Origin: Epithemia pelagica
Lineage: Eukaryota > Protista > Bacillariophyta
Direction: 5' to 3'
DNA: 64,000 bases
Assembly: GCA_946965045.2 (NCBI GenBank)
Contig: OX337229.1
Location: forward strand, 1,550,001 to 1,614,000
Shown: in pieces, positions 1 to 64,000 of the stretch
Layout: each line of letters starts with the position of its first letter
Position numbering within the stretch: the stretch's first letter is position 1
Notes under the pieces: model-generated
What the model was told of the DNA's origin: nothing
What the model saw: the letters and a program-made list of their open reading frames with translations, nothing else
The model's database searches: none
Translations under genes and position numbers: made by a program

Positions 1-295
1 CGCCCACCAGCAGCCGTTTTCATCTTTCGATGCTGACATGGCAAGAAAGAGAAGCAGCATCCTTGCGTTCGTCAAAACTTCGTCAGAGAAGATCAAGGAG
101 GGTTCGTTTCACACCACCTGCGCCACGCACAACGGAGAATTCTGTTCTCTACTGTGCCACATCGTATTTTACTTAACCCCTTCTTTTTCTTTATGTCTCA
201 GGATGTTCTTCTTTTTTCTTTGGTTCGGCCATCTGCTGTTTTTTTTCACGCTCCATGTCTCTCACACTCGAAACTGACGGCCTGCTGATTGCTGA

Positions 296-880
296 TTGCT
301 GATGTATGTAAAGCTGATGCATGGAATTGTGCTGACGGGAGAGCCCACAAAATCCATTTTGCAACACCCTCTGCAACAAGCCATCGTGTTCGAGAAGACC
401 ACTGTGGTGACAAAAAACCAGCTCATCGCAAGAATGTGTAACATGAAGGCATCACTGTCGTCGCAACACTACCTGTTGAAAGGTGCTGCCACTGAAGAGC
501 TGAAAAGAGTGTCGGAAATGCAGCGAGTTTCGGTGAAAAGAAAACTTTCCATTCCCATCATCGAACCGGAACCAGCGAAGTCACTCTTTGATTTTACCGA
601 CCTCTATGAATCTGTCTCTCCCGAAACAGAATCATTTCCAATCTTGACATGGGACTTCAACAGCGAAGATTGCGTCGCTAAAGCCTCTAAACCAAATCTT
701 GTGTCTCCTGAAAATGAATGTGCGAGAAGGAACAAGAGGCAACGAACATCCAACCTGTCAGGAATGGTTCGCTCCAAGTCTTTCAAGGTGGGCCTCTCTA
801 CTCTTGATGAATCGCCTCTCTTGTCTGGTCTTTCAAACTTGGAGGATTCTTCCTGTATGGGCCTGCGTCAATGTTGCTGA
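296..880 (+). CDS. Hypothetical protein (true start may be a downstream Met)
   Basis: 194-aa ORF with a Ser/Lys/Arg-rich C-terminus (KRQRT..GMVRSKS); no recognised domain. Confidence 0.45.
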   Translation: MLMYVKLMHGIVLTGEPTKSILQHPLQQAIVFEKTTVVTKNQLIARMCNMKASLSSQHYLLKGAATEELKRVSEMQRVSVKRKLSIPIIEPEPAKSLFDFTDLYESVSPETESFPILTWDFNSEDCVAKASKPNLVSPENECARRNKRQRTSNLSGMVRSKSFKVGLSTLDESPLLSGLSNLEDSSCMGLRQCC

Positions 881-1436
881 GTCGGTACCAGCAAACCTTT
901 TTCTGGGAAACACATGTCACCTTCCCTGTGTTGCTCATACATTTTCGGCAGATTTTGTTTTCACTCCTGCCACGGGTTGTCAGATTGGATAGCTATTCTG
1001 CGGCCAAACAATTTTGGATGTTTTGTTACTTTATACTCCTAAATCTTAAAGATGAATGGAATTATGAACCTGCCTCATCCTCGTAGATTCAACGAATGGT
1101 TCAGGGACTACCAACAGTTCAGGCCCCGTATTGTGAGGTTTTTGTTTGTGCTCTTGTTGGTTATGGTCAGATCATTGTTCTTACCAAAAAGACCTCATTC
1201 CACCTTTCGCGTCTTCCAGTGGATCGTGGATGGGAAAGAACAAAGGCAGAGAACTCGATGCGACTTACACGCGATCTGATTAATATGAGCGACCCGTGTG
1301 AGATTGGTGCCGACGGGCTCTGGAGCCGACAGGCTCGACCATGATGGAGGGACTCGAGCAGCCAGTCGAGCCAGTGTAAACTTGCGAGGAACAGAGACTC
1401 TTTCTACACGTGTATCAATGCGATTATGACCCAACG

Positions 1437-1437
<1 letters not shown>

Positions 1438-1481
<44 letters not shown>

Positions 1482-1488
1482 GCAACAA
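1438..1488. repeat. (CAA)n microsatellite
   Basis: 14 perfect CAA units at 1438-1479 followed by CAG CAA CAA, about 70 bp upstream of the SET gene ATG. Confidence 0.95.
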
Positions 1489-1559
1489 GTCAACAGTTGT
1501 TACTGGATTACATGCGACAGATCCATTCTTGATGCAACATCTCTATCAGTAAAGGAAAC

Positions 1560-3851
1560 ATGTTGCGTTTCTCGTTCTCTTTGTCGACTAGTACAATCTT
1601 TGCTCTAACGGTGCAAAGTGTGTGTCGAGCGGATGCAACTCTTGCTTCCACGGCTACAATCAACACATTGGGTGAAGTGGACAGAAATCAAGACATTTCT
1701 GTTGGCGACCAGACAAATTCGGTGGTAATTGAATCTGAGGAGGTATCGAAGAACAACAAGTCTGCGGCCTCAATAGAGAATCCTCCTCCGCTCGAATGTG
1801 GGATTTGGTTGGCGCCATCCGCGCTGACTGGGGCTGGTTTGGGAATGTACGCCGGAAAAAACTTTAAGAAGGGTGACATGCTGCAACATGTTGGCGATAT
1901 GTGCATCCCCATCGTTGACATTAGCGTAAACACCAGAGGGACAGATTTCGAGTTTTTGTGGGATCAGTATACCTGGAACTCGAACGCTCTGGGCATGGAT
2001 CAAGAAGGAACTCATGAAGTGAATGTAGCCTCGCCAGGCTTTGGATCGGCCGCCAACTCGTTTTTACCTATTGTGAATGTTGAGGAGGGTGAGCCTAGAC
2101 GCGATTTTGCTGGACTGCATCGATCCAAGGATCCAGGTGCCGGAGCGTTCACTCCCTACTACGACCGGGGAAGTTCTGCCGAGCGAGATATCGAAGCCGG
2201 CGAAGAGTTTTACGTCAGCTATGGATCACAGTGGTTCACAGGTATGGTTGATTGAGGCCTGTGGAAAACAACAATATGAGCGTCTTCCTTCACTTATGAT
2301 TTTGTCATTTACCACTTTTTCCATTTTCAACAGGGAGAGAGTACCTTGGACCCATTCCTTTGACCAAAGACCTTGACAGAGCGACAGTCCTTTTCCGAGG
2401 GTTTCTAAATATTAAGAGGAGGTTGTCGCATAGTGTCCCTTTGCCTATCTTTGAGGACTTATGGGACAGCTTTGTCCGAAACAGTCCTTACAACCAAACA
2501 TCTCGAGTCTTTGGAAGCTTTCATCACGACGATAAGGACGAGTTGGAGGTTCTCGAAAAATTGAACTCGGTCAAGCAACTTCGCATCCAAGACGCGATGC
2601 GCTCTCAAGAATGGCTGGAAATTCATGGTACTTGTGGTGATCACATTCAAGCTGGACCATCTACATTTGAACAAGCGGGCCATGGTGGATTTGCCAGTCG
2701 AGATTTGCCAAAAAACACTATAGTAGCTCAAATGCCGCTGATTCATGTGACCAACCGCTCTGTGTTCAACATGTACCATTTCACTGGACCGGACAACAAT
2801 CGACCCGATCTTGAGGCGCCAAGACCACCGCAACTGTTGCTGAATTATTGCTTTGGTCACAACGAGAGCTCCCTGCTGCTTTGTCCCTATGGTCCAATGG
2901 TGAACTACATGTGAGTGGCGTCATTGGTGAATGCTGACATTGATTTTGGCATGTGTGTTGGTTGGAAACTCACTCACTTGTTCTTCTTGAACGGTAATGT
3001 CATTTTTCTATTTCAGAAACCACAACCAAACACTCGCAAACGTGAAAATCCAATGGGCCGACCCTGCGCGAGGAAACTTTATGCCTCACTTGCTGAATGG
3101 GTCCCTGAAGGAGCTCGATTCGGATTCCACTGCCAAGCTAGCCTTTGAATTGGTAACCACTCGTCATATCAAAGAAGGAGAAGAAATCTTTTTGGACTAT
3201 GGGAATGAATGGGAAGATGCATGGCAACGACACCTCGAGACGTGGAGTCCCGTGGATGGAGCCGGGGACTACCGATCAGCCGACGATTGGAACCAGGCCA
3301 TTTTGGACGGCGAAGTGGAATTTTTTACCGAATTTGAACGGCTGCGGGAGGATTTACCCGACTTTCCGCCCAATGTGGAATTGACTTGTAGCGACTTTTT
3401 CTCCGATGATGAATGGATCCAAGGATATGAAAGCGGTACCATGAGAGATGAACTGGAGGAATACGTGCAGGATGGAGGCGAGTTTTGGTACTGCAATGTA
3501 TTGCATACGGAGGAGTCGGAGACCACGGGGGAAACCTTGTATACAGTGGAGGCGCACAACGACGACGACACCAGATCGAAAATTTGGGAAGAAGCTCCCA
3601 TTGACATGTTTCACTTTTTGGACGTACCGTACACTCAGGATACCTTCTTGGAAAATGCCTTTCGGCACGATTTGCGAATCCCAAACGATATGTTCCCTGA
3701 TGCATGGCGCAATCTGTCGCCAGACTATGATCCTGGAGAAGTAGTGGAGGACAATGCAGAAGAGGAGGAAGATGACGAAGAGGAGGAAGATGACGAAGAA
3801 GAGGAGGAGGAGGACGACGACGACGACGAAGAGGATGACGAATGGGAATGA
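1560..3851 (+). CDS. Signal-peptide tandem SET-domain protein, paralog 1 (3 exons, ~697 aa)
   Basis: Exons 1560-2241, 2334-2910 and 3017-3851 join in frame with GT..AG introns. Hydrophobic N-terminus; two SET-like units (APSALTGAGLGMYA...AGEEFYVSYG and GPSTFEQAGHGGFA...YINH...EGEEIFLDYG); poly-D/E tail. Confidence 0.88.
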
Positions 3852-4448
3852 CCATGGACTGAAGACCGTGCCTTTTCAATTGTGCTACTATTGAATCTCA
3901 AAACGCAAGTTCCCATCACCACATCCATGAGACTGTTGTTGTTGGAGTAAAAGAAGACGAAGTCTTTGGTCGAGAGGATACTGCGGGTTTGTTTGTTCAT
4001 AATTGTATTCGAGAAAGCTAGTGTTTCCCGTTTTGACGCAGTCATTGAACGATGTTCTCAGGCACCATAATCTAATCCTACCGGAGTTCTGTTCCTACTC
4101 CTCTACTCCTAATAGGAGATATTGCTCCTCCTCCACATGCACAATCCACACACACGGAGTAGGTAGACTAGCTTCTTGTACGGGAATAGAGCACTGCCAG
4201 GTCCCGCACACTTTTTGAAGTAGAGAATTCTTCGGGCTTCTTTCATTGGTGAATGAATCGCAAGACCGCATGTGCGCACGAATAAAATCGCGCGACCAAT
4301 CTACAGCAAAATGCGCGCCACAAAATCGGCGGACGAGATTCTTTTCACACTTCTTGTTTCTTGTTACACTTGTTGGATTTGGAGGTCTATGGTACTCCCA
4401 GCTGTTTCTTGTCTGTTGTATCTACTCCATTGAAAGCCATACTGCACA

Positions 4449-6431
4449 ATGAGGTCCTGGTATCGATTGGCCAGTATGATTCGAGCAAGAAAGCTCTTGG
4501 ATCGAGGCAATGGCCAAACTGAAATGGGTGACGGCACCAGCGAGCCCCTCTTATCGTCGTCGCTGGCTCCGTCCTTGTCGCCCATCCAGGCAAATGATAC
4601 AACTGCAATGAGCATGGCTCAGTTTGAACATGAAGAAGAAGAGCATGTGTACGATGCCGTCACATCTCTGTTGTTGAATGTAACCATTATTGGATGTTTG
4701 GTCTTTGCCTATTATGTCAAGAAATTTCGAATATATTATTTGCCCGAATCGGCTGGATCCTTGATTGTCGGAATGATGCTGGGAGGCATTGCTCGAATCT
4801 CCACCGACAATCTCGTCTTGTTTGAATTCGTAAGTTGGACTCGAGCGAATATCTCTTGGTTGTTTTGCGCCGCAAAAGACTCTCTCATTGTTCTGTCTGT
4901 TTGATTTCTTTGGTGGAACGTCCACGACTGGCAGTCGCCCGAAGTGTTCTTTTTTGTGTTGCTCCCGCCCATCATTTTTGAAGCTGGATATTCTCTCAAC
5001 TGGAACCAATTCTTTGAGAATATTGGAGCCATTACGCTGTACGCCATGGTCGGAACCATGATTAGTACCTTTGTCGTGGGTGGTTTGTCCTTTTATGCGG
5101 CCCAGGTCGGATTGATTCGCGATGTTGACAATGAAAATCCCATGGAAGCCCTCTTGTTTGGCGCTTTGATTTCGGCCGTGGATCCCGTGGCGACACTGTC
5201 GATCATGGGGAATGCCGAATTACGGTGCGATCCACTCCTCTATTCCCTCGTCTTTGGAGAATCCGTCTTGAACGATGCCATTGCTATTTCCTTATTCAAA
5301 GTCTTTGCCAAATACTACGACCCTACTGGACCGGACTGGAGTGAATCCGAAATTCCCAGTGCTCTCCTATCCTTTGTTACAGTCTCTTGTTTTTCAGTCT
5401 TGTTGGGTGTGGCGCTCGGACTGGTGGCCAGCTTCTTGTTCAAACATACCGACTTGTCCGAATACCCGAAACTGGAAACCAGTTTGTTGTTTTCGTTTTG
5501 CTACCTTTGCTATGCTACCGGAGAATCCATGGGACTGTCCGGGATCATGGCCTTGTTTTTTCATGGCATTACCTTGTCACATTACAATTCCTACAATCTG
5601 TCTTCGACGGCTCATGTGGCATCCGAACACATTTTTTCCACCCTGAGCACCATTGCCGAAACGGCCGTCTTTCTCTACATGGGTATGGGTGTCTTTACAG
5701 GCCGCTTTGAAGACTATGATATTACCTTTTCGATATTGGCCTTGGCCTTTTGTTGTTTGGGACGTTTGCTCAATATCTTCCCCCTCAGCCTGCTTGCCAA
5801 TTGTTGCCGGACCGGCCGGAATCGCATTTCCATGCAAATGCAGGTCGTCTTGTGGTTTGCCGGATTACGAGGGGCCATTGCCTTTGCCCTAGCCATGAAC
5901 ATGCCTGGACCCAACAAAGATGTCTATGCCACGGCGACCCTGTCCATTTGCATTTTTACCACTGTCGTTTGCGGTGGTCTCACGGATCGCATGTTGACGA
6001 TATTTGGCATGAAAGATTCCATGCCACTTGGTACTGGAGATGATGATTCAGATGACGGCATGACCATGAACCGACTCGTCTATCATCCTTCCAACAATGA
6101 TATGAATGGGCGAAATGGGACCGATGGACGTCGCTTTGCCTTGGCGCGAAGAGCGGGTAAGCGCGCCTTTCATGGAATGAAGAAGTTGTGGTCCCAGTTT
6201 GACGACGATGTCCTCAAAGTGTACTTTGGTGGTGATATCGGAGGAGCAGGGAGTGGCGCGCGAAATGTGCACAGCAATGGTGAAGACCACTTGGGAAACT
6301 ACGAACTGGCAGCAAGAGAGATTGCCGACGGTCATCTAGAAGACGACGACCATGATATCAGCACCATGTCTAAAAATGGACATGCGAATAGCAGTGAAGA
6401 GGAAGGCGAAGACGGACACTTTTTGAATTGA
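4449..6431 (+). CDS. Na+/H+ exchanger (CPA1, NHE8/NHX-like), 2 exons
   Basis: Exons 4449-4829 and 4935-6431 (donor GTAAGT, acceptor GCAG) give FEF|SPEVFFFVLLPPIIFEAGYSL. Motifs ISAVDPVATL, VFGESVLNDA, GLRGAIAFALA. Start codon uncertain. Confidence 0.93.
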
Positions 6432-6821
6432 AGGACTAGAATATGTTCGTGTTTGACTTCCGACAATCTGCGAGTATGATTTCATACACGTATTGACTCG
6501 CAACAAGCATGCTCTGAAACAGACTAGGTCTGTCGATGGAAACACATCAGCAATATAATCATCAAGCGTTCGTGTGGAGTTCCCATGGGCATACTTTGAA
6601 ACTTTATGCCACTGTTTGTTTGGACCTGCTGGATTCTAACACATCATGTATTCCTGGAACGCAGAAAGCTCCAAACGGAAACACTGTTACGAGACTATAG
6701 AAATTGGATTGGTAGTGGGAAGTCGTTCTCCGTATCATACTTCATCGGCATTGGGAACATGTTCGCATCTACGCACCAACATTGCGAGGAAGAGGTAACC
6801 GGAGAACACCTGTTTACCCCC

Positions 6822-7137
6822 TAACTTATCACCGGAACATTGATGCGGGTGAAGGTGCGAGTGCGGGGGGTAAGCCCCCGCACTCGCATCAACATTCCTA
6901 CTAGAAACTTAACAGTTATCCGTAGTTTTGTCATGCGAGTGTGCTTCAACGGATAGAATGACAGACGATTACCGATACTCTTCAGCTTTGGCGCGGCAAA
7001 TCGTTGCCCTCGCAGCCCTTGCATGCCCGCAGTGACTTGCACGCAATTTTTGCGAGCGCCCGCGCTAAATTTTTAGATTTGGAGTCCCCCCTCGCACTCG
7101 CACCTGCCCCCGCACCAAAAAGTAGCCTGATAAGTTA
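6822..7137. mobile_element. Putative MITE (non-autonomous TIR element, ~316 bp)
   Basis: Ends TAACTTATCA (6822) and TGATAAGTTA (7137) are exact reverse complements. Subterminal GGTGCGAGTGCG(G/A)GGGG is also inverted; internal 14-bp hairpin at 6856-6888; the terminal TA could be a Tc1/mariner-type TSD. Confidence 0.65.
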
Positions 7138-7432
7138 CCGTGTTAGACTCGCACGTGGAAGGTCCAAACCCGCGGGATCAAGACGGCGGAGCAAGACAAG
7201 AGCATCAACATTTCCGTTTTTCTCTGTCATGCCTCTCTATGTTGCAAGAGAAAAAGAGACTCTTCAGCCAGGTGTAGCTGATGTGAAACAGGTAGCCAGT
7301 TAATAGAATGTAACGTGATACAAACCAATCAGGTGTAGGTATAAACGTATTTCGAAGAACAACTTTTGAGAAACAAACTTAGTCGATCCATATGGATGCT
7401 GTTAGAATGTGAGTCACAGACAAGCTCCTCTT

Positions 7433-9486
7433 TCACGGACTAGCTCTTCGTGGAACATTTCGCCACTTTTTAGGGAACATTTCATCCCGTATTTGAATTT
7501 CATGACGAAAGGCGTTTTCCAAAAACACGTCGGAGGTGTAGGGCCTGTCTCGAAGTCGAAATGCCATGGCCGGAAAGTCGGTCATCCGCTCAGGTTCGTC
7601 CTCTTCTTCGTCTACAAGAACTACTTCGTATAGTTCCATACCATCCTCGTTTTCATACCTACTTAGAATTTCACATTCCCACCAATGATCTTGTCCAAAA
7701 TCCTTCAAATCTTCTGCATATTCTTCTTCTATTGTCTCGTAACTCTTGGATTTCCATTCCGTGCTATCCCAGAAATAGGCGTGACACTCGAGTATGAGAT
7801 TGGAGGGATATGGATTTTCCATTAATTCATGTACGGTCCGCCAGCTCTCATCATCAACCATTTCGTTGTATTCATCTTGGCCGACATAGTCGTCGGCTCC
7901 ATCCACCGGCTCCCATTCCTCCAAATGGTTTTGCCATGCCTCTTCCCAGAGATCCCCGTAATCCAGAAATATTTCTTCATCCTTTGCAATTGGTCTGGTG
8001 GCTACCATTTCAAAAGCCAGTTTGGCCGTGTTGTCCCTCTCCAAAATTTTTAGAGTATTGTTGAGTAGATGCGGCATAAAGTTACCCCTCGCCGGATCCG
8101 CCCAGGTGATTTTGACATTGGCCTGCGTTTGATTGTGGTTCTGAAGCATCCCAAAAATCGTACAAAAAACGCAATAAGTTTCATTACACAAATGGTGTGC
8201 ACAAACAAATAGAGAGGACTCTTGGAACGTACCACATAGTTTACCATTGGACCATACGGACACAAGAGTAGGGTGCTTTCGGGGTGACCATAACAATAAT
8301 TCAACAAGAGCTGCGGAGGGCGGGGAGTTGTGCGCTTCGAGTAAGGGTCTGACTCAAAATGAAACATATTGAGACGAAACCGCTCGGTAATGTGAATCAA
8401 TGGAAGTTGTGCCACAATGGTGCCCTCCGGCAAATCGCGGCTCGCAAAGGCACCTCGTCCTGCCTGAGGAAGTGTGGAGGTCGACCCATACATGTGATCC
8501 CCACAGGTTCCGTACTGAAGGAGCCATTCCAAACTTTTGGTGGCATCTTGCACTCGAAGATTTTTCATCGAACCGGCTTTTTCGAGTTTGTCTAATTCGT
8601 CCTCATCATCATGATGAAAACTGCCAAAGACACGTGATTCAGGATAATTATTACCTCGTACAAAGGTGTCCCACGCATCGTCAAACACGGCAGGGTCAAT
8701 GTCACTATTTGACGCCTTTAATCGCCGAAAGGCACCAAAGAGCGCTGATGCCCTATCTAGGTCATAGCGGAGTGGGACTGGACCCAAAAAGTCGCGTTGA
8801 ATAAACCAATGCTCCCCGTAGTCGACATAGAATTCTTCCCCGGCATGAATAAATCGTTTTGCATAATTTTGCCGATCATAAAAGAAGGTAAAGGCCCCAG
8901 CCCCTGGATCTCGAGAGCGATGTAGGCCTCCATTGTCACGTTTCGGCGTCCCTTCTTCCACATTGATGAGTGGGATAAACGAGTTGGCCGTCGACCCAAA
9001 CCCGGGTGAAGCACCCTCCCCATCGTCGTAGGCTTCCATATCCGTCCCGACGACCCATCCGTTCCAGATGTAATCATCCCACAAAAACTTGAAACGCTGA
9101 CGTCCATTGTGCAGAAACTTGTCAACAATTGGAATGACTGGATCGCCCATAATCTGTAACTCATCGTCGGGCTCATAGTCCCTACCGGCGTACATGCCGA
9201 GTCCAGCGCCTTCAATGGCAGACGGCGCCAGCCAGATGCCACATTCTTCCATGTGTGGTGGAATCGTAGCTTTTGATAAGTTCTTGTCCTCTCCAATCAT
9301 TGATTCCGAGCCAGTGCCTTCGTCCAGATGTATGCCCATGTCATTGCTGCCGGTTGCCGTGATTTCGACTTCCGAGAGATCCGGTTCAGTAGCACTTGTT
9401 CCCTGCACATGAAGGCCGACCAAGTGAACCAGGATGCCTAGATACAACGCCTTTCGAAGTGAGTTGCCATGTTGTTGCACCATCAT
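7433..9486 (-). CDS. Signal-peptide tandem SET-domain protein, paralog 2 (2 exons, ~653 aa)
   Basis: Exons 9486-8233 and 8140-7433 (GTACGT..CAG) give GPMVNYV|NHNQTQANV. Collinear with paralog 1 (ECGIWLAPS, GLHRSRDPGAGAFT, PPQLLLNYCYGH, EEIFLDYG, FLENAFRH). Confidence 0.88.
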
Positions 9487-9738
9487 GGCTACCTACGAGA
9501 GGTTGTTAACTCTTGGTGTTCTGGATCGTCTCGTCCTAAAAAATGTCGACTTGGGGATTGGGGACGCAGAAAATCCACCGCCTAACGCATTCCCAGACGT
9601 GTTTAGATGTCTGGATGTACTCTAATATCTATAGTACAATAGGTTGTGCACGGCTGCATCTGCGCACCGGGCGAGCAACCAATATTGAATGGATACCAAG
9701 TCGCGGCATAAATTCTGCGTTCCCTTTCACTTCACACT

Positions 9739-11472
9739 TCACACGCCCACTTTCGCTCGTGACGAGCATGATGGAGGAAGCATCTCGTCTGGAATTCCAA
9801 TCGAATGCCGAAATGAATTGTCCAGGAAAAGTTCTGATGTATATGGTCTTTCGCGGAAACGAAAGGCGTAGATTGGAAGATTCTCCATGACGGGATATCG
9901 CCCTTGTGTATCGACCGCGGTAAAGCAGCCGTCGCTATTGTTCCAAGCACCACCGTGCACGGAATCACCAGGATACGTGGTAGTCGTATTCAAAATGAGA
10001 CAATCAAACCAGCAAAAGGGGCAGTTCCAGTCGTTCTTCAATATCGTTTGGATTTCGTCGCGTTTGCGCCACTCCCAACGGTTCCATGCATCTTGCTTCT
10101 CTCGGAAAAACAGGTTGCATTGCAGTTGCAAATTCGACGGATAGAAATCCTGACTCAACTCAAAGCCGATATCTTCCGTGGAATGGGTTTCATGAAGAAA
10201 ATCGTGTGCGATTCCACGCCACTCATATCCTTGACCAGCAATACTCATGGACTCCAAATGTGACAGCCAAGCCATCTCCCAATTCGTCCCGTAATCCAGG
10301 AAAAGCTCTTCATCCTTTTCAATTTTCCTCGTGGTTATGTATTGAAAAGTTAGTGTGCTATCAAGCTCGGTTATGGGAGACTCCTGACACGGAATAGCGA
10401 GCTCTGTCTGAGAAAATGACGGAGGCCATGCAATCCTTACGTTTGCGCGAGTTCGGTCATGATTCAAGTAACTCACTCCCGGACCGTAGGGACACAAAAG
10501 AACAGAACTGCGTGGGTGACCATAGCAGTAGTTGAGCAATATTTGGGACGAAAGGTGACCTTGGTATGGCGCGTTTCGCCCTTGTTTCTCATAGTCCAAT
10601 CGATACATGTCCAGGAGAGAGGAGTTGGTCAATCGTAGCAGTGGCGATTCCGCAATGACTGCACCATTCGGTACACTACGTGTTGCAAAAGCTCCTCGTC
10701 CGGCATTTTGCAATGTGGAAGCGGCACCATACATGTAATCGGCGCAAGATCCAAATCTTTCGAACCACTCATGACTCCTTGTTGCCAACAAGTTCTGAGC
10801 GGAAAGCATTGGGGCGGACGTATTGAATTTGGCTCGTCGTTTGAACCAGCTTTCACCATAATCAAGGAACAGTTCTTCCCCTTCCAAAATGTTTCGTCTT
10901 GCCCGAGTTTGACGGCCAAAGTATGGAGTATACCCACCCACACCAGGTTCTGTCGAGCGGTGAAGAGTCTTGTGAAAATCGCGTTGTGGTTTTCCAACAT
11001 GAATGTTGTGGAAGCCCGACATCATTGCATTGGAAGTTGATGCAACACCAGGAGAAAATCCACTGACTTTCTCGTAGCCTTCATGAGAAATTCCCAAGCC
11101 TACTCCACTCCATGTGTACCGATCAAACACAGTGCTATAGTTCGTAAACCGGTTATGAAGATGCAGGTCAATGATTGGTATAACCACATCACCAGATTGA
11201 TCAATGACTTCTCCTTTCCTATAACCTCTTACTGCATACACACCAAGACCAGCACCTTCTATAGAGGAAGGAGCTAGCCAAAGGGAGCACTCGATCAGCT
11301 GAGATGCACCTTCCTCCCTCAAAAGATCTCTGTTTTGCTCGGTCGTTTCTGCGTCGCACTGCAGCTCATCGTCATGCTCAGTATTCTCACTGCCTACCGC
11401 GTTATCAGGAGAGGAAAGGAAGAGACATAAGATCGACAGGATGTGAAACCTGAACGAGGAAGCATGAAACAT
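9739..11472 (-). CDS. Signal-peptide tandem SET-domain protein, paralog 3 (intronless, 577 aa)
   Basis: Same motif series (ECSLWLAPSSIEGAGLGVYA, GEELFLDYG, ILLNYCYGH, YLNH, EELFLDYG, FLDNSFRH); signal-peptide-like N-terminus. Confidence 0.85.
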   Translation of the reverse strand: MFHASSFRFHILSILCLFLSSPDNAVGSENTEHDDELQCDAETTEQNRDLLREEGASQLIECSLWLAPSSIEGAGLGVYAVRGYRKGEVIDQSGDVVIPIIDLHLHNRFTNYSTVFDRYTWSGVGLGISHEGYEKVSGFSPGVASTSNAMMSGFHNIHVGKPQRDFHKTLHRSTEPGVGGYTPYFGRQTRARRNILEGEELFLDYGESWFKRRAKFNTSAPMLSAQNLLATRSHEWFERFGSCADYMYGAASTLQNAGRGAFATRSVPNGAVIAESPLLRLTNSSLLDMYRLDYEKQGRNAPYQGHLSSQILLNYCYGHPRSSVLLCPYGPGVSYLNHDRTRANVRIAWPPSFSQTELAIPCQESPITELDSTLTFQYITTRKIEKDEELFLDYGTNWEMAWLSHLESMSIAGQGYEWRGIAHDFLHETHSTEDIGFELSQDFYPSNLQLQCNLFFREKQDAWNRWEWRKRDEIQTILKNDWNCPFCWFDCLILNTTTTYPGDSVHGGAWNNSDGCFTAVDTQGRYPVMENLPIYAFRFRERPYTSELFLDNSFRHSIGIPDEMLPPSCSSRAKVGV

Positions 11473-11560
11473 AGCGTGGTGTCAAAACTCTGATGATCTC
11501 CGCGTCCCGGATGGATCCATCTTTTAGTCGCTTATCGGTCGATGAAAGTGGTCAATGGAG

Positions 11561-12625
11561 TCACGGATTCCCCGGGACACGGAAGCCTCTCGCATCTCGC
11601 GATTTGTTCTTCTTTCGACGCTTGGCCAACGCCTTCTCCACCGCCTGATCTCCGCCCCGTTTCCGAATTTCATCGAATTTAGCCTCGGCATACAATGCTT
11701 TCATTTCGCGACGCTTGAGAAAGTGAGACGCACTTCGTTGGCCAGTCTGTACCTGTTCTTGCAAACGTTTTTTGACGGATCGTTTGGCGTCTCGTTCAAT
11801 TTGTTTTCGCTCAGAGTCCGCCTTTTGTTGCTGAAGTTGTTTCAACTTCTCCATATCCTCTTCGATTGATCCTTCTCCAATCAAACCGAGCTTTCGCCGT
11901 TTCTTATTGCCCTTTTTCCCAGTCGTTTTGCGAGCTTCAATGCGTTTTTTCAACTGTTCGACTTCCTTGTCTCGAATCTCGTTTAGGAAGGCAAAGTTTC
12001 TCTCAAAATGGTCTTCGTCTAAGTGACCCGAGAGAGAAGAAACACGTGGATCTCGTGGTTTGTAGCGATGGGCTCCAATATCTACACCAATTCCTGACTC
12101 ATTCAAGTTTCGGCGACGCCCATAGAAATCGCTGCGCTTTGACGAAACTTCTGTCGGCGCATGTTTTGACTTTTTTGTCACCTTTACTTTCTTTTCTTTT
12201 GACTCATTCTCACTATCGTCTGGGTCCGGTTCTTTCCTTTTGAGCTTTGCCAATCGTTGGGAAACAAGCAACCGCGCTTTTGCCTTGCGTTCTTTGGAGC
12301 CAGCATATGCCCGGTTCCTCTGCGACAGTTCCTCTTCTTGCCGAGACAATCTTTCACCCAGGGAAAGAAACTTTTCCTTTCTCAAATCCCCTGACGATAC
12401 GACAGGAACCTCTTCGTTGCTTTCGTCCATAGAGACGTGGATATCTGATGCGGACGAGGCTGAATCGTCCTCGTCACTTTGACTTTCTTCGTCGATGGAA
12501 GATTTGCGATTTATCTCGTGACTTTTACTCATGAAGGGTGTCCCTTCAGCGGGTTGGGAGGAAGATGAAGAATCATCATTACTATCGGATGATTCATCGT
12601 GGAGATCGAGGTCGGGCCTCGTCAT
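11561..12625 (-). CDS. RRP36: rRNA biogenesis protein RRP36 (DUF947)
   Basis: PTEVSSKR, RDPRV, FAFLNEIRDKEV, FLKRREMK..KF..I...G..VEKALAKRRKKN; acidic N-terminus. Confidence 0.85.
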   Translation of the reverse strand: MTRPDLDLHDESSDSNDDSSSSSQPAEGTPFMSKSHEINRKSSIDEESQSDEDDSASSASDIHVSMDESNEEVPVVSSGDLRKEKFLSLGERLSRQEEELSQRNRAYAGSKERKAKARLLVSQRLAKLKRKEPDPDDSENESKEKKVKVTKKSKHAPTEVSSKRSDFYGRRRNLNESGIGVDIGAHRYKPRDPRVSSLSGHLDEDHFERNFAFLNEIRDKEVEQLKKRIEARKTTGKKGNKKRRKLGLIGEGSIEEDMEKLKQLQQQKADSERKQIERDAKRSVKKRLQEQVQTGQRSASHFLKRREMKALYAEAKFDEIRKRGGDQAVEKALAKRRKKNKSRDARGFRVPGNP

Positions 12626-12820
12626 GGTGGGACTGTGTTGAGTTTTGTAAAAAAATTACTGGTTGTGATTTTTTTGTGATGGTTTGAAATTCAAAATTTT
12701 AAATTTTGACCCGGAAGCACGGTGTACTGCCCTCATTTTTTCTTTTCCGATCCAATTCGTATCTTCGCTATCGCCATTGGCATTCTGCGGCTTTGGTGCG
12801 ATTGTCTGGTTGTCTATTCC

Positions 12821-14416
12821 ATGACACGTGTGGTTTGTTTTCTTTTGTTCCTTCATATAATAAATGTTCTCTTGTGTCTACCCATGGTTTCGTCGTTGCT
12901 CTCGACGCGGACGAATCTCAATCCGACATGGTTGTCTCAGGGAACAGTCCGTCGGATGACACGACAATTCGCATCGTTGAATATTGCGGTCGTTGGAGGT
13001 GGTGCCAGTGGCATATTTTCGGCCATTGCTGCGGCGGAAAATTTGAATGCAAGGGCGGAGAATAGTGGGGCAGACACGGTTCAAGTTACGGTCCTCGAAG
13101 CGACAAACAACACGCTGAGCAAAGTGAAAATCTCTGGTGGTGGGAGATGCAATGTCTTGCATGATACCAGCAAGCCTGTTGGCGAGATTCTGCAAGGATA
13201 TCCTCGTGGACGAAAGGAACTCATTGGAATATTTCACAAGCGATTCACACCCTCCAATGCACGGCAATGGTTTGAGAGTCGGGGCGTGCAACTCAAGACG
13301 GAAGCCGACGGACGCATGTTTCCAACCTCAGACTCTTCCCAAACAATCATTGACACTCTCCTATCAGCAGCCCAAAAGGCAAATGTACATATTCAATACA
13401 GATTCAAGGTCGAACAAGTGGCGGTCCTGGATCCATCGTCCGAAGTGAATGTTGACTCACAGGAAATACATTCCACAACCAATCACCAATTTTGTGTATC
13501 GACAAAATCTCGACACTCTCAAAATGAGAATTCAGTGTCCAAGAGCACACCAGACATGTATTTTGATGCTGTCATACTGGCAACAGGATCCATGCCTGCT
13601 GGGTATAAAATGGTACAACATTTGAACCATTCCTTTGTTCCGACGGTGCCCTCACTCTTTACTTTGAATTCCCGAGAAGAAATCAATCATGAACATGGTC
13701 TACTGCACGGACTCGCCGGTATATCCGTTCCCTACGCGGAGGTTTCCTTTCGCGTGCCGGGGCAGAAAAAGCCACTGCAAAAAGAAGAGGGACCATTGTT
13801 GATTACCCATCATGGTCTCTCGGGGCCGGCAATTCTACGACTTTCTGCCTTTGGAGCTCGAGAATTGGCCAAAGTCAAGTACCAAGGAATTCTTCGAATC
13901 AATTGGGCTCCTCACTTGGGCACGGTAGAAGATGTAATGGAAGAATTGTGGAAATGTACGTCGTTGCGTCCCAAAAAGCATGTCTCCAATCATTGTCCGC
14001 TCATGTTGCCGGGAGGGGAAACGGAAGGATCCGCTATTCCACGGCGTCTGTGGTCCTCCATGGTACAAAGGGTGGGGTTTAGTGAATCACAAATTTGGGC
14101 TTCGGCCAGCAAAAAGTTGGTTCGGAAACTGGCCATGGACGTTTGTGCCTGTGACATTGAAATATCGGGGAAAAGCACCTACAAGGACGAATTTGTTACT
14201 GCCGGTGGTGTGTCGCTCAAGGAAATTGATATGCAAACGATGCAAAGTAAAAAGTATCCAGGCTTGTTCTTTTGTGGAGAGCTCGTCAATGTGGATGGTG
14301 TCACAGGCGGATACAACTTTTTGAATTGCTGGTCCACGGGCTATATTGCAGGCAACAGTGCCGCGGACTTTATGGTTCAAAAACTGCAACAACAACAGTC
14401 ATTATCCGCTAGTTGA
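12821..14416 (+). CDS. HI0933/YhiN(BaiN)-family FAD/NAD(P)-dependent flavoprotein
   Basis: AVVGGGASG, KVKISGGGRCNV, LKTEADGRMFP, LLITHHGLSGPAIL, FVTAGGV, GLFFCGELVNVDGVTGGYNF. Likely start Met at 12821 precedes a hydrophobic presequence. Confidence 0.93.
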   Translation: MTRVVCFLLFLHIINVLLCLPMVSSLLSTRTNLNPTWLSQGTVRRMTRQFASLNIAVVGGGASGIFSAIAAAENLNARAENSGADTVQVTVLEATNNTLSKVKISGGGRCNVLHDTSKPVGEILQGYPRGRKELIGIFHKRFTPSNARQWFESRGVQLKTEADGRMFPTSDSSQTIIDTLLSAAQKANVHIQYRFKVEQVAVLDPSSEVNVDSQEIHSTTNHQFCVSTKSRHSQNENSVSKSTPDMYFDAVILATGSMPAGYKMVQHLNHSFVPTVPSLFTLNSREEINHEHGLLHGLAGISVPYAEVSFRVPGQKKPLQKEEGPLLITHHGLSGPAILRLSAFGARELAKVKYQGILRINWAPHLGTVEDVMEELWKCTSLRPKKHVSNHCPLMLPGGETEGSAIPRRLWSSMVQRVGFSESQIWASASKKLVRKLAMDVCACDIEISGKSTYKDEFVTAGGVSLKEIDMQTMQSKKYPGLFFCGELVNVDGVTGGYNFLNCWSTGYIAGNSAADFMVQKLQQQQSLSAS

Positions 14417-14759
14417 AGCTTAACTCCATGGCAGCTGAATAGCCATGTCTATTCCCGGGATTACTAGCCTCTCATGGTTTCGAGCATTGGCACACGTAAA
14501 GCTACAGAGAATTGCAGTGCCCAGAACATTTCGACCTTTTACGAATGAAAGAACACTCAACATTAGTATTGCGTCTCTTTTATCTATCAAACTACGCCTG
14601 GAATTGAGCTGTTGTTGCCTTTCCTATTACATAGAATAGGACGATGTTTGTCGGGGAAAAGGATCATCCATGCAAGGGCGGATACGAATCTCTTGGTTGT
14701 ACAAAGCAACGTTGCACATCAAGAACACCATGGAGGGAGGAAGTGAGCCTCCGTATGTG

Positions 14760-16556
14760 CTATTGGAGCGACGATTCTTCTTGCTCCTCGGAAAAGGCAA
14801 AGATATCATCCACCAATTCGGCGGCCAGCGCATCAACAATTGGTCGACCCGATTTATTGAGATAGGTGTATATCGAGTTTCGGGACATGGCAACAATCAT
14901 ATTGTGCCCAAAGGGCCAATGGAATTGTTCATTTGCCTTGGGTGGTACCGTGACGGCATGAAAGACTTCTCGAGAGGGAGCTACTCCACGTGCTTTCAAC
15001 AAATCAATGTCGGGTGGTACGGGCGACGCGGATGATTCACGTGTCGCGGCTTCGGTTGTGGGAGCAAAGTTGCTGTCCGATGGGTCATCGTCAAAGTCCG
15101 ACTCACTAATGGTCATGCTCTCACCATCACTCCCACTGCTGTTGCTACTGGTGCTGTTGCTCAGATTGAGACGGAGGCTCGCTACTTTGGAAAGCCGAGG
15201 AATTGGATTGGACATTTTTGGAACAATCTTTCGAGGGTCCACAAAGACCTTTTTCCAACCAAGCGAATCCAGTGAACGAGACATGACTGCCAGTTCATTT
15301 TCTTCATCATCGGTTGTAGTCGCAGCAGCATCATACTCTTTTGAGGGTCGCCCTCCTGGTTGTTCTTGTTGTTGTGGGGGAGTGTACATGGTGGCAATGC
15401 AGAGATCACTGTGCTCTTCTGCGAATTTCTTTTGGATCTTGTTGGATACAAAGTGATGAGGATAATCTGATTCGTCGTGCAAGAATGCTGCCGTGTGCAC
15501 AGGCACCGGAAAATCGGTTCCATACGCATTGGCATACGCAATTCTTTGTCGAAAAAGCTTCATGGGGTCGATAAAGTGCTCCAAGGTAGCCATTTGCCGT
15601 ATCAAACTGTTGACGCGAAAAATGTCTCGACCGGTCTGCCCCAATGCAGCGGCTACGCCAAGTTCTGCCGTGCGAGGGATCTTGAAAAATGTGTGACTCG
15701 CGATCCCCAAATGAGGAGTCGCCGTCGTGCAAAAGATATTCAAGTAGAGTCGGTATCGACCATTCAGTATCAAGTGACCGGATGGGTCTCGTTCACAGTT
15801 CTCAAACAATTTGGCAATGGCAAAGCGGCTGTAGAGGCCACCAAGGCTATTTCCAAGAAAAGATACCGTGATGACAGGCATATGATTTTGTTTTGTGGCA
15901 TTGCTTTCCATCATGGATTCCCGTAGTCTCATTTCTTCGAGAATTACAGATCTCACTTCTTCCATGAGGCGTGCTCCACCAGCCTCCACACCATCATCCG
16001 TCCTTCGTTCATTGCAACTTGTTGCATGTACTACTAGATCCTGCTTTTTCCGATACGTTTCGTTTTGATTTGTCACTTGGTGTTGGCTCTGCTTATGTCC
16101 ATTCTCTTCTTCCTCTTTACGTTCCACAGCTGTCTTTCTCATGACGGCTTCCAAGTAACTCAAGTCTTTGGAATATCCACGATGACCATGGACCAAGAAA
16201 CAGAAATGAACCACGTCTGCTTCGGGGTCACGAATGTCCTCATTTTCGTAGAGTGGAATTGACTCATCGGAAGAGGAAAAGTTGAAGAGAGAAAAGTCTT
16301 CCCATAGTTCCTGGAGCATCCGTGACGACTCACGAAGTGGAGATGACATGTTATTCTCATCTTCCACCGCCTCCTCTTCTACAACCACGTCTCCTTCAAT
16401 GGTACAAATAGGCTCTGAAACCTCCGATTTTCGTCTCCGTCCAAGTCTTGCGGGCCTTCGAATTCGCTCGAAAAAGACTCTGAAGCCTTCCACGTGACAG
16501 GAAATGAACAGTAACAGAGAGGACAAAATCAACAAAAAGATAAATACATTCGACAT
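14760..16556 (-). CDS. DUF676 putative lipase/serine esterase
   Basis: FLVHGHRG, SFLGNSLGGLYSR (nucleophile elbow), TTATPHLG, RIAYANAYGTDFPV, GHNMIVA. Probable start MSNVFIFLL at 16556 within ORF 14760-16796. Confidence 0.82.
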   Translation of the reverse strand: MSNVFIFLLILSSLLLFISCHVEGFRVFFERIRRPARLGRRRKSEVSEPICTIEGDVVVEEEAVEDENNMSSPLRESSRMLQELWEDFSLFNFSSSDESIPLYENEDIRDPEADVVHFCFLVHGHRGYSKDLSYLEAVMRKTAVERKEEEENGHKQSQHQVTNQNETYRKKQDLVVHATSCNERRTDDGVEAGGARLMEEVRSVILEEMRLRESMMESNATKQNHMPVITVSFLGNSLGGLYSRFAIAKLFENCERDPSGHLILNGRYRLYLNIFCTTATPHLGIASHTFFKIPRTAELGVAAALGQTGRDIFRVNSLIRQMATLEHFIDPMKLFRQRIAYANAYGTDFPVPVHTAAFLHDESDYPHHFVSNKIQKKFAEEHSDLCIATMYTPPQQQEQPGGRPSKEYDAAATTTDDEENELAVMSRSLDSLGWKKVFVDPRKIVPKMSNPIPRLSKVASLRLNLSNSTSSNSSGSDGESMTISESDFDDDPSDSNFAPTTEAATRESSASPVPPDIDLLKARGVAPSREVFHAVTVPPKANEQFHWPFGHNMIVAMSRNSIYTYLNKSGRPIVDALAAELVDDIFAFSEEQEESSLQ

Positions 16557-17589
16557 TTTGGTGGCAGCAAAGGAAGACGCCGAAATATAACTGAAACCGT
16601 AGCCTTCGACAAGGCTTACGTGATAGGTGTCATGCAAGGCTGTTGATCCGCTGGAGGAGGTGGTTGTAGTTGTTGCTGAGTTTAATTGGCTCCAAACAGA
16701 GCCCCACAAATCCATGTCTTGGTGTGCAATTTGTACCCTAAAAATTCGTGTTGGTGAGGAATTTTCTGAGTTGATAGAAGGGGATCGAAAAACCAAAAGA
16801 GCTTTGCAGGTTGCTCTAAGTGCTCAATGGGAAGGAATGAAGTGGACTTGGATGGTGTCGGGGGGTTCCCACGAGGACAGTGCGGTTGTCTTGTTGTGGC
16901 TATTGTTCAAAATAATTGTATGGGACAACAACGAAGAGTTCCTTCGATCATCCCCCCTCTTGCTTGTCGTCTTGCAGAAATGCTCCGCGTGTGTTCAAAA
17001 CCACACCCCACACACAAACCGGAACTGCGAACACCAAAAAAGTCAGTGGGTGTCGTGACGGTGGAATGGCAAACACGACAGAAAGTAACAATCCTTGGCG
17101 ATCGCATTCTGTGTCGTACGGCCAGAATCGTTTCACGATTCAGTCAACCTCTCGTCGAATTCCATTCTTGTTCACGCCAAGGCTTGTACAACCCAACGGT
17201 CCGATATGTGTGAAAATTTCGAAGAAGCGCCGGCCTGCGAGACACGCAGACACCGAGACGTCGTTTGGGCCGACAGGGTTGTATCGTTCGAGACACGGGA
17301 GTAAATCGCATGGTAAGACTGACAATCTACCTAGGGCAACTCTCGAGCTAGAGGGGACAACTGAAGAAGTACTCCTAGCACTTAGCAATCTCTCAAGTAA
17401 CTTCTACACAACCTGTGGGCACCTAGAAAGTGGCCAATGTGCATTCTACGATAGAAGGAATCGAAAGCCACTAGGAATACTCTCTGACAGAAACTCGAGC
17501 AACCCTTTTGTTGTGAAACGGCTCTCGTTCTTGCCGGGTGATGCCATGGCATAACAAAAACTCTATGGTTCCAGTCCTCCCTGTCCTAC

Positions 17590-18765
17590 CTAGTTCTTTT
17601 TCCCTCGTACCACCATGGCTACAGCAACCACAATTCCTGCACTCAGAGCACCAACCAAATACATGGCATTGTCGCGAAAGGGATTTCGATCTCGGTTCCC
17701 CGATTTAATGTGGACCTTCCCATCCTTTGAAACCGGTCGATGGAGTTTGTAAATTTTGTGACAGTGCTGACCCGCCAATGTCTTGTTGAAATCGTGCACG
17801 AGCTGCATAAATTCTGCAGGACTGGCCTCTTCTCGGATACTCCGAATGGAGGCTTGAGCCGGACAAATCATGATGCTTGCCAAGGCGGCAAAGGTCAAAT
17901 CGGCCGCCGTGAATCCATACTTTGTTTCGCGTGTATCAAAAATGTATTCTCCTCCATTGCGTTGCAATCGTTCGGAAATCTCGTGGAGTACTAATTTCAC
18001 TTCCTCCACGGATTTTCGGTTCACCTCGGCATTCCATTTGAGAGTAGATTTCAATCCCTTGTCAATTCCCTTATCCAGCATTTTTTCAAAGAGTGTAGAC
18101 TCCACTTTGGATGAGCTGTGACAGGTGAATCGACAATATTCTTTGTAGTATTTTTTGTCCTCGTCGAGAAAGTAGTAGTAACAAATGGCACGGATCGTGG
18201 CTCCCAACCGCTCCGCCAAATCCACTTCAAACTCTTTGACTTGCTGTTCAATTTCAGAAGGATAGAGAGAGGGGCACATTTCCTGCAGAATTTTGTCCGA
18301 TTGTGCAATGGTGCGTCCACTGGGGAAGACGAGCAGCGGCGTCAACGAGGTTGTGCCATCCGTCAAGGGCAAGGTTTGATAGGCATGAAAGACTGGAGGA
18401 TGGGCATCTTCCGTGTAATAGTAGGGACTGTTTGGATATTGTTCCAACAAATCCAAACCCCAGCGAGCTTTTTCACAAAAGTGACTTATTCCAATCGTCA
18501 CCAAACGCAAATGCTTCGTCTTGGATGGCGACGGTGGCTCCCTGGAATCGTCGACTCGGGAAAACAGTTCCACCAGAATGCGTGCCACGCCCAAGGGATG
18601 AAATCCACGAATTCTGTCCAGCGTCATGGGTTTCGTATCGCATGGTGGCAAATCCTTACGCTGTGTGAAAGAAGCCGTGGTGGGCATGGTGGTCGTCGAA
18701 GATGCCATGATCCATGATATCCTCGTCGTCTTGTCTCGCTGGCCGAAGAAGGGTTCTTGGGCCAT
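17590..18765 (-). CDS. Glutathione S-transferase-like protein with C-terminal membrane anchor
   Basis: SHFCEKARWGLD, LTP, QSDKIL, FTAADLTFAAL; hydrophobic C-terminus followed by RGKKN. Confidence 0.78.
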   Translation of the reverse strand: MAQEPFFGQRDKTTRISWIMASSTTTMPTTASFTQRKDLPPCDTKPMTLDRIRGFHPLGVARILVELFSRVDDSREPPSPSKTKHLRLVTIGISHFCEKARWGLDLLEQYPNSPYYYTEDAHPPVFHAYQTLPLTDGTTSLTPLLVFPSGRTIAQSDKILQEMCPSLYPSEIEQQVKEFEVDLAERLGATIRAICYYYFLDEDKKYYKEYCRFTCHSSSKVESTLFEKMLDKGIDKGLKSTLKWNAEVNRKSVEEVKLVLHEISERLQRNGGEYIFDTRETKYGFTAADLTFAALASIMICPAQASIRSIREEASPAEFMQLVHDFNKTLAGQHCHKIYKLHRPVSKDGKVHIKSGNRDRNPFRDNAMYLVGALSAGIVVAVAMVVRGKKN

Positions 18766-19137
18766 GTCGATGGGGGTTCATGGATCTTTGTGTCTCGTCT
18801 TGCGAATGAAAGATGCGGTCGCGTATTGTGTCGCGTATTGTGTGCGTCACGGTGATGACGTGGGTAAAAGCTCTAGTGGTCGTATCCATTTATTTCAAAA
18901 AAGAAATTTCACGACACACAGTTCTTACTTCTGGAGTGTAACATTTTGAATGACACATGGCTTCCTCCATCCATTCGCCATCGATCGTCTCGGTGATGGT
19001 GATGGCCACAAGGGTCGACAGTAGACACTATACACCTACCTCCCTGCATTCGTTCCATTCATTATTGTGAGTGTGTTGTACGGCAGAGAGCGACACCTAG
19101 CAGCAGACGACGACGATAGTTGCGCGAGTCAAGCATC

Positions 19138-20696
19138 ATGGGATCGGGCCAATCCAAACAGCCATCCGAATCGGTATCGTCGACAGTGTCGAAATCCAGT
19201 GATGGACAGCCCCCAGTGACAGTGCCTGCCAAAGACAATCAAGGCCCCGCTAATACCGACTCGGTGCCTGCGGAACAAAACTCGGAGAGCAAATGTCCGA
19301 TGCATCGCTCCGACGGTTCCTATAGCTTTGACTGGGCAGCCTTGTTGAGACCATCCTTTCCGCATGGACCGAATGGGAAGAAACCCTTGAGCGAAGAAGA
19401 GGCCAAGGCCAAGATTGCTCGTCGAGCTACGGCACTCGATGCTGGCTTTGCCTCACCAGGTGGATTGTGTCCGGTGCAACATCGAGAGTACAATGTCTAC
19501 TCGCAACCCATTGATCCTTCCAACAATATGCCGCAAAATCCCAATCAATTGCCGGCACCCGAACAAACGGCCAACCTCTCGACGGATCGAGTGAAAAGCA
19601 ACATTCCCAAGGTAGGTACATGTCTGAAAAATCATCTTTTCCATCTTCAATTGCTCAAGATTCTGGTTTAAATTTGACTTGGCCTGATACTTCTTTCGCG
19701 CACACGGTCCAACTATGTGGATTGATGCAGGGAGGTGCAGCCGATGGAACCACGTGGACGTACCCCTCGGCTCAAATGTTTTACAATGCACTGGCTAGAA
19801 AAGGCAAATTGGGTGATACACGAGAAGAAGAAATCGACAGTGTCGTCGCCTTACACAACAATATGAATGAAAAGACATGGAAAACAGTACTGGAATGGGA
19901 AGCGGCAACAGCGTCGTCACCTTTGGATCCGACCAATGAAGAAAAAATGGAAGCACCGAAACTGCTCAAATTTACCGGACGACCCAAGGATTTGAGTCCC
20001 AAAGCGTGGATGAAACACAAACTGTTAGGTCACCCGTTGCCATTTGATCGCCATGATTGGACCATTCTACGACCCAACGGCACCACCGTGCGATACGTCA
20101 TTGACTATTACTATGACGAAACACGAGCCAGAGAAGACGACAAAAGCGGCATGCCAGACATGAACGATTCCTTGGCCACACCTTCTCTTTTGGTGGATGT
20201 GAGACCAGCTTTGGACGGGCCGTCGCAACTTTTTAACCGCACGGTGCGAATGCCCTACATGCAATGGTCCGGCGTCACGTCGTACCAGTACATGCCATTA
20301 TGGCCCACAGATGAAATGCGGAACCAGGTAAAAGAATCGGTAGACGTATGGAAAACGATTCAAGCAAAGGCCAATGGAGAGAGCACAGACGAACCCACCA
20401 TCAAACCACTCAGCGAGAAAGAGGCACAAGCGCTGAGGACCGACATGACCAAAGCAATTGGAGCATGTCGAGCCCTACAAAGAAAGGTGGATCAATGTCA
20501 GTCCGACAACGAGTGCGCCAAAGCCAGTTTAGATCTCACAATAGGCATGGGCAAAATCCTTTGTCCTTTGCAGCATTCACATTTCGGCACGGCATTGTCC
20601 AATACAGATGAGACCAAAATCGAACATACCCTGGAACGATTGGGTGAATGTGTGGTGTTGAGATCAACGCAATATGACGCTCTGCAATCCAAGTGA
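19138..20696 (+). CDS. HCCS: Holocytochrome c synthase (cytochrome c heme lyase), 2 exons
   Basis: Exons 19138-19611 and 19731-20696. CPM/CPV heme-regulatory motifs, WTYPSAQMFYNAL.RKG, HNNMNEKTW, F.GRP.DLSPKA, PFDRHDW, VRYVIDYY. Confidence 0.94.
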
Positions 20697-20954
20697 AGGT
20701 GGTAGTACTTTTTCTCTAGACAACGAGGCCTTAAAGATATACTTTTTTCTTGACGTTTGTTTCCGTTTTGCTGTGGTTGCAAATGACAACCTCATGCGTA
20801 TGAAGTGTGACTGCTAGTGTTAGCACTTGTGTGTGTCCACCACATTTGGCGCACACGAGATTATTAGCATAATGGCATTGGATCCAACCACAAAGCAGGT
20901 ACCACCAATGGGATATCCCTTTCAACATCAGCTGACAGATACGATAAGTTGTTT

Positions 20955-21846
20955 CTAGTCCAAATACAGAACTGTCACCAGCATGTCCAACTTTTTTGCT
21001 TCTTTTGAAGCTTCAATGACCGTAGTGCTTTCATGAAAGGCAAAGCTGATCAACTGGTCCGTTTGACTGAGTAAGTAGCTGTTGCAAATTCGACTGGCAA
21101 TGTCTAACGACAATTCATCATTCTGTGGCATTGCCACCACATCGTCCACCCGTTCCAGCAATTCTTGTGATTCTTTGGGTTGTTTGCCCATACTTTGAGG
21201 TAGAACGACGGTCAATAAGTCTGGACGTTCCGCTCTCAACGCTCCCCGAATTGTGGCCGCGTGAGTTCCACCGGCACCCGACGTGTACACATGGTTCCCC
21301 GACAACACCAGTGCATATGCTCTGCATGGATCATAGATAGGAAATGAAAAAATGTGTACAGAGTCAGACAGGATCTTCCGTCACAGATCATTGATCTATT
21401 GTGAAATTTTCATGAGCATACACTTACAAAAGTTCGATAATTTGTTGATGCAAGTAGGAGCAATGTCTTGTGCCCAAAATGCAATACTTTTGGGGACCCT
21501 GCTGTTGAATCGCCGCAAGCTCTTTCAGGATGGAAGTTACACTGCGCTCTTTTTCTTGTACTCTTATTTGTGGGTCTCCCACCTTGACACCTTCTCCAAT
21601 CCTCTCGGAAGGATCGTAACCACCCAAATCACGATCAGGGCGTGGCTTGTTTTCCCTGTCTTTTGGAGACAAAGGCTCTTCGTCATCTTGGTTGCTCTTC
21701 GGAACCATTGCGATCGATAGAAGGCAGTCAAACTGCTCGGTTTGACGAGTGGGTAGTCGGTTCATGGTATGCTTGATCGGAACAGTGAAACTCGACATAC
21801 CACCGATTAGAAGAAGAAAGGACACAAGATGAAGGCATTGTCCCAT
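20955..21846 (-). CDS. DprA/Smf(LOG)-fold protein of the cyanobacterial/plastid type, 2 exons
   Basis: Exons 21846-21428 and 21321-20955 join in frame (IIELL|AYALVLSGNHVYTSGAGGTHAATIRGALRA). ILGTRH motif; signal peptide followed by F (MSS-FTVP). Confidence 0.72.
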
Positions 21847-22121
21847 CCTTGTTGAGGATTGTCTGCTTCGTTTGAGTTGCGCCATTGTTGGACGTTGTGG
21901 ATTCTGAGTTCGCCCCATGCCTTTCTGATCGGCAGACAGCTCGGTGGACTGTTGGATTGTTCTATTGGAATGTGAGTGTTCTTCGTTCGGCTTTGCAGAT
22001 GGTGAAGGATCCTTGCGGATGTGGAAGAGTGGAACTGCAACTGGAGGAGTGGAAGGGAGTCGCGTGTCATGGACTTTGGTCGCACGTTTTCGTTCAAAGA
22101 GAATCATCCAACAGATGCACC

Positions 22122-22682
22122 ATGACAATGGCGTCTTCCGATTCGCAAACGTTGTTGGATGAACAAATTCAACTGCCTTTATTGAAATATGGATATCGAA
22201 CAGTACCATTGGAATGGAACGAAGTTGTCCACATCATCAATGTGGAAGGAGATCTTGATAAACTCACACGAAGCGAGAAACAACAACGTGAATACATGAT
22301 CTACACACGCAGAATCAAGGAAGAATGGCGTTCCGTCATGGATTATGTTTTTTATACAAAATTTGGACTGGAAAAAATGATTGATGAACGGGATAATCGG
22401 TGGTATGTGTATCCACCATTATCAGAAATCACTGGAGTGCACACTCGCATTGTAAGGAATGATTTTCCGTACTGTTTCCAAAGAAACATTGAGCACTGGG
22501 TTCTCTGGAAGATTGGTGAGGATTGCTCGGAGTCGGATATCACAGCGGCAAAGGATTCAATAAGAAAAGACCTTGGAAACGTACGAGATTTCATTCATTG
22601 GATAAACCCGCCCCATCTCAAGAGTCTCCCTGAAGTTGACCACGCTCACATTTTAGTCCTTCGTGACGATGCCAGTTTCTGA
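22122..22682 (+). CDS. GIG1/DUF3605 family protein (HIT-like)
   Basis: NDFPY....IEHWVLW and WINPPHLKSLPEVDHAHIL motifs; probable start MTMASS at 22122. Confidence 0.82.
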   Translation: MTMASSDSQTLLDEQIQLPLLKYGYRTVPLEWNEVVHIINVEGDLDKLTRSEKQQREYMIYTRRIKEEWRSVMDYVFYTKFGLEKMIDERDNRWYVYPPLSEITGVHTRIVRNDFPYCFQRNIEHWVLWKIGEDCSESDITAAKDSIRKDLGNVRDFIHWINPPHLKSLPEVDHAHILVLRDDASF

Positions 22683-22876
22683 AAAAGTCGAAAGGCTCTA
22701 TGGACTTGAGCATGTCTGCCATCATGGTGGTCTCAAGTAGAGAACCGTGGGACGGGAACTTCTCGCCTGGCTTTCGCTCAATGATCACAGTTTTGGCTTG
22801 CAAGTAGCAGAGAAAGGTTGATGGGTCGAAGTACCATGCTTGTTCTTTCGTACCACTTTTTTTAACACTGGTTTCA

Positions 22877-25332
22877 TCATATGATCTGCTGTTCCCATAC
22901 AACATGTGAAACAGAGCAAGCCTGCGACACTTGTACAAAAAGGTGGTTTCGAACCCTGACCGTAACTTCCAAACCGACTCGGGTGTCGGGTTTCTTTTCC
23001 GCATCGTGTGGGAACACAATGTTTCTTCGTCTGACAGATGACTCATTGTCTTGTTCGGCAATCTTCGCCGCGTTGGTCAGGATCGCATTGGGAGGGACGG
23101 CAATATGGACACACATTTTTCGGCCCAAGTATAGAGTTCCTGCTGCAGCAATTTCCTGGGTGCTATTCACGACATCGACGCCGCCAACTTCAAACCCCAA
23201 GTCACGACCCATTTCACACTTGTCGGCATCGCGTTTCTCGTTCACTTTGCAAATGACAACGGAATGGAACCAACCAATAGCTTTGTCTCCTACTCTTGGA
23301 TACGTTTCGGATGTCTTGGAGGAACTTGATTCATATGGGAGAAACAATCGGAGCTTCCCCGACATGACAATCCCATAGAAGGCCTTTTTGCTGTCGACAA
23401 AGCCGAGACCACCATATAAGCCCAACGTTCGTTTGGCAGCCTTTTCTTTTTCGGACAGGTCCATGACCCACCCACGGTTGTAGTACATTTTTGATTTCGG
23501 CAGCATGATATCCATATCTTGTGCAACTGCACCTGAAATGGCATTTTCCACCAAGTCGCCTCTCCCCATAATTGGTTCAAAGGTTGTTCTGCAGTGAGTA
23601 GGACGCATACGCCATCTGTGAGTGCGATTGTCCATTTCTTCTCCAAACAAGATGGATGTCCAGGGAGGCAGATCTGACACATTTAAGTTGGCGTATGGTT
23701 TCGGCAAGAGTGAAACGTCCAACTTTTGCTGTGATCGGTCGTCGTCACAATCAAGGCCGATCCCTGGGTCGGTCAAAGAGGCTGCCACCAATTCTAGAGC
23801 TGCAAGAAAATGCATTGCTAATATCCATCCAATGAATTCATGTTCTTTCATTGCTGGATGATGAAGAGCTTGGCCTGGTGCTCCATGGGGTGCTCCAAAC
23901 TTAATCACAGACAACAAGGATGAATGGCGAAGAGGCAGAATACACGTGATGATGAGTCTTTTATATGCAAACATGATTTCATGCATATCAGGTCGCACCA
24001 ACTTACTTTTCTCCAATCACGAAAGCCCAAGGGCAGGTCACGATCTTCGCGAGAAAGAAAGGGTTCCGTCGCTGGTTCTGTGTGAAGGACCACCGAATCT
24101 TTGAGGTCTCTTGTTTGTAAATAATACTTGAGCAAGTCACGTCTCTGAGTAGCCATATGGGTGTCTTTGACAATGAGTTTGGGACGTCGTGGTAGTTGGA
24201 GCGCGTGTCGGATATAGGCTTCCAGTCCAAAGGGATCACCACCGGCTTCGTTCATGGCAAAGTCCCAGGAAATCACATCGGTTTCCTCTCCCCAAAAGTT
24301 TTTCATACACCAACCATAGGGAAAGGATGGACATCCACCAACGGCAGCATTTGTCACATTCAAACGAACACCGAGCAACTCAAAGGCATCATGAAGTTTT
24401 CGTTCCAAGACAAACGGAAACGATTGATGAAAGTAGTTGCCACGTCCTACGGTCACAGAGTAGCCTCCAAAGGTGAAACGAAAGGTTCGATTTGCGTTTC
24501 TTGCCGAGTAGATTCGACAGGCTGTATGTTTCAGATCTGAAGGGAAGTTGGATCCTGGTGCCGAATCGTCCTTTGTATCGTGGTGATCCCATCCAAAGGT
24601 GGAGAGACCACGGTCAAGTATGGTTCGTGCAGCATTTTCTCCACCATACAGCTCCGCAAAGTCTCTTCTTAGATTCGATGCCGTCTTCCAAAACCGTTTC
24701 AGTTCACCACTCTCATCCCTGTGCTTGTTCTTCTGGTTTTGTGCTGGGGTGTTTTTGGCAAAAAGCTTTGCCAGAGCAAACGCATCGTAATTGGCATGTT
24801 GTGATAAGTTGAACAAGGGCAGTGGAGGGGGTACGTATTCGGTTGCAATTTGAACAGGAGTATCCAAATCTTCCTGATGAAGAAGTGGATCCTTCGCTTG
24901 AGTCTCGCTGCTCCCGTGTTTTGCTACTGCTGCAGCCGCTTCTTCTTCCTCCTTTAGGTCTTTGGCAAGGCCGGCCATGTAGTCATCGTCGTAGTCTTCT
25001 TGGGCTGGTTGTGGTGGTGGAGCTGGCACAATGTACCGATAAACCCTCCATGAAGCCAAGAAAAGGAGGGACAATACAGTTCCTGTTTGCAGGAACAAGA
25101 CATAAAAGGGTGGATCATTGTCGGGTGTTGTTGTTCGTTGATGTTTGCGCTTCTTTCGTCGTTTGACCGGTGTGGTGGTTGGATTCTTCTTCCATATCTC
25201 GGAAGAAAACAAGTCGCCATCCTCAACCGTCTTGGTAGTCTTGACCGGTCGCCGGCGTCGAGACAAGGCTTCTCCCTCCAACATTCGACAAACGATGAGA
25301 GAAGCAACGACCAAACTCAATGACGACCGCAA
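22877..25332 (-). CDS. Membrane-anchored SGNH-hydrolase-like protein, 2 exons (~782 aa)
   Basis: Exons 25332-24007 and 23899-22877 join in frame (DWRK|FGAPHGAPG). Blocks FGGYSVTVG, NAAVGG, WDFAMNE; hydrophobic segments near the N-terminus. Confidence 0.65.
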
Positions 25333-25525
25333 TGAGAAATGAATGAGATGGTCATTGAGCAGAGAGGCAGGGAAAGTAAGGACTCAAAAGCGACTTTAAA
25401 GCGACCAAAGGACAAATTTTTCGTGGACCACAGAGAGGCAGATGGCACGATGTCGGTTGGATCTATTGTTCGACGACGATTCTGTCACTTCGTTGCAAGA
25501 TCTGCCTCGCCCTTTTGGCTGCACA

Positions 25526-27148
25526 ATGAACAAATGCATGATGCTGGTAGCGTTCCTGGCATCGAAACATGCCCTGTCCAGAAATGCCGCGGCAGCTTGG
25601 ATGGCGACCGCTGCCGGAAAGAGACAACGATCGTTCCATCGCCTCCTGCCCCTTTGTCAAAGTAGTACCCACATGGATGACCAGGGACGACAAATTCGAA
25701 GACGATCCAACGATGACGACAATGAGTGGGATAAAGACTATATGGACAACCGAGCTTCGGACGATGACTGGAATGTAGCTCCTTCTCGAACCAATTTTCA
25801 AGACTATTCCACTTCGCGTCGTCGTTTCGACAATGATCGTGATCAAGACGGTTGGGACGATTTCGATCCATTTCGCAACAATAACAACGACGACGATAGG
25901 AGGGACAACAATCGCAATTTCAACAACCGTGGTTACAATCGATCGCCAGGTTCCATTGGTGGTCGCCGCTCGCGTCAGAGAAGTGACTCCGGAGACACCA
26001 GACGGTTCAACAACCATAGGAAGAATGGACCTGCTCGTTCGAGAAACAGTAATAATTTCTCTCGTCAATACGACAACCGTTACTCCAGTCCACCAGCCAA
26101 AAACGAATCACCTGACCGGAAGATTAACATGAGAGCTCTGGAAGGAGCAGGCTTTGTACATTTGTATGGATTGGCGTCCACTCTCAACGCTCTCGAAGCC
26201 AATCGCCGCGATTTCAGGCGGCCAGAAGATGAAATTGACCTGGATTCATTGGAAGGAAATGATCTTCGTTACGAACTCAAACAACGAGAACGGAAGCCCG
26301 AAGCACAATTCTCTCCTTGGCTGTTTTTGCAATCCAGCACGGGCGAAAAGAGTACTCGATCCTATAGCAAATCCATGCAGGCTGATCGTGTCCAGTATCT
26401 GGCCGAGAAACGTGGTATTCCAATTGCCCATGTCGATAAGGGTGTCCTGAACTCCCTATCCAACAATCGTCCTCATCAGGGATACGTCCTTCGATGTGGG
26501 AAACTGGACTTTGACCTACTTCCTCGTCTTCCCAATCCAAATGGGGAGGATGAGGATGAGGACGAGGAAGCGGGAGACAACTTCAGTGGTGAGGAATTCT
26601 CTCTTCATCCACCCAAATTATGGTTGGCCCTTGACGAGGTTGTCGACCCACAAAATTTGGGAGCCTTACTCAGATCGGTCCATTTTCTGGGTGGTGATGG
26701 GAGCAGTGAAACATCACCTGCCGTTCGTGTGCTGGTTTGTGCCAAAAACTCCGCACCACCCTCACCTGTGGTGAGCGCGAGTTCTGCAGGAGCCTTGGAG
26801 ATCATGAAGATATACAGTACTTACAATTTGCATAAAACCTTGGCTACCGCCGAAATGGATGGATACCGAGTGATTGGGGCCTCCTCCAGCGTACCCAAAA
26901 ATCTGGACGATGTTCCCATTTACAATCTACAGGACTTGCCTCCATTGGACCCCAACCAGCCCACTGTTTTGGTTTTGGGATCCGAAGGACATGGAATACG
27001 CAACCTGGTAGCCACGTCATGTACCGAATTTGTTCGAATTCCTGGCGGAAGTGAGCACATGAACCAGGATGCAGATGTGGGGGGAGTGGATTCTCTCAAT
27101 GTCAGTGTCACAGGAGGGATCCTCCTTTGGCATTTGTTGCGTGGCTAA
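25526..27148 (+). CDS. SpoU/TrmH-family rRNA 2'-O-methyltransferase (MRM1/RlmB-like)
   Basis: HQGYVL, LALDEVVDPQNLGALLRS, LVLGSEGHGIR, VDSLNVSV..GILL; long N/D/R-rich N-terminal extension; start uncertain (25442-25541). Confidence 0.9.
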   Translation: MNKCMMLVAFLASKHALSRNAAAAWMATAAGKRQRSFHRLLPLCQSSTHMDDQGRQIRRRSNDDDNEWDKDYMDNRASDDDWNVAPSRTNFQDYSTSRRRFDNDRDQDGWDDFDPFRNNNNDDDRRDNNRNFNNRGYNRSPGSIGGRRSRQRSDSGDTRRFNNHRKNGPARSRNSNNFSRQYDNRYSSPPAKNESPDRKINMRALEGAGFVHLYGLASTLNALEANRRDFRRPEDEIDLDSLEGNDLRYELKQRERKPEAQFSPWLFLQSSTGEKSTRSYSKSMQADRVQYLAEKRGIPIAHVDKGVLNSLSNNRPHQGYVLRCGKLDFDLLPRLPNPNGEDEDEDEEAGDNFSGEEFSLHPPKLWLALDEVVDPQNLGALLRSVHFLGGDGSSETSPAVRVLVCAKNSAPPSPVVSASSAGALEIMKIYSTYNLHKTLATAEMDGYRVIGASSSVPKNLDDVPIYNLQDLPPLDPNQPTVLVLGSEGHGIRNLVATSCTEFVRIPGGSEHMNQDADVGGVDSLNVSVTGGILLWHLLRG

Positions 27149-27444
27149 AGTGATGACTGTCGCTTCGATGGATAATTGCGATCCAACCAAACAAATACTT
27201 TTCTAAACCGATGTAGCTCGTTATACCTGGTCGTACTATGTAGGTGATTCCATTTCACATCAGCTGGTCACCATGTTGAACTTTCTTCGGAGAATCAACT
27301 AGAGTATCATTGTCGTTGATCTTCTTCGCTTGATCTCTTCTACCTTACGGAGGAGACTCAAACCAACAACAAATATCATCTATCATCTCTAACTCTAATC
27401 TCTCCCATTTCTCCCATCTACAAAAAATAATAATACGAGTGTAG

Positions 27445-28036
27445 AGTAGCCAATACAAAATACAATGCGAGTATACCCATGCCGCGTGGGTTAAGGCAGA
27501 GATTCAAAAACTTGACAAGCAAATCCGGATTGCTCCAGAGCAAAATTCGCAGCAAGGGCTTTCAGATATGTCGACCTCCACCGCTACGATTGTCGGCTCT
27601 TCTCTGTTGATTGCACTGGTGTCGGTTGTGGCTTTCATTCCGTCTTAGAAAACGGTAGTTTTGCCGATTCACAATCTCGACCGTGAGCTCGAAGATATGG
27701 CGTGCGGTCGGGATCTCAGTTACCGAGTGGATGACGCCAGTGAAGTCGAGGTCGGAACCACAGCTAAAAGTGTGAATGGCTTATTGAGTACTTTCCAATC
27801 AAGTCGGGGAAGCGATTCATGCGATGGGCGGCGTGGCCAAATCCATGGATGCGGGGGCAGCGGAGTCACAGACGTCTGTGGACCATATGCATCGAGAAAT
27901 TGAGCAACATGGTGTCAGCATGGAAGCCCTGGAGAACCAAATTCGAAGTAGTTCTGATGTGGCAGAAAAAGCCTCAACTACCGGCCAGAAGGGTGCTGAA
28001 GATGTTGTTGAAGTTGAGGCCACTTCTAGTCCTTAA
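27445..28036 (+). pseudogene. Decayed bacterial methyl-accepting chemotaxis protein fragment (TM2-HAMP-start of signalling helix)
   Basis: One frame reads TIVGSSLLIALVSVVAFIPS*KTVVLPIHNLDRELEDMACGRDLSYRVDDASEVEVGTTAKSVNGLLSTFQS (stop at 27646). After a frameshift near 27800 it continues VGEAIHAMGGVAKSMDAGAAESQTSVDHMHREIEQ. Confidence 0.68.
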
Positions 28037-28340
28037 TCGACGTTGTCATCATGGCATGATATAGCTCTTTGGCTTGTTTTGCTCGATGAATGTCTCTTGG
28101 CGTGAATTGTTCCATGTTTTCCTTGACGGTAGTGACAAACGTTATGCCGTTGTCGTTCGGATCGTAACACCACAGTCCTCCACTGATCGGTTTGAACGTC
28201 CTGGTGTCCTTCCCATCTTCAATGTAAAAGCTGCCATAATGTTTGGAAATTTTTGCTGGACTCGATATGGTTGTACCATACTGCTTACTGCTTCGTAGTT
28301 CGGTAAATCGCCGATTTTGGTACATTTCATAATTCCGCAA
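28026..28340 (-). mobile_element. Relic of a different Ty1/Copia lineage (region between protease and integrase)
   Basis: GGLWCYD...FVTTVKENMEQFTPRDIHRAKQAKELYHAM resembles the conserved TV.EN...FT.R....A..AR.LY pre-integrase segment of diatom Copia polyproteins; no LTR seen. Confidence 0.62.
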
Positions 28341-28347
28341 GATTCGT

Positions 28348-29298
28348 TTACGTTATACTGTTGACCTTTGCCAGTGAACATCTCGCTAGCCGTCTCGCCT
28401 CATCTAGGACTTCGATTGGGTTGTCACCGTCTGCTCTTTCGGGCATGTTCGCCGGAATTATTCCATATTTGTCTCGAATCATCTCTTCGAGCTGGTCTCG
28501 AGTCCACTTGATTGGTATCCATTCGGGTTTTTTCTCTTCGTCTCCTGAGAGGCTCACGTCGCGACATATTCGCGCTAGAGGAGCAATTCTTCCCCATCCA
28601 TTCAACCGCACGAGACTGTTGGCTGTCGCCTTATCCCTAACCAGCACGAATAGAAGAACTTCCCTTGCTTTGACAATTGGATATAAATGTTTCATGAACC
28701 AAATATCCTCTTCTTTGATGTTATTAAAATCATCAAACACTATGACGGGTGTTCTTGGTAACAGAGTGAGGTCTAGCCCATCAATAGTGGGCATAACATC
28801 ATCCTCTTCGACCGTTCCGAAGCCGCTGCACATAGTTAGCAAGCCATCCATGAGACGATCCGCCCATGATTGAGTTTCACGGGTCATTGTCGCTTCTGAA
28901 ACGGCCGTCACCAGAAAAGTTTCCCAATCGGAACATTCTTCTTCGTACACTTTTTTGGGTATTCCCAATCTCTTTGCAACACCTTTCCAGTAAACTCCAC
29001 CGGTGTTGGCACCGGCACAGTTACAAAACATAATTCCCCCAGCTGAATTCTTGAGAACAAATTTAGCCGCCGTTGACTTTCCCAGTCCACGATCGGCTTG
29101 CACGACAACAACTCCGGTCTCGCCGCATGCCTCCACCATGTATTCGAGCAACTCAGATCGCAGGAAGCTGGGGGGAAAGCGCCCTTTCTCTGGATCGTTA
29201 AGAATAGCTCGCTTCTGGATAAAGCGATTCAGCAGCACATTCTTCTGCTTCTCGAATCGTCCGAGGCGTAAGTCTTCGAGGGTAATGTTTAGACTCAT
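28348..29298 (-). CDS. Orphan P-loop NTPase (AAA/STAND-like)
   Basis: Intact 316-aa ORF; Walker A VVVVQADRGLGKST, Walker B PVIVFDDF. Confidence 0.68.
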   Translation of the reverse strand: MSLNITLEDLRLGRFEKQKNVLLNRFIQKRAILNDPEKGRFPPSFLRSELLEYMVEACGETGVVVVQADRGLGKSTAAKFVLKNSAGGIMFCNCAGANTGGVYWKGVAKRLGIPKKVYEEECSDWETFLVTAVSEATMTRETQSWADRLMDGLLTMCSGFGTVEEDDVMPTIDGLDLTLLPRTPVIVFDDFNNIKEEDIWFMKHLYPIVKAREVLLFVLVRDKATANSLVRLNGWGRIAPLARICRDVSLSGDEEKKPEWIPIKWTRDQLEEMIRDKYGIIPANMPERADGDNPIEVLDEARRLARCSLAKVNSIT

Positions 29299-29679
29299 GC
29301 CTGTGTTGACTTTGGCAATTCAGAATTCAGTTGAGGTTGTTCGCGCTTTGTCATGTTGTGCATTGTTGCTGTTGTCCTGTGAAGAAATTCACAAGAGAAA
29401 ATGAGCTATGGGCTCAGTTTTTTCAGTAACCTTACTCCCACTCCCAGCAACTTCCGGTAACTACACTCAGCGCTGGAGATTCAGCGCTGGATATGCGTGA
29501 CCGCCTACCGCAGGAACGACCTCTACTTCTTACTCGTAGAGTTTGTGCGTTGGCGGAAAGCAAGAGAACGCGCAAGAGAATTCCTAACCGTTTCAAGGTT
29601 ATTACGTGGTGTTTAAAGGTTTTGAATACCGGTTCCTCTTCTCCAGCTATGAAAAATCTGACGTCGTCCAGTATGAGAT

Positions 29680-32600
29680 TCATTCGCCATTATTTCCCCT
29701 CCATATTGGTGAGGCGGCCAGACCAAATTTGGTCGCGTGTACTGGACACGTGCTAGGGAGAGCTTGCTCTCAAACAGGGTGGCTTTGCCAGCTCTCCAAC
29801 TGCCAGCAAGCGGCCCTGCGTGGATGACGGTTGGTTGTTTCATAATGCCGGACAAGCACACAACACACAATCCTTTTCTCTTGCCAAAGCACATCGCATA
29901 AATGGCATTCCAGGTGAGCTTAATCCATTGCGGATTGCCATGACAATTACATTGCACATGCTCACTCACACTTGTCGCTTTTGCTTGCTCTGCTCATTGG
30001 ACAAGAGTCTGCTCATCTGCTGTGTCTCTGGCTCAGCAGCTCATTACTTGCCATTGTTCATTTCTGTCGAAATGAGACCCATAACTTTCATTGCATTTAT
30101 CCATAGACTATAAACCTTCTTTTCTTTATTTCCTAGAAATAGAACTCAAGTGCTAGCCATCTATAGAGTTTAGTGCCTTCTGTTTTCGTGTTGTACATCT
30201 GTTTTCTGTTTGGAGCACGTCAATGACCCTCAGTTGCACCATGAACACATGACAGAGCAGCTCTTACAAGCTTGTACAGCTACAAATTGAATCATTCGCT
30301 GTTTGACTCTCGATCTAGGAGCTGATAATTAGAAAGTAGGGTGTGGGAGGAGCAAGATGGAGCCATCTACTTGAAGCAAAAACAACAAAATGTTTGGTTG
30401 TTGAGAAATGATTGAGAATGATGCTACAATATGAATAGTGAATCATCTATCCTACAGAAGACATGAAAGTAACAAACCAGCCAACAATCAAACAACAAAA
30501 GAATTACAAGAAGGGGAAAGGAAAAGATATTCCACTCGACCATAAGCAGCTTATACCTAGTCTACTCGTACAACATGAGACAAAACCAAAGGATCATGCA
30601 TAAACAAAAGGAAAGATTGCAGCAGTGATGAGTAAGAAGAAAGAAAAGGAGACAACAAGATTAGAAATAAGCAGCAGTAGTGAGAAGTTAGAAGTGATTC
30701 AGCCCAGCATGATCCGTCCATGGTTCTTACCTCACGTCATGGTCAAGCATTTGCCAGGGTTTTGGGTTTTGTGACAGACGAGAGCGAGAGGGTTGTCCAA
30801 ATTTACAAGCTGGTTTCACGAGGAACCTGTCTAGTCTATTACAGTAGAAATACTGTACTGACAATTTTGTACATAAACGATCATAGTAATTATCTATGCC
30901 CCTTTGCTTCTCGATACGGCAAATTTGGGGAAACGATGCCGTTCAAACCAGGAAGACCATGAGTCACCGGTCACCGCGCTTGGCGCTCACTTCGAGTGCG
31001 GACTCGACCGATACACAAACGGCCCCTGTTCCCCAAACTCCACCGACGCAGCTGATTCAGCCATCGTTGCGGAAACCGACGGCACCCAATCGAATGCATC
31101 CCACCACGTCAATTGGAGGCATGATCATGATGGGTCTTGCCCCCACCATCAAGTGACACCCGATATCCCCAAGACCATTGACAACTTGGACCTGGATCAA
31201 CCACATCGCAACAGTGATGATAATCACACTCTCATGAAGCAATTCCAAATACAAGACTAACGCCCGTGGTGGACAATGATCAAGTGGATGTCACCTTTGG
31301 ATGTGGAACCAACTTGTTGTCGACCGGATTCATATTGGAAAGCACGGATCCCGTGGTGCGAGACTTGTTTCTTCCCTTTCCCCGAACCAGCGATGGTACC
31401 AATCACCATACGAGCAGCAGCAGTGGTAGTAGTATTCTTCCCAACCAGCCAAACAATCCATACGACGAGGACGAGGATGTGAATAGTCGACGAACGCAGT
31501 CTCATCCACAATCCACAACTCCCATCCAAACCGTCCACTTCTCGAACGACCATTTCGGGACGAGTCAATACGACACCAGGAAGGACGACCAGTACACTGA
31601 CGCCGGTCCTGCAGCCCATCTCGTCCTCTGATTCCGCCATCAACTTTCGTACCGGCCTGTCTGGACACAGTGGGTTGGCAGTCTCCTCTTTGAAAAAAAG
31701 CAAGCCCCATTATTCTCCTCAAGCATCCAATCACCACCATGCAACCAACAGCAACAACCCACCGAGTATTACTCCTAGAGTTTGGGATTTTGATTGTGGT
31801 ATTTCATGTGCCTGGTTCGTAGCGGATAATCATTCCTACATATATATATATAACTGTTCATTTTGTATGATTCCTTCCAAACTGCCTGCGTATCCTTGAC
31901 AGACTGTTTCATCTCCAAACTCCAGGCCAGGCATGTGTGCGAATATCTACTAGGGATGTAAACGTAAGAGCCGATGTTACTAATCGTTCTAATAGGTATT
32001 AAGTGGACAACATTGTGAAGAAAAGATCCTGGTTTGGGAGATTGGTTGTCACACAGCCAAGTGCAGCGTTGACGACGGGACAGTCTCTCACACAGCCAGG
32101 GAGACAAACGAGGCAGCGGACGAGGCGAAAGTTTCTCACAAAGCCGGGGAGACAAACGAGGCAGCGGACGAGGCGACCACAGAACAGTGCACAACATGAA
32201 GCACTGCTATTTCTCGAGATACAGGCACCGCGTACGTGAAGTTTTTCGATAATCTGTTTATGTTATACCCATGCTATCGATCTGGCGCTTTACTTCAGGT
32301 ACCAGCGGCATGTGACGGCTATGGTGACCGGAAGCGGTGGCAGTTGTTTTTGTTTTCGTATTTCATAACGAAATTATGTGAGGAACGAGAAAACCTTAAC
32401 GCGTCCGCACCGCTAGATTACTATGAGATAATATGTACCAGAGAAAAGGGAGTAATTACCAATATTTGTACACAATTTTTGTACTGTAATAGACGAGGTA
32501 TATGGCGCGCGAAACCAGCTTGTATGAGCATTCGTCTCAAACAAGGACGCAAGCCGACCTTGATGTAACGGTGTTGGCAATTAGAGATACTTAGAGCTAC

Positions 32601-32692
32601 CTGAAGCAGTGGCGGGCGACATTGAAAACAGGATAGGGTTGGGGATTTGTCTGGCCGCCTCACCAATATGGAGGGGAAATAATGGCGAATGA
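29680..32692. repeat. 44-bp perfect inverted repeat pair about 2.9 kb apart
   Basis: TCATTCGCCATTATTTCCCCTCCATATTGGTGAGGCGGCCAGAC at 29680-29723 and its exact reverse complement at 32649-32692. Confidence 0.85.
32082..32177. repeat. 48-bp tandem duplication
   Basis: Two near-identical units containing GGGAGACAAACGAGGCAGCGGACGAGGCGA. Confidence 0.85.
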
Positions 32693-32773
32693 GACTCGTG
32701 ATAAAAAGAGACCTTTCCTTGGACATCAAAAGATTGATTCACGGAGAAAAGAAAGTTGACTACCTAGGTAGGT

Positions 32774-33296
32774 TCGCACAAGGTAGATGACCGTGACTGA
32801 TCGTACGATGAGTCACGATCAATACCTAGTGGTTTCATCTGGCTGTGACGTCATAATATACAAACACCTAGCACATGTAGATCGTAGTTTAGACAATGGG
32901 GAGAAAGGGAATACGATAGGAGGCGCTTTCAATGGCCTTGGACATGAGCTAGACATCATCCATGAACATGTGCGATATCTTGGGACGATTGAATGCGATC
33001 TAGATGTCAGATGCACACGAACCAGCAATGCTGCGTGTAGATTTCTACGTACCTAGTACAAATGGATGGAAAAGGGGGAACAACAACAACGAGCACTAAC
33101 ATAGACGATAACACTCACAATTCTAAAAAGCATCATCATCACATCTCTTTGTGTCCTACCTACTCTTCTAGTAGTTGTTGGCCTTTTCCTTGACCCGTGG
33201 GGGATTGGCTACGTGGTTGGTGCCTTGAATTGTCTAACGCTTTGTTGTATCTTTGATTGTTGTGTCGTAACGACCGGAGTCCTTCATCTTTTGTCA
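32774..33296 (+). repeat. 5' LTR of element 1
   Basis: TCGCACAAGG...CTTTTGTCA; identical by eye to 39970-40492. Confidence 0.96.
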
Positions 33297-33311
33297 GATT
33301 AACAGTCTCAA
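33297..33311 (+). other. Primer-binding site of element 1
   Basis: GATTAACAGTCTCAA directly after the LTR terminal CA; the same 15-mer follows the LTR of element 2. Confidence 0.85.
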
Positions 33312-34368
33312 CAGCACGCCTGTTGATTGTTGTTCTCGTTTCCTTTCCGAATCGTTTGGTTGATTGTTGTCTTTGACCGATCTCTTGCGTTGTTTGTGTT
33401 TGTTGGGTTCGCTCTTACTTCCGAAGGTAAAATTCGTTCGGAGGGATTGATTCTCATATCCCGTCCTCTCCGTCTCGTCATATTCGATCGATTCATCCAT
33501 TTGGTTGGTTGTTGGGTCGGTTGGTTGTCGTCTTATCGTTGTCGAAAAATCTTCATTGTCGGCATCGAATTTTGTTTTTCGTCGTTTCTTGTCTGTGTCG
33601 GAAAACAGAGTTGGGGGAACTATCCGAGGTAACCAATCCCACGGGCAACCCAACTCCCAGTCCCCGCGAGACTGTCGTATCCCCATCCCGTACTTTACGT
33701 ACAAGTAAGCCGCAAGGCCGAAAAGAGGGCGATCCTTGCCAGACCGGCTGGATACCGTCAGGGGGCGAAGTTAAGGTACTCAACAGGTACTACTTCGCGT
33801 GCTCCGGCACACGTGTTCGTTACTAACAACGCATCTGTTGCTGTCGCCCGCCAAGCGATCAGGCTCTCTATCTTTGCGCTGTGGACAGATTGCTTAACCG
33901 CCAGACGTTACCTTCCTGGTGCACGATTGTTCTTGGTCTTTCCCGCCTTTTGATCGCTTCTTTTTCCTTCCTACACGTGGAGTTTGGGCTAGGGATTGGC
34001 AATCCCGGTGTGTGGAGTCAAGAACAGACACCGTCAGATCTTGCTAGTTCTTCGTTACCCTCGGGTAGCAACCTAGCCTAAAGACTGCAGTGGAAGCGCG
34101 TCACATTCTAATTAGCTTCGCTCAGCGAGCCCCGTGACATTGCTCCCGGTTCTGAATAGCACCTCTGCTTGGAGTTTTATTTTCAATCGGTTTGATTTCA
34201 AGTGTTTTATTTGGTTTTATTTTCAAGTTTTTCAAGTTTTTGGAGACGGATACAAGTAGGCTACTACCTGGTGAATTTGATTCAGAGGGCTCTTCAGTAG
34301 TAACTTCATCCTATCTCCGCTCAAGATATTCAAGTTTTTCACCTAGTTCTACCTAGTTTACTGATATC

Positions 34369-37300
34369 ATGACGGAATCGACTGAGAATGCAGTAGATCT
34401 TTCCCAGGATCCAGTTTTTCAGCACATCTTTACTACGATCTTGAATCAACCCCCAGATCGCCTTACTGATTTCCAAGACTGGTTTACTCATCACAAGTTT
34501 TTAAACTTCTCTGAGTTTCTTGAGTTGTATGTCTTCGAACCTGAAACCCTTGCGGATGACCTTGAATTTAAAACTAAGCGACAGCCTAAGACCCAGAAAT
34601 TACATCCTACCTTCGCTAAGCAAATTCGTGCTTTCCTTCTTTGGGCTAATCATCTTCACTCTCTCGCCCAGCGTTTCTTTGGTGCTGATGACTGGTTAGC
34701 ACTTACTCGCGAGGATTATGGTCGGTTTCGCATCGGGACTTATTTCCCTACTTCTTCTCAGTCTCGGGCCTTAAACGTGCCGTCTACTCCAGGTACTCCA
34801 TCTCTTGGCACTCCGGGGGGGAAGTCTACTATGTCTAACTCGTCTCAGTCCCAGCAAGATTTGACTACCTTTCGTAAAGGCATTAAACGCGACTCAACGG
34901 CATATGAAGTACTCAAGGAAGAGAAAAACTATGACCCCTTTATGCGTAGTTTTCGTGCTACTGCACTTGCTCAAGGATTAGGCAATGTTTTGGATCCTTC
35001 TTTTGTTGTGGATTCCACAGATCCTGCTGCCTCTGCTCTTTACCGAGAACAACAGATCTTTCTATATTCAGTTTTAGTTCGTTGTTTACAAACTGATAAA
35101 GGTCGTGCTATCATTCGTGCCCATACTACGGACATGGATGCTACAGCCGTCCTAGATGAGTTACGCACTCATCATACGGACTCCGAGTTGTCACGCAAGG
35201 AAATCATGCGTCTCACTGCCTATCTTACAAACATTCGTCTTGATTCAGCATGGAGAGGCACTACATCCCAGTTCTTGCTTCATTTCAATGAACAACTACG
35301 TCTTTTAGATAGTCTATGTGATTCTAGCCAAAAGCTACCTGATTTTTCACGTACTACTTTTCTCATGCAAGCTGTGGATGGTAATGAAGATCTTCGACGT
35401 GTCAAGATTTTCGATGATTTTCTTAAATCCCAATCTGGGACTCATGCAAAGATGTCCTATGATGACTACTATCGTGTGTTGACTAATGCTGCTTTTCAAT
35501 TTGATCAGCACTTAGCTAGCAAGAATGGATCTAAACGACGAGCTTATGCTTCCCAACAGTGTGATCACGATATTTTTGACTCTGATCATTCTAGTTCTCA
35601 TGATGATTTCATTCAAGAGGATCTTGTATCTATTTTTCAAGCTAATCGGACTCGTAATCGCATTGATACTCGTACTCAGCGTATTTTTCTCCCTAAGGAT
35701 ATTTGGGATGCTACTTCAGATGAAGTTAAAGAGATGCTAAAAGCACACAATAAACGTATCTTGGCTAACTCACCTAATTCTAAACCTCGTCAAACGAACC
35801 TACATGAGGTTAGTGAATCATCTGCTGATGAAAATCCAACAGCTACTGATAATACTGAAGAAGCTTGTCAAGAAGCTGCTGTTGCTACTGAGTCTGATCC
35901 TAGTCCTGATCAGCTTCTCACAATGTTACATGAGCAAACTGATTATCCTGAATCTGATATTCAGCGCGTCCTTTCTGCCAACAAGGCTAAATCTAAGGGT
36001 GTTAGTTTCTCTATCAATGCTACCTATCGCTTCTCCAAGGCTAACCTTAATCCTACCTTTCAGTTGATTGATAGAGGGGCCAATGGTGGTTTAGCTGGGA
36101 GTGATTTGAAGATTATCCACAAAACTGGTCGAAAGATTAACATTATTGGCATTGATAATCACGAGGTAACTGGTTTGGACATTGTTACCGCTGCAGGTCT
36201 TTATTCTACACAGCTAGGTACAATCGTTGGTATTTTCCATGAGTATGCTTACCTTGGCAAAGGTCGTTCGATTCACTCTCCGCCACAAATGGAATATTTC
36301 AAGACTCTTGTTGATGACAAGTCAGTTCTTGTCGGTGGTCGACAGCGTATTGAGACTCTAGACGGTTATGCCTTACCTTTGATCTTTAAGGGTGGACTTG
36401 TCTATTTGGATAGTCTAGGCATTCCTACTGATAATGACCTAGCTACCTATCCTCATGTCGTCTTTACGTCACCCGATGAATGGAATCCTGACGTCATGGA
36501 TCATTCTCATTCGTCCAATCCTGATACACATTCTGATTGGATGGATCTTGTCAACCCAGACCCTATTGATCGTGATTTTTCTGCGACTGGAGACTATGTT
36601 CATCGCGTCAACCTAGTTTCCCAGATTCTTACCCTTCATCAACAGACAAACCTAGCTGGTGCCGTCGACTTTCAACACAGTCGTTATCATCAACAATCTC
36701 TGAAATCTGAAGATTTTGAAGCCCTACGTCCTTATTTTGCTTGGGCATCGGCTGATAGCATAGCTAATACCTTTAAGGTTTCTACACGCTATGTGGGATT
36801 TTCCCCTCATGATTATCTCAAGAAGCACTTTCGCACTCGTAACCCTGTGCTCAATATCGGTCGTCGTCGTGAAGGGGTTGCCACTGATACAGTCTTTGCT
36901 GATACACCTGCTATTGATAATGGTTCTAAGGCTGCTCAGATTTTTGTTGGAAGAGATACCCTTGTTTGCGATGTGTATGGAGTCAAATCTGATGCTCAAT
37001 TCGTCAATACCCTTGAGGATAATATCCGACTACGGGGAGCTATGGACGTTTTAATCAGTGATCGTGCTCAGGCTTTAGTTTCTAAGAAAGTACAAGACAT
37101 CCTACGGTCTTTGTTTATTTCTCAGTACACATCTGAACCTCATCATCAGCATCAGAATTTTGCTGAAAATCGGTACTCTACTCTTAAGCGCTGGACTAAT
37201 CTTATTCTCAATACCTCTGGTTGTCCACCTAGCTGCTGGTTACTTGCTCTAGACTATGCGTCGACCGTGCTTAACCACCTTGCTTCGCCGGCGCTTAACG

Positions 37301-39996
37301 GTCGCACCCCCATTGAGCGCCTGACGGGCTCCACTCCTGATGTTAGTTTCTTACTTGCTCATTATTTCTGGGAACCAATTTATTTTTCTTATGATCCTGA
37401 TCGATCTTCTTACCCTTCTACTGGTAATGAATCTAAAGGTCGTTGGGTAGGTTTTGGTACTGGAGTTGGGGATCCATTAACATGGAAGATCCTTACTGAT
37501 GAAACCTCTACGATTTTGTTTCGATCTACTATTCGTAGTGCTACCTCTTCTTTACCTAACCGACGTCTAGATCCAGAAAAAGGGGAGATAGTTCATGTCA
37601 GAGGTCGTCATGAAGATAGTTCTTCTGGATCTACACCTCCTATGCCTACTATAGATCCACATGATCTACTTGGCCGTAAATTTCTTGGCCCTAAACTGGA
37701 AACTGGGGAGCGTTTCCGTGGGTTAGTTGTTGCTATGGTCCAAGATCAAGCTTATCGTGACCGAAAACGTTTTGAAGACCTAAGTTTTGAAGTGGAATAT
37801 GATGAAGGTCGCCTTCGTGAGATTGTCACTTACAACGAACTTCTCAATCATCTAGATCATGATCCTGACGACGTTGTTTTCTCTGAGCAAGAGTATCGCA
37901 TGCGGCAAATCACTGCTCATCAAGGTCCTCTCAAACCTACTGATGCTCATTACAAGGGATCTAGCTACAACGTTCTTGTCGAATGGGAAAATGGGGAGAC
38001 TAGCTATGAGCCTCTTTCTTTTATAGCTAGTGATGATCCTTTGCTATGCGCTATCTATGCCAAGAATAATGGACTACTCGACTTAGATGGCTGGAAGCAC
38101 CTAGCTAAATACGTCAAGACTGAAAAACGACTCATCAAGACACTCCGTCGACATTTGCAGCAAGCCAAGAAAAAGATGATCCGGCGTAACTCTCGCGCGC
38201 AAATCAAGTACCGTTTTGGCGTGCAAGTCCCACGGGATTATGATGAAGCTATCCTGCTAGATGTTCAGAACAAGAATAACTTATGGTCAAAAGCAACTGA
38301 ACTCGAGCTAGATCAAGTCATTCATCAATATAAGACATTCCTAGTTCGGGATAAGGCTATTTTTCAAAATGGGAAGCTTATGAATGCTCCTGAAGGATAC
38401 CAACGGTTGAGAGTTCACCTAGTTTTCGATGTCAAACATGATGGACGTCGAAAAGCTAGACTTGTAGCTGATGGGCATTTGACTATACGAGACCCGTCTA
38501 TGTCAAGCTACTCAGGAGTGGTATCAATACGTGGCCTACGTCTAGTTATCTTCCTCAGTGAACTGAACAAGCTGGAGATCTGGGCAGCTGACATTGGAAA
38601 TGCTTACCTAGAAGCACAAACAAAGGAGAAGCTATTCATCATAGCTGGTCCTGAATTTGGAGATTTGGAAGGAAAAATCTTGATTTTTGATAAGGCACTT
38701 TACGGGCTTGTGACCAGTGGAGCACGATGGCATGATAAACTCTACGACGTTTTACAAGAAATGGGATTTAAACCATGCAAGATTGAACCTGACATCTGGT
38801 TTAAGCTAAACGAAGAGCACGGTGTCTACGAGTACATAGCAGTTTACGTAGACGACCTAGCAATTGCTGCAAAGAACCCGAAAGAAATTTGTGATACTTT
38901 CACTGAAAAATTTAAATTCAAACTCAAAGGTGTGGGCCCAATAGCATATCACCTAGGGTGTACATACAAGAGAGAACCAGATGGAACATTGGTTGGGGAC
39001 CCCAGACGATACGTTGAGAAGATACTCGAAGGATACGAAATCTTATTCGGGAACAAACCGAAAAAGTACAAGACTCCATTAGACCGGCAAGATCATCCTG
39101 AACTAGATGATAGCGAGCTATGTGAAGAAAAGGACATTGCCATCTATCAATCCATTATAGGGCAACTGCAATGGGTGGTGACTATAGGTCGTTTTGACAT
39201 CTTCACTTCCGTCATGACTTTGGCTAGATTCCGTGCCGCTCCACGAATTGGCCATTTGGAACGTGCAAAACGAGTTGTTGGATACCTAGCAGGCATGTAT
39301 CATGGAGCAATCCGTTTTAGACTACATGAACCAGACTACTCCAATCTGCCAGACCAAAACTATGACTGGTTCCGCGTTTACGATGGAGCACGAGAGGAAG
39401 TTCCAAAAGATGCACCGGAACCTAAGGGTCTACCCGTTGTTACAACTACCTATGTCGATGCTAACCTAAAGCACGACATGATTACGGGGAGATCAGCATC
39501 TGGGATTCTACACCTAGTCAATGGAACTCCCATGGACTGGTACTCCAAGCGACAGGCAACGGTTGAGACTGCAACCTTTGGCTCTGAATTTGTCTCTGCA
39601 CGGATTGCATGTGATCAAATCATGGAACTACGCATTTTTCTTCGTTACCTAGGAGTACCACTACGAGATTCTAGCTACCTATTCGGAGATAATAAGTCAG
39701 TGGTAACCAATAGTACGGTACCACATTCAATCCTTAGCAAACGCCATCATTTTCTGAGCTACAACCGTGTACGTGAGTGTATGGCATCGAAGGCTATCAA
39801 GTTTTACTGGAAGGATGGCAAGACCAACCCCGCTGACGTGTTGACTAAAAATTGGGATTTTGTCACGGGATGGCCACTCCTTAAACCTCTGCTATTCTGG
39901 CGAGGTGATGTTAGTGCTTTGAACGATAAAATCAATGAACCAAAACAAGACAGACAGACGAAAGGGGAGTCGCACAAGGTAGATGACCGTGACTGA
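34369..39996 (+). CDS. Copia gag-pol polyprotein
   Basis: Protease LIDRGANGG; integrase DTVFAD/ISDRA/AENRY; RT KARLVADG, DIGNAYL, YVDD; RNase H DANL, GSEF, GDN, ADVLTK. The stop codon lies inside the 3' LTR. Confidence 0.97.
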   Translation: MTESTENAVDLSQDPVFQHIFTTILNQPPDRLTDFQDWFTHHKFLNFSEFLELYVFEPETLADDLEFKTKRQPKTQKLHPTFAKQIRAFLLWANHLHSLAQRFFGADDWLALTREDYGRFRIGTYFPTSSQSRALNVPSTPGTPSLGTPGGKSTMSNSSQSQQDLTTFRKGIKRDSTAYEVLKEEKNYDPFMRSFRATALAQGLGNVLDPSFVVDSTDPAASALYREQQIFLYSVLVRCLQTDKGRAIIRAHTTDMDATAVLDELRTHHTDSELSRKEIMRLTAYLTNIRLDSAWRGTTSQFLLHFNEQLRLLDSLCDSSQKLPDFSRTTFLMQAVDGNEDLRRVKIFDDFLKSQSGTHAKMSYDDYYRVLTNAAFQFDQHLASKNGSKRRAYASQQCDHDIFDSDHSSSHDDFIQEDLVSIFQANRTRNRIDTRTQRIFLPKDIWDATSDEVKEMLKAHNKRILANSPNSKPRQTNLHEVSESSADENPTATDNTEEACQEAAVATESDPSPDQLLTMLHEQTDYPESDIQRVLSANKAKSKGVSFSINATYRFSKANLNPTFQLIDRGANGGLAGSDLKIIHKTGRKINIIGIDNHEVTGLDIVTAAGLYSTQLGTIVGIFHEYAYLGKGRSIHSPPQMEYFKTLVDDKSVLVGGRQRIETLDGYALPLIFKGGLVYLDSLGIPTDNDLATYPHVVFTSPDEWNPDVMDHSHSSNPDTHSDWMDLVNPDPIDRDFSATGDYVHRVNLVSQILTLHQQTNLAGAVDFQHSRYHQQSLKSEDFEALRPYFAWASADSIANTFKVSTRYVGFSPHDYLKKHFRTRNPVLNIGRRREGVATDTVFADTPAIDNGSKAAQIFVGRDTLVCDVYGVKSDAQFVNTLEDNIRLRGAMDVLISDRAQALVSKKVQDILRSLFISQYTSEPHHQHQNFAENRYSTLKRWTNLILNTSGCPPSCWLLALDYASTVLNHLASPALNGRTPIERLTGSTPDVSFLLAHYFWEPIYFSYDPDRSSYPSTGNESKGRWVGFGTGVGDPLTWKILTDETSTILFRSTIRSATSSLPNRRLDPEKGEIVHVRGRHEDSSSGSTPPMPTIDPHDLLGRKFLGPKLETGERFRGLVVAMVQDQAYRDRKRFEDLSFEVEYDEGRLREIVTYNELLNHLDHDPDDVVFSEQEYRMRQITAHQGPLKPTDAHYKGSSYNVLVEWENGETSYEPLSFIASDDPLLCAIYAKNNGLLDLDGWKHLAKYVKTEKRLIKTLRRHLQQAKKKMIRRNSRAQIKYRFGVQVPRDYDEAILLDVQNKNNLWSKATELELDQVIHQYKTFLVRDKAIFQNGKLMNAPEGYQRLRVHLVFDVKHDGRRKARLVADGHLTIRDPSMSSYSGVVSIRGLRLVIFLSELNKLEIWAADIGNAYLEAQTKEKLFIIAGPEFGDLEGKILIFDKALYGLVTSGARWHDKLYDVLQEMGFKPCKIEPDIWFKLNEEHGVYEYIAVYVDDLAIAAKNPKEICDTFTEKFKFKLKGVGPIAYHLGCTYKREPDGTLVGDPRRYVEKILEGYEILFGNKPKKYKTPLDRQDHPELDDSELCEEKDIAIYQSIIGQLQWVVTIGRFDIFTSVMTLARFRAAPRIGHLERAKRVVGYLAGMYHGAIRFRLHEPDYSNLPDQNYDWFRVYDGAREEVPKDAPEPKGLPVVTTTYVDANLKHDMITGRSASGILHLVNGTPMDWYSKRQATVETATFGSEFVSARIACDQIMELRIFLRYLGVPLRDSSYLFGDNKSVVTNSTVPHSILSKRHHFLSYNRVRECMASKAIKFYWKDGKTNPADVLTKNWDFVTGWPLLKPLLFWRGDVSALNDKINEPKQDRQTKGESHKVDDRD
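39960..39969 (+). other. Polypurine tract of element 1
   Basis: GAAAGGGGAG abutting the 3' LTR start at 39970. Confidence 0.88.
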
Positions 39997-40492
39997 TCGT
40001 ACGATGAGTCACGATCAATACCTAGTGGTTTCATCTGGCTGTGACGTCATAATATACAAACACCTAGCACATGTAGATCGTAGTTTAGACAATGGGGAGA
40101 AAGGGAATACGATAGGAGGCGCTTTCAATGGCCTTGGACATGAGCTAGACATCATCCATGAACATGTGCGATATCTTGGGACGATTGAATGCGATCTAGA
40201 TGTCAGATGCACACGAACCAGCAATGCTGCGTGTAGATTTCTACGTACCTAGTACAAATGGATGGAAAAGGGGGAACAACAACAACGAGCACTAACATAG
40301 ACGATAACACTCACAATTCTAAAAAGCATCATCATCACATCTCTTTGTGTCCTACCTACTCTTCTAGTAGTTGTTGGCCTTTTCCTTGACCCGTGGGGGA
40401 TTGGCTACGTGGTTGGTGCCTTGAATTGTCTAACGCTTTGTTGTATCTTTGATTGTTGTGTCGTAACGACCGGAGTCCTTCATCTTTTGTCA
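39970..40492 (+). repeat. 3' LTR of element 1
   Basis: 523-bp direct repeat of 32774-33296, followed by TSD TAGGT. Confidence 0.96.
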
Positions 40493-41001
40493 TAGGTTTA
40501 GAGTAACTCCGAATCTCCGATTTCCGAGATTCGGAGGAACTACGAGTATCACACTCCCTTTATTATATATCCTTGAAACGTAATGTTAGTATCATAAAAT
40601 ATATTCATGTTGGACCGTCTGGGATTAGGGACTGCAGTGCTACATGACTGCATCGATATTCGACATCCAGGAATTGATGATGCGAAATGTTAAATAAATC
40701 TAAATTTATTTTTCTATTTTCACACTTATCTATTCAAGCAAGAGAGAGAAGGTTCTCTCATCTGCCTGGAACACCCTGGCAATTGCCGAATCATTAATAA
40801 ATCATGTTGAATAAATTTCGTTACGAGATTCGTAATTTGTAATAGCCAGTAGGCTTATTTTCTTGTACATTTTTTGTACCATTTTTTGACCCATTCCGAT
40901 TTCCGATCACAGGCGAAGGCAAAAAAGTGCCACACACTCGTGCACGATGCCACAAAAACAACTAAGTAATTGCTAGTATTCGAGGCGAGCGGAAAGAACG
41001 A

Positions 41002-41841
41002 GTGGCATTGATGGAAGCCAGAAACCTCTCAGGCAGTGAGACAAAGCCAACAAATGAGGCTGATCCAACTCAAGGGAGGCAACCAGTCCTAGATGATAAT
41101 GTGATCCTTCACTCGCTGCTGCAGAATACAGTTTTCCTCCGAGAGCAACTTCCGTACCGATCCATGAATCAGGTTCAATATTCAGTTCCGCTGGGTCCAG
41201 ATACAGGACAGGAAAGACTTTCTTCCATGCTATCATTTCCCATTGCTCATAATCACCAGCAGGTTGACCATCGATTGATTGGGACCATTCCCCATGCCCC
41301 CGTATTGGGAATGATTGGTGATACCCAGAACATTCTTGGACAATTAACAGCAGGGCAGCAGCAGCCCATTCATCCGAATCTTCATATTCTTGCTAATGCC
41401 TCTTTGCATGATAGCGTTCGCTTCCCTTTGTCATCGACAGCAGAGCAGTTCAGTGGAGGCTTGGAGGGGTCCCACCATTCGACAGTCAATAGACCAGGGA
41501 CGTTGCCATCAGAGAAACAACGTGACGAAGGGAAGTTACAAGTTGTGTCTCTCTCGAAGAAAGAGCGAAAGGCTGGCTTTCCCATGCCTCCAGTAGCAGG
41601 TCCAGGTAGAACTCCCACGGTAGGCCCCATGGAGAAGTATCGAAGGATCTGGCACCGGCTCAGTCAAACAGCATCGAAAAGTTCTATCTGCGCCTCCAGC
41701 TTTGTTCCCAAGTATTTTGCCAGCAGTATTGGCCTTGACAAGAATTCCGGGCACCTCTACCGCAAGATTCACCACTTACCATCATATGACGAAATTGAAA
41801 GATCTCACAAACGTGCTCGTACCTCAAAGAACCCTGGCTAG
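41002..41841 (+). CDS. Hypothetical protein
   Basis: 279-aa ORF; Q/H-rich, with a more structured C-terminus (RKAGFPMP..YRRIWHRL); no recognised family. Confidence 0.55.
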   Translation: MALMEARNLSGSETKPTNEADPTQGRQPVLDDNVILHSLLQNTVFLREQLPYRSMNQVQYSVPLGPDTGQERLSSMLSFPIAHNHQQVDHRLIGTIPHAPVLGMIGDTQNILGQLTAGQQQPIHPNLHILANASLHDSVRFPLSSTAEQFSGGLEGSHHSTVNRPGTLPSEKQRDEGKLQVVSLSKKERKAGFPMPPVAGPGRTPTVGPMEKYRRIWHRLSQTASKSSICASSFVPKYFASSIGLDKNSGHLYRKIHHLPSYDEIERSHKRARTSKNPG

Positions 41842-42825
41842 AGCGGCGTTTGGTTATAGTTTGGTGCTCATGAACGAAATCGTGTCGACGGGCTATTCTT
41901 AGTCTGCCCATGGAACCCTTCTCATGGGGAAACAAATCTTCAGCAATACTGAAAATCATGCCGCATGCTGCCCAGAGGTTCTCTCTTCTTGACTCCATCG
42001 ATTTAGTTCGTCGTGCAAATCAAATCCTCTCTCGGTAAATGCGAAAAAAAATGGAAGAATGAACTTCTCTGGGGATATGACATATGCTACCAACAACTCA
42101 ATGTCTCTGGACAATCGTAGAGAAAGTAATCTACTCCTAACTACTCCTACCTACGGTGGTCACTTCGGATTAGCTCTACTCGAAGACAGTCTTCGAATGG
42201 TAGCTCTTCATTCTTCACCCCCCCCCTTTATCGTGCCCCCTCGTTTTCAGAAGAGGCACAATGACACATCCCCCAAGAGCAGGCCATGCTTAGCGCGCCA
42301 GTCTGCCGACGAAAATGTAGGTTTGGGTCCCGTGAAAATTCCGTTGTCCATTGCCCCTTGCACCTTTCCCCTTTTCTCATTCGTTCATTCATCTCTATAG
42401 GATGGAAATGTACATTCTCTCTATCGCATTATCTTTTGACTGCCACTCTATGCCTGTCTTGTGCGGTTGGAAGGATTAGGTAGTTCCGTCGTCATTCCCA
42501 TCACGAATATAGAGCTGCGTACATCATCCTCCTTGGGAGAGGAAGCTTGCATTTGGAGTGGACAGACAGGTCCAGAAGAATTACCAAAGAGCAGTGGACT
42601 GGATTGAAGAAAATCACTATAGTATTTGTGTGAGTATGGATTGACTGAACGGTCACATTCGAGGTGGAAAGATCCCAATGCTCTGGTTCTTCCACATGGT
42701 TGAAGACATGGCGTTTCCATGGATGAATCATTGGCAATTGATCGGACATGCGTTGTTTTCTCATCTTCCAACTGATATATCGCTCTTTTCTCTTCCAGCT
42801 GTTTGCGTTTCAGAAAAAAACTCTC

Positions 42826-45593
42826 ATGGCGACCAAGTATGGAGCGGTTCCCGTAGGAGGGGACCAATCAAATGGACACCATCGTGGTGGATACCGGGAT
42901 ACTAGCGATGAGGAAGGGATGTATTCAAGTGGTGGTGATCCCACTGGTAGCAGCGAAGAAAATGACGAAATGAGTGACGACAATTCCAATATTTTTAACG
43001 ATGACTTGATCATTGGATCGCCGTACAAAACAATTTCATTGCGTGGCGACGGATACGGTGGAGGTGGCCATTATCGTTCGCTGGGCGAAGCCAGTGGTGC
43101 AGATAATGGTATTCAGTCTCACAATTACGAGCCAGATGAATCAGAGGTTTGGAGGGCATACGTTGCTCAAGTTCATTTTCAAAACCGTGGACAGTGGTGG
43201 ACCACTGGAAAGACGCGATCGTTGAAAAAGTGGGTTCTAACTTTTACGATTGGAGTTGTCCAAGCCGTAGTTGCTGCCTTGTGTAATTTGGGTTCCAGAT
43301 CTCTCTGTAAAATGAAATTTGAGCATGTGTACGATCTCCTGAATCCCAGTGAATCCACCTCCACTATGTCAGAAGAACTCAGAGAGTCCACCGATGATTT
43401 GTATGTGGCTGGAGATGAGGTCGCTACTTCAGAACAAGAGCTGGAAGAAACGACATCGGGTCGCTTTATTGAGAACGCCTTTGTAGCATTTTTCCTTTTC
43501 CAAGTTTGCTATGCGGCGATCTCATCGCTCTTTGTCTGGTTCGAACCAGTTTCGGCTGGTTCCGGAATTCCAGAAATTAAGTGCTATCTGAATGGTATTG
43601 ATTTGCCTCGTGTTGTTGATGTCAAAACCCTTTTCTGTAAGGTTGTTGGTGTCACCTTCTCTGTCGGAGCGGGATTACCTGTTGGAAAAGAAGGACCAAT
43701 GGTCCATTCCGGTTCCGTCGTCGCTGCTGCTATATCACAGGGTGGTTTTCCACGTTGTCCTGGAGACCATATGCATTCGGGCTTTGCACAGTTTCAAGAT
43801 TTTCGCAATGATCGAGAGAAACGAGATTTCGTTGCATGTGGGGCAGCAGCTGGTGTGGCGGCTGCCTTTGGAGCACCAATCGGAGGCGTCTTGTTCAGTT
43901 TGGAGGAGGGTGCCAGTTATTGGAGCACAAAGCTGACTTGGCGTGCCTTCTTTTGTGCCATGACAACTCTCTCTACGCTCTTCTGGATTCGAAACGTGGA
44001 TACACTCTGGGTAAGTTTTCAATGTTGCCTCGAATCCTATCACTTTGATGGATCTAACCTCGGCTGTGGGTTTTTGTTTTGTAGGGCCAAGCCAACATTG
44101 AACAATTGTTTTCTTTTGGTGAATTCAATAGCCTTACTGGCGATGGTACAAATTTTTCCATTTGGGAATTGGGTCTTTTCGTAGTGATTGGTTGTCTGGG
44201 TGGATTGATTGGTGCGGTCTTCAATGCTACTAACGAGCATTTAACCATTTGGCGTATGAAAAATGTCAATCATTCCAAATCACGCCGTTTCATTGAAGTC
44301 ATCTGTGTTGCGTCCTTGGTCAGTGTGACAGCATTCATCATGCCCATTCTGTGGGGGCGATGCACGGACCTGCCCACCGATATGCAAGATTGGTCGAATC
44401 AGGAGAAAAATCTGGTGGAGCATTTGGTTCCATTTCGTTGCAAACCTGGCAAGGAATACAACGAAGTTGCCAGTCTCATTTTCACGGAGCCAGATATTGC
44501 TATCAAACAGCTTTTTCATTTTCGTGAAGCGGGTGCAGATGATGTTAGTACCTTCTCGTCTGGGGCACTTTTCATGTTCTTCATCCCATACATCATGTTA
44601 GCTACCGTGACTTATGGTATTGCGGTGCCTTCCGGTCTCTTCGTCCCTTCGCTTTTGTCGGGCGCTGCCTTTGGACGGCTTTTTGGTCATCTGCTTCACA
44701 AACTTGATCACACAAGTGGAACGTTTGCTGATTCGGGCACTTATGCTTTGATGGGAGCGGCAGCCGTTTTAGGAGGAATGGCTCGAATGACGATCAGTCT
44801 TACGGTAATTCTGTTGGAGGCTACTGGAGATATGCAATATGTTCTCCCACTCATGCTTACGCTCATGGCGGCACGTTTCACTGGAAATGTGTTCAACGAA
44901 GGTCTCTATGATATCCATATTCATCTGAAACACATTCCATTTTTGGAACCAGATGTCCCTGCCGTGGCGGAGCGTAACGAAATTGTTGCTGGTCAAGTCA
45001 TGTCGACTGAAGTGAAATGCCTGCGTCCCGTTGAACGAGCGGGCGTGGTGTATGACTTGCTGCAATCAAACTCCCATGGAACCTTCCCTATTGTTGACAC
45101 GGCTTCAGGTGGCACTCTGTATGGAACGGCAAGTCGTCATATGCTATGCACGCTGTTGCAGCGACGAGCCTTTGGAAACCCAGACGTGCTGGATGACTAC
45201 AACGACCAAGGTCATGACTTGGGACCTCGTCGGCTTTCTCCTCTGGTTCAGTGGGATACAATCGAGAAAGCTTATCCCAGATACCCCACCATCGATGACG
45301 TTGATTTGCGAGAATCTGACAGAAATGGTTGGTTAGATTTACGTCCTTATGCCAACACAGCACCTTACACAGTCAATGAAACCGCATCTATTCAAAGAAC
45401 GTATCGCCTTTTCCGGACGTTGGGTCTTCGATTCTTGTGCGTTGTGAACCACAACAACCAAGTTGTCGGTATCATTACACGCAAGGATTTGTTGCCAGAA
45501 GCTTTGACTGACTCGCTGCTTCGTGGTCGCAATGCACACACTCTTGAAGACGAAGAGGACGACGAAGAGGACGATGAGCATCATGTTATGTGA
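42826..45593 (+). CDS. CLC-family Cl-/H+ exchanger (CLC-6/7-like) with CBS domains, 2 exons
   Basis: Exons 42826-44010 and 44085-45593. GSGIPE, GKEGP, FGAPIGGVLFSLEEG, GLFVP, GLYDIHI and C-terminal CBS pair. Confidence 0.95.
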
Positions 45594-45664
45594 ATTAATC
45601 ATATTGCCAATAATAAGAAAAGCTTTCTCGTTTCGTTCCCCGTGGTATGTACAAAATCCATCAG

Positions 45665-46736
45665 TCATGGTCGTTTAGAATATACCACATCGTAGAATCT
45701 CACATCAATCGGCCTTCCTCGACTGGCTTCCCACATTTTCATCGCAAGAGGACTTTGTTGGGAAGGCAACAGAAAGGCTGCAGACCTCTGAGTGCAGGAT
45801 ATTTCGTCCTTCAACTCATTGTATGTGTAGATTGAGGTTGTTTCAATTTCCTTTAGAATTGCGGATGGAGCGCTTTTCGGTCTGTCAAGTGGCGACACAA
45901 TTTCTCGGACTACCTCGCTGCAATCAAATCTATTGGGCGCCAAAGTCTCTTGCCGTCTGTTTAAAACGATAAGATCAACTTGAACCAGAGAAGATGCTCC
46001 CTTCGGAGCGACAATGCATGTTAATTTGTTCGGTGAAACATTTGGTATATCAATTACACTGTTCTCTCCCAGAGCTGCCATGGCTATCTTTTTCACATTA
46101 TATTCACGATCCGCGATAGCTGCACCATCCACCTTAAGGAACCGACTTTCATACGATAAAGAAGTTCCTGATCAATAAGAAAGGGGTAAGGGAATCATGC
46201 AGAGTCACGTCTTAGTGGTTGGCAAGGAAGATTGAACTCTTACCGATTTCTTGCTGGGCAGACTGAAATGTTGCATTTCCTCCGAACAGAGCAACACCAC
46301 ATGGCGCTTCCACACCTGTGGTCAAAGATCTGACTCTCCAAGTCCCGGAAAACCATGACGGATAAAAGATATCAGGTCTTTCCAAGCCATACGGTGGAGG
46401 GCTAAGAACATTTTCCGAAACACGTGCTTCCAACAACCCTGCCTCAAGGGACAGAGAATCGACTTTAGCATTCAAAACTGGTGGGTTAGAAGGCACTCCC
46501 GCTACAGCTGCCTCTGAAACTCTAGGAAATCCAATTAAGTTGAGCGTTGTGGTTGCCAAAGGTAGAATCGGCGAAAGGAGCAACCGTCGTCTGTGTGTTG
46601 AGGAGGTCTTGAATTGGTCGTCATCTGCTACACGTTGCCGATAGTGATGGACGTCAGGCAGACTCAATCCAACAGCATCCTTTGCGAAACAAAACGCAAA
46701 GATGGATATTATCGGGAGCTTCGTTAATTCTCTCAT
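45665..46736 (-). CDS. DUF6816-like putative plastid/thylakoid protein, 2 exons (~331 aa)
   Basis: Exons 46736-46244 and 46167-45665 join in frame (QQEI G|TSLSYESRF..ADREYN). DIFYPSWFSGTW motif; signal peptide plus RRRLLL twin-Arg-like motif. Confidence 0.68.
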
Positions 46737-47051
46737 GGACTCTGTCGACAAGCATCGGCACTTTTTCCCCACACTTTTTCTCATTGGGGATGAAAGATTC
46801 GTGGAGACTACCTATATTACCTATGTCTTTTCCCCTAGCTTAGGATGGCTAGCTACTCCTAGCTACCGGAGAGATGATCTCTACAAGTATGATCTGTGTA
46901 TCACTTGACTCTTGAAATCTTCACGCCCCGTGAAGTCTCTCAAGCTCTACCGTTAGATGCGGCATCGGCATGGCATGCCTAAAGTTTTGATAATCTCTCT
47001 AAGACAACTTTCCGAAGAGAACAGATATGCTTCCCCCGGCTGTCGTTGTTG

Positions 47052-48017
47052 TCATCTTTGTTTTGAAGAATTGGAATACCGAAACAGTCTCTTCTGACTC
47101 GGAAAAATCGGTTCAACCGTATTACCAAGTCTTCGGTTGACATGTTCAGCGTCATTCACCTCGTTAGATTGCTTGCCAACTAACTCATCAGATTGGTCTT
47201 TGATATCTGGAAAAGGCTGGGGTTGCCGATCTTTTTCTTCGCTTTCGCTTTCGAGTTTTCCTCCATCCGCCACATGTGCATCTTTCAATAACTCCTCTGT
47301 TTTCGATTCTACTGTGGAAGTTAAGCCTTGGGAGATGGACTCATGTACCTGTTGTTCTTGTGCAACGGCTATGGCGTCGACGCCAGGTTTGTTGTTAATT
47401 TGACTGCTTGAATCCGCGCTTTCAACCGGTTGCAGATCAGACTTGTTCAACGTGTGATTGTTGTGTGCTGAGTTAACAGGGATAATTGCTCCACTATCTT
47501 CCAATTTAGCCGCTTGTTGCTGAAGCTGGCTGTTGTGTACCGTCTGGTTACTTTGCGATTTCGTCGCATTCATGGGAACTTTTTCAGAAGTCGAAAGTTC
47601 ATCTTCTTTTTCGATCGGTTCATTATCCAAAAGGTGATCCGAGTTTGCTTTTTTCTCTGCATCTTCCATCCATGTTGGAAAGACCTCATGGTGGTGGCCG
47701 CGAACCATACTTTTGTGCGGTTCATGATGATGTTCGTTATGGTGCAAATGTGTTTCTTTCCACATGAAAAATGTCAATGGGAGAAGCAAAAATACAGCCA
47801 TAACCATGAGAACCATCCGACGAGGGATCTTCACATGCCAGCTTTTGTTACTGGAGTTCTTCGTAGACGGTGAAGGAGAAGTCCCCCTCAGTGAATGCGA
47901 CCGTCGAACGATTTTTGACCCGGATTTCCGATTCGTCATGGTATCAAATCCCATGAAAGAATGAGACCTGTGTTTTCTCATCTTCTCACGTTCGACTGCA
48001 TCATCCATAGAAACCAT
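47052..48017 (-). CDS. Hypothetical type II membrane protein
   Basis: 321-aa ORF; basic N-terminus, one TM (MVLMVMAVFLLLPLTFFMW), His-rich then low-complexity C-terminus. Confidence 0.65.
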   Translation of the reverse strand: MVSMDDAVEREKMRKHRSHSFMGFDTMTNRKSGSKIVRRSHSLRGTSPSPSTKNSSNKSWHVKIPRRMVLMVMAVFLLLPLTFFMWKETHLHHNEHHHEPHKSMVRGHHHEVFPTWMEDAEKKANSDHLLDNEPIEKEDELSTSEKVPMNATKSQSNQTVHNSQLQQQAAKLEDSGAIIPVNSAHNNHTLNKSDLQPVESADSSSQINNKPGVDAIAVAQEQQVHESISQGLTSTVESKTEELLKDAHVADGGKLESESEEKDRQPQPFPDIKDQSDELVGKQSNEVNDAEHVNRRLGNTVEPIFPSQKRLFRYSNSSKQR

Positions 48018-48445
48018 TGTGAATGTGTAGTTAAGTGGACAGAGCGATTACATCCGTTTCATCTGATTTCTCATCAGGGACACAGGAAAACACAGGAAAC
48101 GACCACAATTGAAAATGAATGAGAACACGATCCATGTCCATGACTCCCTCCGCAATGGGCATCACCCCCTAAACGATCCGGGGGGACTCATGGAAATCGG
48201 GGGAGTACCTACCTAGATGCTTTCCTACCCTGTCTAATGATCCGATGCGATGGCAGATCACTTGTCAACACGAGAACGAAGAAAGAGATCCTAGGTAGGA
48301 GTACGTCGGAGGAACTGAGAGTAAGGAGAAGAGACAATCTATCAAAGACAGCATTCCGAAACTTCTCTTCAGCGCTTTAGAGTTCAAACCAAAGCGGTGA
48401 TGAACGCAATTTTCAGAGTGGGGTCATTCACTGCCCTGTGATTTT

Positions 48446-49694
48446 CTAGGAATGTTCTCCCACGAAAGCAGGCACATCAAAAGTTCCATCAGAAGAGGGA
48501 AGAATCACTCCTTTTTCCGTGATAATGCCTGATATATTTTTTGCTGGCGTGACATCAAAGGCGGGGTTCCAGACAGCAATGTTCTTGGGAGCTCGACTAG
48601 TGGACAAAAGTTCTGCTGCTGGACGCTCCTCAATGTTGATGTCATCTCCTTTTGCCATATTCACGTCTAGAGTGGTAAAGGGCGATGCCACGTAAAACGG
48701 AACATTATGTGCTGCGGCTGCCAATGACAAGGCATAACTTCCGACCTTGTTAGCTGTGTCTCCATTCGCACACACTCGATCGGCTCCAATGACAACTGCG
48801 TCAACAGTTTCCTTTGCCATCATAGCCGCAGCCATGGAATCACAAATTAATGTACCCTCGGGCATCTTTTCTTCAACGATTTCAAAGGCAGTTAATCGAG
48901 ATCCTTGGTTGTACGGTCTCGTCTCTAGAGCCACGATTTTCTTGAGTTGGTCTCGATCACGAATGGCCCGAACGACACCCAGAGCAGTGCCGTAATGAGA
49001 CGTTGCGAGCGAGCCCGTATTACAAATTGTCATGACTGTGACTTTTGCATCAGAGGGCTTTGACTTCAAAATGATGTCTGCTCCAAACTTGGCCAATGTC
49101 ATATTGTCGTTTCTATCACGATCCAGCATGAAGCGGGCATAGGAAACCACTGATTCGACAATCTTTTGTCGGTAGGACACGGAGTCATCTTTTCCCTCTG
49201 TTTTGATTTCGAGGAGTTTGTCTTTCATTTCAGCCATGGCGTTGAAGAGGTTGACTGCCGTGGGCCGCGAAGTCAGCAAATAATTCATCTTACCCTCAAC
49301 ATACGCAAAGACGGCATCGAAGTGCTCCTTTCCGTGCATTTTTTCGATTTGATCCAACTCTGCAGAGATGACTTTGCTTTTAAGGTCGACCGCCAAACCC
49401 AAACAAGCAACAATTGCAATCAACGGTGCTCCTGTAGTTGAACAAACGTTAGGGTCGATTCGATTATGGTTCTTCCATGAATTATGTAACACAACAGGCC
49501 AACCAACGGTTTCAGGCCCTACCTCTTATGTTCATGTCTCGGATCACTGTCCAAGCAGCCTGCATATTCTCAATGTCGATATACTTCTTTTCATCCGGAA
49601 TGAGAAGCTGATCCAACACTTTCAGTGACAGCTGATCACCTGAATCATCGTATATTAGAGACCTCAAGCTCTCAGGAGCACTTTCCGAAGTCAT
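48446..49694 (-). CDS. MRI1: Methylthioribose-1-phosphate isomerase, 2 exons
   Basis: Exons 49694-49523 and 49431-48446 give IR|GAPLIA. Motifs LDQLLIP, SRPTAVNLF, TICNTGSLAT, ETRPYNQGSRLTAFE, GADRV..NGDTANKVG, NPAFDVTP. Confidence 0.95.
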
Positions 49695-50063
49695 TGTCAA
49701 ATGTACAGGAAGTAACAACGTAACTGTCTGCAACTTCCGGTAATGGACTCAAAACGTGGGTAATCTTTCTACTACTCAGAGTATCGTCACGATATAACTT
49801 CTTCATTTTCATACAGTAGTACCTCTGATATGATCATACTAGTGCCTCCTCTAGCCGTGTGCCCATTACACGCCAAAATGGGCCGTTGGGCACATATTTT
49901 CAACTAGATAGAACATGATCAATATTAGGCCTACGGCAACATGTGGATGCCCAAACTTTTTCTTCAAGACATCCTCTGTCACCATTGGATACCACATGAC
50001 ACCCATATATGACATATCTAGGTCATAGGAGCATCTCCATTGGGGGGTTGTGCTCGATTTTTG

Positions 50064-50108
50064 ACATGTGGGCACATGTGGGCACATGTGGGGACATAGT
50101 GGGCACAT
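50064..50108. repeat. Short tandem repeat (ACATGTGGGC-like, about 4 units) upstream of the transposase
   Basis: gacatgtgggcacatgtgggcacatgtggggacatagtgggcacat; related GTGCCCA/TGGGCAC hairpin near 49859-49893. Confidence 0.7.
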
Positions 50109-50543
50109 TGCTTCGGCAGGTCCTATGACAGTCCTATGACGATGATAGGACGTCGTGATGTTACCTGCATCCAAAGCAGTACTTTCGCGCCATTTTTTGT
50201 GCCATGGTCGGCTTTCTCAACGTGTCCCGGACTCCTCTGGACCCGCGCTGATTCGGAACCAATCGGAACTCCATGGGGGACCAGGGGGGAATTTTTGTAG
50301 AAAAGATTGTGACGATCAACTGACGACAGACGACCACACAATGGCAAGTTACATGTTTTTCCCTCCATTTGAACAGTCCCCATCGGGATTATTCATCATG
50401 AAGAGCATGTGCTCATGAGATCGAACCTTTTGGTAATGAGGATCATTACCAAAAGTGTCAATTTCTTGAGCACAAGGACAACGAGGTGCAGGTGACGATG
50501 ACGACAACAACAACAACAACAAGCACGAGGACACTGAAAGAAA

Positions 50544-53500
50544 ATGCCAGCAGGTGTTGGAACAACAGGTCGGTTGGGTCCTGGGTCCAGGGCATTTCTC
50601 AGAGGCAGCAAGGAACCTGTGCTAATTGTCCGAGCCCTTGCGAACAAGTCATGGGAAGTTGAGCGGCTTGACAAGAGGGATGGCAGTAGAACAGGTGAGC
50701 TGATGAACAAGACCTCTTATCAGCTGAAGAAGATACAACGAGGCGATAGCTTTCCTGGGGAATACCGAGTGCAGCAGACAGTGGCAAGAACAACTGCAAC
50801 AACAGCACCAACATCAACAGCAACTACCACCACTGCTGCTTCCAACCAACAGCAACGGCAAGAACAACAGCAAGAAGGCTCGTCAAATGAGGAGGAGGCT
50901 TTGGTTGTTGTTAACAGCTTTGCATCATCTGGTGCAGCCAACAACGAGGGTCCTCAACAAGAAGGAGGGGAGAATCAGACAGGTATTGAAGTTCTTGTTG
51001 CTCGTCAGGGTGGTAGTCAGCAGCAGCAGCGGAATGAGAACCACAACCAGCAACATCAAAGAACACAACAACAAGAACACATTGCCATGACGGCCGAGAA
51101 TACAAGAGATGATGACGAGGGATTTGAAGTTGTGGCATTGAGCAACCGTGAACAGGCTCAGGATGAAGATGAGCAGAACAACAACAACAACAACGGGCAG
51201 GACAGTGCAATGGCAGGCCCGAGCGCCGAACAACGAGAACACACGACACACACAAACAACACTTCGAGCAACACCAGGAGTGAGCCCACCCAAGTCATGG
51301 ATGGGGATGCAGGTGGTGACGGTCAGCGTGGTGGTGATACCGTCCCTGTCGTTCGTACTCGTGAGGACGCGCACAACGTGGTCGAGACAATTCTCAATGA
51401 CGACGACGACCGGAGTTGGATTTCCGACGTTGGAATTGCTGGTCCACCAGCAGTGGAGCAGCAGGAACGTGAAGTCGCGAGGAATGACCAGAACCTTTCT
51501 GGTCGCACTTTCCAACACACAACAGATGAGGATAATGCATCAGCCGTGTCGTTGGATGACTACTTCAACGACTTGGAGGACTATCTGTTTTTGTTTTCGG
51601 ACGACGAGGATGCCATTGATCCTAACAGTTTGGCACTCGCACACGAAATTGAGAGCAGGGAGGAGCACAGGAACAGGTATACAAACTATATAAACAGAAA
51701 GAAGCAACTGATAGAAGAAAACTGGACAGTGACCCTCGAGCCACCCAGCGAAAATGGTATTGATATTGGCGACAGAGTCCGGGAGAACAAAAGGAACAAT
51801 CCACGTTTCGGAATTGTGGTTGAAAAGCATCCGGATAGTATCCCTGGCACTCCTTTGTGGAATGTGCTCTTTGACGGAGACGAGGAAGAGACACTAGCGC
51901 TTACAGGCAGGAATGACCTGCGCAAGATTTATGACAATCGGAGTTTCACTTGGCAAATTGTTGATGGCGATACAGTACCCGACAACCTTGTTGAAGAATT
52001 CGAGAGTGTTGGTGTTGTTGGCTTTGACTTTCGCCAGTCATTTGCTCACAGCAACTTGTCTACAACAAACCAACGCTATGACTTTCCATTCCTGCGTCTG
52101 CTGATCCACATGTGGCCAGGTAAGTCGTTGATTGTCAAGTTTCCTGTTGGTGTCACAGTGAAAAGGGTCTCAGTATTAATGGCGTGTTTGTCTTACAGGG
52201 AGTTGGCGAGAGCAGCTGCATAGGTTGAATGAAGCAATCAACGAACGCAATCAGGGCAGACTCCGAAGCCGCCATATCCGTTGCGTCACAGAGCATGAGT
52301 GGTGGGCATGGTGGGGCATTCTTATCGGAGCGGCACCCTGCCACAAAGGTGGTATTTGGCTCTTCGATGATGCGTCGTCAACTTCACATCGTCAGTTTTC
52401 TCCGAAAGTGAATGCCAGCAAAGGTGGCATGGATCTCATGTCGAAGACTCGGTTCTTCGACATCAAGGAGATTCTTCCCTGTGCCTTTGAAGGGGACAAC
52501 CACGGTGCGAAATGGAACCAGATCAAACCGTTGGTTGACGGTTTCAACAGCAACCGTCGGAAAACAGTTGCCGCCTCATCAACAATTACGTTGGATGAGG
52601 CAATGTGCGCGTTCCAACCACGGACAACGAAGACATCAACACTCCCCCATTTGTCTTACGTCCAACGCAAACCCAAACCATTGGGGACGGAGTTCAAGGT
52701 AATGTTTGCTTTTCCGAACTGACTGCCTTTGCAGGTGACCAACTCATCCGTTTGATTGTCGTTTGTTTTGTTCAAAAAGGTTTCTGGTGACACAGCAACA
52801 GGTTGTCTTCTCTTCCTTGAGATACAGGAAGGGAAGATCCCAATGCGGCGCAAGAAGTTTATGGCAGATGGAGGCATGACGGTAGGAACGTCGCTTCGAT
52901 TGGTGGAAGGCTCGGAATATTCTGGCCAGTCAGTGCTTGAGCGTGTTGAAGCTCAGAGCCAAGGAAGCACAAGGCCCCTTGTATGTGCAGATTCTTGGTT
53001 TGGCAGCGTCAAGCTTGTCGAAGCCATGAAGTGCATGTACCGTGAACCACGAGAGCCGACAGCTCGTGATCGTCGGACCTACACTCTGTGTGTAGACAAA
53101 GTGCGGGGGAACAACCAGGATGCGCCCGAAGTCATTTGTTCCATCAAAACCAACAATGGCTTGTTCCCCCAAGAAGAATTGAAAAAGGAGATGGAACCCT
53201 TTCCATCGGGATCGTATCTTGTGATGGAGAGCGTGGCACCAGGTACCAACGTCAACCTGGTTGCCATCGCATACAAATACAATTCACGCAAGACTCTCTT
53301 TTTCGCCATGTCAAGAGATGCGGAGACTACGGAGCCTGGCCTCCCCTACGTGGCCAGGTTCGCTGATGAACATGGCAACGTCAGAGAGCGCCGCGTCCTA
53401 CGGCCGAAATGTTTGTCTGTGTATTTTGGAGCGGCCAATCTCATTGATGTCCACAATCACCTTCGACAGGGTGTGTTGCGGCTTGAAATGCTGTGGAAAA

Positions 53501-54291
53501 CGCCAAACCCATGGTTTAGGCTTATCACCACGATAATCGGTATCACGGTGGTTGATTGTTTTTTGGCGACCAAGTACCATTTGGGTGGCAGGCAGTCTCC
53601 AGTCTCGTCGGGAGTGGAGTATTTTGCAGATTGTTTGGCATGGGATCTTTCCCACAACCAGTTAAACAACAACCTTGACCGTCGAGGTCAGGCCCGCCCC
53701 AATATTGCTTCAAATGTCGTTGAAGCTGAGGATGGTACTGCTGGACTTCAGCAAAGGTCGCTGACAGAACAGGCCACACAATTCGCAAAGCAGATGCTGG
53801 AGGAGGCGTTTATGGCTCAGTTCGGGGCCTCAACTGCTAGTGCTCCTGGTTTGAGCCGATGTCCTCCGATTTCAGTTGTTGATTTACAATCCACACAGCA
53901 CCCCATCATTTCCCCAACGGAGTCATTGACGGTTCAGGATGATGATGCCACGGCGTGTATTCCTTGCGACTCTGGAGTTCCACCATCTGGAGTCTTTTCT
54001 CACAAGCCCATCCCAAATCCCGAACGAGTCCAGGGTGCGGATGGCAAGATACGTCCAAGCGCACGTCGATGCGTCATCTGTCGCATGAAGACGAGAGCAC
54101 TTTGCGGACATCCTGCTTGTCTTGCAAAAACGAAGACCCGCAAGGTACCAGGAACGGACGAGACCAAGACCCTCAAAGGTATTGGACTATGCAACGATAA
54201 CAAGATTCGTTCTGGGATGACCCGCACCTGTGTTGAAGAGCACAGATTCCAAATGGAGATCCTCCGAATGCAACAACAGAACACAGCTTGA
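50544..54291 (+). mobile_element. piggyBac-like (DDE_Tnp_1_7) transposase gene, 3 exons (~1195 aa)
   Basis: Exons 50544-52119, 52199-52698 and 52780-54291 join in frame. ITLDEAM, RKPKPLGTEFK, ADSWFGSV, IDVHNHLRQ, WFRLITT and C-terminal Cys-rich domain (RRCVIC...CGHPAC...LC...C). TIRs not identified. Confidence 0.85.
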
Positions 54292-54415
54292 TTTCACGAC
54301 GATTGCTCTATGATTTAGTATGAAAATGAAAATACACAATACATGATTAGGTAAGACCAATACATAGTTCTATTTGAAGTTACATCCATACAGTTCGAAC
54401 TAGTGCACGTATATC

Positions 54416-55003
54416 CTACATAGGAGTAGTCAGTTTCTTGATCACAATATTGGCAGTCTTGTCATCGTCTTTTCCCTCAACAGATTTGCATACTAGCTTC
54501 TCGTTGAGAAGTTTCAGAAACGTCGTGGCTCCAACGACACTCATCTTAACCGTGACAACCATGGGCTCCATTGTCATCACGGTGTTAAGTGAGTGTGTCG
54601 TAGCAATCACGATCTTGCTCTTGACAACTTTGCCACTACTTGACTGAAGAATCGTCGTATCAAGTTGATTGTTGATATATTGCAGTGGGATGACGAGCTC
54701 TGGGACAGAATCATCCTTTTTGGTGCGGTCAAAGAAGCGAATTGAGACTGCATTCGTGTTGACTCGAGACAAATAAGTTCGCTGCAACAGCAACACACCA
54801 CGATCAACAATCAACCGACCATCAGCAGAACATTCTCCGGCACTCTTCAGGTACACATTCACCCCCGCTTCTCCAAACACTGTCACTGTCTCCCCCTTTG
54901 TTTCAAGCGACTGACCACCATCACAAACCACTGTGAACCCATTGACGAGTTTCATCGTCTCAAACCTCTTGCTTCCTTTCGTTGAATTCATCTTTCTGGA
55001 CAA
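54416..55003 (-). CDS. Orphan beta-rich protein convergent with the transposase
   Basis: Uninterrupted 195-aa ORF, V/T/K-rich; no recognised family. Confidence 0.55.
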   Translation of the reverse strand: MSRKMNSTKGSKRFETMKLVNGFTVVCDGGQSLETKGETVTVFGEAGVNVYLKSAGECSADGRLIVDRGVLLLQRTYLSRVNTNAVSIRFFDRTKKDDSVPELVIPLQYINNQLDTTILQSSSGKVVKSKIVIATTHSLNTVMTMEPMVVTVKMSVVGATTFLKLLNEKLVCKSVEGKDDDKTANIVIKKLTTPM

Positions 55004-55380
55004 AGTGATGCAACAAGTGTGAGTGCTTGTTGGGGAGACAGTTCTAACAGCATTGTTTACTTACTTGCCGTCGTGCCGTCTTTCCACCAAAGAACTACTG
55101 TGTCTGTCGATCGGTGCAGCACTACTCCAGAACTTGTTGTTCTTGTTTGCTTTAGTTCTAGTATGTGTGTTTGTTTTGAGATTTGTGAGTGCGGGCATGG
55201 ACGAGTTTTTCGCGCCTCATGGCGCACTTCTTAATTAAGGAAAATTTGTTGGCTGGCGTGACGCGTGACATTTGGTCCGTTCGGAACCTATTCCAACCGA
55301 CACGACCCACATCGGCCTCATATTTTCCGTGGATCTCCTGTTACAGGAACAACAACACCACAAAAGAGAAGAAGACCACC

Positions 55381-55941
55381 ATGTCGACAAGCCCCAATAT
55401 TGCTTCCAATGTCGTCGACGCTGAGTCGCCTACAGAACAGGCCATGCGATACGCGAAGAAGATGCCGGAGGAGGCTGTTATGGCTCAATTCGGGGCCTCA
55501 ACTGCTGGTGCTGGCTTGAGCAGATGCCCTCTGATTTCAGTTGTTGATTCGCTCCCCAGTGTTTCCCCAGCAGAGTCATTGACAGTTCAGGATGATGGTA
55601 CTGTGTCGTGTCTTCTTTGCCACTCTGGAGATCCACCAGCTGGATTCTTGTCTCACTTGTCTCACAGGCCCATGCCAAATCCCGAACAAGTCCAGGATGC
55701 GGATGGCAACGAACAACCACGCACACGTCGATGCGTCATCTGTTTTATGAAGACGAGAGCAATTTGCGCACATCCTGTTTGTCTTGCTAAAACGAAGACC
55801 CGCAAGGTACCGGGAACGGACGAGATCATCAAGACCATCAAAGGTATTGGACTATGCAACGGTAACAGGATTCGTCCTGGGATGAACCGCACCTGTGTTG
55901 AAGAGCACAGATTCCGAATGCAACAACAGAACACAGCTTGA
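55381..55941 (+). CDS. Stand-alone copy of the transposase C-terminal Cys-rich domain (186 aa)
   Basis: 55391 to ~56052 is a diverged direct repeat of 53696 to ~54402, including the 3' UTR. It has its own ATG (ACC ATG), an open frame and all Cys/His conserved. Confidence 0.7.
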   Translation: MSTSPNIASNVVDAESPTEQAMRYAKKMPEEAVMAQFGASTAGAGLSRCPLISVVDSLPSVSPAESLTVQDDGTVSCLLCHSGDPPAGFLSHLSHRPMPNPEQVQDADGNEQPRTRRCVICFMKTRAICAHPVCLAKTKTRKVPGTDEIIKTIKGIGLCNGNRIRPGMNRTCVEEHRFRMQQQNTA

Positions 55942-56970
55942 TTTCACGACGATTGCTCTATGATTTAGTATGAAAATGAAACTACACAATACATGATTAG
56001 GTAAGACCAATACATAGTTCTATTTGAAGTTACATCCATACAGTTCGAACTACAAGTATATCTACATAGTCAATTTCTTGATTGTCATATTGAAATTGAC
56101 ATAGGCAAAAAGGTGGCCCACCAAAGTAATACCAAGAGTGTCGCCAAGTCAAACGATCAAGGGGTCGTCCAGCAAGTTCCGTCCTATTCCACCACACGGG
56201 CATGAATGAAGACGAACGCAATATACTCTTTGAAAAATTCTCGATGTGTTGGCGCAAAAATATTTTCAAGAAAATCAGGATACCAAGCAAATGATATTGG
56301 CTGCCGAATTGGCGCTTGTCTCCTCCTCCAACAAGGCACCACAACCACAACAACAAGCACCACAACCGACACAACGACGTCCAAGTCACCAAGAAGCACC
56401 ACAGCCGCAACAACGACCACGACAACATCAACGACAAGAGTCGTTTGATGACACCACAGCCGTCTTGTCTGCGGCAAGAAGTGCCACAGAAACCCATCAA
56501 GAACTGTTAGAATTCTCACCGTCTATGGTGGTTAGATTCTACATCTCATCGATTCCCCATGTCACATAGCCTCGTGCTATCGCATCATGCCATCTAGCTT
56601 CGAGCTATGTTCCCTAGCTTCGCGCTATATCGACCTATATTTCTTCGCAAATCATGAAAAGTGAGAATAGATTGACGAACTCACTCTCAAGACTAAACTG
56701 GGTCGTGCGGTATTACAACGGACGTAAATTTGGCCGTTGCTCGGACATTATACTAACGCCCTAAGCGTACGCGCCCGAAATCATCGAGCGCGCCCAAGCG
56801 ACATCCGAGCGCTGTCGGCATCTATCCGACCCAACGGTCTAAGTATCCCAAGCACGACACACGATCACGCGAGACCATATTTCCATTCCCACAATCTCCA
56901 AATTGTCAACAAGCTGCGCGCCATGAAAACAACTATGCCAACCCAAAGCAAGAGCTGTTGACCCTGTATA

Positions 56971-57287
56971 TGTTATCCGTCCACATATACATGTCATATA
57001 CATCACATGAATCGACTCCAACTATTCCAAACCTGTTGCCGCCAAGAACCTATGACACATGACCCTTGGCAGGACCGAACATTTCACGTAGACCTATCGT
57101 AGTAATCAACACACAATCTAACAATATCACCATTTATCACATCTTCTTTTGTGTCCCGACTATCCTTCTGATAGACTTCGACTTGCTTGCTTCTCTGACC
57201 CTGAGAAGCTTGTATCGGTTGGTGACCTACCTGATTGTCTGCTCTACCGAGCATCAATGCCTCTGCAATTCCAAGAGAATTGTAACA
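56971..57287 (+). repeat. Putative 5' LTR of element 2 (~317 bp)
   Basis: Right end fixed by CA followed by the PBS; left end inferred from the 5-bp inverted match TGTTA/TAACA. Confidence 0.55.
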
Positions 57288-57302
57288 GATTAACAGTCTC
57301 AA
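57288..57302 (+). other. Primer-binding site of element 2
   Basis: GATTAACAGTCTCAA, identical to 33297-33311. Confidence 0.85.
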
Positions 57303-57323
57303 AGCTTATTTCCTTGTGGTTTC

Positions 57324-58103
57324 ATGGATACTAACGAGCTTATCACTCCTGTACGACAGATCTATCGAGCCAACCTGCATCCCGGGCAGCCCGATACCCT
57401 GGTGCAGCAGGAACTGGTGCCGACGCCGAAGGCAGCCAACACATCGGTCAACATCTCCGTCGACAGTTCCAACAGCAACCCATTCGAGACTCCAACCCAG
57501 CCTCACGCTCCGATCCCTGCGCCGTTGCTTCGGCCCCCGAGTCCGCCTCGTCGGCTCGTCCCTTCTCGATCCCGTCGTACCACCCGGTTGATTGCTGATC
57601 ATATCAAGTACTTCTGTCAACCAACTTGTTCGACCTTCGATCCCGAGATCATCCGTGGGGAGACCCAGATCGAACGCCAGTTCCAATCGGTGACCCACAT
57701 CGTCGACCAAGAAGACATTGACCGTCTGAACGACCAACTTCATCGTTCTCCGAGGCGTCGCCTCATCTTGACCGCCCTCTCGGGCAACCCCATCCGTACT
57801 GTCCACCTCCGCTTCCTAACCTTCGAGCGCCCAACTGGATACTACAATACCATCTACGTCGTGAACGCGACGACTTGCCCTCTGCCTCCTAACGTTGTAC
57901 GCCTAGATAACTACGTTGCCTACATCCACGAGGTCCATACCATCGAGGACCATCGTGCAACTATCTTCCCTTTGCGTACCGAGGTCGAGAACCACTTGGC
58001 TGAAGGTGATACCCCTTCTTCTGTTGCTTGTGCTGCCCCATCTGAGCCTGGAAACGACTCTGATTATTCGGAAGAGAGTGGGGATTTGGAGACCGAAGCT
58101 TAA
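57324..58103 (+). CDS. Extra ORF upstream of gag in element 2 (259 aa, unknown function)
   Basis: Sense-strand open frame starting 21 nt after the PBS; Pro-rich linker, hydrophobic core, acidic tail. Confidence 0.62.
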   Translation: MDTNELITPVRQIYRANLHPGQPDTLVQQELVPTPKAANTSVNISVDSSNSNPFETPTQPHAPIPAPLLRPPSPPRRLVPSRSRRTTRLIADHIKYFCQPTCSTFDPEIIRGETQIERQFQSVTHIVDQEDIDRLNDQLHRSPRRRLILTALSGNPIRTVHLRFLTFERPTGYYNTIYVVNATTCPLPPNVVRLDNYVAYIHEVHTIEDHRATIFPLRTEVENHLAEGDTPSSVACAAPSEPGNDSDYSEESGDLETEA

Positions 58104-58423
58104 TTACTCATAGTTAACTCCCGTCCTCTCAAAACCTTTCCAAGACTTAAACTCAACGCACATCCGGGTACCCTTGGTCGCACAACACGCCACACATTCC
58201 CGTCCAATCGCGAAAATTCGGCGAAAATTTGTTGAAACTCGGCGAAAATTTGTCGGAATCAATGGAAATTTCCAGGAGTCGCACATCACAACACACATCC
58301 GGGTATCACATACGTGGTACATACGTGGCACACGTGGTACATCCGGGTTCACATCACATCACACATTAAATAAACCACATCACACCGCACATTAAATAAA
58401 CATCGAACCAACCAAATAACACC

Positions 58424-61400
58424 ATGGATCCTCAATCACCCAAGGCACCTACGACTCCTAAGGGAGAAGATAACCAAGACAATGTCTCGAACACAGACCT
58501 ATTCGACCACATCATATTTACTGTCTGCCAATTCTTTACCAAAGAAAGGGCCGATTACTTAATGAAGTGGATGAAATACCATGGTTTTGAGAACATTACC
58601 CATGTTATCTCGTATATGCAAACTAATACCGAGGAATCCATGAACGAACTGACCCAATACAAGGTCAACAAACAGACACATGATCTACAAGGCCCCACAA
58701 GACAGCAGATCAAGCTCTTGGCTTATTGGGCCATATACAAGACCAACGAAATTCAAGACGAGCTATCCAATAGCGACTGGATGAACCTAACGAGGAAAGA
58801 GTTCAACACTTGGAGGATCAACACAGATTTCTCTAAGGGACCACCTAGCCAAGTTCCAGTCTCGCCAATGAAGTCACCGTCATCTGTGAAATCTGTCAGC
58901 ACAGTTACTGCCGCATCCCAATCTCAACAAGACCTTACAGCATTCAGAAAGGGAACTAAGCGCGACGCAACTGCATATGAGGTATTCAAGGATGAACGAT
59001 ACTACGATTCATTCTGGCGTGTATTCAAGACTACAGCTAAGGCTCAAGGCCTATCCAACGTTCTGAATTTCAAATACACACCACCCCATGATGATGAGTA
59101 TGCCGAAGAACTTTTTCAAGAGCAACAAGTATTTCTTTACTCCGTTCTTGTCCGTATCATTCAGACTGACCAAGGTCGAGCCTATGTACGTGAACATGAA
59201 CATGATGAAGATGCGCGTGCTGTATTGCAGAAATTACACTCTTTGCATACCGAATCCGACCTAGCAAAACGAGAAGTCCTCCGTTTAACCAACTACATTT
59301 CCAATCTACGTCTTGACGACACATGGCGCGGAACAACACGTCAATTTCTTCTACACTTTCAAGAGCAGCTACGTTTGCTAGACAATCTAGTGACATTGTC
59401 TGATCGCATCCCTGATCATACCAGGATGACCTTCCTCATGCAAGCTGTAGAAAAGGTACCTGATCTCCGCCGAGTCAAGATCTTGGATAATGTGGTGAAC
59501 ACCAAATCCGGTGCAAAATCCCTTTGCTATCAATCATACTTCCGTCTCCTTCTAGACGCAGCTTATGACCATGATCAAGCAACCCAGTCATCTGTTCATA
59601 GTCGCCGTTGACATGTCAAACAACATGAATCACTATATGGCCAAGATACAGATGCTGACATAACCTCACAAGATGATATGGAGTATCATGTCCACAACAC
59701 CAAAGCGACATCTGAATCTTCATCCTCTTCGTCCAAGGTTAGTCTACCGCGTGACCTATGGTTCAAACTTTCTGAAGAAGATCGCAAGTTGATCATTGAG
59801 TATAACAAGATGATTCAAGCACCTTCATCAACAACACCGAGGAAAGTGCAAACACATGCCCTCGACATTGATCCGGAACCTGATCCTGACCCCAACCAAG
59901 TTGCATCTGATGACGACTCACCTGACGTAGTCCCTGAGCATCCAGATGATTCAGATCCGGTTACACAATTTATCAACCAAGCCATGACGACTGATATCAA
60001 TCACCCGGCAACTGACCTGACTAGTGTTCTTTCTAACGCCAAGTCCAAGACAAGCAAGAAGGTTACTTTCAAAGCCAACATGCATAAACAAGCAGGACAT
60101 GTTCCACGCTATTTGTTTTCCAGGAAATCTACTTTACCAGGAAATCAATTGATTGACCGTGGTGCTAATGGAGGACTTGCTGGTTCTGACATGCGCATCC
60201 TTTCTAAGACTGGCCGCCATATCACTATTGTGGGTATTGATAACCATGAACTTACTGGACTTCCTGTCGTCACATGTGCCGCAAAGTTTGAGACCAATGA
60301 TGGACCTATTGTCGGCATCTTCAATGAATATGCTTATTATGGAAAGGGCTTATCTATCCATGCTCCTGGTCAATTCGAGCATTTCGGACTTGCTGTTGAT
60401 GAACGATCTGTTAAAGTTGATGGTAAACAACGCATCACTACACTTGATGGTCGTGCTATACCCCTTCACATCAAGGATGGGTTAGCCTACATCCACTCCT
60501 TGGGTATCCCCAGCGACGATGACATGAATACCTTACCTCAGATCATCTTCACGTCACCCGACACATGGGATCCTGGTGTTCTGGACCATTCGTATTCTCC
60601 CACATCCTCTGACAATGATCCTGATTGGAAACACGTCAAGACTGATGGTAGTATGTCAAACCATCCATATGACAACTATGGGGAGTACACTGATCGTGTT
60701 GTTTGTAACCTCAATCTCCTTTTGGATCTCCCATACGATCATGGACCTGACGACGCACCCTTCTTTTCTATCTATGCTGACGCAGAAGGTAATGATCCTA
60801 CACTTCATGCCTCTGTCCACCGTCGTTACCAGGAAGCGTATGACTGGAAGAAGTTCCGTCCATTCTTTGGTTGGCAATCTGAAGATGTTATTGCCGATAC
60901 GTTCAAGCACACTACACGTAATGGTAGCATTACTTTTGACCACGACACCCTCAAGAAACATTTCAAGGCTCGCAATCCGGTCCTTAATATACCTCGACGT
61001 CATGAACCCGTTGCTACTGACTCGGTTTTCTCCGACACCCCTGCTGTTGACCATGGCGGTAAAGTCGCACAAATCTTTGTTGGTCGAGATACTCTGGTTA
61101 CTGATATCTATGGGATCAAGTCAACCAAACAGTTTGTCAATACTCTTCAGGACAACATCCGGTTTCGTGGTGCCATGGAGACTCTTATCAGTGATGGTGG
61201 TTCATCTCTCATCTCTCAAAAGGTCAAAGACATTCTTCGCACTTTGCTTATTGGGGAGTATCGATCCGAACCTTATCATCAACACCAGAATAAGGCTGAA
61301 AACCGTTACCAGACCGTCAAACGTATGACCAACGCTCTCATGAATGCCACTGGTTGCCCTGCCAACACCTGGCTTCTTTGCCTTAAGTATGTCTGTGACT

Positions 61401-64000
61401 TATTGAACCATACATCATCACCCACCCATTCCGGTCGCACTCCTCTTGAGGCTCTCTCCGGACGCCCACCCGACATAACTCATCTCTTGTTCTTTCCTTT
61501 CTGGGATGAGGTTTACTACCGTGTCGACCCCGCTGAACCCAATTCCGGTTCATATCCATCTTCTTCTGATGAGAAACTTGGCCACTGGGTTGGTTTTGCT
61601 CACAACGTTGGTGATTCTTTTACTTGGAAGATTCTCACCCAGGATAACCAGATAATCTACCGTTCTGCCGTTCGCCGTGTTGAATCCACTACACCTAACC
61701 TACGTGTGGATTGACCTTCAGGGGAGGATTCGTCTGAGAAGGATGACAATGATAAGCAAGCTGACACCGTCTTCATTTGCAGTGATAGTGAAGATCCATC
61801 CAAACCAATGCCCACGATTGATTTTGACGACATGATAGGACGCACATTCCTATGCGACACAGAAGAAAATGGGGAGCGACACCGTGCACGTGTCATCAAA
61901 CGAGTCATTGATCTTAATGAAGAAGCAACGAAACAGGAAGAACGTGTCAAGTATATCTACCGAAAGACAAATTCTGATGTTGATGAGATGATATCCTATA
62001 ATCAACTCATGGAGTATATCGAACGAGATAACCAAGCTCAAACCTCTGGAGATAATCTTTTCAGGTTCAGGGACGTCATTGCCCATCAAGGCCCACTGAA
62101 CACAACTGATCCAGATTACAAGGGGAGCAAATATAATTTGCTTGTCGATTGGGAAACTGGGGAGACTACCTATGAACCTTTATCACTCATCGCCAATGAT
62201 GATCCGATCACTGTAGCAATTTATGGAAAGAAACATGGTTTACTCAACGAACCTGGATGGAAGCATTTGAAACGTTATGTCAAAACAAGCAAACGTCTCA
62301 TTCGAGCAGCCAAACAGTCAAGGATTAAACAAGTTCACCATTCCGTCAAGTATAAGTTTGGATTCTAAGTACCACGCAATTATGAGGAAGCTGTCGCTCT
62401 TGATAAACAACATGGCAACACAAAGTGGCAGGATGCAACAGAATTAGAATTGTCACAGATCCAGTCCTACAAGACATTCAAGGATTTTGGGAAAGCCATC
62501 TTCATTAAAGGGAAAGTATCCAATGCACCTGAAGGATATCATAAGATACGTGTACATCTTGTCTTTGACGTAAAACATGATGGACGACATAAAGCAAGAC
62601 TTGTCGCAGATGGACATCTCACAAAAGAACCTGTTGAGACAATCTATTCAGGTGTTGTTTCCATTCGCAACCTCCGCATTGCCTTATTCCTGGGTACTTT
62701 GAATGACTTGGAAATATGGGGAGCAGATATTGGAAACGCATACCTGGAAGCCTTGACAGGGGAGAAAATTTTCATTGTCGCAGGACCTGAATTCAAGGAA
62801 TTAGAAGGTCACATCCTGATTATATACAAGGCACTTTATGGATTGAAGTCATAAGGCGCACGCTGGCATGATGTCTTATTTGATGTTTTGACAGACATGG
62901 GATTTTCACCAAGCAAAGCAGATCCGGATATCTGGATGAGGAAAGCACCTGGAGAAGACTGTTACGAATACATTGCCGTATACGTTGATGACTTAGCCAT
63001 TATTTCTACTGATCCTGGGAATATCTGCAAGATCCTGAAGGAGAAATACAACTTCAAACTCAAAGGAGATGGACCTATTGATTTCCACTTGGGATGTTGT
63101 TACACCAAGGATTCTGATGGAACATTAGTAGCAGATCCAAGACGCTACATTGGTAAGATGATGGACACTTTCGAACGAATCTTCAAGGAGAAACCCAAGA
63201 AAGCCAAAACACCTCTTATTGGTGGAGACCATCCTGAATTGGATGATTCTGAGCTGCTTGATGAAGAAGGTACTAGCCATTTCCAAACTCTGATTGGACA
63301 ACTCCAATGGGTGATCACTATTGGTCGTTTCGACGTCTTCACCGCTACAATGACGCTATCACGCTTTCGTGCTGCTCCGAGGAAAGGACATCTTGATAGA
63401 GCCAAGCGTATCTATGGATACCTTGCACATCTCCCAGAAGGCGCAATCAGATTTAGGATTGGAGAGCCTGATTATTCAAGTCTTCCTACCCAAGAATTTG
63501 ATTGGACTCGCACTGTCTATTCAAATGCAAGTGAACGTATTCCTGAAGACTGCCCAACACCTCTTGGCCGCTATGTTACCACAACTCATTATGTTGATGC
63601 CAATCTCATGCATGACATAGTCACTGGTAAATCCGTCACTGCTGTTCTACATTTGTTGAACGGAACACCTATTGACTGGTACAGCAAGAGACAGAGCACG
63701 GTGGAAACTGCTACCTATGGATCCAAGTTTGTGGCTGCAAGGACAGCAATAGATCAGATTACAGAATTACGACATTCTCTCCGCTACCTTGGAGTACCTA
63801 TCCGAGAGCGAAGTTACATGTACGGAGATAACAGATCTGTTGTGCTCAATGCAACCGTTCCTCATTCCATACTATCCAAGAGACACCATCTTCTGTCATA
63901 CCACCGAGTTCGTGAAGCCATCGCAGCAAAGTATGTTGCATTCTACTGGAAAGATGGAAAGACCAACCCTGCCGATATCCTTAGCAAACATTGGGATTTT
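58424..64000 (+). pseudogene. Copia gag-pol with four in-frame stops and no frameshifts
   Basis: One reading frame throughout, with stops at 59609, 61712, 62366 and 62852. Motifs LIDRGANGG, DSVFSD, AENRY, KARLVADG, YVDD, DANL and ADILSK. Confidence 0.93.

Follow-up and report, generated by a model that had tools for sequence, protein, structure and literature searches.

A broken chemoreceptor gene fragment of likely bacterial origin in the genome of the diatom Epithemia pelagica

A stretch of 64,000 nucleotides from the diatom Epithemia pelagica (hereafter the window) carries, in the spacer between two host genes, a sequence of about 555 bp that is homologous to the middle of a bacterial chemoreceptor (MCP) gene. 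This piece has definite boundaries, bears several lesions and, on each of two allelic contigs, is linked to host genes. Based on these features, we consider it highly probable that an interior part of a bacterial MCP gene was inserted into the diatom spacer, where it would be nonfunctional and drifting neutrally. The insertion event itself is what we infer from them.

Extent and identity of the fragment

Homology to MCPs extends over window positions 27475 to 28030 of the forward strand and corresponds to an internal piece of a bacterial MCP gene. Three pieces of this sequence, searched separately and not as a joined translation, are collinear with an intact bacterial MCP of 533 amino acids (P0009) at 62-66% identity, with blastp E-values of 1e-11 to 1e-19 computed at whole-library size. 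Frame 1 is open from 27445 to 27645 and closes in a hydrophobic transmembrane helix, TIVGSSLLIALVSVVAFI. Its stretch 27475-27645 holds the end of the last sensor helix and the second transmembrane segment (TM2), and matches P0009 residues 144-200 (65% identity, E=1.6e-11). A premature and polymorphic TAG follows at 27646-27648, at the position of P0009 residue 201. Frame 1 then resumes at 27649 as KTVVLPIHNLDRELEDMACGRDLSYRV...EVGTTAKSVNGLLSTFQ, a HAMP remnant (27649-27800) of which positions 27649-27798 match P0009 residues 202-251 (66% identity, E=2.1e-12). The frameshift is caused by an 11-bp deletion at 27800/27801, which leaves P0009 residues 252-256 without counterpart, and frame 2 takes over from about 27803 with VGEAIHAMGGVAKSMDAGAAESQTSVDHMHREIEQHGVSMEALENQIRSSSDVAEKAS... 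This helix segment (27803-28033) runs up to a TAA at 28034-28036; its part 27803-28030 is the counterpart of the first cytoplasmic signalling (methylation) helix and matches P0009 residues 257-336 (62.5% identity, E=1.7e-19). The same frame-2 piece is 80% identical by blastp to residues 40-109 of a second protein, P0008.

The transmembrane segment, the TAG at 27646, the HAMP-like stretch, the frameshift and the helix segment listed by the original prediction are all present in the sequence. Its proposal of a bacterial MCP fragment, to be recovered by a protein-level search as frameshifted MCP matches, is borne out by the three collinear matches to P0009, which lie in two frames. The proposed span, 27445-28036, has to be trimmed: MCP homology occupies 27475-28030, whereas the first 30 bases are an open frame without detectable homology. 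At the DNA level, homology to the contigs that carry P0008 and P0009 (L006 and L005, respectively) begins at about 27475-27481, and a possible 5' extension to about 27440 is doubtful and non-significant. The signalling-helix piece breaks off abruptly before the conserved hairpin, and no homology is detectable 3' of about 28030. When the rest of the MCP genes was compared with both flanks, similarity was no higher than with shuffled sequence.

In terms of an MCP gene, the piece comprises about codons 144-336 of some 533, and the start, the first transmembrane segment (TM1), the sensor domain, the signalling hairpin, the second methylation helix and the gene end are absent. Only the last ~25 residues of the final helix of the periplasmic sensor are kept, the N-terminal TM1 and the ligand-binding domain being gone. 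As in MCPs, TM2 is directly followed by HAMP (the matches to P0009 residues 144-200 and 202-251). The reading frame, which an MCP would have uninterrupted, is broken by the TAG in the window haplotype and by the 11-bp deletion in both haplotypes. The MCP hairpin motif (EAARAGE..GRGFAVVA region) occurs in none of the frames of the 64-kb window, and the homology stops at P0009 residue ~336, about 30 residues into the PF00015 match. With a G+C content of 50%, against 47% for the window, the fragment does not stand out. The alignments are far beyond chance, and the piece is best described as homologous to an MCP but not itself a complete one.

Profile searches returned little for the window pieces. 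The Pfam HAMP model matched with E=0.0018 and 19 bits, under the 25-bit cut-off, Pfam MCPsignal gave no match on the window pieces, NCBIfam yielded only faint MCP and histidine-kinase HAMP matches on the three pieces, and no PDB sequence matched them. The frame-2 piece escapes MCPsignal because most of it precedes the PF00015 model: its counterpart in an Agrobacterium rubi MCP is residues 342-404, and there the Pfam MCPsignal match starts only at residue 408. Searches of plasmids with tblastn gave non-significant E-values (0.05-7), yet nearly all of the matches were annotated MCPs. A word-index protein search with the frame-2 piece recovered only its allelic copy, a 63-aa protein, 97% identical, on a 1.24-Mb contig.

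An exhaustive HMMER (phmmer) scan of the 82-aa frame-2 piece against 1.84 billion representative proteins gave only three matches: P0008 (75% identity, E=1.5e-22), P0009 (64%, E=8.5e-17) and P0010 (53%, E=3.7e-5). P0009 itself matches MCPsignal (E=1.2e-35) and, above the Pfam cut-off, HAMP (E=5e-8), and the clusters of proteins that look like it are bacterial MCPs, 100% of them from Bacteria. By blastn, the fragment is 72.5% identical to the uncultured bacterial contig L006 over 550 bp (window 27475-28013, E=2.6e-85) and 66% identical to L005.

The genes surrounding these relatives bear on the origin of the piece. P0009 is encoded on a 3.8-kb contig (L005) and has an AraC-type regulator and a NUDIX hydrolase as neighbours. 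P0008 is encoded on a 43.5-kb metagenome contig (L006) together with soxYZA, a flavocytochrome c, a molybdenum-cofactor (xanthine) dehydrogenase and an amidohydrolase; many genes of this contig are split, as in error-prone long-read assemblies, and its MCP gene is full length but for one frameshift. P0010 comes from a 704-bp contig without flanks (L007) that is MCP-like throughout. Nothing else in these three contigs resembles the window. A bacterial origin of the piece is supported by the bacterial neighbours of two of its only three relatives, the third being without flanks.

The fragment shares 73.8% nucleotide identity with L006, compared to 60-65% among the bacterial genes themselves. GTDB species representatives searched with P0009 contained only generic MCPs at 26-33% identity, and no relatives of the MCP piece were found in JGI metagenomes. 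The neighbour genes on L005 and L006, compared with plasmids, have their best matches at 34-45% in assorted Proteobacteria. The donor would be an unsampled bacterium and probably a proteobacterium.

The shortest of the three contigs deserves separate mention. L007 (positions 1-704) is a metagenome contig with 2x coverage, reported in 3 samples, that covers P0009 residues 122-356. It has two in-frame TAG stops and two frameshifts, none of them among the lesions of the window, and its DNA identity to the window is 60%. Since it has no lesions in common with the window and such a low DNA identity, L007 is a separate broken copy; it may be a bacterial pseudogene, a product of sequencing error or an insert that arose independently in a different host.

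Host locus, haplotypes and lesions

The fragment lies in a 1.2-kb spacer between two genes arranged tail to tail. A gene for a SpoU-type RNA 2'-O-methyltransferase (25442-27148, forward strand; Pfam SpoU_methylase E=7e-21, SpoU_sub_bind E=1.3e-5), with a long low-complexity N-terminus, ends 327 bp before the homology begins. A P-loop gene conserved in diatoms (28348-29298, reverse strand; AAA_22/AAA_16-like, with weak AAA Pfam matches) lies 318 bp downstream and encodes 316 amino acids. The latter protein has 34 homologues of about 310 aa, complete MMETSP transcripts among them; the named ones belong to Fragilariopsis kerguelensis and to a strain recorded as Entomoneis sp. CCMP467 (EukProt) and under an Amphiprora taxid. 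On these similarities, the flanking genes are eukaryotic and specifically diatom. Among the genomes sampled, the nearest homologues of the 316-aa protein reach 69% identity and stand in non-syntenic contexts, and no empty-site allele came to light. A spacer between convergent genes is where an insertion is least likely to be harmful. No terminal or target-site repeats were detected around the piece, where short matches occur at chance level only, and a transposon as its vehicle was rejected for want of framing repeats beyond that level.

A second copy of the locus is available. The window contig, ctg1306l (390,895 bp), and the 1.24-Mb contig ctg1343l (locus L004) belong to one ENA assembly, and the support that they lend each other is allelic and not that of an independent sample. 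Over 12.2 kb (window 17838-30051) they share 99.27% identity, and beyond that they diverge; this change from collinearity to divergence indicates that they represent two haplotypes. L004 contains the fragment in the same place and with the same boundaries, with seven differences within it. None of these is silent: one is the TAG, which is AAG in L004, and the six others change amino acids in five codons. The two alleles thus differ without constraint. The shared 12 kb show ~0.4% differences overall and reach their highest density, 1.26% (7 in 556 bp), in the fragment.

The spacer segments beside the fragment have 0 differences in 326 bp and 1 in 317 bp, and the fragment has about three times the density of the surrounding 12 kb. 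Its raised SNP density may be a chance effect of small numbers, or may reflect constrained neighbouring UTRs next to an unconstrained insert.

Comparison with the relatives specifies the lesions. In a five-way DNA alignment, all three bacterial sequences contain 11 extra bases at 27800/27801, coding SGMG(D/E), and this 11-bp deletion is common to both haplotigs. A further small deletion near 28012/28013 comes out as 12 bp, in frame, in the protein alignment, or as 1 bp in MAFFT. The codon at 27646 is AAG (Lys) both in the allelic L004 and in the intact L005 gene encoding P0009, and L006 differs there. Most likely, then, the TAG is the derived state and belongs to the window haplotype. The original prediction had taken both the stop and the frameshift as lesions of the insert; this applies to the frameshift in both haplotypes, whereas the stop is confined to that of the window. 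Splicing as an explanation of the stop and the frameshift was rejected, the alignment with the bacterial sequences showing a point change and an 11-bp gap and no intron-like insertion.

Origin, age and meaning of the insert

We propose that naked DNA from a bacterium in the surroundings of the alga reached the nucleus, and that a random internal MCP piece of ~555 bp was ligated into a break in the spacer, end-joining repair being the most likely route. The piece would have arrived as a fragment without start, sensor domain and hairpin, or would soon have become one. It would have decayed neutrally since then, with the 11-bp deletion fixed in both haplotypes, the second small deletion added and the stop present in one of them. 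MCPs signal via the hairpin to CheA and CheW, and eukaryotes are not known to possess CheA, CheW, CheR or CheB partners. With its hairpin missing, its frame disrupted and nothing but non-silent changes between its alleles, the fragment should be unable to work as a receptor.

The pattern of substitutions gives an indication of age. The dN/dS ratio between the fragment and L006 is ~0.09, compared to 0.12 between the two bacterial genes, and changes on the fragment branch (with L005 and L007 as outgroups) number 9 at first, 12 at second and 33 at third codon positions. Since this ratio is as low as between bacterial genes and third positions are favoured, nearly all of the divergence from L006 has accrued under coding constraint and only a small part after release from it. 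On our main reading the constraint acted in an unsampled bacterial lineage, and the third-position bias as such fits constraint in an unsampled bacterium or in a once-working diatom copy alike. A rough estimate based on the binomial error of the third-position share would put the neutral change accumulated at no more than about 4%. Measured against the coalescence of the haplotypes, the insertion has a minimum age given by the 1.3% difference between the alleles. The insertion would be young, because so little neutral decay is seen. These values, together with the alteration of codon meaning by all seven allelic differences, agree with the recent, decaying insertion that had originally been suggested.

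The same data can be read in other ways. A whole MCP gene might once have been acquired, kept and perhaps used by the diatom lineage, and later whittled down by deletions. The mostly silent divergence could equally have resulted from constraint inside the diatom, and small deletions (the one of 11 bp and that of 12 or 1 bp) are indeed visible. However, none of the other ~340 codons is left on either side of the piece, the host spacer measures only 1.2 kb, and there is no diatom relative among the 1.84 billion proteins. An MCP moreover needs CheA and CheW, which eukaryotes are not known to have, and we regard such a resident gene as improbable. Even less credit is given to a fragment that is in use, be it as a small membrane protein or as part of the 3' UTR of a neighbour. 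The L004 allele has an unbroken ORF of 111 codons, starting from an ATG just before TM2 and comprising TM2 and HAMP, and the 3' UTRs of the two convergent genes may extend into the piece. Yet this ORF is stopped in the window allele, one third of its 111 amino acids is out-of-frame sequence past the deletion, all seven allelic differences change the coding meaning at a density of 1.26% against ~0.4%, and hundreds of bases separate the piece from the ends of the host genes beside it. A use of this kind thus seems quite improbable.

Least probable of all, to the point of being nearly negligible, is an assembly artefact in which contaminant bacterial sequence was misjoined into a diatom contig. 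Diatom cultures are usually not bacteria-free and both contigs come from the same assembly, but in the two contigs the 555-bp piece agrees in location, in boundaries and in the 11-bp deletion, and still differs at seven internal positions. The piece is moreover broken by a frameshift, with a stop in addition in one copy, host sequence runs for tens of kilobases on both sides, and no neighbouring bacterial gene accompanies it. A contaminant or chimeric read is excluded, because two diverged alleles sit in one genomic context with diatom flanking genes. Live contamination had already been argued against in the original prediction, and the diatom genes on both sides and the SNPs inside the piece on two allelic contigs now sustain that view. 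The insertion of an internal, nonfunctional MCP piece from a bacterium remains our preferred reading.

Compared with the bacterial MCPs (P0009 and the L006 gene), the diatom piece has the same order of parts and is homologous over TM2, HAMP and the first signalling helix, with 62-80% amino-acid identity and 72.5-73.8% nucleotide identity to L006. Unlike them it is partial (codons ~144-336), frameshifted, stopped in one allele and located in a eukaryotic chromosome. Non-functional bacterial DNA in eukaryotic nuclear genomes is well known from the Wolbachia-derived inserts of insects. In termite genomes, horizontally derived pseudogenes are reported to outnumber genes (bioRxiv 10.1101/2025.03.16.643567). 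The MCP piece resembles such inserts as a promoterless, truncated and decaying bacterial piece flanked by host genes and evolving without constraint. It would differ from them in its free-living diatom host, in being a very short piece of a single gene and in its donor, a motile bacterium of free-living type instead of a germ-line endosymbiont.

A few per cent of diatom genes are widely reported as bacterium-derived, in the Phaeodactylum genome paper and in later surveys. The MCP piece shares with them the direction of transfer and the host group. Those functional genes, however, are intact, expressed, often intron-bearing and kept by selection, whereas the MCP piece would be unselected raw material. 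Working bacterial genes in diatoms are the survivors of selection; a broken and useless piece shows the unfiltered input. Searches of the literature did not turn up an earlier MCP fragment from a diatom, and we consider this one a clean, well-bounded, young and dead bacterial insert. The presence of useless MCP DNA would imply that bacterial DNA of no value reaches the nuclear genome and is fixed in both chromosome copies. Young, with a segregating stop and with rare uncultured relatives, the piece could serve as a marker for dating insertions and for asking which surrounding bacteria donate DNA. On its own, the piece modestly confirms a known phenomenon and brings no new principle. That this diatom takes up and integrates random bacterial DNA unusually often is conceivable, although we lean somewhat against it. 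If this were true, the MCP piece would be one datable neutral marker among many, and the raw influx of bacterial DNA before selection would become measurable.

Open frames and repeats near the insert

A 104-codon open frame on the reverse strand (28026-28340) lies directly against the 3' end of the fragment. Pfam gave no match for it, and a word search no relatives. By language-model features it is like unnamed clusters, one of them from a diatom, and more weakly (0.87) like the GAG-pre-integrase/Pol_BBD of Copia elements. In the other haplotig it is frameshifted by a 1-bp gap at 28240. This frame may be a decayed scrap of a retroelement or a product of chance.

The haplotypes also differ 2 kb beyond the fragment, by a structural difference of the size of a transposon, where they cease to be collinear (window 30051). 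About 1 kb past this point, L004 carries a gene for a 2304-aa Copia polyprotein (L004 12224-20192; zf-CCHC, gag_pre-integrs and RVT_2 domains), a transposon difference specific to one haplotype. In the window, two copies of a 47-nt inverted repeat, 98% identical and ~3 kb apart (29680-29726 and 32646-32692), lie around the end of collinearity. A DNA transposon, present in one haplotype or rearranged, may have these repeats as its ends.

Follow-up and report, generated by a model that had tools for sequence, protein, structure and literature searches.

A 14-nt sequence, GATTAACAGTCTCA, is probably the minus-strand primer-binding site (PBS) of a clade of diatom Ty1/copia retrotransposons, and its complementarity to a host tRNA points to a 5′ fragment of the nuclear tRNA-Asn(GUU) as the primer. 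From the precedents of copia and Ty5 we infer the cleavage of this tRNA, its annealing and its priming. A probable primer is identified here for a large, young and abundant diatom Copia clade, with ~290 PBS sites in 60 Mb, many of which adjoin identical or near-identical LTRs. The use of a half tRNA-Asn by a large autonomous diatom Copia clade appears to be unreported in the literature searched.

The window is the whole stretch of DNA that was analyzed, 64 kb from the genome of the diatom Epithemia pelagica. In this window the 15-mer GATTAACAGTCTCAA is found exactly at 33297-33311 and 57288-57302, in both cases on the + strand, and no further match is present at up to two mismatches. None of 100 shuffled windows contained two matches. 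Each copy directly follows, with no intervening base, the 5′ LTR of a complete Ty1/copia element. The first of these, element 1, has the following features:

32769..32773, unstranded: target site duplication (TSD) TAGGT, 5′ copy, 5 bp identical to its mate at 40493-40497
32774..33296, + strand: 5′ LTR, 523 bp, ending in ...TTGTCA, 100% identical to 39970-40492
33297..33310, + strand: putative PBS, 14 nt, GATTAACAGTCTCA, fully complementary to positions 27-40 of host tRNA-Asn(GUU); base 33311 (A) lies outside
34369..39996, + strand: gag-PR-INT-RT-RH polyprotein ORF, 1875 aa, uninterrupted, with RVT_2 (E 3e-26)
39960..39969, + strand: polypurine tract GAAAGGGGAG, directly 5′ of the 3′ LTR
39970..40492, + strand: 3′ LTR, 523 bp, identical to the 5′ LTR
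40493..40497, unstranded: TSD TAGGT, 3′ copy, flanking the LTR pair

The RVT_2 domain of element 1 spans residues 1337-1558 of the ORF. An integrase-like region lies upstream of the RT at about residues 800-1000, as judged by homology to a piece of element 2 that has a weak rve match. Element 2 extends beyond the end of the window and is composed as follows:

56500..56504, unstranded: TSD AGAAC, 5′ copy, with its mate after the 3′ LTR, outside the window
56505..57287, + strand: 5′ LTR, 783 bp, TGTTA...TAACA (TG..CA ends), the LTR pair being 99.87% identical
57288..57301, + strand: putative PBS, the same 14-mer GATTAACAGTCTCA; base 57302 (A) lies outside
57324..64000, + strand: internal region, gag followed by PR-INT-RT-RH, with RVT_2 in 62369-63997
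G000:C2:1614106-1614888, just past the window end: 3′ LTR, 783 bp, with one mismatch to the 5′ LTR

The pol frame of element 2 continues to extended coordinate 64105, beyond the window, and the polypurine tract GTGGGGAG lies directly 5′ of the 3′ LTR. Four in-frame stops (at 59609, 61712, 62366 and 62852) interrupt pol despite LTRs that differ at 1 of 783 positions, which suggests that element 2 arose from an already defective template or was mobilized in trans. Both elements are assigned to Ty1/copia on the basis of direct LTRs with a 5-bp TSD (TAGGT and AGAAC, respectively), an RVT_2 domain, an integrase upstream of the RT and a polypurine tract.

The polyproteins of elements 1 and 2 share 47% amino acid identity in PR-INT and 65% in RT-RH, which makes the two elements divergent representatives of a single Copia lineage rather than unrelated. 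The nearest protein-atlas clusters consist of RVT_2 proteins from diatoms (Bacillariophyta), and full-length relatives, ~60% identical in RT-RH, number hundreds on large ENA assemblies. The original prediction had described the LTRs of the two elements as unrelated, and this is not wholly so given the 47-65% polyprotein identity and the diverged U5 blocks that both LTRs contain. Semi-conserved U5 blocks (…ATCACATC…TGTGTCC…, TCTCTGACCCGTGGAG, TATCGGTTGGTGA and GATTGTC) are found in most families that carry the tRNA-Asn-type PBS. In the window they occupy 33137-33250 and 57136-57240, and the LTRs are otherwise unalignable.

The anticodon arm first predicted for the host tRNA, TGAGACTGTTAATCTCA (…TCTCA), has no match in the 60.5-Mb assembly, because the real stem contains a G28-U42 wobble pair (…TCTTA). 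A search of the assembly with a relaxed stem returned six sites, two of which lie within Rfam tRNA matches (RF00005 scored 63 of 1840 tRNA candidates). Both of the latter are called tRNA-Asn with anticodon GTT by ARAGORN. The two genes are identical, 73 nt long and nuclear, on large contigs C1 and C3:

L032:1474-1546, - strand: tRNA-Asn(GTT) gene
L034:1470-1542, - strand: tRNA-Asn(GTT) gene

As the genes are called as plain 73-nt tRNAs, no intron is shown. Their anticodon arm is TGAGA-CTGTTAA-TCTTA, and positions 27-40 are complementary to the PBS 14-mer at 14 of 14 positions. No other tRNA gene with this arm is found in the assembly, organellar contigs included. The expectation that a host tRNA would carry a complementary arm was thus borne out in substance by two nuclear tRNA-Asn(GUU) genes, and the concern that the host might have no tRNA with such an arm is answered by the exact complementarity of positions 27-40. 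The literal TGAGACTGTTAATCTCA was wrong, as was the T predicted at position 26, which is a G.

The conserved, tRNA-complementary block is the 14-mer GATTAACAGTCTCA, at 33297-33310 and 57288-57301. Since the complement to the tRNA ends at position 27, and the 15th base lies mismatched opposite G26 of the host tRNA-Asn, the PBS comprises 14 bp and not 15. The original prediction of a 15-mer directly after the LTR in two Copia elements therefore stands with respect to position, while its length must be reduced: 14 nt are conserved, and base 15 varies across the genome. The D-stem of this tRNA-Asn contains the pairs G10-C25 and C11-G24, and its variable loop is 5 nt long. The combination of these two pairs with a 5-nt variable loop favors m2,2G at position 26. 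The sharp limit at 14 nt may reflect an RT-blocking m2,2G26 of tRNA-Asn.

In the 60.5-Mb genome the 14-mer has 292 exact occurrences (~0.45 expected by chance), two of them being the tRNA genes, and a control with the reversed pattern gave no match in the genome. The base following the 14-mer is A at 155 sites and T, C or G at 137. At all 58 of the non-tRNA sites that were sampled, an LTR or LTR-like sequence terminates directly before the 14-mer, its end being …CA, …TA, …GA or, once, …AC. Judged by their context, the sampled sites come from 11 or more families, whose LTR ends and leaders are unrelated to one another. Base 15 varies within families as well, with A or T in one and A or C in another. 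In a 274-nt alignment of 11 families with 43% mean column identity, the 14 PBS bases are the only invariant columns. Allowing one mismatch raises the number of sites to 311, of which 292 (94%) are thus perfect. The conservation across the family that had been called for is consequently present, the PBS being kept in at least 11 families and, in addition, in other assemblies and metagenomes.

Three further ideas about these sites were considered and rejected. The sites give no sign of a sister PBS type that differs at a single position (for example, a Lys-CUU-like type), there being 19 one-mismatch sites versus 292 exact ones. The A at base 15 is not a mimic of the A44 that pairs with G26, as base 15 varies freely. 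Locus L050 is not a recombinant joined at the PBS; it represents a separate family, whose identity to family I is ~92% on either side.

Related elements outside this genome have the same arrangement. In five elements from other assemblies, for which the LTR pairs were verified, the PBS likewise starts right after the 5′ LTR. ERZ21939226 contains an element of a family also found in the E. pelagica genome, with the canonical PBS behind a 760-bp LTR. ERZ25042306 contains one family in four copies, in which the LTR end …TGTATCA is followed by three forms of the PBS:

L074:2187: canonical PBS
L069:2326 and L073:2329: PBS with an additional A
L070:2327: PBS with an additional C

The extra base sits between the complements of G34 and U33, and this variant is absent from the E. 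pelagica genome. The LTR pairs of the copies with the extra base are 100% (L070), 98.0% (L073) and 95.4% (L069) identical, which implies either that a perfect 14-bp duplex is not strictly needed or that the tRNA of that host differs. No tRNA genes were found in the loci of relatives from other assemblies. The +A copy L073 is 96.7% identical to the canonical L074 versus 91.8% to the other +A copy, L069, so that the extra base was gained or lost on more than one occasion. This base could have been left by the copying of a modified wobble base, or it could be a bulge that is tolerated.

A scan of metagenomes yielded 80 loci, mostly chance 16-mer matches in unrelated, bacterial-looking contigs, some of them from gut. 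Six metagenome contigs contain the PBS together with a Copia pol that shares 46-56% identity with element 1. In five of the six (L099, L119, L136, L144 and L147), pol is followed by an interval of ~160-530 bp and then by the PBS; in L099 this interval is an LTR of ~294 bp preceded by a polypurine tract. The order looks like that expected when an assembler collapses two LTRs, but the same succession of pol, LTR and PBS would result from 1-LTR circles or from tandem elements with an LTR in common. In the remaining contig, L103, the PBS lies upstream of the RT. About 10 further short metagenome contigs have LTR-like ends, …TGTCA or …TATCA, before the PBS.

In the proposed mechanism, tRNA-Asn(GUU) would be cut in the anticodon stem by a nuclease, and positions 27-40 of the resulting fragment would anneal to the PBS in the element RNA. 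The RT would then extend from nucleotide 40 into U5 and R, producing minus-strand strong-stop DNA. Plus-strand strong-stop DNA would later copy the same 14 primer bases, and the PBS would be regenerated. The 3′-OH of the primer would belong to the 3′ strand of the anticodon stem and would be that of C40, or possibly that of U41, as the LTR-terminal A could pair with U41. Two modifications expected in the paired stretch, t6A37 and possibly queuosine-34, might weaken the pairing between PBS and tRNA. For copia and Ty5, too, modification of the initiator tRNA raises this difficulty. Hemiviruses prime from the 3′-OH of nucleotide 40 (PMC1181622; Kikuchi 1986 and Ke 1999, cited through PMC10886601), and complementarity here ends at this same nucleotide, so that the register is that of copia and Ty5, as the original prediction had proposed. 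Other PBS arrangements were also sought: in the leaders of 10 families, complementarity to tRNA positions 1-26, as in a bipartite PBS, is at chance level, and a conventional PBS for the 3′ end of tRNA-Asn has no match in the genome.

Under this mechanism the PBS would be re-templated in each cycle from a modified tRNA-Asn, and its variation could record the modification state of the tRNA, the 14-nt limit corresponding to m2,2G26 and the extra A or C to the footprint of a hypermodified wobble base such as queuosine. If the fragment ending at position 40 were regulated (for example, by stress), cleavage of tRNA-Asn would gate retrotransposition of the whole diatom Copia clade. We regard this extended proposal as speculative and rather unlikely. 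Diatoms make tRNA fragments, and nothing specific to tRNA-Asn has been reported among them (PMC4247016). The link to nitrogen stress that had been suggested for such fragments finds no support in these data.

Complementarity by itself is no proof of a 3′-OH at position 40, and the 14-mer could instead bind the anticodon arm of the intact tRNA-Asn, or act as a decoy, in packaging, dimerization or translational control, with a different primer being used. In the runs that contain the sequence, which consist of assembled contigs and none of which is recorded as RNA, neither a tRNA-Asn 5′ half nor a strong-stop cDNA end or tRNA-cDNA junction was seen. Such a different role is improbable given that the block is located exactly at the place of a PBS and adjoins the LTR end in every family. 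No other conserved candidate PBS lies alongside it, the flanks being 43% identical, and the elements have neither a self-complement nor a PBS of the tRNA-Asn 3′-end type. Moreover, the complementarity ends at the proven priming nucleotide of hemiviruses (PMC1181622).

It is more doubtful still, to the point of being very improbable, that the match to tRNA-Asn is coincidental and that the 14-mer is a conserved cis element or the PBS for another small RNA. RF00005 scored 63 of the 1840 host tRNA candidates, which leaves some room for such a partner. However, the probability that a given 14-mer matches some window of ~50 distinct tRNAs is estimated at p ~1e-5, the match falls in the one arm and register known for copia-type priming, and the same pattern is found with other tRNAs in fungal and plant Copia elements (PMC6317226, PMC5445492, PMC10886601).

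Self-priming as in Tf1, in which the 5′ end of the element transcript pairs with the PBS and is then released by cleavage as the primer, is scarcely credible here: RNAalifold does pair the semi-conserved U5 block GATTGT with the PBS core ACAGTC over 6 bp, but this pairing is weak (-1.1 kcal/mol, G-U pairs included) and without covariation, the window has no reverse-complement copy of the PBS at up to two mismatches, the longest complement between PBS region and LTR in element 1 is 5 nt versus 6-7 nt in shuffled LTRs, and the sole 8-mer complement of element 2 falls outside the PBS. Pairing of the PBS with the RNA 5′ end of its own element, which had been raised as the contrary outcome, is accordingly not seen, as no PBS-LTR complement exceeds chance.

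The proposed priming by a tRNA-Asn fragment has its closest parallels in the hemivirus-type elements (copia, 1731, Ty5 and Volvox Osser). In these the PBS likewise adjoins the 5′ LTR and complements the anticodon stem-loop, not the 3′ end, of the tRNA; the nucleotide-40 register, the PR-INT-RT-RH order and the 5-bp TSDs are also common to both, and the likeness is one of priming mode. Hemivirus-type elements use the 5′ half of initiator tRNA-Met, whereas the candidate primer here is the elongator tRNA-Asn(GUU), the host is a diatom, and the priming is proposed from sequence.

Half-tRNA priming is an established though infrequent mode, and precedents for the use of other tRNAs exist in fungi and plants. 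Rust-fungus Copia and Helenus elements make use of the anticodon loops of tRNA-Tyr, -Ile, -Asp and -iMet (Kojima 2024, PMC10886601), and a single adoption of tRNA-Asn-GTT as primer, in fungal Helenus, is reported in the same paper, as judged purely by complementarity (PMC10886601). The PBS described here is similar in matching an anticodon loop and, in that one Helenus case, the same tRNA (PMC10886601). However, the Helenus case is a single lineage of small, non-autonomous fungal elements, and several of the tRNAs there have introns, whereas the elements here, from a stramenopile alga, form a large clade of autonomous 7-8 kb Copia that comprises at least 11 families, with ~290 sites. Plant Bianca uses a half tRNA-Ile, and Osser, Bryco and Gymco-II use a half tRNA-Met (PMC6317226), while fungal FunCo1 uses an internal region of tRNA-Lys with the PBS ATTAAGAGTCT (PMC5445492). 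Bianca and FunCo1 resemble the elements here in being Copia with a PBS for an elongator tRNA that is matched in its anticodon arm, and the FunCo1 PBS essentially differs from GATTAACAGTCTCA at the base opposite anticodon position 34. The tRNA and the host kingdoms are different in these cases, and the 14-nt extent (positions 27-40) is set here from many families. Plant TAR and fission-yeast Tf1 also have non-canonical priming, but their PBS pairs with their own LTR, a pairing that elements 1 and 2 lack.

In view of these published cases, which include tRNA-Asn-GTT (PMC6317226, PMC5445492, PMC10886601), the statement in the original prediction that half-molecule priming with an elongator tRNA was undescribed was too strong. 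A more general rule, that all half-tRNA primers read ANN codons and hence carry t6A37, was considered and is ruled out by the published use of tRNA-Tyr and tRNA-Asp (PMC10886601). The founding paper on the diatom CoDi elements (Maumus 2009) makes no mention of a PBS or a tRNA.

If the proposed primer is correct, half-tRNA priming with an elongator tRNA reaches the stramenopiles, besides the plant and fungal cases. Such a stramenopile case would strengthen the idea that priming from an anticodon arm is both ancient and flexible in the Copia superfamily. There are also practical implications, in that LTR annotation pipelines seeking only PBSs for tRNA 3′ ends will miss or discard such elements, and the inclusion of the anticodon-arm 14-mer as an added search pattern would improve the annotation of diatom repeats. 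The proposal predicts a tRNA-Asn 5′ fragment of ~40 nt wherever element cDNA is being made, in cells or in particles.

Several other features of the window and assembly are recorded here. The region 53757-56052 of the window contains direct repeats of 88-173 nt that are 85-99% identical and have a constant spacing of ~1.65-1.67 kb. The regular spacing points to a coding segment, overlapping the ORFs at 52756-54291 and 55189-55941, that has been duplicated in tandem. At 14045-14142 of the window, ARAGORN calls a tRNA-Thr(AGT) of 98 nt, which is above standard tRNA length, and this gene may contain an intron. Finally, in the assembly, G000:C13:405346-419018, on the nuclear-size contig C13, and the small contig C22 share a set of identically scoring tRNA matches, as do C14/C15 and C23, a pattern suggestive of organelle DNA that was integrated into nuclear contigs or assembled together with them.
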